Shown: piece by piece, positions 1 through 64,000 of the stretch | Layout of the letters: the number at the start of each line of letters is the position of its first letter | Position numbering within the stretch: position 1 is the stretch's first letter | From: Pecten maximus | Taxonomy: Eukaryota | Direction: 5' to 3' | DNA length: 64,000 nucleotides | Assembly: GCF_902652985.1 (NCBI RefSeq) | Contig: NC_047026.1 | Coordinates: 2,831,307 to 2,895,306 of the forward strand | Notes under the pieces: generated by a model | The model's input: only the letters and a program-made list of their open reading frames with translations | Told to the model about the DNA's origin: nothing | Databases searched by the model: none | Position numbers and translations under genes: made by a program

Positions 1-11324: not shown

Positions 11325-14300
11325 CAGTGTCGGTATCGGTATTTACTATTCTAAATATATATGCGACATTAAAAATACTGTGTTAATGAAAAATGATGAG
11401 TCAAAAAGGACACTTCCTTGTCTGTTATTTTATAAAAGGTAGTCAAAATGCCTCCTGCTGAGATATCGTTGAGCTGTTGGTGACAGGCGCACCTATAATC
11501 GCCTTCTGGGAATTCTCCGCAAAACCGCAGAGGTTATTAGGAACACGTTCTTCCTTTACGAAACTGAAATTAGGAAATGAATTATGCATTGCACACGGCC
11601 CTTAATAGAAAGGCACTCCATTGCAAAAGTACAAGGCGAATACGACCAGGAGCTCTGATAGAGTAGGCGTCGTTTGTTTCACCGACGACACCCGACACAC
11701 CAAATCTAGGTCAAATCGGACAAGTATTCTCTACAACAGAAGATGGGTTAGAAAACACACGCCTACGATCTCCACTAGCTTTCCATCAAGGAAAAGAGGA
11801 GTTATTTCTCAGAGACCAATTAGACGCTCTTTGATATGTTGACATTGCAAAACGTACTATTAAAGAAAATGGAAAAATGTGAATAAGGATATGATGACAT
11901 TATGTTCCAACATAACATTGACTATTTATTTTATCAGTTTAAGGAAACTCTTTCAAGTTAAATGATTTCCTTAAGTTAAGGAACGCTGAAACCTGGACAT
12001 GGGAGCCAACCCAGTCAAGCCAGTCGAGTCACGATAAACGACATTCGCCCTGGCGAAGATCAATGTCACAAAATATGTATGGTTGTTGAGATATTCTAAC
12101 TATCTTTTAAACTTGTCGTTTGTCCACTTCTGTTCGCACTGCCATGGAAATGTGCATTTGTTATTTAATAATTATATAACCTAATTTTCGGAATGTTTTC
12201 CTGTACGACGACTGATAATTTCGAAAGGTTTAATCTTCAGGTAAAAAGGCATATATAAGATATTTTTATATTGTATTTTTTTCCTGATCAAATACATGTA
12301 ATTAGAAACTTCTTACTGATAAATTTCATGAAACACCGATCGCCTCATTTTCGGGTGGTTCAATTATATATTAACAGGACCTGGTAAAATACAACGGAAC
12401 CACTTAAAAGTGTGACGGATGGGAACGCCCTAAACCTCTGATTTCCTTGGAAATACTGCGAGGTCGGCATCCCGAAGAATGTCAACCAATCCCTTACTTG
12501 AGGAAAGACCATTCTGCTTATAAGCTGATGAAAATATTGCGTTCAACTCTGAAGATATTTGTCTAGCAAGCACTTTAGAAATGAAAGAAGCAGATTTTCA
12601 TAGATCCGTTCTTTTTCTCAGAATTGACATTTCTATCAAATAAGTATCAAGATGGCGGCAAACGGTTAATATCGATTGTACATTGGAAGAGTTATGTCAC
12701 GTTTTAGACCTGACACGACAAGTCGCTTAGTTCACAGGCGTCTGCATCTTATTAGTATTTAAAGAAACATTATTAGCCCCTAAAATTTCTTTTTATATAA
12801 ATACTAACCAAATGCACACGCCTGTGCTTAGCTCAGAGCATTCGGATCATCCTCGGATGTACCGTGTATTTTGAAGAAAAAACCCGAGGAGTTCCGGATG
12901 AGCACAGAGGGGCAAACTTACGTCACCGGAAGTGACATCATTCTTTATCAAAACTTATTAACAATATTTGTCCTAATAAATAAGGACAAAGGTATTGCAT
13001 ACTCAAGGAATAGAATTAATGAAATGTGAATTTTGAAGATTTCTATCAATTTTTTTTATTAATTATGAACATTCAATCATTAGAAATATGTCTTTTGTTA
13101 AATATGTAATTTACGACAGTTCATGTAAAACCGAAGGAATATCAGTGTTTTCTTATCAGGAGAGTTCTCTCGACGACACTGAACTATTTTGAACGTATAA
13201 GCACACGACCAAGATAAGCGTACTGGGATAAAATCGTGACCTGGCCGATAATAATTTGTGGTTGAGTGGCACAGTCTGTTTCTATAAGGAATACACTTCA
13301 GTCTCTCCTGGCCGATTTGTTTTTGTATTGCACTTGATTGAACCGTAAAAATGCATCGCTAAACTCTTTTAATTTCCCTTTTAGATATGATTATATGTTT
13401 TCTATCTTTGAATTAACAAGAATATGTTGACAACGCCGGTTATTTTACCAATACTAAACTTGAAATCAAGGACACTGCATAATCTTTTCAATTTATGGCT
13501 TACACAGATCCTTAATATACATGTATTTTGACATTTGATCAGCCCCATTTGGATTTCGAAATTTCGATTATGGCTTTCCACATTATTTTTTTTTAAATTT
13601 AGTAATTACCATTTTTTTTTTTTTATAAAACTTGGTTAACTTATATTGCACCTTCACTTCCATTTAACAAAAACCAATTTCGATTTTCATGACTCCCTTT
13701 CAAATATCATTCAGTACCAAAAGAACGAAACAGCTATACATGATACAGTTTTCTCTTCGTTCGGTAAAATGTTTCAAATTGTTTTATTCTTCTTGAAAAG
13801 AGCGCTCTATATTAAATGCGAGATGGATTTATCAAAACGTTTAATCTTCGATTCCGTCATAAGACGATACTTGATATTTTAACATTCTGAACAGGTTATT
13901 CTGTAAGAACCGTTGATATTTATGCTAATACTGTAGACGTGTACATTTACGCGAGGGGAACTTTACGCTAATTACGCGGGATGCCTTTTGATCGCGAAAA
14001 ATCCCTCACGTGTATTATTTTGATATTAATTTGAGTATACTCGAACTACAAACGAAGTTGGGTCGATCGCAAAAAATTACCCCCACGCGTATAGTTTACG
14101 TATCGAAATCGCGAAATTAACCACCCGCGAAAATAACCACGTTTACAGTAGCAAAGAAACACAAATACTTGCGTTGATCCAAATTACAGACGCATTTATG
14201 TTAAAACAAACACAAAGTTCCCGTCCCCCACGGATGGTTGATACCGTTTATCTTTCACGCTTGACTGAATTTAACGAAACCTAACGGATAACGGGCGTTT

Positions 14301-14957
14301 TGCCATTGGCCAGGTGAGCTGAAAATCGGACAAACTTTTGGGTGTTAGTTGTTGAGATAAAACTCGTACTACTTCTTAGAGGTGTAGCAGCAAATGACCC
14401 GGGTATTTATCAAGGCCACGAGAGCCTGCTCTGACCTCTGACCTAGAGATATGTGACATTGTCACTGATCACTCTATGGGCGAGCCTCTCTCTGACACAG
14501 TTTACTCTGCCTACGTGCCAATATGCACACACGTCATTTGCTGCAGGAGAGCTACGCTCCGTTATAATGCACGTATTTACAACTGGTTTGAGTGTTTGAA
14601 CCCCTTAAATAAAATATTTTAATTTACGATACTCTGTAAAATAAGCCAAACTATCATAACACATGGGTGTTTGTACAAACTGATAAACATTCAAATTTAA
14701 ATTCAAAATTGACAAAATAGGCTTAAATATGAAGGAATATTTCAACTTTTATGCTTCAGTGTAAGGAGAATAAGCCTGGGTTGGCGTCTTAGGATTTATA
14801 GAGTGTAACTCTGGGTCGAATGTTGGGAGTGCAATGTTCTAAAATATGGGAACCGAGGTAGTGACAATGAATACAATAAAAAAATCCTAACGAATAGAAA
14901 TTATCATCACACAAGAAAATACAACAATAACATCGATGCTTGATATAAACTGTAACA

Positions 14958-15620
14958 TCCATTTGTTGTCTAATCGTGGTTGTGGTAGTTTGTGTAAACT
15001 TAAAGCCACCATTTGTTTTCTAATCGTTGGTTGTGTAAACTTAAAGCCTCCATTTGTTTTCTAATCGTTGGTTGAAGTTGTTTGTGTAAACTTAAAGCCA
15101 CCATTTGTTTTCTAATCGTTGGTTGTGTAAACTTAAAGCCTCCATTTGTTGTCTAATCGTTGGTTGTGTAAACTTAAAGCCACCATTTTTTGTCTAATCG
15201 TGGATGAAGTTGTTTGTGTCAACTTAAAGCCACCATTTGTTGTCTTATCGTGGTTGAAGCTGTTTGTGTAAACTTAAAGCCTCCATTTGTTGTCTTATCG
15301 TGGTTGAAGCTGTTTGTGTAAACTTAAAGCTACCATTTGTTGTCTTATCGTGGTTGAAGCTGTTTGTGTAAACTTAAAGCTACCATTTGTTGTCTTATCG
15401 TGGTTGAAGCTGTTTGTGTAAACTTAAAGCCTCAATGCGTTGTCTAATCGTGGCTGTGGTTGTTTTTGTAAAGTTAAAAACTCCATCTGTTGTCTAATCG
15501 TTGTTTTAGTAGTTTGTGTAAACTTAACGCCTCCATTTGTTGTCTAGTCGTGGTTGTAGCTGTTTGTGTAAACTTAAAGCCTCCATTTGTTGTCTAGTCG
15601 TGGTTGTAGCTGTTTGTGTA
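14958..15620. repeat. Minisatellite, ~45-60-bp unit, ~12 copies ('aaacttaaagccaccatttgttgtctaatcgtggttgaagctgtttgtgta')
   Basis: Direct reading. The ORFs over this region are repeat translations. Confidence 0.9.
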
Positions 15621-15995
15621 AACTTAAAGCCTCCAAGCGACATTGTACAATGGATTCCAATGTCATGTCAGTATCAGATGACATTGTACAATGGATTCCA
15701 ATGTCAAGTTTGTGTCAGTATCAGGAAGGAGAGACATTGTACAATGGATTCCAATGTCATGTCAGTATCAGGATAGAGACATTGTACAATGGATTCCAAT
15801 GTCAAGTTTGTGTCAGTATAGAGACATTGTACAATGGATTCCAATGTCATGTCAGTATCAGGATAGAGACATTGTACAATGGATTCCAATGTCATGTCAG
15901 TATCAGGATAGAGACATTGTACAATGGATTCCAATGTCAAGTTTGTGTCAGTATCAGGAAGGGGAGACATTGTACAATGGATTCCAAAGTAAATA
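15621..15995. repeat. Second, distinct minisatellite, ~47-60-bp unit ('gagacattgtacaatggattccaatgtcatgtcagtatcagga')
   Basis: Direct reading. ORFs 15587-16135, 15691-16002 and 15704-15970 are periodic repeat translations. Confidence 0.9.
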
Positions 15996-16235
15996 TCGGT
16001 AATCGATTTCTTTCCTGGTATAAATTCAAATGTATTCCTCTTTTTCCATCACTTTTTGAAGTAAATGTTTTCATTTTTGCAAGCCTTGGCAAGCAAAACT
16101 TCAAAAATTTTGAGAAGAGTTTCATAAAATTGTAATGAAATGTTAGATACTTTCATCACATAACCAATGCAAGACAGCTTACATTTTGACCGATTTTAAA
16201 GTCAAAATGTGGACGGCAAAATCTCAAGTATGCAC

Positions 16236-16425
16236 TAATTTTGTTGTGATATGTTGTGACATCATAGTCCATATTGTGATGTCACACATGACATCATAGT
16301 CTATATTGTGATGTTGCATGTGACATCATTGTCCATATTGTGACATCATTGTCCATATTGTGACATCATAGTCCATATTGTGATGTCACTTGTGACATCA
16401 TCCTCCATATTGTGATGTCACAATC
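16236..16425. repeat. Third adjacent minisatellite, ~22-30-bp unit ('gtgacatcatWgtccatattgtgat'), ~7 copies
   Basis: Direct reading. Confidence 0.85.
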
Positions 16426-16711
16426 AATTTCTGACTAGCACAACCAATGGAAAATGTCCCAGGGTATATCACAAGAGACATATGCAAAAATATTACAAAT
16501 TCACTGGATCACAGGCCAATTATGTGATGAAAATTAACAAGTCCTATTTTTTGAACTGCTGGCTGTAGGTAATAAAATCGAGCCACCTCTACACAGCTGA
16601 GCCTTGTTAATCAAGGCAACTATACTAATCAGGTTGTCCAGTCTGTACTTTTGTAGTTATAATTAAATTTTCTTGTCCAAAAATGTTCAAACATTAGAGC
16701 TTTCTTCATCA

Positions 16712-16904
16712 CTTTTGGTTTGTTTGTTTGTTTTGTTTAACGTCCTATTAACAGCCAGGGTCATTTAAGGACGTGCCAGGTTTTGGAGGTGGAGGAAAGC
16801 CACTGGCGTACGGTCAGTACCTGGCAACTGCCCCACGTAGGTTTTGAACTCGCAACCCAGTGGTGGAGGGCTAGTGTTAAAGTGTCGGTACACCTTACCA
16901 TCAC
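16712..16904 (-). mobile_element. tRNA-derived SINE copy (5'-truncated or diverged head) with a (CAAA)n tail
   Basis: Shares ~170 bp with the SINE at 35260-35477: 'cgtccWattaacagccagggtSatttaaggacgtgccaggtttggaggtggaggaaag...cggtcagtacctggcaactgccccaYgtaggtttYgaactcgcaacccag'. The B-box-like 'gggttgcgagttcRaaacctac' lies on the minus strand. The tail is '(caaa)n' in minus-strand reading. Confidence 0.6.
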
Positions 16905-18371
16905 AAATATAGATAGACTCTTCAGTAGTCATAACAAGGATAATCTGATTACAGGCTCAGATGTATGCATAAATCTCTAAATAAACAAAATTCTGAGATT
17001 TTTTTTCTGTTTTCAAACATTTTATTTTCATTCATATTCAGTTGCTGTTGGTCATCATCTTGTCATCGTCACACACTGTATACAGGACCCTAGGTAAAAT
17101 AGCCTCCCTTATTTATAGCTGAACTGCAACTTAAAGGAATGCTTTAATATTTAATCTGTTTTACGATAAAACAAAGGCCATCACTTTCAGTAGCTTTACC
17201 GGCAGAAATCTACAGTGTTCATATAGGAGTGTATTGTGAGGCAAAATTGAGGACTTGTATATTATACATCTGTCCTTCAACAACATCAATACTCTCCAAC
17301 ATCTACTGTCTATGAAAAATAGCATTCGGGCGACTCCTCAACAACTAGTAAGTCTTCTAACAATGTCATGGCTTTCATATGATTTCATTCTGATTCTTTC
17401 TAATGCAACTAAAATGCCTGATGCAAAATTTCTGCTAAAATACACATAAAAAATAAAAGTAACAAAAATATGTTTTAAATAATTACTTGTCCATGGCCAA
17501 CTACTAGTAAAATGCGAGTTACAAGCACAAGTTCGTAGTATTGAGCAAATTAAAAGATGTCAACTAATTTCTTTATATGTACTATTGTATTATTGTTAGC
17601 AAGTTTCATGAATTCATTACGGCCGAGAGGATTTTTTTTACCCACGTATACGCATGACAATTAATATTCATTAACCTGGCTTCTTTGAATGAAATCTGGG
17701 ATCTAAACCAAGATTGGCCAAATTTGTGTATTGCTGTTAAAAAAATTCCTATTAGAATTTGCATTAAATTTAAAAACATTTAAAGTTCTGAAAATCTTAA
17801 TATATAAGTAATTGAACTAAATCTTGAATAATCTGGCCAGAATGCTTTACATATTGAATCATTATGTATGATCCTTACAGATCTAGATGAAGTAATTATA
17901 ATGCATTAAGAAAAAGAAAAACCCGAAAAGACATCTTAAGTTTTTTCCTCGCATCTTGCAATTCTTCAGACTGCTTATTCAAAGGAAATGTACTGTGACA
18001 TCATAGGTTATGACATCACTTCGATAGCGATGATTATAAACATTTCCTTCACCAATGTCACAACAAATAAATGAAATAATGTTATAAGATTAAGAAAAAT
18101 ATCATTATGTGCTAAAAACAAACAACTAGTGGATTTTTGTTGTTGTTGTTGTTTGCTTTTTCCACACAATGCTCTTTGTATCAACCTATTGATGTTACTA
18201 TTATTTATCAGTTTGACATTGATGAATCAAATGTTTATTACCATTGCTATGAAAATGATGCCAAAACATACAGTGTCACAATACATTTCCTTAATATTTA
18301 CATTTGCTCCGTATTTCCCCATTGACACAATGCTAAGAGGCAGTTGTCACCATACGCCTATAACACCCAGT

Positions 18372-18498
18372 GTTGAACAGTGGTTTTAACGCTGTTATAG
18401 TCGATATGGCAGCAAGATGTATGGTGGGCAAATGTAGCATGGGAACCCTAACGGGTTGCTGCCATATCGACAATAACAACATTAAAACCGCTGTTCAT
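18372..18498. repeat. Palindrome (~43-bp arms, ~85% complementary, ~45-bp loop). Possible MITE-like element.
   Basis: 'gttgaacagtggttttaacgctgttatagtcgatatggcagcaa' pairs with 'ttgctgccatatcgacaataacaacattaaaaccgctgttcat'. Confidence 0.65.
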
Positions 18499-20894
18499 TG
18501 CTTGATTAAACAGTCTAAGGAATTGCAAGATGCAACAAAGGAACTGTTGTCAAATTTTTTTGTTTCCTTCATGTATAACTTCATCTGTTGGAAGTGTCAA
18601 CTCTAGATCTGCTAACAATAAATAGTGTATAAATGATGGTCTAATCCCATTTTCATGATGATAATGGAGAGAAATTTTCTAAAATTTGTCTTAATATCAA
18701 ATATTCATGATTTTAACTATATTTGACAAAATATCACACACATGGTCATAATAATTGACCACACAATGAATTCTGAATATTGAAATGACTCAATCACATT
18801 AATATTTAATATCCATTTAGGTTTCTTTCAGGAGAGAGTATATTTAGGATTCAAATATATTTTGCTTTAAAATGAACAATTCAATAAAGCTACTTTTTTA
18901 TATATAAATGAGACATCAGCGTTTAATATCCAATATATTCAAAACATAAAATCTGCTAATCAACTAGTTTAAATTTGTATAAATACATGTATATATATAT
19001 TCAATGTTCACGAACTTCCACTATCATGATCACGATATGAATATATTTTGTCCACAATATGTTGGAAACAAATGGAATTGGTTCTTCATTCGAAAATTTA
19101 AACATTTCCTTTCTGCTACAACATACTAAGTATTCCACAGCCGAGAGGCTGGTGGTTTCGTTTCTAATATTCTACATGTGTTCATGTAGCATAAATATAC
19201 ATATATATGTATATATCTGATTTTTATATTTGCTTCTGTTTCTCTATAAAAGAATATTCATTTTAATTTGTAGAATAGAACAATTTTATTTTTGCTCTTA
19301 ATTACATTGTCCATGTTGCATGCAACTTAAAAAAAAAAAGAAAAAAAATTGATGAGATGAACATTTTTGTATGATATAATTTCATCGGAAAGCTATAAAT
19401 AGCCACTTGTTCTTTCTCCAAATAATTAAAAACTTTGATATAAAGACACGAATAAAGAGAGCTGGAACAGAACTAAATTTGATGACAAAAACAAAGTGAA
19501 GACAACATTTGTAGTGAACCAATACACACTCCCTACTTCACTTCTACTAACAACCATTGCGACAACTTAGAAAAGGACAAAAAAAAAAAAAAAAAAAAAA
19601 TATTGATACATACTATAACGATTTTCATCGGTGACCACATATCGTGTGCAACTCCAAGACTAGATTTTGTAAATAAGACATGTTTGGCCTGAATTGCTAA
19701 TTAAGCCGTAAATTAACGATACCAATTAAAAATCACAATACATTATTACTGACTATTCACTATCACACTCCGGTCTTTCACGTTTTCATCGACTCAAACA
19801 TACTTCCTTCTGGTGGAAATTACACATAACCTGGTGTAGCAGAGCTTGCATTCGCCTCTCGCATCCTGAATGTAAATATATAACATATATCAGGTATATG
19901 TCTTTGTCTTTATGACTATGCTAATTGCTTGACGCATTACTGAGTGACCTGGACCACGACCCCAGTGTGGGACCTACATGTGATTACAAAGTAAAAGTCA
20001 TATATATCAATATCTATATATTAATCCATTTTACAAAATTCCTTGCACAACTTATACAGAGCATACACGCGTAGAATTTGCACATCCGAAACTTCTTCAT
20101 TCGATTCATCGATATAAAATCACGCCGGCACACGACACATTTTCTCATCTACTTTCTCTTTTTCGGATGATTTATACAACGATTATCCACTTTATGATAC
20201 ATTAAAGATAAAACACACAGTCCTCAGTTTCCAACTTTGAGCTGAACACATATGTAACCTTTTAACAAGCACCCTATTCTATGTGTGACAGGTAACAAGA
20301 ATATGCATATGATCTCCTGCATACAAAATTCACATTGGGACCGATACGCTGGTCTAGTTTTCCGCTCGGGAATAAACAGCAATGTTCACACATTCATGTA
20401 GTTCAATACATTTTTGCATTTTTTTTCTCTGAAGAAACTGTCATTTCAGTTAGCATATATAGCACTTCCAAATTTAAATATACAATTTCTCATATACCCA
20501 ACGTCACTCGAATGCCTCCATTTGCACCAAAGACAAAGGCTAACGGTCATTCTGGTAGTTGTAAGTTTGCACAGAAAAACGACATCACAAGGGTGATTGT
20601 CACTTAATGTTGAAAAAGTTTAACATGTTTGTGGTATAAATTGCATTATCATCAATCTCCAACAGCACAAAAGAATGAAGACTGTTCTCCAACTTCCTCG
20701 GAAATTGTCGGTCATGAAAATTTGGACAGTGTGCACAAAGCGACAGTCTTTCTGTACTGAAGATTCCTTGCATTGTAGCTGTCGGTTGCATGTACACATT
20801 GGCCCATTAGCCTGTGATGAATCATTCATGACTATGGTTTTCTGTATTGGACAGGTCCCTGGGATCCAAGGTGCAATAATCCCTTTTAGGGGCC

Positions 20895-21050
<156 letters not shown>

Positions 21051-21619
21051 TTAAAATGCTGTGTGTGGAATCAACAAGGAGAGATCAATATCGGATGAAC
21101 ATTAGCAAAACTTTTCAGTTTTTTAGTTAAAATCATCTAAAATCATCAACTCTTGCCTGCTGCATAATGCAAACTATTATCCCTATACAAATCCATTATG
21201 CAATATGGCAGAATTCACTATTTCAAATTTTCCAATTACGATCCTTATTTCCATGCAACAACACAATTGATTCTTTCATTTTTAGACTGTCTGTGAAAGC
21301 TGCAGCTTCTAGCTAATGTCAAACTGGCGAAGTGGCTGGAATATTCCCTGTCAACATGTGGTGACTAAAATTGCTTCACAATTGTAAAATGGCAATAAAC
21401 TTTGATACATATTGTGACAGCCATCTTTGTTACTACTGGAAACAAGCCAGAGGAATTGTTGGTAACAATGAAATACAAAAGGTATTCTTGATACCAAGTA
21501 TGGCGGTATATATCTTCCAATTCAGTAGGCAGATTCTGAATGTAAGAATGACAATGGCAGCATTTTCCACATGCCAGACTCCGAAGAGCTCAGGGAGGTT
21601 CTAAACTCCAGGGCAAGTT

Positions 21620-21710
21620 TTAACCCTTTCACCCCTACTAACCATATTGGACTTCAAATGATGAATGTATGGCAGAGTCCACTTAGGTTTCTTAGGGTTG
21701 AAAGGGTTAA
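21620..21710 (+). mobile_element. piggyBac-like MITE (83-bp body, 21624-21706) flanked by TTAA on both sides. It lies in PAO intron 4.
   Basis: 'TTAAccctttcacccctactaacc...cttagggttgaaagggTTAA'. The TIRs 'ccctttca'/'tgaaaggg' resemble the CCC...GGG ends and TTAA target of piggyBac. A second copy is at 4803-4894. Confidence 0.65.
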
Positions 21711-21741
21711 GTCCCCAAATACCTGTATGTTACAAGACTTA

Positions 21742-21859
21742 CCTTATCTGAAGCTGATCCGTACACAGGCTCAGCCAGGACCTCTGTGTCACTCATACTG
21801 GCTCCCACTTGGATAAAACTGTAGGATCCTCTTGTGTAACGGTTATTTCCCCATCTGGT
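21742..21859 (-). CDS. Polyamine oxidase, exon 4
   Basis: Translation '(R)TRWGNNRYTRGSYSFIQVGASMSDTEVLAEPVYGSASDK' aligns to human PAOX '[40 protein letters not shown]'. The acceptor is 'tttttttttttcag|aacc' and the donor is 'gataag|gtaagt'. Reading phase is compatible with exons 3 and 5. Confidence 0.85.
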
Positions 21860-21902
21860 TCTGAAAAAAAAAAAATCAGTACATGACTCTCTCTTCAACA
21901 TT

Positions 21903-22100
21903 TTAACAATGACAGGATAATTTCTTAAGAGATTTCATACTTAAGAAATCTTGGTTCTCTCTTCATGATTAATATCTTAACAATAACAGGATAATTTCTT
22001 AATAGATTTCATACTTAAGAAATCTTGGTTTTCTCTTCATGATTCTTAACAATAACAGGATAATTTCTTAAGAGATTTCATATGTAAGAAATCTTGGTAA
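21903..22100. repeat. Tandem repeat, ~62-bp unit x3 ('taacaataacaggataatttcttaagagatttcatacttaagaaatcttggtt')
   Basis: Direct reading. Confidence 0.85.
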
Positions 22101-23814
22101 AAAGTGTTCTACACCACAATTTGTCATTTTTGGCAAGTTAAAATTAAAATGTGTAAGTACTGACATGGCCAGGTTTATTTGTCAATTCATAACCCTGTAA
22201 TTATAAGTGTCAACTGACTGACATTTCATTATAGGTGACTTGCAGTATTTCTGCACAATCTGCATATTACTTCACACAAGATTCTTTAACCTTGTCTGAA
22301 TTCTCAAGTGAAAAAAGTTTAAGTTTTGACATGCAGCTTTGCATGTGAAATGACAATGTCTTAATTAAGGATTAATCATGGTTAAGTTGTTTATTTAAAT
22401 ATTTCAATAATGAAATTTCAATTCATTAACCAGAATATACCAGTCAAACCCAACCATGATGCAGTATTTTTTTCATTTCATCCAATCAGAGTTCAAAAAG
22501 TTATATGTGGAGATTTTTCACAAGCTCAGCAAGTTTGAAGAGTAATTAATCATTTTTCATTTTTTTACAACTCCTCAGAAGCGTCTGATCTTCAATAAAT
22601 CTGCCATACCTCATTAGAACAAAAGCATTCTAAATTTGCTTGCACTAAATCAATAAATCTTTACCATGGCACTGGCCTCTCTACATGTACAAAGTATCGG
22701 TGATCTTGGGTATTTATAGGCCCATGTCTGTCAACAGAGTTATTGACCCACACAATGATATATTCCTAGTGGCAATATATGTAAATCAAATTTTTTATAT
22801 ATATTCTAAATGTTCTGTGCATGGGAATCTAGCTTTGTTAGCTAAACAGACAGCCTTAAACACTGGTCAGGTATGACTCTGGGTTCAGCCCGCTATAAAC
22901 CTGGTCCAGTTATTCTTGACACCTTTACGGCCAGAGCTCATATATATATATATATAGTACAAATGTAAAGTACTATAGCTAGGTATAAGTGTTATCGAGG
23001 ACCTGCGGTTAGTTGTTTAGAAAAGAACAAAAGCAATATTTCTCTTGACATTTTCACAATAGTTTTGATGAGTTTTCTGACAATTCTATCTTAACTTCAC
23101 AATTCAGAATTTTGTGAAAGACAAACATATGTACATGTCCTTCACAAAATACCTGAAGATGGAAAGAGCATATCTGTGAACCAAATTTAGTATAAAACCC
23201 AAGATTCTTTGAAATTTCAGAAAGGGGTTATTTGTGGACAGGGGCTTAATCGGGATGAATACGGTATTTTCAAATCTACAAAAACAAAAAGACAATTTAC
23301 ACATGATGCCCTGAACAAAATGAAACACAACCAGCTCTAATCTACTCTATATAAACCTTACTAATGGTAATTAAAATTGTAGGTAGTATATCAATCAGTA
23401 GCATGACAATGCCACTGAACAACAAGTTACAACCCAGACCTTCATCTTCATCTATTGAGAAAGATACGCTTGCTGGGAGTTGTTGCCAACAATGATGACA
23501 AGTACAGAGGGAGATAGGTGTAGGTGTGAAGTCTAACATTAATTTCTCTTGGCAACTATGACTGAATGCTTGAAGGTCAAATAGATGTCTCTAAACTCTA
23601 TATCCAGCAAATATAGCCAGGATCAGCAGATCTAGATGGCCTACAGGTAACAGAGATCTATAGCTGTCGGAGAGTTCACATGTACTGTGCATATAGACAT
23701 CAGCAGCAGGTTTTACTTAGTCTGCAGAAGCTAGTATAGCTATATAGCAACCTACACACAAATTCCACCCACAGACATCTTTTCTCACCCTCAATTACGG
23801 AACTTTAGTACTCC

Positions 23815-24625
23815 TGGACTAAATCTATTGACAAGTCACTCTAGGACTAAATCTATTGACAAGTCACTCTGTGACTAAATCTATTGACAAGTCACTCTGT
23901 GACTAAATCTATTGACACATCCCTCTGGGACTAAATCCATTGACAAGTCACTCTGGGACTAAATCTATCAATTGACAAGTCACCCTGGGACTAAATCTAT
24001 CAATTGACAAGTCACTCTGGGACTAAATCTATTGACAAGTCACTCTGAGACTAAATATATTGACAAGTCACTCTAGGACTAAATCTATTGACAAGTCACC
24101 CTGGGACTAAATTTAAATCTATTGACAAGTCACTCTAGGACTAAATCTATTGACAAGTCACCCTGGGACTAAATCTATTGACAAGTCACTCTAGGACTAA
24201 ATCTATTGACAAGTCACCCTGGGACTAAATCTATTGACAAGTCACTCTGGGACTAAATCTATTGACAAGTCACTCTGGGACTAAATCTATTGACAAGTCA
24301 CTCTGGGACTAAATCTATTGACAAGTCACCCTGGGACTAAATCTATTGACAAGTCACCCTGGGACTAAATCTATCAATTGACAAGTCACTCTAGGACTAA
24401 ATCTATTGACACATCCCTCTGGGACTAAATCTATTAAAAAGTCACCCTGGGACTAAATCTATCAATTGACAAGTCACTCTAGGACTAAATCTATTGACAC
24501 ATCACCCTGGGACTAAATATATTGACACATCACCCTGGGACTAAATCTATTGACAAGTCACTCTGTGACTAAATCTATTGACAAGTCACTCTGGGACTAA
24601 ATCTATTAATTGACAAGTCACTCTT
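23815..24625. repeat. Minisatellite, ~28-30-bp unit ('gactaaatctattgacaagtcactctgg'), ~28 copies. It lies in PAO intron 3.
   Basis: Direct reading. Confidence 0.95.
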
Positions 24626-25084
24626 ATCTATATATATATATTGAGTCCTTCTCGACTTATTTTAGAACTTCAGTAATGAGAGACTAAAACTATCAAAACA
24701 GAGCACAGTTAGTGTTTCAGCCATGCCACTGCTCACATTAGAATTACGACTGCAGGTAGACAACAGATGTTTCAGTTTATTACAACATCGTACTTACAAC
24801 AAAACGCTGGAAATCATATGATCCTGTACGCGTTCCACATCACTGATTCGGGTCTAAAGTCTACCACGTTACCCCGTATCATAATACAGGAATTCACATA
24901 GAATTATATAATACACAATCTCAAATATTATTTTTTTAATTACTCATTTTGCTCAGTTTTTCTTTGAAGCATGTACAACAACTATGTTCACATACAGGTT
25001 GTAGATATTCTAATAGCTATAGGTGTCTTTAAAAGTCAGATGAAATTATGTGAAGCTCTGCGATTTTGCTCTGTATATGCATGT

Positions 25085-25500
25085 GTGTTTCATAGATTAT
25101 ATGTGAAGATCGATCTGCAATTTTGCTCTGTGTTTAACATATTTTATTCTGTGAAGATCGATCTGCAATTTTGCTCTGTGTTTCACATATTTTATTATGT
25201 GAAGAGCGATCTGCAATTTTGCTCTGTGTTTCACATATTATATCATGTGAAGATCGACCTGCAATTTTGCTCTGTGTTTCACATATTATATCATGTGAAG
25301 ATCGACCTGCAATTTTGCTCTGTGTTTCACATATTTCATCATGTGAAGATCGATCTGCAATTTTGCTCTGTGTTTCACATATTTTATTATGTGAAGATCT
25401 GCATTTTTACTCTGTGTTTCACATATCACATTATATAAAGATCTGCAATTTCGCCGTGTGTTGGTTTCACATATCATATTATGTGAAGATCTGCAATTTT
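25085..25500. repeat. Minisatellite, ~58-bp unit ('ctctgtgtttcacatattttattatgtgaagatcgatctgcaattttg'), ~7 copies
   Basis: Direct reading. ORFs 24971-25438, 25171-25518 and 25286-25477 are repeat translations. Confidence 0.9.
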
Positions 25501-26123
25501 GCTATTATGTTTTCCTAATTGAGCAGAATACAATTTAATCAATATATATATAGTGATTAATCCACTGGAAATGTATTTCAGACTCGAGTTCTTTACAGTA
25601 TACAGCAGTATAACACAAAATAAGTGTTAGTGATCAGGAGTATACATGGTGAACGATGATCATACAAATAAACTAACTATAAAAGTTCGTAAGTATGTGT
25701 CAACATCCAAGCATGATAGATAAGCTGCAACTGCTACCTGGTAAGAAAATATGTGCATCAATCGGCAAACAATTGTTCCCGAATGATCAATACACATTCC
25801 ATACTAGATTAGCATGCCAATGCACTCGCAGGAAAAAACACTACATGATGCGTAACATGATCCAGTCAGTATCGGCCCATGTGGGAAACCTGCAACATTT
25901 ATATATTAAAAGGTAGACTTCCTTCATACTTGTTGGAACCAGTAACACACCTGCTATATATATTTATAAGTCTACTACATTTATACACCTTAACATTTTA
26001 TTTTCATCTTGATTTTGTCCATCTGTCTGTTAATATAATCGTAAATCTGGATAAAATATCAATTATTGTATTTACCTAAAAGTGGACAATATTTGAGAAC
26101 ATACCCAGGTCATATGGAGGTCT

Positions 26124-26484
26124 AGTCCCCCAGGGCTTTTTTGGGGGCTGATTTGGGGCCGAATTTCGGCCCCATTCCCCACAGCAAAATTGGATATTTT
26201 TCCCAATCCGACCAGTTAAAATTCCCAATCGAATGATCTATAAAAAAAGTATGTCTTTAAAAATCTGGATGGTGCCGTCCCGTCTATGTTTTATTGGTTA
26301 TTCTGGCCTGATAAAGGGAGATAATGCTCTAGAGTCTAAATAAATATAGCATAGATCCATATTTGTGTCTACTTGTTATTTTTTCCATTATGTCCTTTTT
26401 TTCCCCAATTTACCTGTTGCCACGCATTTTTTCCCAATTCCAAAGCCATAAGGCCCCATTCCCAAAGTAGTGAAAAAAGCCCTG
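26124..26484. mobile_element. MITE-like element with ~100-bp long TIRs (arms 26124-26230 and 26369-26484)
   Basis: The left arm 'ccagggcttttttgggggctgatttggggcc...ttccccacagc...ttttcccaatc' matches the reverse complement of the right arm 'gattgggaaaaaa...ggccccattcccaaagtagtgaaaaaagccctg'. Both sides have short 'tcccc' flanks. Confidence 0.45.
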
Positions 26485-29400
26485 TCCCCATGCTAACCAT
26501 CCTGTTGTACAGGTTATACTCTCTCGCCCCATCCCAAGTACAGTAAGTGCTACGGTATGAATAATACATGTCTACACAAAGGAAGTAGGACCTTTGATAT
26601 TGAACCAAATCTGACACAGGAAATATATATATATAAACATACACCGAAAGTGTGAGGGTTCCATATATCCCACTGTAAAATTCCTCGATCAAGCTGGACT
26701 TTGTCATGTCTAAATCTCTTCATCAAAGAGCAGCCGTCAATACAGTAGTATATTAACGTATTTATCCTGTAGTACGCCCAGGGGGACACCACAATTTTTC
26801 ACAAATCAGTTAGTTACTTAGATTTACTGCCTACGTATATGACTCGTTTTAGGTTTTGTCACACCAACTGTTAGCACTAAAACAAATATTTCCATGATGG
26901 TGGAATGATATTGCAGAGCAACACATAGCATTTGTCAGAAATTATTTCACTAAACTGTGAAGAATAGATATGGTATACAGAACGTTGAAACACTACCTAT
27001 GACATGCATATAGCCCGATATAAAAATATACAATATAATTATACATAAACTGCCGTGATGTGCGACGCGACAAAAACCAAACCATTGTTATTCGTTTCAA
27101 CGCATTCAGATCAATGTGTACAATTGTCTAGATTCTACTGGGAACATGTACATGTTTAACTGGATAAAAATTCTGATCCAGTGACTACCACGGCAGACAC
27201 GAGCCTTCAATTTCCATGCTGTCTGCTTTTCACACACAGCACTTGATAGCACTTGACGTCCGACAGGAAAAGACCTTGAGAGAAAACATAAAGTTGCATG
27301 TTGTCAAAGACAAGCACGACCTGGTGGGGCCATGGGAGAGCTGATAATCCATTCTGTTAAAAGCTGATGAATTTGACAAAGGAAGTCTGTCAAGAGATAT
27401 TGCTACCTAAAGATTAAAAAAAAAAACAACGTTATGACCTTCTTAACCCCCAAGGTGTACACATGTAGACCAATATTTTTTTTATAGAACCACTGACAGC
27501 AACATGGATAAGTGTTGGGAGGTCTCTGGACAAAAACATAATCAACACCAAAGGCATGTACATGGGAAGTGGGGGCTTGTTTTCATGTTAAATATGCCTA
27601 CAGGAGCACTGAACTTCTGCATGCTTCTGTATTTACATTTTGGCCCACAGCTATTTATATACAGAAATTGTGGTATATATATATAGCTTTCCTGATGGTA
27701 TCGAGTTCACCCACTCTCCCAGGAATGGTACAGTTGTGACATATCTCCTCTTTATTTGATATCCGCCATTTTTTTCTGCCACAGATACTGGATAAATATT
27801 TTTTCCCTTTTTGACAGTTCAGCGTCTGTTATTCCACAAGTAAAGTTGAATAAACTACAATTGTTGAGGATCGATCCCTGGTTTCAACCCAGAAGACAAT
27901 TTATATATTTTAATTCCTACCTACATTAGCAGTTATACAATAATATTTTAGACAAACTACAAATATATGTTTTCCTATACCTATATTTGCAATTATACAA
28001 TAATATCTTATACAAATTACAAATATATATTTTCCTACCTAAATTTGCAATAATATCTCAGACAAACTAGTCTCGAAGTTCATTCTTTCTCAACCCTCCC
28101 ACCCAAAATGTATCATAACTACGTACAATGTGTCTAGCATTGACAGTGAGTAATACCTGGAGTCTACACAAAAGTATGATTGAGTAATATTTCCCCGTGA
28201 CTAAGAATCCCCGACTCATCACCACCATTAGCGGTCCCACCTGTACCCAGTGACTTGCTATAACCCCAGTGTTTATATTTGTTTACAAGTCTGGTTGGAA
28301 TCTAGGCCACCCCAATCAATAAACCCTATACAGATAACATGCAGTATATAATACTGCCAGCAGTCAACAACCCGAAACCAGTCAGAAACTGGGCTTCTGT
28401 GACTATTGAAACTGGGCTTCTGTGACTATTTATAGCTCTACACGCTTGACCAATGACCCCAAGGTGACAGGACATGCCAACATGGCTTCCTCATATCGGT
28501 ATATATATGAAAGATGGAAACATTTTATATATGAGTGACCCAGACTGTGGTTTGCATGAGCCAGTTATACCAAAAGCTTTGATTGAGTGGCACACATTTT
28601 TCTCCTTTTTCTTTTACTCTAGGCCTCTGAGCTGAATACATCATTATAATGTATTTAGGTCTCCAGCCGACTGCCAGCCAGCCTGCCATACAGACTATAT
28701 ATGCTGTGGTGGCTGGCAGTAACACCAAAGCTTGTTGTGTATCACATCCAGGTAGATATAATAACATGTATCTCGGTCCACAGCTGTACCCATAAAACAT
28801 ATTGTACCACAGATATGCATACACATGTACATGTCCACCCCCCTTGCTTGGATACTGTTGTTGTTGACAGTTGTAAACAATGTTTCTGGGATTTTTCACA
28901 GATTTATCCAATGACGTAAACAAACAACATGTATTTGTACGGCAATAACACACCATTGCATAACCTACGTCATCCGTCCCTGATGAGATTCTGATATTTA
29001 AATATATATCCCACGTCCTTTAATCTATGCTATTACATGTATCTTACATCGATCCCTACATGCTACACTGAACATCCTGAAAAACCAGGTAGACATTTCA
29101 CCAGAAGTACTCAATACCTTTGTAACACTGAACATTCAGTGATGTGTGTAAAATATTCTAGGTCTTAGAAAATGTCAGTGTGTTGTTGATGCAGTGAGTT
29201 TGAAATAACAGTAAACACAAATATCTATCATTAAATGTTGATGATAATATAACATTTCATGTTCCATGATAACATACGTCTCAAATTTCATTGATAAATA
29301 AAGTGACAGGGAAAGAAATCAAAGTCCACACTTGATTGACCTCCGGATGAAAGTAAACACCATGTGGCTTCTCGTGGGTGAACAGTTCAAATAAACAAGT

Positions 29401-32400
29401 AACATTGTTCCAGAATTTTCCTGACACAAGTCATGTGGTATATCCCAATCCCTATAAATGTCAAACCTCCTCCCCTCCTTCCCCCTCCCCTCCCCCCCGA
29501 CCTTCCCAGAATACAGTGAGTAATTATATAAATTCACTCATACAATACACTCTGTACAGTATATTTAACCCCAAATTTTTATTTCCTTACTTAATTCCCT
29601 TTTGCCGATAAAGTGTTTCCTTCTTCCCGATCCTTTTAAAGCTACATACTTTATAAATTTCTTTCAATCCTACTGGACGATTTTTTATATTCGTCACATA
29701 CATGTATGCATGCCTCCACTTCCTGTGAAATTATAACAGTAATTTGAAATAGACCAACGTTTCCTGTCTAGGTGGTTTTGTGGTGACCGCAAATGGGAAC
29801 TTTTATTGTGTAATAAAATGCTTGCTCCTTGTAATTAACCCTCTGTAATATTAATGTAGCGACACCTTATCTAGTAGAACCAAGTCAGCAGTAGGTATTG
29901 ATGTTTGACGGCGTGTTTTTGACGTGGTGGTTTGACGTGGGAGGGATTTACCACACCTAAGGCTAATCCCCCGGCAGGTAACAGCTACACACATGACGTA
30001 CAGATCGTGGGCATCTCCAAATCAATATGGTGGAATTTCAATATAGTGGTATATAGGGTTGACAGATGTATTAGACAACATTGAAAACAAAATCTGGCTC
30101 TATATATAGACATAAACATGTGTATTTGTAACTGGAGTTGGAACAAACACTAATTATAACCTGAGAATAGAAGTATGTAATAATGTGATGCATATCATTT
30201 TACTGGTTGACGTCCTGATGATAAGATTAAATCATATAACATCAAAAGGAGTCATATTGACAATTTAAGGGCTTGAGTTGAGAAACCTTCACCTTCAAAA
30301 TGGAGAAACACAACTTTCAATACAACATTGTAAGTTACCAAGCAATTTCCAACTGTGTAATATCCAGAGAAGCAATGACTTAAATCAATATAAACAGAGT
30401 TGAGTTACACTAACCTTCAAAACCGAGAAGTTTATTTGAAATACTCGTAGGGTATCGTCAGGTATTTGAAAACAAGATTTAAAGGCGAACTGTTTCACCT
30501 TGCCTAGTACAATGTAAATGGGTATTTACTTATGGTGTAAGCCAGGCCAACGTTCCTTCTATGTATAGCCAGCGTAAACAGACCACATTTCTTTATCAAT
30601 AACCTGGATTCTACCTCCATCCACCTGTGCCAAAGGTGTGTCAGTTTACCTGGATCGTCACACGGATAACACTCACTCCCTAATAACAGGTCACTACAGA
30701 TAAGGTCGACTCCGTCAAATGTTTCAATGCCTGGATAAAATATTACCGTAACCATATTTAAAAGATTTTTTTCCCACAAAGGTTACGACTATTACCTTTT
30801 TTAAAAAAAGTATTTAACATCAATTTTCTTCCCATATATAAAATACCCAAAAAGTCAATGAACTTACATGTGGACCACGCTGAGTTTTTTTGGGTTTAAA
30901 CGGATACCGGACACCACTAAATGGCCTAATATCCTCCCCCTCACTAGAACTGAAAGGAGATTAATTCCATGGACATACTCTGGTTTTTCAAAACCTTTGA
31001 AATATCACATAAACGTCAGACAAATTACATAGTGTGGGCACAAACCCCAATGCTACCCTTCCTTCCTATAAGCCTAATCCAGACACAGGAAATTTAAACT
31101 ATATATTGTAGCTTGAATCACTTCATTACAGAACACCATCGGACTGTTATAATAATGTGGCAGTCAAACATTTGAGGAAAATCCATCCCAAACCCACCCA
31201 TACAATTTATATCAGCCTATTCATGGGAATAACCTACAAAGTAATATACTTGAACTTTGAAGCCATTGAAGACCCTTGCCTTGATCAGTCAGTGTTAGCC
31301 ACTCCGCCTCGTAACTTAGAGACATTTCTACATTAAAAGATTAATCCTAGATATATTGATTTGTCATAATTTAAAAAGCCAGTGTTGTACTGTAAAAATA
31401 AAACTATCAACTTATTATTATTTGCTGATCAGATTTTGATGACCATGTCATTTTTGGATTATATTTACTGTAAAATCATTGTGAAGAAAACTTTTTATCT
31501 CTGGCCTGCTGCTATTGTTACGACATATGCCTACGTCATGAATATCATACGACATACGCGTGATAAAACTAATATGACATCAATGACGTCATGCATGCAA
31601 AAATATCTCGGTGGTAGAAAACTGATATTCAAGTTATGCTTAATTAAAATGAACAATATTAATGAACTTGTTCAATAATTGAATATGAAAAGCCTTTAAG
31701 CTTTGATCTTTGACATATTATCGCTACCATTACTTGTGCATCAGGAGGTACTTGTGACATTGTGATAATTTTTCCCACGTAAATCAAATCTATTTATAGG
31801 GAAACTGCAATTTTGCATTGTTAAAGTTGACAATGATTGACTTATTGGGGCATCAATACTTATGGGTCGTGCAAGTCTGAGATTAGTGGTCTAATTAAAG
31901 GAGCCTTCATTCAAACTAAGGCATGTTTCTGAAATGCAGGCTGCAGGTTCGTGAGTGCAAAACAGTATGTACATGTCTGTGCATATATAAGATTGAGCTT
32001 GACATTTATTGAGGCCAAACAAAATCTGTACATGCATTAATTATCAAATCTTCATAAAACCTGCATGCTTCGACAGCAGATTACCTTCAACCAACAGAGA
32101 CGTATTATATATGACACTATATGTATCCAAAATCAAGTCACATTGCATACACCAGATACATATATAATCAGAATAGAATAATCTCGGGTGTTTCTACTAA
32201 GGCTTCATCAGGATACCTAGTGGTAGTTTAAATTATACATCAAATGGTTCAACTATAGGACATGAAGATGTAACCTGTCAAGTTTGAGTTTAAATTTATG
32301 ATTATCAAATATCTCTGTAAAGTACATTCTTGGTTTCTTTTATAATAGCAAACTTCTTATTTTTTGGACGGGGTGAATTTTTTCTAATTGGGGTAGCAAA

Positions 32401-33039
32401 ATGAGATATAAAATGGTGAAAAATCAAATTCAGACTGAAATAGAAGTTCTGTTATAATTAGCAAAACACCAAGTATATTCTGTATCATATGTACAGTTGT
32501 ATGTCTTTGTGAACTTTGCTTGATGAATTTATCACCCCATGAACAGCCAGGGTTATTTTGAAGCAGGTCTCCTTGTAGTAGCTGGTGGCTACCTCAATGA
32601 ACAACATACAAAAAATCTGTTGCATTGAACCGTACAAGCAATTTGAGCAAGCAACTGGGGTTATGATTTCTCATATATATATACTTCACAGGGAGATCAT
32701 GTGGTTGCTTGCTAAAGGGATGAGAAAACTCTATAGGGGTAAGGAATTAAAAAGACAGCTGGCACACATGTACACTATGACACTACTCACATTAGCTATA
32801 TAGATTAGCGTTGTCATCGGAGGTGTGGGCACTGTCGCCTGTGCCCAGAGGTGCGGGCATGATCACCTCATATATATATATATAGTAACCCATGTGTGTA
32901 GCCAATGAGAAGTCCATGTTTTGTCATGTGATGTACTGAATTATTTCAGATTCCTGATTTTGACCATTTTGAGGAGTAAAAGAACAATATGGACTAGGTA
33001 CATATATAGCTGATATTCCATGGCACTTAAGGAAGTTAC

Positions 33040-33169
33040 CTGATGACTTTCTTGGGTTGAGGAATGTCTTTTTTCTTGAGGAATTTCTTTAAAAATGAAA
33101 CAATATCTTCTCCCACTTGTTCTTCAGTCAGAGATTCCATATACAGGGCCTCTTTTCCACTTAGCCAAC
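33040..33169 (-). CDS. Polyamine oxidase, exon 3
   Basis: Translation '(G)WLSGKEALYMESLTEEQVGEDIVSFLKKFLKKKDIPQPKKVI(R)' aligns to human PAOX '[43 protein letters not shown]'. The acceptor is 'cttgtttcag|gttgg' and the donor is 'atcag|gtaact'. The exon is 130 nt, which matches the phase required by exons 2 and 4. Confidence 0.8.
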
Positions 33170-35259
33170 CTGAAACAAGACATAGCTACATTGAATGACA
33201 AAAAAATATTGACATTCAACTAAAATTTTTTTTTCAGAAAGTCAGTTTTTATATTCCACACAACTACTAGTAGTAGTTCATGGATCATAGGGGCGCGCCT
33301 GTACTAAAGGACTTGATACATGTTTATGACCAAAAAAGTTCCATCACCTGATCAACGGACCAGACCACGGGAGCTGTTCCCAGGTCAACATAAATAAATA
33401 TATATGAGTGTAATATATATCTGGGAACATAGACTGGTGCCCCAGGCGGATATATGCAGATAACGAGTCTTTGTCTTAGGTCAGTGGAGCAGTATCAGTC
33501 CGTCACCAGTACTTGTATACTGTCTGTGACACTAAAACAGAGGATTGTTATTTTCAAATTGCTGATTAGCCCGTCCCTTTGGAGGTGGTACAACATAAAT
33601 TCATCTGTACAATTAACATGCAGGGTTCATATTATATCCTGGACCAAAAAATCATGGGTCATTTTGACAAGGTTTCAGAAATCGTATGGGCTAAAACATA
33701 TCAAATTGAAGAAATTTGTGAGTTTTGGTGGGTAATTTTGGAAAATATGGGGCAAATGACCCCATGGTCCCCTCCAGAGTTATTCCTGAACATGAATAAC
33801 TGAATTCTGTTGATCTTGCTGTCTGGTGTCCAAATTTGCAGTGATGGGCACCTTTATTGATAACTGGTAGTAATTATATTTAAACATTTATTGAATTGAC
33901 TTTGACATGCGACTAATTCAGGAATTTATTTAACTTTCGAAAGATCAATTATGTAATATTATTCAAAGGTTTCAAGTTATAAGCTCTTAGATATATATAT
34001 TTTTTCATAATTGATCTAAACTGTTCAAAACAGGTGTTTTTCTCAGCAGTCAGATTTTTTTTTAGTATGTATCTGATTTTATGACTACAGTAATATTGAA
34101 CAAAACTTGCTTCCATGCATTAAAATCATAATTCAAAATGGTGAAATTTTCCCTCTTAGGATCTTATCCAATTAAAATAAGTTAATATAAAGTGTTAATC
34201 AACTATATATATGGACAAATCTGAAGAAAAGGAATTTGAACTAATATATGGACTACTGAGCAAGATTATTAACAACATTTACAATACACTACCTTTGTAG
34301 TACATATATATACGCCAACAATTATAAACTGACCATAACATTAAACTGACCATAACATTGAACTGACCGGTACAAGGTAACTAGCTAGTCGAAGTGTTTA
34401 GATCAATGTATCCGGCTAAATACACACATCCTGGCCATGGCCTAAGTATATATACATATACATATTTAGCAATGCAGATCTGAGAAATCTCCCAAGACGT
34501 CAAGTCTGGTCAAAACTCTGATAATAATTAGCTCAAATGTTTATGTTGGGGATCAAATAAAATTATAACTACTTCAAATGTTATCAGAATACAGAAACTT
34601 CAAGCTTCAGATCACATCTTATACATTTATATTACACAACTTTGCGATATTGGATACACTTCAGTAGTTTACAGATTCTCCCCAGAACTGTTGTGTAGTC
34701 TAGATCTATATATACGTATACCCAATATGTATACATGTACAATGTCCAGGGCCCTGAGGGATAATTCTAGGTCACAAGCATTTAGAGTGAATTTCTGTGC
34801 TTTGAAGAAAATAAAGTGGACAAGATTAGGATTTTAATTTTCCAATACCATAAATTTAACACATTCTCAAAATTATTGTCTAAATTTCCTAATCACACCC
34901 TAAAAAAATTTTGTGCCAATTATTGAATTATTGAAATGTCGAAAGAAAAGCAAGCTGGGTTTCCGAGGGGAAAAACTGATATTTGTATATAATGAATTTT
35001 ATATCATAAGACATGAATTACGGCACTCATCAAATCACATGTGCAGATTTTGATAATTTTTCACAACATGATCAGACACATGTACATTATCAAAGTTACT
35101 GTTAGGTATGTCCTGACTTGACTTGTGAATGTATGCATGTAGTTCAGTATTATATCTTGGTGTTTCCATGGAGGGCAAGCTTAAGTCAGAAAAAACTCAC
35201 CAGGTTCATGGTTAATTCCCGAATCAGGTATATGAAATATAGCTTTGATGGAGTATATA

Positions 35260-35477
35260 TTTGATTTATTTTGTTTAACGTCCAATTAACAGCCAGGGTG
35301 ATTTAAGGACGTGCCAGGTTTGGAGGTGGAGGAAAGTTGGAGTACCTGCAGGAAAAACCACCAACCTACGGTCAGTACCTGGCAACTGCCCCATGTAGGT
35401 TTCGAACTCGCAACCCAGAGGTGATAAAGTGATAAAGGTGTGTCGGGACACCTTAATCACTTGGCCACCATGGCCCC
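35260..35477 (-). mobile_element. tRNA-derived SINE (218 bp) in minus orientation with a ~14-bp TSD. It lies in PAO intron 2.
   Basis: Minus-strand head 'ggggccatggtggccaagtgattaaggtgtcccgacac...gggttgcgagttcgaaacctac' shows A-box and B-box-like motifs. The AT-rich tail is 'caaaataaatcaa'. Flanking direct repeats 'tttgatggagtata' lie at 35244-35259 and 35478-35492. Confidence 0.75.
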
Positions 35478-38400
35478 TTTTGATGGAGTATACTTTATAT
35501 ATGCTTTAAATTTCTGTATCGAGATATTGATACATGTATGTAAAATATACAAAGAACTAACTTCTATATCATGGAATTCTCAGAACTCACGATGATCTGT
35601 CAGATAGATAGAATTTTATGGATGTAATCATTATTTCCTTGTCTTCAATTTGCAAATTACCTGGTACAGTATACGTACTTGTCTTACCGAGCAAACATCT
35701 GGATAAAGGTTACGGAATTTGAAGAATGCTAGTTATTCAAATGTAATAAGTCTACAGACGCACCTCATAAATCTAAAACTTGCACAAAAACTAAACTCTG
35801 ATTACAAGGAAATGGATCTTTTTGATTTTCAACCAAACAAAAGATATCGCTACAGCACTGAAAAATAATTAAATGATATGGAAACACTAGTTGGTCTATA
35901 AGCTTGCTGGCTGTTTGTAAATTATATGATTATATATATATACATATACTCCATCATCAGTCAGAGATCGGGGGTGGGGTGAAACTGTGCGCATGTATTT
36001 TAAGGGTGGGGTGAAACTTACAGCATGTATTTTATACATAACACACAGCATATCATTTATGAAGGTTAGATAAATTGGAACCCATTATTTCCTCTACACA
36101 TCATTTACAAAACTTCTGTACTTTCAGGGTTGCTGTGTACAAATATATATATAACTTGATTCCCAAGAACTCAAAAGATTTTTTTTGTTTTATTTATATT
36201 TATGAAAGCAGTGATTGTATATATATGATGTCTTATATTATTTTGCAACAATACAGATAAAAGGAATCTTACAATGTTTAAATATATTCTATAGACAGTA
36301 TACAATTTGTATGTTCCAGTATATATATATATATATGCTACACAGACAAGTTTTTGTAGGAGATCTAGATACCTAGAGTTTGCTCTGAAGTGCTGAATTA
36401 TTGGTATGCCCAGAAATAAATGAGCCCACTTGCGTCAACAAGATATAATCTTACAAATTCCAACTGAACCAATGTAAACATGACCTATATATTTTCAGAG
36501 TAAATGTGATCAACTAAAACGCTGAACTAGTTTTCTATTGAGAGATACCAAACCATGACTATGTTTTATATATCTTTACAGTAGCTATAGCAACTCCAGG
36601 TACAATAAGATTTCACAAGTTCGTATTCCAGCAAAGTTTTATTTAAAACTTGAATTGAATGAAATGGGTGTTGCCATCATTTGCCTTGTTGTAATTATCA
36701 TAATTACACTCCCTCTGATTTGTAAATTTTCCTTTTGCGTCATGCAACGTTCTGTGTGCAATACATAAACTGTACTTCGAAGACTTTCTGTTTTGTCAAA
36801 TGTATGACCGCAATATGTTATGATTCATATAGCCTTGCCTTTAAATTAATAGTTACCACACCCCCGTCTTCAGTTAAATGTCTCATTATAATTATCAACT
36901 GATCAATTAATCAACCGGACAATTTTTTTATAAACTGGGTCATGATCAACTACAGCTTGAAGTATATATGGTTCATGTCAAGTTTACATGCGGAGCATTA
37001 TATCATTTACCCCAGATAATTATTACAATCACAGAACATTGTTGTTATGCAATTAGAGTTTATCGTGTGCATGCATGCATGGCCATGGCCATGGGGCATG
37101 GAAGCTTATATAATTATAATTAAGACAATCTATTATACATTCTAAATATGAACTTCTTAAATATTGGTATTAAAATTCTATGCAAAGTCTGAATATTTGT
37201 ATAATTGTATCAATTTAGATTTCAAATTACCTGTCATACTGTTTTGCAGTACAATTATTTGGTCAAGGCACTCGGCTGCACACAATTTAATTTGTATAGC
37301 ATATATATATTGTAGGAGCCTTAAACAATAATAATAATACTTATTGTTTATAATTACACCATTTTTATGTACCGGACTCGTGTATTCCATTTGGAATCCA
37401 TCCCAGGAAGACTACCGGACGTATAGAACTACCTACACCGGATGTTGGATCTCAATTTCTTTGTATTGTAGGAGCCCTTATAAGTTATATATAATTATGA
37501 TTATCAAAATAAACTTAAATTATAAAACATTTACCAAATTTATTGTCATATATACCTGTAAACTTGCTATATTATTGTGTCAAAGGAAAAAAGTGACACC
37601 TCAACAAAAACAAATAAGTTTGGGTTGTGCAGGTTGCAGATGGCTGTAATTACTCGGCACCTAATTAATATATCTGTTGTGATACTATAAGCTCCTAATA
37701 ACTTTCACCACAGTCCAGACAAAAAATACCTCACCCATCAAGGAAATTATCAATCAAATCTGCCCTAGTATGTCATGAATGAATTAACAACGTCAAAAAT
37801 ATATGTGAAGTGGACATAAATTATGGAATTTGTTCGCCTTAATATAACAATACGTGAAAGAAATGAAAATAACTATTCCTGAAATATGTTCACTGACACA
37901 ATTGTCACCTAGATATGTAATTCAGACTTGAAATAACAAACTTCATCTCGTTAAAAGCTTTACTTTATTTTATTGTAAATGGATATATATATATATACAT
38001 TTTGTACATACATGTATATATACCTATAGCTAATGCACAATCCCTATACCTGTATAATCGTACCAGATATTACTATAATCAGTTTTATGACACAAAGCTC
38101 AATGCCTGGTCATGGCCATGACCTCATAACCCAAGGTTCACTTATTATGATCTGATCATGCTAATTCACACTAGGTATATATATATTATATACCTGCAGT
38201 TATAATTAATTGATACTGGCTAGCTTTATTCATGATGGCTTCTGCAAATAGGTCATATTTCTCTGTAAGAGCAAATTTAATTATCATAATATTAATATTA
38301 TTGATGTACAGGGACACAGCCCAGATCTCCCATTTTGAATCGTTTGATTTTATGACCGGAAATTTTATTTAAACACTTTGTTTTAATTGCTTTAATTTGC

Positions 38401-39904
38401 AGCAATTGCAATTCAAGTTGTTGTACGTAACTACGTATACGCTTTCATTAAAAGATCATGAGGTTGATGCAAACATGTCAGATCTAGAATTGGGTCAAAA
38501 AGCTTCCATTATTGTTATCATAGCTTGAAATAACAATTTTGTTAATTTCCTTTTTCCCCCTTTACGTAAATCATAAGCACTAGATACATGTGTGCTCAAC
38601 TTGAATTTCTGAAACCAGGCCAAATAACTTCATAACTATAATCTCCCCACATTGCAACACATCCTGATCAGCCACATAAAACTTTGAAATATATGAATGC
38701 AATTGGTGTCTGATTTTCAAGTTTAACATCCAAAAACTTTTGGTATCACTACCTGCAGAACTTTGCTAATTAATCAACATGCACATGTATGAACATGTGC
38801 ATGTACACGAGGACATAATATATCTGACACACTCCAGTTTCTTGGCCTGATTTCATTGTACCACTTTAGGGGCCATCTGCAGATGTCCCAAATGTACAGA
38901 AACCACCTGGTTGAATCCCAGGAACTGACCTGTTTTGAATTTACAAAGATCAAAATGTGCATGTTTAGCAATATCGATAGCAACATCTCGTTATGTGGGT
39001 GGTGCATTGAAGCCGTTGCATGGAACAATGTACAGACCGGCTCAACGATGCCAATGGTAAATGCTACTATAGAGCAGCTGGGAGCAGTAAAGTCGTTATT
39101 TTTGGATTTGACTTTTTTATGTCCTGATTAAGGCATTTGATAAAGCAGCATGTGCATAAAATCTCGAGCTCGAGATGATCATGATGCGTGGCCGCACGTA
39201 CACCATAGTATATAGATGTAATTATTACTTATTTAGATTTTAGCTACCTTCTACGGATTTGGTAATCATCCATTTCCTGAAAGATCTCTGGAACGTGTTG
39301 CACTGTTGGTGTATGGTGGCCATGATGGCAGTTTTGGCAGACAAACAAACGGTAGGAAATGAAGGTACATATGTTCTTGAAACTCGGGATAGAATTTTAT
39401 CATTCAATCAATTTTCTCATCATATAATTTTAATGGTGAACATGGTTTTTGTCAGTATACTTGGTTTAGCAATACTTCCTAAGCAGAAGTATTACACCAT
39501 CGAAAGAATTCTTCATGCTTTGATAGATAAAGAGGAAATAAAAATATTCAACAAATTAGTCAATTTCCAGTACAGGATTAGTCAAGGAATATAAGGTCAT
39601 ATATTGCAATCGCCAGAATTTCACATCAAGAACTTGGAGTCACTTTAAAAGTCAAAATGAGAAGTAACGTTAAAGCAACACACATGTACACAGGACATGA
39701 ATGTTTGGTGCCTCAATTTAGGATCGAAGAAAATAAATGTAGACAATTTCAGGAGTTAACTGCAGATTTGGGGAAAATGGTTTTTAATGTACATGAAGGA
39801 ATGTTCAGTGCCGATAATCTAATTATCAACTCCAAAAAATCCATCAGAGAAAGCCTTGACAATGTAAATAATGTGATCTTTATCATTGTAGTTGCTATAC
39901 CTAC

Positions 39905-40813
39905 CCACAAGAACGTTGCCCGAGGTAACCTCCAAGGAGTAGATTTTGCGATACCAGGTATGTCGGAGATCTGGAATTTCCACCTTCGTCTTGTCCCATA
40001 ACATTTCGACATGGAACACTTCTGGGGGCGTGACTGGCTCGTCAAACTGAACTATCACCTTGTCCACAATGCCAAATCCCACACGATCAATGGACTGGAG
40101 CTTGTCTGGTGGCAGCGGTGGGTCGAACATGCGATCACAGGCCGCTTTCAGAACACCGAGGGAAACAGTCACTAACACATGATTTGCATAGAACACCTCT
40201 CCATTCTCGCACTCAACTTTGACCTCGTACTGGTTGTCATCGGAATGCTTGCGATTCCAGTGCACACATTTGACTGGGGTGTTAAGCAGTATGTTTTCTG
40301 TGGGGATGTTTTTCTTAAGAATGTTTAACACTGATTTGAAGCCATTGGGAATGGAGTAATGCACTCCAGGTAGTTCTTGATAACCCCCGAATTCACTGAG
40401 CGACACTTCGTGTAGCGTGTCACAACCAGATATACAGCACTCCAGCAGTTTCCTTTGGTCAAATAAAACTTCGCGTACATGGCGGTCTCCGTTGGAATAC
40501 CTTTCGACCATTGCTGAAAACTCACGTTCTAAGAATGCACCCACACTGTCATTTTCCTCTGGAGTAGGAATGTTGCTCTGATAGTAATCCTCGGCCTGGA
40601 TGATAAGTTGTCCGTACATGAGGTTGATTTGGTTCACAGTTCGCTCATTGATTTCCTCTCCATCCTCTGTCAGAAATGCGTTCTTGTGGCACAGGCCTTT
40701 GTCACCATGCCGCAATTCCAACAGATTGTTGTCGTAGGCAATCTTAAAAATGGGATTTCTCTCGATGCCGTGGATCCAGTTGGCACCCAACTCCACTTTG
40801 TTGTGGTCATCAT
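39905..40813 (-). CDS. Polyamine oxidase, exon 2 (large central exon)
   Basis: This is part of the 352-aa minus-strand ORF. It contains 'VELGANWIHG', the hallmark substrate-domain motif of PAOX/SMOX. It also contains 'HVLVTVSLGVLK', 'FDPPLP' and 'WYRKI', which align to human PAOX. The acceptor is 'ctgttttgtag|at' at 40815-40814. The donor 'gtgg|gtaggt' at 39904 corresponds to human '...HVLSG|W'. The ORF downstream of the donor ('RYSNYNDKDH...') has no homology and is read-through into the intron. Confidence 0.85.
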
Positions 40814-43800
40814 CTACAAAACAGTATCGGTCATAGCTTAAAGTGAAATATGAATTAATGCTGAGAACAGGTTTCATATAATATATACTATATTACTATA
40901 AATAGCACACTTCTGATGCCACGACAAAGCTAGAATATCTCAAGGAGAGTATCGTATTAAACACCCTTGGCTAGCGAAGTTTCCTGATTTAAGGATAAAG
41001 TGCACGTGGTGGTGTTCTAATTTTAAGACAAATTGTACTACTGATCAATTTAGCAACTAAGTAAGGTTCTGATTTATAGACAAAGCATTAACCTGCCATA
41101 ATAGGTGTTACAATTTAACAACAAAGAAGCATTCAAATTCAAATTACCAAAAATGATTTCGTTGATTATGATTCCCAATGTCCAACAAATAAAAATACAG
41201 CAATAAGCTTTAGGTACCCACATACATTAGAAAGCTAATTTTATACTATATTTAAAACCATTTCATGAAGTGATAAGTAATGGTAATGCACAATTTCAAG
41301 AATTTATTACTGTATTTATCTATCAATATTTATAAAAAAAAAAATCATTTTTCTAATCACTCTTGCACATGTACAACTGTCAGCAGTACTAGTGTACATG
41401 TCTTGCAGTAAACTTACCCATATAAATCTCTGGGCCCCCCCTTAGGTTGAAATCCCATTTTCTCATCAAGAGGATGAAATATTCTATTAACCAGTTAGGT
41501 TGAAATCCCATTTTCTCATCAAGAGGGTGAAATATTCTATTAATTAGCAATGCAAGTTAAGCAAGTCTCTGACATATGAAATGATCAAGTTTCATTAAGT
41601 TTGGGTGTACTCACTGAAATTTCCTTATGTATATATACCTGTAACATCACAATGAGACGATACTATACCGATGTCAAATTAAACCCTTCCTATCATGATT
41701 CATCAAGAAAATGCAGTCATTTGGTACAATCATGACATTGAGTGATTGATGATTTTGAGTTTGGAATTCAGGATCAAAACCTCAAATTTAATCAACATGT
41801 AAAGGAATAACTAAAGAAAACATTACCTTTAAATCCTATAGAAATGGCTTTTAGCAAGCTATTTTGTAACAGTTTACCCAGTAATATTCAGAATCTTGAA
41901 CTAAAGAAATCATTTAAGAATTTATACTTTTTTTGGGGACTATATGCAAAAATATGCAAAATCGTTTGAGCTTTTTGGATTATCTTGCGAATTGGCAGCA
42001 ACACAGCATTGATAAAACCTCCTGTTCTCTAATAAAGATGTAATTTCAAAATGAACTTCGGTCACAGTATATAATGTTGGTGACCAATCTTTTGCAGCAT
42101 GCACTACATATAATCAAATTTCATTCCAAATCTATATTGATCACATGCACACAGGGCCAATCAAGTTACCTGTATATGTCCCTAATTGAAGTACAACCTA
42201 ATGTAGCTTTGCCTGGAACCTGTATAGCTATATAACTAATGGTATTGATTTGTACCTCTTCTAAGATTTACTTGACAATTTATTAAATAACTTCTAGCGA
42301 TGACAGAACATGCTAGTGTGTGCTACAGCACCTGGTTGTCAGTACATGTCTTGTACCACCCAGGTTTAATATTACACTACAGATCTAGACAAGTAGTTTT
42401 TTAAATTGGACATCACAGAATTTAATACAATAAATTAATTCATTTCCATTATCATTAAAAGCATTTGCATTGATTTCAGATCACCAGTGATTTGTTGCTA
42501 AATATTATCACAACACTCAAGTCAATTTTCAAAATATATGCCTTTCATATTTTTTTGCTTCTTGCATTCCAATATATTTAAATAAATTAAAATCTGCACA
42601 TGACAAGTATGTATATACAGGGAAATGATAAAGTATTATGAAAACTGACTAACTGTGCAGATGAGTGTACATGTAGAACAATCCAGTTAAAATTCAAGAT
42701 TTTAATAATAGGTAGGACTAATAAAATTTTCAAAATCTGCTTGTTGGTGGCACTTAATCATGATTATGTAATTAGAATCGACTGAAATACTTAATACAAG
42801 ACTTGCGAATACATATCTTTCACCATCAAATATTTATCTTATATTGATACAAAACTAAAACATATTTATTTGTGTTTATTACAATACAAGGTTAGTCCAA
42901 CATCAAAGTAAGATTCTGCTTTTTCTCAAGGTTTGCCACTCATAAACACATGTGCCAAAGAACGTGGAAGCATGCTGAGTGACAGAGTAGTCTATATAGA
43001 GCTAGAGACAGTTACTTAACATTGTTCAAAGGAACACCTACCCATTCCTTTAACATCACAAATATCACTTAAATACCATTGTATATTTTTTTGAAAATTT
43101 GATTATTTGAAACTGCTTTTTATCATATGCAAAGGTGATCTCTCATAGCATATTACACACATTGCAGAAACTTACTATGGTACATTAATTAAAGCATAAA
43201 TGTTGGCAGTCCACAATCACTGGTCGAACCCCACCTGATCTCGTATTTTAGCTTGCAATTTTGCTAGCAAGTTTTTATATAGTTCATCCAGCAAGCTCTC
43301 ATGATCACCTGGCTTTAAAGAGTATTTTAGAGCGAGTGTTTTGACCTGATAAGCCTACAGAATTAAAAGTAAATATTGACATAATCAATGATATTCCATA
43401 AGGCTATTTTCATAAAGCTTTATATATGTGTTTCTGGTTGTCAGTGTGGATCTTAAGACAATGCCAATGGCCGCTCTGTAGACCTTTATATTAGGGAAAA
43501 TCAAATCATTAGCAAATTCATTTGTCCGTTTTTTTAGACTTTTGGTACATAAAAGAGGCTGATAAAGCCCTCTATGTCAAGATACATCTCAAATTACCCA
43601 ATAACATAATTTTATTTTGAAAAAAAAAACTGATTTTTTTTTTCAATATTAACTTCTGATCAATTCAAATTTGAAAAGAGTAACATCTGATTTTAATCAG
43701 ATTGAGAGTATATTCTACCGAATGCTTTGAGACCTTCGTCGTCTGTCTATGTTCTGATTTGTTTGTTATAATAGTCCCTATTCCCGTTTATTAATTACCT

Positions 43801-44295
43801 ACTTTCATTTTCAAAACACGTCACACGAACATGTGAACACACATATACATACAAATGTAATATCATTGAATGACATCACTGAACTATTTTGGTACTGAGT
43901 ATTGTCATTTGGTTTACCAAGAAAATAATGATAAATGTTAAATTATAGTCGACAGGGAAGCAAACGACTCAAAGCAATATATTGACCCGCCATTGGCTGC
44001 CCCTTATTCGTCACGTAAGTGTACTACGTATACGTCTGCGTCCTTGCGTGACCTTCACACCAGGGGCAGTCATTCACAAAATTTAAACGTCATAGTCGCT
44101 GACAAAGAACAACACAAACAAAGCAAATACATCACACGCTCACCATTTGAATACAATCTACATTGATACACACATTATGGAACATTTTAAACATTCTAGT
44201 TGCTTCACAGACAGAAGAAACCTATTTGAAAGGCCCAATCACGCAGAGATACCATGACAGCTGATAGAGAACCCTAGTAGGTCATGAAAACTTAC

Positions 44296-44485
44296 CGACG
44301 TTTATGGTCCAAATTCGCCCTCCCGTTCGATCAGAGGCTTCAATTATTTTGAAGTCTTTGAACCCGGCTTCTGTTAGATGGTTCCCGGCAGCTATTCCTG
44401 CTATACCGGCACCGATAATTAAGACTTTATAATTTCGTTTTTCATTGGTAGTGTCTTTTTCCGGCACAGTCGCATCCATATTCAT
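44296..44485 (-). CDS. Polyamine oxidase, exon 1 (start codon, FAD-binding Rossmann N-terminus)
   Basis: Translation 'MNMDATVPEKDTTNEKRNYKVLIIGAGIAGIAAGNHLTEAGFKDFKIIEASDRTGGRIWTINV'. It has the GxGxxG dinucleotide-binding motif and 'EASDRTGGRI' typical of flavin amine oxidases. The donor is 'aacgtcg|gtaagt' at 44295. Confidence 0.85.
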
Positions 44486-44727
44486 GCAACAGTTTCAGAC
44501 CAGCTGACCGAGAACGTCAGCAGTTGTTGAATGAAAATATATCTATAGAAGTGATATTTAAAATATAACTAAGCGTTATAAGAACCAGTCGAACACAGTC
44601 CTACTCTCCTCACATATAAGTCCACAGTGTTTAGAGATGTAACTCCACTGGTTCATGAACATCTTCCCAGATCGACTGCGACAAGATTTGTTTCACAACT
44701 GGAGCGTTTTCACAGCACATATTTTGA

Positions 44728-44775
44728 TGACGTCAAAAGGTGTGGCCTCCGCATGAGGTCAGAGGTCAAAGTTCG
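44728..44775. promoter_or_regulatory. Candidate proximal promoter elements of the PAO gene: palindromic CRE TGACGTCA (44728-44735), DR1 AGGTCA-g-AGGTCA (44756-44768), and a further AAGTTCG half-site
   Basis: The motifs were read directly, ~245-290 bp upstream of the exon-1 ATG. DR1 is the architecture of PPAR/RXR/HNF4-type response elements, and vertebrate PAOX is peroxisomal. A functional role is inference only. Confidence 0.35.
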
Positions 44776-47700
44776 CTATATTTTCTATTATGACAGGCGT
44801 TGAGAAACACGATGAAAAGGATAAGTATGTTTACTAAATGACAAATTTGATGGTATCTAACATAGATACAAACAATCATTATCTGTATAGCTTTAGGTAG
44901 CTAAGGTAGATGTATAGCTAAAAGGAAGAACGATAAACTCAACGATTGGTCGTTTCTGTAAAATGTCGTCTGCTCTGAAGTTTAACTGAGTGCAGAAACG
45001 GACTCGAATCTTGTAACATTTTCTTATCAAAGCAAATTATGACACGAACAAAACGAAAACGCAATAATAATGATTTATGTATTTATTTATTACTTATCGT
45101 GGTAGAAAAATTAATATGTAACAGAAAGGGGAACATTTGTATTTAAAACATTCTTACTCAACTCGACCACGCTCTGACTGTTGATGGAAATGAACATCTA
45201 ATCTAATGAATATTGTCATGAAATATTAATTGGCCGATTTTTATAGAACAAATTATATGAAATGTTTACGTTCCATTTAAGTTCCCGTGGCATAATATTG
45301 TTTTTAATGCAACTAATTAATTTTATGAAGACGAGGACTGACAATATATATTAGACCTCATACGTTTTTTTCTTAATCCATACGCAATATATTAAAAGAA
45401 ACCATTTAAATTTCAGAAAACAGCTAACTTATATTCTTAAACTTTGATGCATGACAGTTAAATCAAGCTTATGTCGTCTGTGTTGAATAGCTGCTGCCGT
45501 TTGATAACGAGTTGTAGTAATTAACTACCAGAGGAACGGATTTCATTTTTATATGATAGATATCTATTTGATCTTCCATCGGTTACTGAATCAATTTATC
45601 CAAATGATGAAATAATGGTATTCTATTTGATGGATGAGGTAACAATCAAAATAAATTGTGAAGATTGGCATCACATTGTGCTAAACATTGCTAGAGACGG
45701 ATTTATATAAGTTGTAAAACATGTTTCCGAAACCAGCTAGAGCATTGTTTTTGTTGTATTTAATTCATTCCTCGCAGAAATGAAATCAAGTTAATATTAA
45801 AGATTGCAAAAAAATATGATCCAGTCATGAACAAAACGAAGGACAACGTTGAGGTTTATAGCCGCAAGAGTATTTTCAACTATGTCTAAATCATACTTGA
45901 CTCGCGACACGACATCGTGTGATAGAGGAAAAATACACTGAATTAGAAGAATTACACATCAACATGTTTGACTTTGAATTAGCCACGTGACGCATTTATC
46001 TTTTATATATATTGTATGTTGTGTAATGTTCATCTTTGTATAATTAATTTGCATTGAGGGAATAAAAATCTTGTATTCGTTCTCTCTGAATCATACCATA
46101 CTGGGAGTGTATAAACATTTTAACATAGGAAGTCTAGAATGCTGCTTTTCGATTGTCTGGTTCTGAGGACATTGCAAACATGTTGTGCTAGGCCTGGCGT
46201 TACGTAATATTTTTAAAGGTTTTCACGAGTTTCTAGCTCATGAATTCAATGCGTATTAAAAATATCTCACATTATTTCAGAGAACTAAACTGATAATTTG
46301 AGGGAAATTCCATAAATCTTATTAAATGTGTAGAAAAAATATCGCTTTATAACACCATAAGAAATGTTTGCAAGTATTGCCGCAAACATGCATGGTCTAT
46401 TGTAATAATACAATCACGACTTTTCATTTTATTTGATGACGTCATGATATAGATTATATTATACGTGACGAGTTTATAGGCAAAAATGATTAAAATATAG
46501 CACTGTGTGTATCACTGATTAAAAAAACAAATAACAACAACGTTATTTACAGGACATTTGTAATTAGTTTAATAAGCTATAATTGTTTAGGACTAACAGG
46601 ATGCGTGTACACAGCTTATACTTCTAGAACTCTCCATGGTTTCCTGTTGCAAGCTATGGTGTCCATCATTTTAATAGTTCTCTGAATTGTAAATACTGTT
46701 GTTGACATCAGAGCGACAGCTCTGTGTGTAGAATTGCTATCTTTATTTAGATTTTTTTTTTTATACATTCCGAATAATTTTGACTTACATTTTTATGCCG
46801 AGACAGATATGCTCTTTTTATGATTATTTATTCACATGAATATACCGTGGTCTAAATTAGGCAGTCTGTTTGAAAGTGATATAAATAATGACGTTTCATT
46901 ACCAGGATATAAGTGTCACAACTTTAACAGACGTATATCAGAGGTGTTTACAAATTTAGTTTTCTTTAACTGGAAAGACGGTACATGAATAATTTATTTT
47001 CTTTTTTTAATGCACATCACAAACATTCCAACTGTTTCTAGCTCAAAGTAAAAAAAAAAAAGGTAATATTAATAATTAAAAAAAAAAAAACAAGAAACGA
47101 AAACAAAACAAAGAAAAAACAGGAAATGAAAACCAAACAAACAAATACGAAAACAAAGCAGAAAACAGCAACGAAAAAAAATAAGATTTACGCATGAAAA
47201 ATATTTAAAAAAAACAAAACAAGAGGAAAACATAATCGAGAAATAAATTCACATGGAGAGGCTAGCATATGTTAAGATTCTTCTGCTCTATCGGCATTAC
47301 TTTTTAGATTCGTATTTGCTCTTTACTCTTAATCATTTAATCAATTGAAATATCTTTATCAATTCTGGTTTTAGTTGCATTTGACGCTTAGCCTTCCGGA
47401 ACAACTCGTCTCATTCTTGTGAATTCACGGTCTCCATGAAAATCTTTATTTTGTTCATATTTTTCCCTCCTTTTTTTTTTTTTTTTTTTTAGATTTTGAG
47501 TTAAAATTATGATTTCGTTTGCATGTCGTTATTCTCATTTTCCGCCATATTCGGCACCGAAGATCGATGACGCTACACTGCACTTCAGCGCTACGCTCTA
47601 TAAGCTAAATTGAAGCGAATTGCAATGCAATCTACCGAGGACCGGCGATGTGTTTCTGCCTGTTCAGTATCTAAACTACTCTAGCTCATACCAACGGAAC

Positions 47701-48083
47701 TGGCAAGGTTGACGTTTGCTAAATATAAGGCATTAACTTAATATTTTAAATCTTTTAATAACTAACCATCCGTCTTATCGAGATCTGACAGCCCCAACTA
47801 ACCTAATACATTCTCGGCACATCGGCTGTCAAGCAATCGTTATAAAAATGTGAAAATAAGGGAAATAACTGTGATAAATCAGCATGACTTAATTTAACAC
47901 GGTGTGCTTTAAAGTATATGTAACACCCTAACTCATCATCGCCTCAAGATTATATATTTACTGCTTTGTAATAATTATGGATTATATTACGTATGGATAA
48001 TGTATAATAACACTATTGTGACGTCATAAATACTTGTATGATGTCACAATTAATATGATATTATGACGTCGCACGATTGTCTC

Positions 48084-48085
<2 letters not shown>

Positions 48086-48128
<43 letters not shown>

Positions 48129-48152
48129 AGAGAGAGAGAGAGAGAGAGAGAG
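48086..48152. repeat. (GA)n microsatellite with one TAAG interruption
   Basis: Direct reading. Confidence 0.95.
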
Positions 48153-49897
48153 TACCGTCACTATTTGCCGTCTTATACAGAAGATAAACAGAACCTCGTA
48201 GTTGTGGCTATGTCATAAACGCTCGTACACAATCCCCTCTATCTACCCGGTAGTAGATGTGCCCGTGAACAATTGACTGATGCGGTAGCTTGTTTGTTTT
48301 ACTGTGTGATAAGTTATACCTGGTCCAAGGTTAAGATCGGTCAAAAGTAGATATATATGATATACATGATACACAAGGTTCTTCACAGCATGTTGTTAAT
48401 AAAACATCAATAGTTTAGAATCGAAATACCTTGATAATACATTTTTCATATCTTCGCCAATACCTATGTCATAGGTATTAGCGAATAGATGAAAAATATA
48501 TGTGTAATCTTGTCAACGAGCTTAATCTGTTGACGTCTATGGGACTCAGGGAGCCATGCTGACCACGTTGTGCAAGGCATCTATCTACTTATAGGCGAGC
48601 CACATATAATGGTCTGGTTTGTTTAAACATTCGTAATATGATTTAAGTGTATATTGATAGCCAAGGCTATGGTGCCTGCGCCGACGAACGATATATTACA
48701 TATGTAGCTAAAAACCTGGATAATTTTCCCAGAAAGGACATAATGATACATATACATCGAGATACATCCTTCTTATCACTAAACATGCATATCCGGCTTG
48801 CACGAAGGGGAACACGTGAATTGACGTCATCGACGCCTCTAATGACCAATCAAAATGTGCCACCCGTGATTAGTGGCCAGGGATTGGCTATTTAATTGGA
48901 CTAATCACATTCAGCCGTGTTAACGCAGATTTCTAGTCGTTTAATTATCAGTGGAGTTTTGTTTTGGACGATTCATGGTAAAAATATATATATAGCTGTT
49001 ATAATGTATATATACTTACCGAAATTAATTAATTAATAACCCCCAAAAGCTAGCAAGATAATTTATCGACCTTAATGTACAACATGTATATCAAATACAG
49101 AAGCTCATGTTGATATTATACAATATTATTTTTCATATTTTTAATGTTTAGTTTACTGATTTTCATTACGTCACATAGAAAGCTGTTCCAAAATATCTCA
49201 ACATGGAATAAAATTAGCAATGTATCATACAATGTACAAAACAAAACAATAAACGAAATCCGCCCAGTAAAAAAAACAAAAAAAACAACAACAAAAAAAC
49301 AAAAACAAAACAAAATGTGTAAACAAAATATGAAAAGCTTTTATCAAAATCCATGATAATATGAATAATGAAGGAGAACGACAATATAAGACCGAGTCTT
49401 TACTAGAATGAACGTCCTTTTCCTGTCAATCCTCACATGTTACATTTCTTATCAGTAGATAGACATTGAGTAAAAATTCCACATACTTATGACTTAAACC
49501 TAACATTTAGGCGTCGGACAACCCCGATGGAAATTAAAAAAAACCGTAAGGTGATATTTCTGTAGTACTTTACAAGGATATTAGTAAGACTACAATTTAA
49601 TAAACAAAACGTTCTATTTTCTCATTCTTGAAATCAAGACTGATGTTCGAGTTTCCCCCAAACTGACAAAGTAAATGAACTACTACTAACCAGTATACAT
49701 TCGTGATGTCGAGGACTTTTCTGTTTTGAAGGCAGGATTTAATGTCGTACAGTACAGGGATTCTGACAAAAATTGAAGTTCTCTATTTTGCATTTTTTAC
49801 TGACGACACGTCAAGGAATTTTTCTATCTATCGGTCATTTGCTGGCGCGATATTTCTATTGATTACTTTCAAAGACATCACAAATTCACGAATTTAC

Positions 49898-50071
49898 CTA
49901 GCCCGAGTTTCCTCTGGCCCTGACACCATGTCTGGTATAGGGCCCCTACCCCTACACCAGACACAGTGTCAGGGCCAGAGGAAACTGCCCTACACCAGAC
50001 ACAGTGTCAGGGCCAGAGGAAACTCGGGCTACACCAGACATGGTGTCAGGGCCAGAGGAAACTCGGACTAG
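49898..50071. mobile_element. Palindromic hAT-like MITE (hairpin; right arm triplicated) with an 8-bp TSD GAATTTAC
   Basis: The left arm 'ctagcccgagtttcctctggccctgacaccatgtctggt' is followed by three tandem complementary arms 'accagacaYRgtgtcagggccagaggaaactSgg'. 'gaatttac' is present immediately on both flanks. Confidence 0.6.
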
Positions 50072-50165
50072 ATAGAATTTACCCTGATTGTATATCATTA
50101 ACCTCAATCATTTTTATTTTCATTTTAGCACATTGATATCGGGACAGCGGAACAAGACAAACAAG

Positions 50166-50548
50166 ATGACCAAGGTTAAAAGAGGAGCCAGGAAGCTGTA
50201 TACATTTTCTACGCCATACAGTCAGTCCACGATAAGCCAGTCTGCCACAAATTCAAATCCACTCCAGCAAACACGGACGCAGGGAAATGACAAAGGGCAT
50301 TTCTTTGACTTGTGTGATGTATTAGATGAAGTTGTATCTTCAGACAGGCAAGAAAATAAGTCACAATCAAATAAGCAAACTAGATTAACAAAGAAAGCCA
50401 GGAAAGAAGGACCGACAGAGATGAAAGTCGATAAATATAAACTGACAACATCCGCAATTGTAGTGGACGGATTGGGAATAGCTGTTCACCAGAAGTCAGT
50501 TTCAGCATCTTCGCCGAAAAAAGCAGCCAGGGCTGTTGAGAAGAAAAT
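50166..50548 (+). CDS. Hypothetical basic, low-complexity ORF (~128 aa to a GTAAGT donor). Possibly a first coding exon. No recognisable domain.
   Basis: The ATG is in the context 'acaagATGa'. Translation 'MTKVKRGARKLYTFSTPYSQ...KKAARAVEKKM' is followed directly by 'gtaagtgag'. Protein composition gives no homology signal. It is bracketed by the two hAT-like MITEs. Confidence 0.25.
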
Positions 50549-51060
50549 GGTAAGTGAGGTGTTGAAGTGACATTCTAACAGCAACCACCGTTAGATAATA
50601 CGGCATTTATTCCGTCAAAAATATGTACTGTTCAAGTCTTGCCAAAGAAATACTTCGTTTCTTGTGAAACTCTGTGTACTTTGATAATGTTGAATGGTAA
50701 CATAGGTCACTTTTATGTTTTGTGGTCATTTAAGGTGACCAAACGTGGTAAAATATTCAGGATTATTCACAGTTACAATTTCAGATTGCTGGTTACGCAG
50801 GCTAGCATTGGGATTCTCAAATGCCTCGAAAATCCAAGATTATTATTATTACCGTTCAAATTTGATCTAGTTTATTATCAACGTATTCCGCTGTCCTATT
50901 CGCCATCTTTCTTACGAAATGCTGTATAACTTCAAACAATAACATTGCGTCTATCGCACTTTGTATGTAAAAAAAAACCCCACATATTCTGATGCTGACT
51001 TTCCTTTAGTTTTGGCGTCTCCTCAACCTCAATTTCTGCTTCTGTCGTTCTGTTATGACG

Positions 51061-51137
51061 CTAGCCCGAGTTTCTTCTGGCCCTGACACCATGTTTGGTA
51101 CTAGACATGGTGTCAGGGCCTAGAGGAAACTCGGGCT
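51061..51137. mobile_element. Palindromic hAT-like MITE (77-bp perfect hairpin) with an 8-bp TSD TTATGACG
   Basis: 'ctagcccgagtttcttctggccctgacaccatgtttggta|ctagacatggtgtcagggcctagaggaaactcgggcta'. The flanks are '...tgTTATGACG' and 'TTATGACGcttg'. ORFs 51095-51397 and 51141-51467 are spurious. Confidence 0.7.
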
Positions 51138-51589
51138 ATTATGACGCTTGTTCGGTTCATGTTGTTGCCATTCTGTTTTTTCCCTTTGGCGTCTCCTCAA
51201 GCCTCGTATTGTCTTTATTTTTGTTTGACGTCTCTCCAAGTCCAATTGTTTTGTCGTTCTTTGCGTGGAGTCTTTTCAAGTCCTGTTGTTGTCTTTCCTT
51301 TCGTTTTGGAGTCTTCTCTGTCTCGGTTCCTGGTAATATCTTTTCTTTTCTTTTTTTATCCACAATACCTATTGTTATTGCTTTCATGCCGGCTTAGAAC
51401 TAGCATTTTACAATGTATTTTTACGTCGTTGAATTATTTCCATGTTAATTTCATATTAGCAAAGTGATTTACTTGACTTGAAATCTTTTATTCAAAAGAA
51501 TTAAAACAAATGGAATAAAAACAACATAGAATAAAAAAAAAATAGCGAAACCATGATTCTGAATAAAAATCGATAAAACGAGGACGAAA

Positions 51590-51770
51590 TATGAACAAAA
51601 CTATACATTTGTATGGCGACTCATGGTAAAGAGCAAGGATAACATGACCAGATGTTCCGAGAGAGTAAGCGTCTTCATCCACGACACCAATCATACAATT
51701 GTAGGTCAAATCCGGTTAATACACATCTCAAACGAGAAGTAGAGAGATGACAACGGGACCTCTAGGCACA
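51590..51770 (+). repeat. Dispersed repeat family, copy B (conserved flanks with 1 unit of the internal 30-bp repeat)
   Basis: It starts with 'tatgaacaaa' and contains 'gaccagatgttccgagagagtaagcgtcttc', a single 'catacaattgtaggtcaaatc' unit, and the right flank 'caaacgagaagtagagagatgacaacgggacctc'. All three parts match the loci at 52933-53330 and 58128-58320. Confidence 0.5.
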
Positions 51771-52517
51771 TCAATTAACACCGAACGTATCTGACTTCAT
51801 ATCGCGCAAGGAAACAGAATATTTCTAAATGAGATCTGAGTTGATTATGGTGTCGATCATAAATCGTTCTCATGGTCTTCATTAACTCGCATCTTTGGAA
51901 ACCTTGTGTTGCTATTTTTTCGTCAGTCAGTAGCTGGCATCTTTCACGGAAATCGTGATAATGGGAACAAATCATTGAATATTTTATCAACTGGGACATA
52001 TAACAACGTTGGTAGGGGGAGCAGGTATGTTACTATCTAGAAATGGAAAACCGCGCTTGCCATACAAATCAGTTAAAAGCTGCTCCTGATGATTACGTTG
52101 AAAGTAGAGATCGAGGTAAGCGGCTGAAGTTCGTAGTTCGTAATGTCATTTCAAATTCTACAGTGTATCTCCGATCGCTATGATCGATGATTTTGTTATT
52201 TAGATATTATACATCGTCAATATATCTAAGTGAAATTGAATGATTTTGCAAAGTCTCTTTTTCCTGTTCTGATAAGCTCTTCAATATAATCAGCTTCAAA
52301 TGAAAACAAAAATAAAATGTTGGACCATTTTGTCACCAAACTCAACAAAGTTGGTGGGGTGTCGACAATATATTCAATAACTCTCAGAATTTCATCTTCG
52401 GAGACCTTCTAGGTACTCTGCTTGCAGGACCCAAAATTATTCAGAACTATTTGGTGAATCAACTGTTGCGTATTTCTACGTCAATTTCATGTAGATTTGA
52501 AACTATAAAAATAATGA

Positions 52518-52590
52518 TGCCGAAACCCGGGATCGAACCAGGGACCTTTAGATCTTCAGTCTAACGCTCTCCCAACTGAGCTATTTCGGC
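52518..52590 (-). tRNA. tRNA-Phe (anticodon GAA)
   Basis: The minus-strand sequence is 'GCCGAAATAGCTCAGTTGGGAGAGCGTTAGACTGAAGATCTAAAGGTCCCTGGTTCGATCCCGGGTTTCGGCA'. It has a canonical cloverleaf with A box 'TAGCTCAGTTGGGAGAGC' and B box 'GGTTCGATCCC'. From memory it matches metazoan cytosolic tRNA-Phe-GAA. A T-run ('tcattattttta') lies just downstream, consistent with a Pol III terminator. Confidence 0.92.
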
Positions 52591-52932
52591 AGTTATTGCA
52601 ACATAAATCTGCTCAACAAACGTATATATAGAGCCTAGTGATAGTTGATCGATAATATGGCATAAGTTCCGTACTTTTCTTCAGCCATTTGTTACTGCTA
52701 TAGAACGTAAGGAAAGAACATATTCTCAGGACTTTCTCATACTTGAAACTATCTTAAACAAAATACTCTGATCATCAATATTGATTAGCAATACTTAAAT
52801 ATTATTTATGAATGAAAACTTCTTCAATATGTAAATTTAAACATGCTTCCGTACATATTTTATATTATTTCACATACACAATATTATACAAGTTTATTAT
52901 TCTATGCTTAACCTCTATAACATAATTCCAAC

Positions 52933-53330
52933 TATGAACAAAGATAAAGTACAATGAGAATAAGACCGAGAGTTGTGGCAGAGTAAGCGTCTTCTGCCCC
53001 TGTCATACAAATCTAGGTCACGGCGACACAGGTCATACAAATCTAGGTCACGACGACACACGTCATACAAATCTAGGTCACTGCGACACCTGCCATACAA
53101 ATCTAGGTCACAGTGACACCTGCCATACAAATCTAGGTCACGGCGACACCTGCCATACAAATCTAGGCCATGGCGACACCTGCCATACAAATATAGGCCA
53201 CGGCGACACCTGCCATACAAATCTAGGTCACGGCGACACCCGCCACGCAAATCTAGGTCAAGTCCGAGTAAAGTCACATTCTCCAAATGAGAAGAAGGGT
53301 GGTGACAACATAAAATGTCCCTGCTACAGT
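52933..53330 (+). repeat. Dispersed repeat family, copy A, with an expanded internal 30-bp minisatellite (53005-53262, ~9 units 'catacaaatctaggtcacggcgacacctgc')
   Basis: The left flank 'tatgaacaaagataaagtacaatgagaataagaccgagagttgtggcagagtaagcgtcttc' and right flank 'ctccaaatgagaagaagggtggtgacaacataaaatgtccctg' are homologous to copy B. ORF 52915-53286 (minus) is a repeat translation. Confidence 0.55.
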
Positions 53331-53704
53331 TTTCACAACGGATATTGTATTACGATACAGTGGTCGATATAACAACTCTACTTATCGGATTTTTATTGTT
53401 CTTCTTGATTCATTGGCTTAGCTAAGTTCAATGATAAGAGTTGATTTTTTTTCGGTTGAATCCTGTAACCATTATCCATTACAATAAATAATGATCTCCA
53501 GACAAAAAGAGATACCAAAATTATTATTAGAAATTCGAAAAAAATAATATATCCGCAACGTAAATTTATAATTGAAACTTGCACATATTGCAGTTAATAT
53601 TGACGCAACTTAATTAGCTTAGCTTGATGAAGGTCTGGATCGTTAATATTGGTTAATGTCTGTTATTATAGAAGAATATTCTATAGAAAAGTTTTGGTCT
53701 CAAA

Positions 53705-53960
53705 GGAGATGACACTATTAAAGATGCATTGTCCAGTTTCATAGGAGATAACACGTTTGAAGGATGTGTTGTCTTGTCTCGTTGGAGATAACACTATTGC
53801 AGGATTGTTGTCCTGTCTCAAATAAGATAGCCCTTTTGAAGGATATATTATCTGGTCTCCTAGGAGATAATCCTATAGGAGATAGCCCTATTGAAGCATT
53901 GTTGATTGGTGTTATAGGAGACAGACCCATTGAAGGATGTATCACGTGGTCTCATACGTG
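53705..53960. repeat. Degenerate tandem repeat, ~55-bp unit x ~5 ('aggagataacacNattgaaggatgtRttgtcYtgtctc')
   Basis: Direct reading. ORFs 53739-53945 and 53764-53961 are repeat translations. Confidence 0.75.
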
Positions 53961-55719
53961 ATGACTTAATTGATGAATCTACCGTCTGGTTTCTTAGACG
54001 AGAGTTCTTTTGAAGCATTTCTTACACTTCCTGTATCATTTAATAACTCATGTCCACACTGCCATTCACTGAGAGTTAAACCTAACGGCATATGTTCTCC
54101 TGCTGTAAATTCACATGCTACGTTCGTTCAAATTGATAATCAATCAAAGATTTGAAGCATTTGTTTCCTATTACATGTATTGTGAATATTTATATAAGAT
54201 GTTTCCCATTGATTACGTTGTCAAGTAAAGGCAGGTTTGCCATGTTATCAGAGATATTGCATCTCATTGCATCAATCAGCTTGAAGCATAATTTCAATAT
54301 CCTGATGGATGTTTTAAGGAATACAAAATTCTTCGAATGTCAAATGATTTTTTTAATTTGATCCAAGCTGCCAATTACTGTTTTCCCGGTCTCTACTTAT
54401 GTTTAGTAGCAATCATGACTTCTGTCAACGTTGCTTTTATCTGTGTTTGTTTACATACAAAATATCTACAGAGGGTTCTTTTTTATTGAATAAGATTAGT
54501 AATCATTCTTGTACTCATCTTCACTATCTGTGCACGAGCTTTTGACAATTCATAAATATGTGATTTAAACATATAAAACAGATTGAAACAGCGGCTTATT
54601 GCAGCAGCCTTACTTTCGTTCTACTAAACATCTTCTCTACACTGACTATATACCTTATATCGTGAGTTCTCGATTTGATATGCTTGCTCTTTTTGATGAA
54701 GTTAGTGGTAGAGGAATGATACTGTACAATTGTTATATTTCACGGGGCTATTTTTTTTTTTACGTTTTTGTCGCAGTTGGACCTTTTTCGCGAGCATTGA
54801 ATTTCGCGCAACGGGGCATTGTAAACATTCTGCAGTAAACATTTCAATCTGGACATTTGGTGGATATGAATATTCGTCTGGTATTCTTTGTGCTATATTT
54901 AATGCATAAATTTACCAACCATCCAACCCCAACCCCTAACCCCCAACCCCCAACCCCCACCCCCACTCCCACCTCCCGCGCGAATATTACCATCGACACT
55001 GTTTACAGTATATAAACAACTAATTTCATCCGAGGAAGATAGTAACTATTATGATAACCAGTTCTGATTCTTTGTATTAGAGCTTACATATCCGATTGTT
55101 CAATTTCATTTCAGTTACATGTTGATTTAAATTAGGAATATTGTCATATTTGATAAAATGGATTTATTTTAATTTCTTGATGCTGTTGTAAGGGTTGTCA
55201 ACATGATGGATAGGAATTGCTGTTAAGTATTTCTGCTACAGGAGCTTTTAGTGGCCTGGACATTTTCAAAATCAAATTAGTAAAGATGTCATAATACGTT
55301 AATAATGCTACATCACGAACCAAACAGTAATTTTGATCAGCAGAAAACAAGAATATGCTGTCGTATATTGCAAAGACTACCAAAAATATAAAAGTTTGCG
55401 CTTTTCCTACCTTCTTAAGGTTTGAGCGTATATTTTGCTTAAAATTCAATGTGAATAAATGTAAAGAATTAAAAACTAATGCAATTCTATCGTACCCTAC
55501 CTATGAGTGCTGATTGATAAGTCGTGAACCTTGTATTGAAGGAGGTACTCAAGGATGTTCTTTTTAAGTTCTCAGACTACATAGGGCCATGTACCCAAGG
55601 ACTGGTCTCATTTGGTTAGTTTATATCGACGAGGTAGCACTATCAAGTAAACAAGACAAGCGGCTTTTGCAAAATGGACAAAATCGGTTAGGGTTAGAGT
55701 TAGGGTGAAAGAGTCTGTC

Positions 55720-55980
55720 ATTGGCATGATTGCCATTCACGAGTTTGGCTTTAAATTGATAGAGCATCCGCCTTATTCACCTTATCTCGCTCCATCAGAC
55801 TTTCATCTATTTCCAGAACTGAAAACAGCTATGTCAGGCACCCTAGCCTTAACTCTAACATGCAGTGGATGACTTTCTGAACAGCCAAGAAGAGGAGTTC
55901 TATAAAAGAGGCATTGAGGCTTTAAACACCGCTGACAAAAGTGTATAGATACTGAAGGAGATTATGTTGAAAAATAAAAA
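55720..55980 (+). mobile_element. Mariner-like transposase C-terminal remnant (frameshifted, pseudogenised)
   Basis: Plus-strand translation 'LIEHPPYSPYLAPSDFHLFPELKTAMSG' is followed, after a frameshift, by 'DDFLNSQEEEFYKRGIEALKHR*QKCIDTEGDYVEK*'. This matches the mariner transposase tail, recalled as '...HPPYSPDLAPSDYHLF...FYERGI..L..RW.K.I...G.Y..'. Confidence 0.65.
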
Positions 55981-56727
55981 CAATATGTCCGGCATGTCCG
56001 GTATAACTGCTATGTAGTTTTTGGTCAAATACGAATTTCCCTTTAGGACGGTGGTTTTTTGTTTGTTTGTTTGTTTTTTTCGTTAGTTGGTGTTTACGAG
56101 AGATGTTTCTATTCCTTGAGTGCCATTCTATGCCATTTTATGCATTTTTGTGACAAGCATTGCACTTTAATGGATATGCGATCAGGATTCTCAATTAATA
56201 TAACAACAATGTTAAAACCTGCAATGATTTTTATTGACTTTATGCATGTTCATACAAAATGTAGTTTGATATTTCGCTGGCATCGTTAAATTATGTGTCC
56301 CTCTATCATGACGTGATCTTGTTTTGAACTCTTACAAGCATATTGCTTAGACTGCTGTGTCTGAACGAGCTGAACTTAAATCTTCCATTAATTATTTAAA
56401 GCTTATCCAAATATAACCAGTTTCAACGCGAATATGGGAAAGATTCATGTATAAGATATGAGAATTCGTTTAAACGCCAAATTGATCATAAATCTGTGTG
56501 ATTCACTACCAAGTAAATGATGGTCCTTGAATGGATTCATTTCGTTGTCTATGAAAACAGTTTGTTTTAATATGTCTCACTATCACACACACATATATGT
56601 ATTTGACAATTGTACATTAAATATATAGATTATTTCCTTAGATGCGGTTGAAGGTACTCGGAACCATTTTCAAAATGAAACAGGAGTTGGACATCTTAAG
56701 AGAACGCAGACTTAAATTGGCAAGTAG

Positions 56728-57060
56728 GTGTCAGTCACGTGTCTTGTAAGTGTCAGCTACGTGTCTTGTGGGTGCTAACGACGTGTCTTGTAAGCGACAA
56801 CTACGTGTCTTAAAAGCGTCAACGACGTGTCTTGTGCCAACGATGTGTCTTATAAGTGTCAACAGCGTGTTTGGTTAGTGTCAACAACGTGTCTTGTATC
56901 GTGTCCACTATGTGTCTTGTATGTGTCAACTATGTGTCTTTTCAGCGTCAACTAATGTCTTTTATCAACTACATATCTTGAAAGGTGTCATTATCAATAC
57001 ATGTCTTGTGTCAACTCCGTGTCTTTTGTGGGTCAACTACTTGTCTTGTAAGTATCTACT
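56728..57060. repeat. Minisatellite, ~22-24-bp unit ('caacNacgtgtcttgtaagtgt'), ~15 copies
   Basis: Direct reading. ORF 56894-57094 is a repeat translation. Confidence 0.9.
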
Positions 57061-58127
57061 AGTATTAGGCAATTTCAGACTTTTTGACGACTGATATTCG
57101 TTTTGAACTAATGCCCAATAAAATAAGAAGAAAATAAATGCAATTCAAATCACAAATTTTCTATAGACCTGGTCAGATCCATGACACTGGATCAGAAACT
57201 GTTCAAGGTATTGGTATATATATATACATTGTACTGTAAATCTGAAAAGTGATAAAATATTCATTAACATGAAATAAAAATTGGGGTTAAGGATGAGGTC
57301 AAAGTCGGGTGGACGTTAACAACATTATGATATAATCTCGCGGCTTGACATAGACATAGAACATAGTCCCAATGGGACTTGGTTTATATCACCTGTCACG
57401 ATAATTACCAGGACGCTGTTGTTCATTATTAATCAACTGTTATTTTAAGAATTGTGACCGTGGCAGTAATGCACTTACAATAATCAATTTCTATCATGAA
57501 CCGGTATTTATTGCATAACTGAGGTCACAGCAAGTGAACTTGTTTTCTTTTGATTTAGAAGATATGACCATATATCGCCTATTCGTTTACTTTACTTTAA
57601 TTAAATTAACTAAATTACTTCATCGTACATTTTATGTTCAAATTTGCTCTCGTTTGATCAATTTGGAGTTAGAATTACAATTTTACAATTCATTTAAATG
57701 GGAACTAGTTCAGAGTATATCTCCTATTACATGTCTGATTACTATAAGAAAGACAGAAAGATAAATCACAACTTCTTCTAGAAATATTTCTTGTGAGAAT
57801 TACTTTAAGCTGAAACTGACCCACAGAATAGCAGGCTCTTATTTTTCTAAACTCAGAACACATTTAATAACGTGTATTGGATGGTACCAGCATTCGTGTT
57901 GTTTTGTATGCATCTTTTTATACTGAAGTGCCCGTCAGTACGAACTCTACAGAAAATTCTTATACCGAATACACGTAAATTCACCCCCTCAAATAATAAG
58001 CCTACAATTGGCAATGCAGTTAGGTCACTGTAGCAAACCAGTAACATTGAATGCCGACATAATAACGAAACAGTAGCTTTAAAATCAAATTCAATAAAAT
58101 GTGAGCAAAATACAAACAACAACATAG

Positions 58128-58320
58128 CTTTGTATGGAGACGCTTTACAATGAAAATTAGACCAGGCGTTCAGCTAGAGTAAGCGTCCTGTATTTATATA
58201 ATTTAAGTTCATTGCGGGTCCATACAACACAAAACATTGATCCTGAGGAATTTTCATTTCTGCCTCTTGTGTTAGAAGTAGAGTGACGATTTGTAACGAG
58301 AAGAACGTTGGGCGATATCG
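58128..58320 (+). repeat. Dispersed repeat family, copy C (diverged)
   Basis: 'ctttgtatggagacgctttacaatgaaaattagaccaggcgttcagctagagtaagcgtcctg ... gtccatacaacacaaaac ... gttagaagtagagtgacgatttgtaacgagaagaacg' is homologous to copies A and B. ORFs 58157-58381 and 58174-58434 are unsupported. Confidence 0.4.
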
Positions 58321-61049
58321 ACACGTGCAAACACGTGTATTCTTGGCACGCAGAACACACGTGTATATAATCCAAAACCACAGTGAGAGAATTTTCTCTA
58401 ACTCGTATATAATGTATTTTGGAATGTAAACCATGAATTTTTTTTTTATTGCAGAAAAACTACGAACTGAATCTAAGCCACAAGAAGAATGACATTTCTA
58501 TAAACATCTCGTGCAACACGTGGTTGGCGATCAAGAAACACACATGCGTTAGATGGAGATGAGGTTTTGTTTGAAAATTAGTCGTGACTTGATGCCATAA
58601 AAAGTTCCATTTTAAACTGAAACTGGTAGTTTTACAAAATTTCGTTTTGAAGTGCAAGGCTTGTTATTTTTGTTATACATGTATCTAAGTCCCTACATTT
58701 TTTATATATAAAACGTTTGTTTGATTTATATTAACATTGTAACATTATGTAACTTGTTATTTTGTTAAAATGTTTCAGTCACCATATTTTGTAGGCAACA
58801 TGTGTTACATGTACGTAGCTAAAATATATAAAACGTTTGTTAGATGTACATTACCATTGTGACAGTATGTAATTGTTTTTATTGTTTTGATAAATAGCTT
58901 TGTTGTACGTTTAATATTACCTGTACTAGTGTATGTATGTCATTTTTGTTCTTAGTTGTCAATCCTCTTTTTGTTAAATTCCAAAAGAAATAAAATGCAT
59001 TTACAAAATCACATTCGCCAAAAACGCTTACTGGCAAAAGTATTGAAGAAAACAAGATTTTGTCAACGTTTTGAGCTACTTGAAAAACTCCAGTGTAAAT
59101 TTCAACATCACGACCGTCAACATAACAGGCTACGCTGATAATTGTTGGTATAAGAATTGATTTGAAGTTATAATCGCCGGGATTTGCTTGAAAGCTTCAT
59201 CTTGTGTTGATAACTTTTCCTAGATCATTGATCACATTAATATATTCCTGGTTTTGACGAAAGAAAACATGACGGATGTCATTTGTGCTTGCAGGGTATG
59301 TTAGATAAGAAAACAAGCATTGTCAGAACACGTGGATTTTTCTTTCGGGTTTTTTCTTTGCATTTGATGTCTAGATTATCATTGCTGTCATATCGCGCTG
59401 TTCTTCAAATTCTATCATCTTTTCACATGTTTACTCTTAAAAGATAGCTACAGCTGTATAAGACTAGACTTTGGAATATTGCTTGTCCTTATGTGACCTT
59501 AGCTGTTGCGATGATTTCAATGCTTGCAAAAACAAAACAAAATTTTAATATTTTCAGATAACAATTTGTCACATCCATAAACTTATCTACGTTGCATAAT
59601 TTCTGTGAAATTCTTTCCAATCAGTCTTTCCATAGAGCGAAATACGTGCATTCGTTGTACATACACAGTTCATTAAAAGACAATGTCCCTTAAAGAGTAT
59701 TCAGCGAGACATCACGGTGCCAAATAAATAAGTCAATTTTACGGCAATGTTTAATGATGATATCCCAATGCAAAGGCATAACACTACAGTTTGTGTACAA
59801 TTAGAAGAAATGCCATCCTCAAGCTACTAAACGTTGTTTCTACTCAACTTTACAGCGTCTGTCAGCAATTTATTAGTGCATTGCGTGCACGTTGATTTCT
59901 CGCGGAAGATTGCCTAGTGAAAGAACTGGCTACTTCACTAATCAATTGATTTTTCTTCGGCACGTTCTGGTCTTGCAGAGTTCGCTGAAGAGCGATTTGA
60001 TCCGTTATACTACTTGCAAAATATGTATATGTAGGATTAGCAGAATTCCTGTGATTTCATCTTTTTTCAATTGATTGGTTTTCACCGCTTTCGGTCATTA
60101 CCCACGACTTCCGTCAATGACCTCCATGGTGACGTTGTGGACATAAAAGTCAATAGTGCGCCGTGGTGCAAACTGATATCTGGATATCTGAAACATACTA
60201 GTGTGTCATTTTTTTTTCTTCGTAGCTTTTCTATCAAATTGGAATGGTAAGAACTTTGAACACGAAAACTCAGAAATATCCAAAAACATGGTTATGAGAT
60301 GCTATTGAAGGAAACATTGCCATTTGATACATAGAATGTCTTGTAGAGGACATAAGAAGGTTAACGCAATCGATTGTTGCTTTCGTCATAGCCTTTGTTT
60401 GAGGAACTGATTTCTGTGCACAGATGATTAAGTGGGTCAAATGTCTTTGACCGCATTACTTTCTCTCTCTCTCGGTCCATGGTAAATTTTGTAACTGTTG
60501 CCTCTGTCAGTTCTGACTGGACATTCACATCGTTTCTTTTGTCACCTGGGTGCCATAAGTACATTTTATATTTCAACTCTCGTGTATAATCGATAGCATT
60601 TCTCGGCCTATACCACAAATGTTGTTAGAAGATAATGACACATTTCAACATTTCACTCTTTTGTTATAAGGACCGAAATAATCTCTTTTAGCCATTCTTA
60701 ACCGAAAGGCCAAACGAGAAAACTATGCCATGACGTAGTTTCTGTCGGCTCAAGATGAAATATTCCAATAAAAGATTACTTGTCCAAAGCGGCCAAAAGG
60801 GTATTGGCTAAACAACATTTTCAAGTTAACACGTAAGGCAACATGAACTGGGACACAACAACAACGAGCAAAATGATACATTTTTATTAAAACAAGAGAT
60901 CCCAGAGGGATCTTGGCGCCCACCATTGAATGATCTTTATAGGTTCCATGTCAGATTGATCTTTTCTCTACTTTTCCCTTCTTGTAAGTCTTACTAATCT
61001 GTGTAAATTCAGAAACAGCCCTCTATAGCTAGTATTTTTCCAACAAGGG

Positions 61050-62459
61050 GAACCTATATATAAAATTTAAGATTTAGCGATAATGGCTGTCTGTCGGCCA
61101 TGTTGTTTTCCGATTGGTCCCAATATGCAAAACTATATATAGCTAGGCACTGAGGGGAACCTACATATGAAATTTGAGAAAGATCCCTTCATTACTTTCT
61201 GAGAAATAGCGATAACAAACTTAAATTGTCAAAATCCAAGATGGCTGCCTGTCGGCCATGTTGTTTTCTGATTGGTCTCAAAATGCAATATGCATAACTA
61301 GGCACCAACGAAAACCTACATATGAAATTTGAGAAAGATCCCTTCAGTACTTTCTCAGAAATAGCGATAACAAACTTCAATTGTCAAAATCCAAGATGGC
61401 TGCCTGTCGGCCATGTTGTTTTCCGATTGGTTTCAAAATGCAATATGCATAACTAAGCACCAAGAGGAACCTACATATGAAATTTGAGAAAGATCCCTTC
61501 AGTGCTTTTTGAGAAATAGCGATAACAAACTTCAATTGTCAAAATCCAAGATGGCTGCCTGTCGGCCATGTTGTTTTCCGATTGGTCTCAAAATGCAATA
61601 TGCATAACTAGGCACCGAGAGAAACCTACATATGAAATTTGAGAAAGATCCCTTCATTACTTTCTGAGAAATAGCGATAACAAACTTCAATTGTCAAAAT
61701 CCAAGATGGCTGCCTGTCGGCCATGTTGTTTTCCGATTGGTCTCAAAATGCAATATGCATAACTAGGCACCAAGAGGAACCTACATCTGAAATTTGAGAA
61801 AGATCCCTTTTGTGCTTTCTGAGAAATAGCGATAACAAACTTCAATTGTCAAAATCCAAGATGGCTGCCTGTCGGCCATGTTGTTTTCCCGATTGGTCTC
61901 AAAATGCAATATGCATAACTAGGCACCAAGGGGAACATATATATGAAATTTGAGAAAGATCCCTTCAGCACTTTCTGAAAAATAGCGATAACAAACTTCA
62001 ATTGTCAAAATCCAAGATGGCTGCCTGTCGGCCATGTTGTTTTCCGATTGGTCTCAAAATGCAATATGCATAACTAGGCACCAAGAGGAACCTACATCTG
62101 AAATTTGAGAACGATCCCTTTTGTGCTTTCTGAGAAATAGCGATAACAAACTTCAATTGTCAAAATCCAAGATGGCTGCCTGTCGGCCATGTTGTTTTTC
62201 GATTGGTCTCAAAACGCAGTATGCATAACTAGGCACCAAGGGGAACATACATATGAAATTTGAGAAAGATCCCTTCAGTACTTTCTGAGAAATAGCGATA
62301 ACAAACTTCAATTGTCAAAATCCAAGATGGCTGCCTGTCGGCCATGTTGTTTTCCGATTGGTCTCAAAATGCAATATGCATAACTAGGCACCGAGGGAAA
62401 CCTACATATGAAATTTGAGAAAGATCCCTTCAGTACTTTCTGAGAAATAGCGATAACAA
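61050..62459 (-). repeat. 155-bp satellite array (~9 monomers), inverted relative to 9512-11008, with the shared conserved terminus at its left end (61050-61100)
   Basis: The monomers are the reverse complement of the 9.5-kb array monomer. The left end 'gaacctatatataaaatttaagatttagcgataatggctgtctgtcggccatg' matches the reverse complement of 10955-11008. The right end is a degenerate partial monomer that abuts a SINE tail. Confidence 0.9.
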
Positions 62460-62462
62460 GAA

Positions 62463-62814
62463 TTGTTTACGGACGGAGGGACGGACGGACGGACGGAGGG
62501 ACGGACGGACGGACGGACGGACGACGGACCACGGACGCAGGGCGATTTGAATAGCCCACCATCTGATGATGGTGGGCTAAAAATAATAAAAATAAATATA
62601 AACCTTATTTGTTTTTTAACAACTACGAAACAAAAGATATCAACTTAAGCTAGTGAGCGAGGGGTCTTACTGTGAGAGAAGACCAGGTACCAGACAAAAC
62701 CCACGTGATTGGGCTGGTAACCCCCACTTCCGATCGGGAAATCGAACCCTGGTCGTATTGGTGAAAGGCAAGTATGTTGCCTACCGCTCTAAGCCAGCCG
62801 ACCACACTGCGTGT
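62463..62814 (-). mobile_element. tRNA-derived SINE (minus orientation) with an internal palindrome and a (GGAC/GTCC)n simple-repeat tail abutting the satellite array
   Basis: Minus-strand head 'ggctggcttagagcggtaggcaacatacttgcctttcaccaatacgaccagggttcgatttcccgatcgg' has A-box and B-box-like motifs. The body contains the palindrome 'tagcccaccatctgatgatggtgggcta' (62556-62583). The tail is 'ggacggagggacggacggacgg...' (62466-62530). The core 62640-62814 is confident. Whether the tail and palindrome belong to the same element is less certain. Confidence 0.55.
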
Positions 62815-63327
62815 GAATTTTTATATACTTCATAATAAAAGTTTCTGAACAGACAAAAGGTTATTTACATGTACAACTGAACAATGTGTTATCTCCGTGT
62901 GCAGGACAGGAGACCAAGGAAATAACATGTAAATGCCAGACAGATCCTCGTGTACCGACTAAACCTCCTAACCTTTCGTCTATCCATATAACGCAGAAAT
63001 GGGAACGTTGACACTCCGTCGCTAGACGAGAAGTACTGCATTACCTGTTTGACGTAAAGCAAAATTAATCAAGAATATTCTGATTGTTAATATTAGACGT
63101 GGCTGAACCTTTGATGTTAGTAAATTACTTTTTTCAGGACAAGTACATGTACTTAAGACACATTCCACGTATCATCTGTGTCTTTTGTTTAGTTCAATAC
63201 ATGCAGTCCACAATGAAAAAAAAGTATATATATACATGTAGAAAATACGAAATATGAAATAAATTTATTAAAGATTAACAAAACTCGAAATTATGGAAGG
63301 CGAAAGGTTACATTGTGCGAGGTCCGT

Positions 63328-63351
63328 CCCCCCCCCCCCCCCCCCCCCCCC
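63328..63351. repeat. Poly-C homopolymer (24 nt), followed by C-rich 'ctactccaacccccacccccatcccc'
   Basis: Direct reading. Confidence 0.95.
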
Positions 63352-64000
63352 TACTCCAACCCCCACCCCCATCCCCACACACGCACTTATCATCGTGTCT
63401 CCTGTCTGAAACAGGATTTAGATGACCAAGCAGGCTAAGACGTAGAATTCGTCGTAAAGATGAACATCAGTTTGGGATAGTCATGTAATGAACATACTGA
63501 ATTTGATTCGCGTTCAGTGGGTTTAATTTCTCATTCAATATAGAACCATATAGTATCTTGAAATCCAAAGATAAGGCCCCGATTTCCAAAATACACCCAG
63601 TGATCTGCACAACTAGTACAAATCCTATACGTGCATGATAACATTTTCGAATGAGCAAACTACAGTTATAGGGATGCTTATGTTGTACATTCTTTCATAA
63701 TACCAGCAAATGAAAAGAATACCAACCAATTTAGTATTAGATTCCGGTATTAGAATTCCGAAACTTCACAGAAATCCCTATAGGAATGTATCATTATTTA
63801 AGATATTTACTGGATCAAATCACTCCATGAATAAATGGCAACCTGGCTTGCCAAATGCGCGCATAACAGCCCAATAATCTCTGGACTATCCATAACTGTT
63901 GTGCCTATAAACTTACTAGAGAACTTTGTTTCGTAAACTTCAGATCGTTAAACAATTGACGGCGTCAAATTTCTTTTATTTTCCTGTGTATTATTAGTAC

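Follow-up and report, generated by a model that had tools for sequence, protein, structure and literature searches.

A CRE and a tandem DR1-type array upstream of a spermine oxidase-like gene in Pecten maximus and other bivalves

The RXRE of CRBPII, AGGTCAcAGGTCAcAGGTCAcAGTTCA, is made up of tandem DR1 repeats (PMC2248703). HNF4, RXR and COUP-TF homodimers all bind the generic DR1, AGGTCAxAGGTCA (PMC3384313), and the consensus PPRE has the same core (PMC2323243). The oyster C. gigas encodes NR2A/HNF4, RXR and NR2CD as well as CgNR1C, an NR1C/PPAR homologue, and HNF4, RXR and COUP-TF each have homologues in bivalves (PMC4070562). Because several receptors share the DR1, because the PPRE core is the same and because oysters encode several of the candidates, the receptor that would act at the array described here is not readable from the sequence. 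CREB binds preferentially at bidirectional promoters in human cells (PMC2774331). Published work on the SMOX promoter appears to concern HIF-1alpha, NRF1 and ZNF263, not CREB or nuclear receptors.

The 48-bp stretch considered here, at 44728-44775 of a 64-kb stretch of Pecten maximus DNA that was analysed as a whole (the window), holds a CRE and a DR1 in one promoter. Taken alone, this is ordinary biology, as the promoter combines kinds of element that are already known, and the notable part is the depth to which the combination is conserved.

Motifs and transcript start at the oxidase gene

The letters and positions of the motifs given in the preliminary description agree exactly with the window sequence, which includes an exact 8-bp palindromic CRE and three hexamers separated by g at 44762 and a at 44769:

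44728..44735, unstranded: CRE, full palindrome TGACGTCA, in the middle of the two-way core promoter; invariant in four scallops
44756..44761, plus strand: half-site 1, AGGTCA, CRE-proximal; the best-conserved half-site in the cross-species alignment
44763..44768, plus strand: half-site 2, AGGTCA, middle; together with half-site 1 a perfect DR1
44770..44775, plus strand: half-site 3, AGTTCG, distal; again at 1-nt spacing, giving a triple direct repeat

With a DR1 defined as two RGKTCA half-sites in direct repeat with 1-nt spacing, the Pecten element has 12 of 12 matches. The third half-site is present as had been described, but AGTTCG is a degenerate form, the other three scallops having AGTTCA.

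Chance counts were obtained by comparing the 64-kb window with its dinucleotide shuffles. TGACGTCA occurs seven times against 0.63 expected, a number reached in none of 100 shuffles, and AGGTCANAGGTCA, with at most one mismatch allowed, is found two times where 0.21 are expected, a number attained in 4 of 100 shuffles. The AGGTCA hexamer is found 50 times against 27.6 expected, an excess due in part to a 30-bp tandem array at 52969-53298. Hence, judged in one window, the DR1 alone is just mildly unusual, and its real support is retention across species.

The other perfect DR1 of the window, AGGTCAGAGGTCA at 14432-14444 on the minus strand, has flanks unrelated to those of the promoter copy. 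A transposon or repeat origin was rejected, as a repeat search of the whole window found no repeat family over 44500-45000, the sole other AGGTCAGAGGTCA has these unrelated flanks and the block is orthologously conserved. Structured RNA was likewise rejected, an Rfam scan of 43700-45000 giving only a chance CsrC match of 12 bits.

Stop-to-stop ORFs on the minus strand belong to an FAD amine-oxidase gene, and a protein search showed that the exons translate exactly to P. maximus XP_033757047.1, ‘spermine oxidase-like’. The RefSeq start, MNMDATV, places the ATG at 44485-44483 on the minus strand. In Pecten, the CRE is 243-250 nt and the half-sites are 271-290 nt upstream of this ATG, consistent with the distance of about 250 bp given previously.

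44296..44485, minus strand: coding part of oxidase exon 1, with the FAD-binding GxGxxG; ends at a GTAAGT donor
44486..44689, minus strand: 5'UTR of the oxidase (SMOX-like) gene, unspliced and no shorter than 204 nt; 74-93% invariant in four scallops
44676..44689, minus strand: presumed 5' end of the SMOX-like mRNA (~44689), from its match to the start of the longest Argopecten irradians contig
44718..44726, minus strand: TATA-like CAAAATATG, 1 nt (one T) downstream of the CRE and ~30 nt upstream of the presumed mRNA start

The transcript start was located using nine RNA-seq contigs of A. irradians. The longest oxidase contigs are colinear with the genome, with a 203-nt leader and no UTR intron, and begin at position 9798 of the A. 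irradians locus (L001:9798), 38 bp downstream of the CRE (L001:9753-9760). The 14-mer at this contig start, AAATCTTGTCGCAG, is identical in Pecten at 44676-44689, and the Pecten mRNA is therefore inferred to start at ~44689. This position derives from assembled contigs of a sister genus rather than from Pecten CAGE and was carried to Pecten through a 92%-identical colinear alignment; it is a minimum estimate, since assembled contigs can be 5'-truncated. Counted from it, the CRE would span about -39 to -46, with the half-sites occupying about -67 to -86. The motifs are thus in the proximal promoter, as had been proposed, the A. irradians mRNA starting 38 bp downstream of the CRE, and with no UTR intron in the contigs the start is near the motifs rather than far from them. 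The TATA-like element is kept in Mytilus (TTGAAATATG) and Tegillarca (TCAAAATATG); a TATA-box role for CAAAATATG is putative.

The oxidase 5'UTR also includes an upstream ORF of 28 codons:

44576..44662, minus strand: uORF, MFMNQWSYISKHCGLICEESRTVFDWFL followed by a stop

It is transcribed in A. irradians and conserved in the four scallops, where 7 of the 11 variable sites fall at codon position 3 (P = 0.039). The peptide is kept within Pectinidae only, and the leaders of mussel and oyster carry uORFs with unrelated peptides. Plant PAO genes (PAO2-4) are known for conserved uORFs (PMC7576179), and resemble the scallop gene in that a polyamine oxidase mRNA has a leader uORF, but the scallop uORF has no sequence similarity to those of plants. 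Separately, a 54-nt invariant run in intron 1 resembles a second promoter or enhancer.

The divergent neighbour

The plus-strand neighbour, annotated in RefSeq as LOC117339511, encodes a 191-aa protein that has no Pfam domain and has homologues in scallops only. Comparison of the RefSeq protein with the window defined its first coding exon:

44790..44824, plus strand: first coding exon of LOC117339511, MTGVEKHDEKD, with donor AA/GTATGT (44824/5)

The ATG at 44790 lies 15 nt past half-site 3, and exon 2 lies at ~50150-50540, ~5.3 kb away. In Pecten, 305 bp separate the two ATGs. In A. irradians, the mRNA contig of the neighbour begins at L001:9717, within the distal half-site 3; the two observed mRNA 5' ends are therefore at most 80 bp apart, and the CRE lies 37 and 35 bp from them. 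Head-to-head genes with transcription start sites less than 1 kb apart, which define a bidirectional promoter, are thus found in scallops, and divergent genes are also annotated in M. yessoensis and Mytilus. The motifs fill a bidirectional core promoter of no more than 80 bp, centred on the palindromic CRE. The preliminary description had missed the bidirectional promoter, in which the DR1 abuts the start of LOC117339511.

A protein search for orthologues of LOC117339511 outside scallops returned scallop matches only, and tblastn of the neighbour at the loci of mussel, oyster, Mya and ark clam produced no match with an E value under 0.6. The sole resemblance outside scallops is a weak N-terminal motif, KLYTFSTPYSQS in scallops versus RRTFKAPFSQTSQ in Mya.

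Conservation in scallops and more distant molluscs

The loci of Pecten, A. irradians, Ylistrum balloti and Mizuhopecten yessoensis were aligned. Identity is 83-92% over a block made up of the promoter, the 5'UTR and exon 1 (~43800-44900), whereas the surrounding introns and intergenic sequence are mostly unalignable and the coding exon of LOC117339511 is only 64-69% identical among scallops. Within the 1.1-kb conserved block, the second-longest invariant run includes the CRE:

44712..44750, minus strand: 39-nt block GGAGGCCACACCTTTTGACGTCATCAAAATATGTGCTGT, invariant in four scallops, with a CACC-box-like motif, the CRE and TATA-like AAAATATG

The half-site region is 75% invariant in the four-scallop alignment, as compared with only 13% for the next 14 nt beyond it, and homology between Pecten and Argopecten ends at 44774, in half-site 3. 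In the orientation of the window, the arrays read as follows:

Pecten: AGGTCA g AGGTCA a AGTTCG
Argopecten: GGGTCA g AGGTCA a AGTTCA
Ylistrum: AGGTCA a AGGTAA a AGTTCA
Mizuhopecten: AGGTCA a GGGTTA a AGTTCA

A perfect DR1 is confined to Pecten, while the array of three units persists in scallops, a distinction absent from the preliminary description. The middle half-site is AGGTCA in Pecten and Argopecten only and has decayed in Ylistrum and Mizuhopecten. Conservation at the scallop level is by itself not motif-specific: scallops alone cannot show constraint on the motifs because the whole block of 5'UTR/leader and promoter is also highly conserved.

More distant loci were taken from Mytilus edulis, Ostrea edulis, Mya arenaria, Tegillarca granosa and the limpet Patella vulgata, none of which has general similarity to the scallop promoter. 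Exact TGACGTCA is found at -235 from the ATG in Mytilus, -245 in Ostrea, -216 in Mya and -262 in Patella, as compared with -250 in Pecten. The ark clam Tegillarca retains the half-CRE AAACGTCA, with AAACGTCATCAAAATATG at -222. Given the local density of CREs, an exact CRE is expected by chance in a 71-bp window with a probability of ~0.005 per lineage.

Tandem half-sites with DR1 spacing lie 16-27 bp upstream of the CRE, in one orientation, in all five bivalve orders. Outside scallops, they read in the orientation of the gene:

Mytilus: TCAACT t TGAACT t TCACCT
Ostrea: TCAACT t TAACCT
Tegillarca: TGACCT t TGATCC t TGACCT t TGAATA
Mya: TGACCT g TGGCCT

In window orientation, half-site 1 is AGGTCA in Tegillarca, AGGTGA in Mytilus and AGGTTA in Ostrea, half-site 2 is AGTTCA in Mytilus, and half-site 3 is AGTTGA in Mytilus and Ostrea. 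At the 7-bp periodicity, three half-sites occur in all scallops and Mytilus, four in Tegillarca and two in Ostrea and Mya, those of the oyster being weak. Matches to the DR1 in the same orientation number 10/12 in Mytilus, 9/12 in Ostrea, 10/12 in Tegillarca and 11/12 in Mya. With every window of that size in these loci as background, the empirical P of the DR1-like array is 0.0028 in Mytilus, 0.035 in Ostrea, 0.0058 in Tegillarca and 0.0013 in Mya. Combining these by Fisher's method gives P = 1.3e-6 when the orientation must be the same and 6e-6 when it may be either, values to be read in light of the fact that homologous sequences are not independent draws. Residual neutral similarity is an unlikely explanation of the retained motifs, since these orders no longer show overall similarity outside the motif islands.

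Both motif classes are therefore present in the orthologous promoters of scallops, mussel, oyster, ark clam and Mya, which is the conservation that the preliminary description had proposed to look for. In the limpet, only the CRE is kept in place; the half-site cluster (…TGAACC ta TGAACT t TACCCT) lies ~190 bp further upstream and is weaker evidence.

Two further conserved islands were observed, namely a GCAGACG motif ~170-200 bp beyond the DR1 and a TGACG…GTCAGCTG element directly 5' of the main ATG.

Interpretation and comparison with known systems

The reading favoured here, to which we assign a probability of about 60%, is that the 48-bp stretch represents the core of an ancient, compact two-way promoter with a CRE and a DR1-type receptor element. 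The CRE and the DR1-like array are probably both working switches, because their arrangement is kept in five bivalve orders and the CRE also in the limpet, and it is plausible for a nuclear-receptor element to lie next to a CREB/ATF site. One promoter would be common to the spermine oxidase-like gene on the minus strand and the small uncharacterised LOC117339511 on the plus strand. The CRE, midway between the two transcript starts, would most likely bind a CREB/ATF-type bZIP dimer and is predicted to be the main activating element for both directions, while TATA-like AAAATATG, one T away, would help the oxidase direction. The array AGGTCA-n-AGGTCA-n-AGTTCR would constitute a tandem DR1-type nuclear-receptor element located directly at the start of the neighbour. 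Its most likely binding partner is a DR1-preferring receptor, i.e. HNF4, RXR, COUP-TF, a TR2/4-like receptor or an RXR heterodimer (e.g. with the mollusc PPAR homologue), and the predicted effect of the bound receptor is to modulate promoter output.

A serious rival, to which a real but clearly smaller chance is given, holds that the repeats are the initiator or 5'-leader of LOC117339511, or sites for other factors (TCF/LEF, with CTTTGA cores), and that only the CRE is a classical upstream element. TCA is the core of metazoan initiators, and each AGGTCA contains it. The A. irradians contig of the neighbour starts in half-site 3 and could extend further upstream, and the ATG of Pecten LOC117339511 is just 15 nt past the array. 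Moreover, the repeats of Tegillarca and Mytilus contain TTCAAAG and ATCAAAG, which fit TCF/LEF, and repeats with an A spacer hold CTTTGA cores. The main point against this rival is that the best-conserved, CRE-proximal TGACCT is not followed by a CTTTG core in Pecten and Argopecten. In addition, the oyster repeats have no TCF core (TTAAAG), and lineages with no demonstrated divergent gene keep both the 7-bp periodicity and the outer half-site bases.

The reading of the preliminary description, in which the DR1 is a PPRE for PPAR/RXR that places a peroxisomal polyamine oxidase under a peroxisome-proliferator programme, is considered quite improbable. In PPREs, the first half-site is typically preceded on its 5' side by an A/T-rich extension of AACT type, which favours PPAR. 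At this locus, the 5' flank is CATG/GATG in scallops (GCATG, CCATG, AGATG) and TATGC in mussel, the AACT-type extension being absent in every species, and the DR1 spacer in Pecten and Argopecten is G, not the preferred A. The enzyme is annotated in RefSeq as spermine oxidase-like (SMOX-like) and not as PAOX, and a canonical PTS1 ([SAC][KRH][LM]) is found in 0 of 27 orthologues from molluscs and other invertebrates, the Pecten protein ending ...DMYNV; import by a PTS1-independent route is conceivable. Given the missing PTS1 in mollusc orthologues and the SMOX-like annotation, the premise of a peroxisomal gene fails. A search of the literature for work connecting PAOX with PPAR returned nothing relevant, the matches being pAOX-Luc plasmids, Pichia AOX promoters and unrelated papers. 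In favour of a PPRE, the DR1 element is conserved, oysters possess CgNR1C as well as RXR, and mussels are documented to undergo peroxisome proliferation (PMC4070562); however, a DR1 is generic and does not discriminate between HNF4, RXR, COUP-TF and PPAR (PMC3384313). Hence, of the nuclear-receptor-regulated promoter suggested previously, the promoter location and a conserved element of nuclear-receptor type stand, whereas the rationale linking it to PPAR and the peroxisome does not.

That the motifs have no specific function and are chance matches in a block conserved for other reasons, such as constraint on the 5'UTR or RNA, is highly improbable: 44486-44750 is wholly 74-100% invariant in scallops, a depth at which motif-specific constraint is not demonstrable, and one perfect DR1 in a stretch of 64 kb is no more than mildly surprising, yet beyond scallops, where similarity is lost, an exact CRE and a DR1-like array in the same orientation persist at matching positions, and constraint on the oxidase RNA does not explain the motif region because this lies upstream of the mRNA 5' end observed in A. 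irradians.

To our knowledge, the natural response elements of mollusc nuclear receptors are little characterised, and the practical value of the two-way promoter is as a candidate for one. The tandem DR1 and the CRE, fixed in position across several bivalve orders, offer a concrete and cheap test substrate for mollusc HNF4, RXR, COUP-TF, PPAR and CREB. The locus further indicates that core-promoter architecture can outlast deep divergences among molluscs where other non-coding DNA is unalignable, and it flags polyamine catabolism as a pathway possibly regulated by hormones or cAMP in bivalves. A more ambitious proposal is that a module GCAGACG...tandem DR1...CRE...uAUG...CAGCTG-ATG predates the split of bivalves and gastropods and couples RXR/HNF4-type and cAMP/CREB signalling to polyamine catabolism. 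In this full form the proposal is rather unlikely; if true, it would provide a natural, deeply conserved RXRE-like target for the biology of mollusc RXR and PPAR, including endocrine disruption by organotins, for which RXR and PPAR are suspected mediators of toxicity in molluscs (PMC4070562).

Among the known systems, a PPRE or generic DR1 resembles the locus in the perfect AGGTCA-n-AGGTCA of Pecten and in the A spacer of most species, as in AGGTCAAAGGTCA; unlike a PPAR-type PPRE, the scallop element has no 5' extension and the target enzyme has no PTS1. The HNF4-specific motif CAAAGTCCA, as defined in PMC3384313, is absent from Pecten and the scallop alignment, where the array reads CAAAGTTCG/A. 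The distal half-site in scallops is AGTTCA, not the AGTCCA of that motif, though HNF4 can still bind a generic DR1. Similarly to mammalian CREB/ATF bidirectional promoters, a full palindromic CRE lies within tens of bp of two divergent transcription start sites. The scallop promoter differs from these in being AT-rich, in having no CpG island and in an unusually short distance of at most 80 bp between the starts, and its occupancy by CREB/ATF is putative.

By layout, the CRBPII RXRE is the most similar named analogue of the array. Both consist of at least three AGGTCA/AGTTCA direct repeats with 1-nt spacing that end in AGTTCA and lie in a proximal promoter. The CRBPII element has four units and c spacers, whereas the scallop array, with its putative responsiveness to RXR, has three units and g/a spacers, is separated from a CRE by 21 bp and is situated where a divergent gene begins.

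Conserved elements around the oxidase start codon

44967-44973: GCAGACG in the orientation of the oxidase gene (plus strand ATGTCGTCTGCT), with a SMAD-box-like CAGAC
44500-44521, minus strand: inverted repeat GCTGACGTTCTCGGTCAGCTGG, 15-36 nt upstream of the oxidase main ATG
44032-44116, minus strand: invariant run in oxidase intron 1 (54 nt and a further 29 nt) from the alignment of four scallops

All scallops, as well as Mytilus, Ostrea, Mya and Tegillarca, have the GCAGACG motif between -415 and -450 relative to the oxidase ATG; the position in Patella is -561. The Pecten copy is situated inside intron 1 of the divergent gene LOC117339511. Closer to the start codon, the arms of the inverted repeat GCTGACGTTCTCGGTCAGCTGG are GCTGAC and GTCAGC, separated by a loop of 7 nt, and the repeat overlaps an E-box, CAGCTG. 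Mytilus and Ostrea likewise have TGACG...GTCAGCTG directly upstream of the oxidase ATG; in Patella and Tegillarca, CAGCTG is found there. The repeat could represent either a hairpin in the 5'UTR or a downstream DNA element.

The annotated CDS start of the Tegillarca granosa orthologue P0004 (positions 5411-5440 of genomic locus L019) appears to be mis-set. Given the conserved TCAGCTG...ATG context, the true ATG is likely to lie 27 nt further downstream.

The 54-nt segment in oxidase intron 1 is the longest invariant run of the four-scallop alignment. The complete run includes CTATGACGT, the extended monomeric NR half-site TGAAGGTCA, GCAGACG and ACGTGACG; after these comes a CCAAT box (CAGCCAATGG). 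No match to this run was found in Rfam. It possibly serves as an alternative promoter or as an enhancer within the intron.

The divergent neighbour

44790-44824, about 50150-50540 and 52497-52598, plus strand: LOC117339511

LOC117339511 encodes a small, fast-evolving protein without a Pfam domain, and a search with its sequence returned matches in scallops only. Identity of the coding exon among scallops is 64-69%, far below the conservation of the promoter shared with the oxidase gene. Conserved motifs are present at the N-terminus (KLYTFSTPYSQS) and the C-terminus (MMRLKVLGTIFKMK-ELDI-R-RRL), and these show a faint resemblance to the gene upstream of Mya SMOX.

Repeats and further motif copies in the window

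9498-11037 and 61083-62494: two mutually inverted arrays of a 155-bp satellite
14932-15954, 23760-24694, 25053-25503 and 52969-53298: further minisatellites, the last AGGTCA-rich
1852, 2429, 31584, 46437, 48019 and 48822: further copies of TGACGTCA
14432-14444, minus strand: second perfect AGGTCAGAGGTCA, within a short 7-mer tandem (AGGTCAG AGGTCAG AG)

The satellite arrays, about 50 kb apart and about 92% complementary, flank the oxidase locus on both sides. TGACGTCA is over-represented 11-fold in the window. Two copies lie inside a repeat that is duplicated (the family of 1899-2047 and 2457-2605), and four others read TGACGTCAT, three of these being in the first intron of LOC117339511. The copy at 48822 possibly marks another promoter, as CCAAT and ATTGG boxes come after it. 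The 14432-14444 copy of AGGTCAGAGGTCA is dissimilar to the promoter flanks, and this tandem copy shows that slippage is able to generate perfect DR1s.

An upstream ORF in the oxidase leader

44576-44662, minus strand: uORF of 28 codons (MFMNQWSYISKHCGLICEESRTVFDWFL*) within the 5'UTR of spermine-oxidase-like mRNA

The uORF was found in all four scallops, and is transcribed in A. irradians. Across the four species, third codon positions account for 7 of its 11 variable sites (P = 0.039), a hint of selection at the peptide level. The oxidase leaders of mussel and oyster also include uORFs, the peptides of which are unrelated to the scallop peptide; the uAUG context GAAGATGTT is common to the scallop and oyster uORFs. 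Conserved uORFs are known in the plant PAO2-4 genes (PMC7576179).
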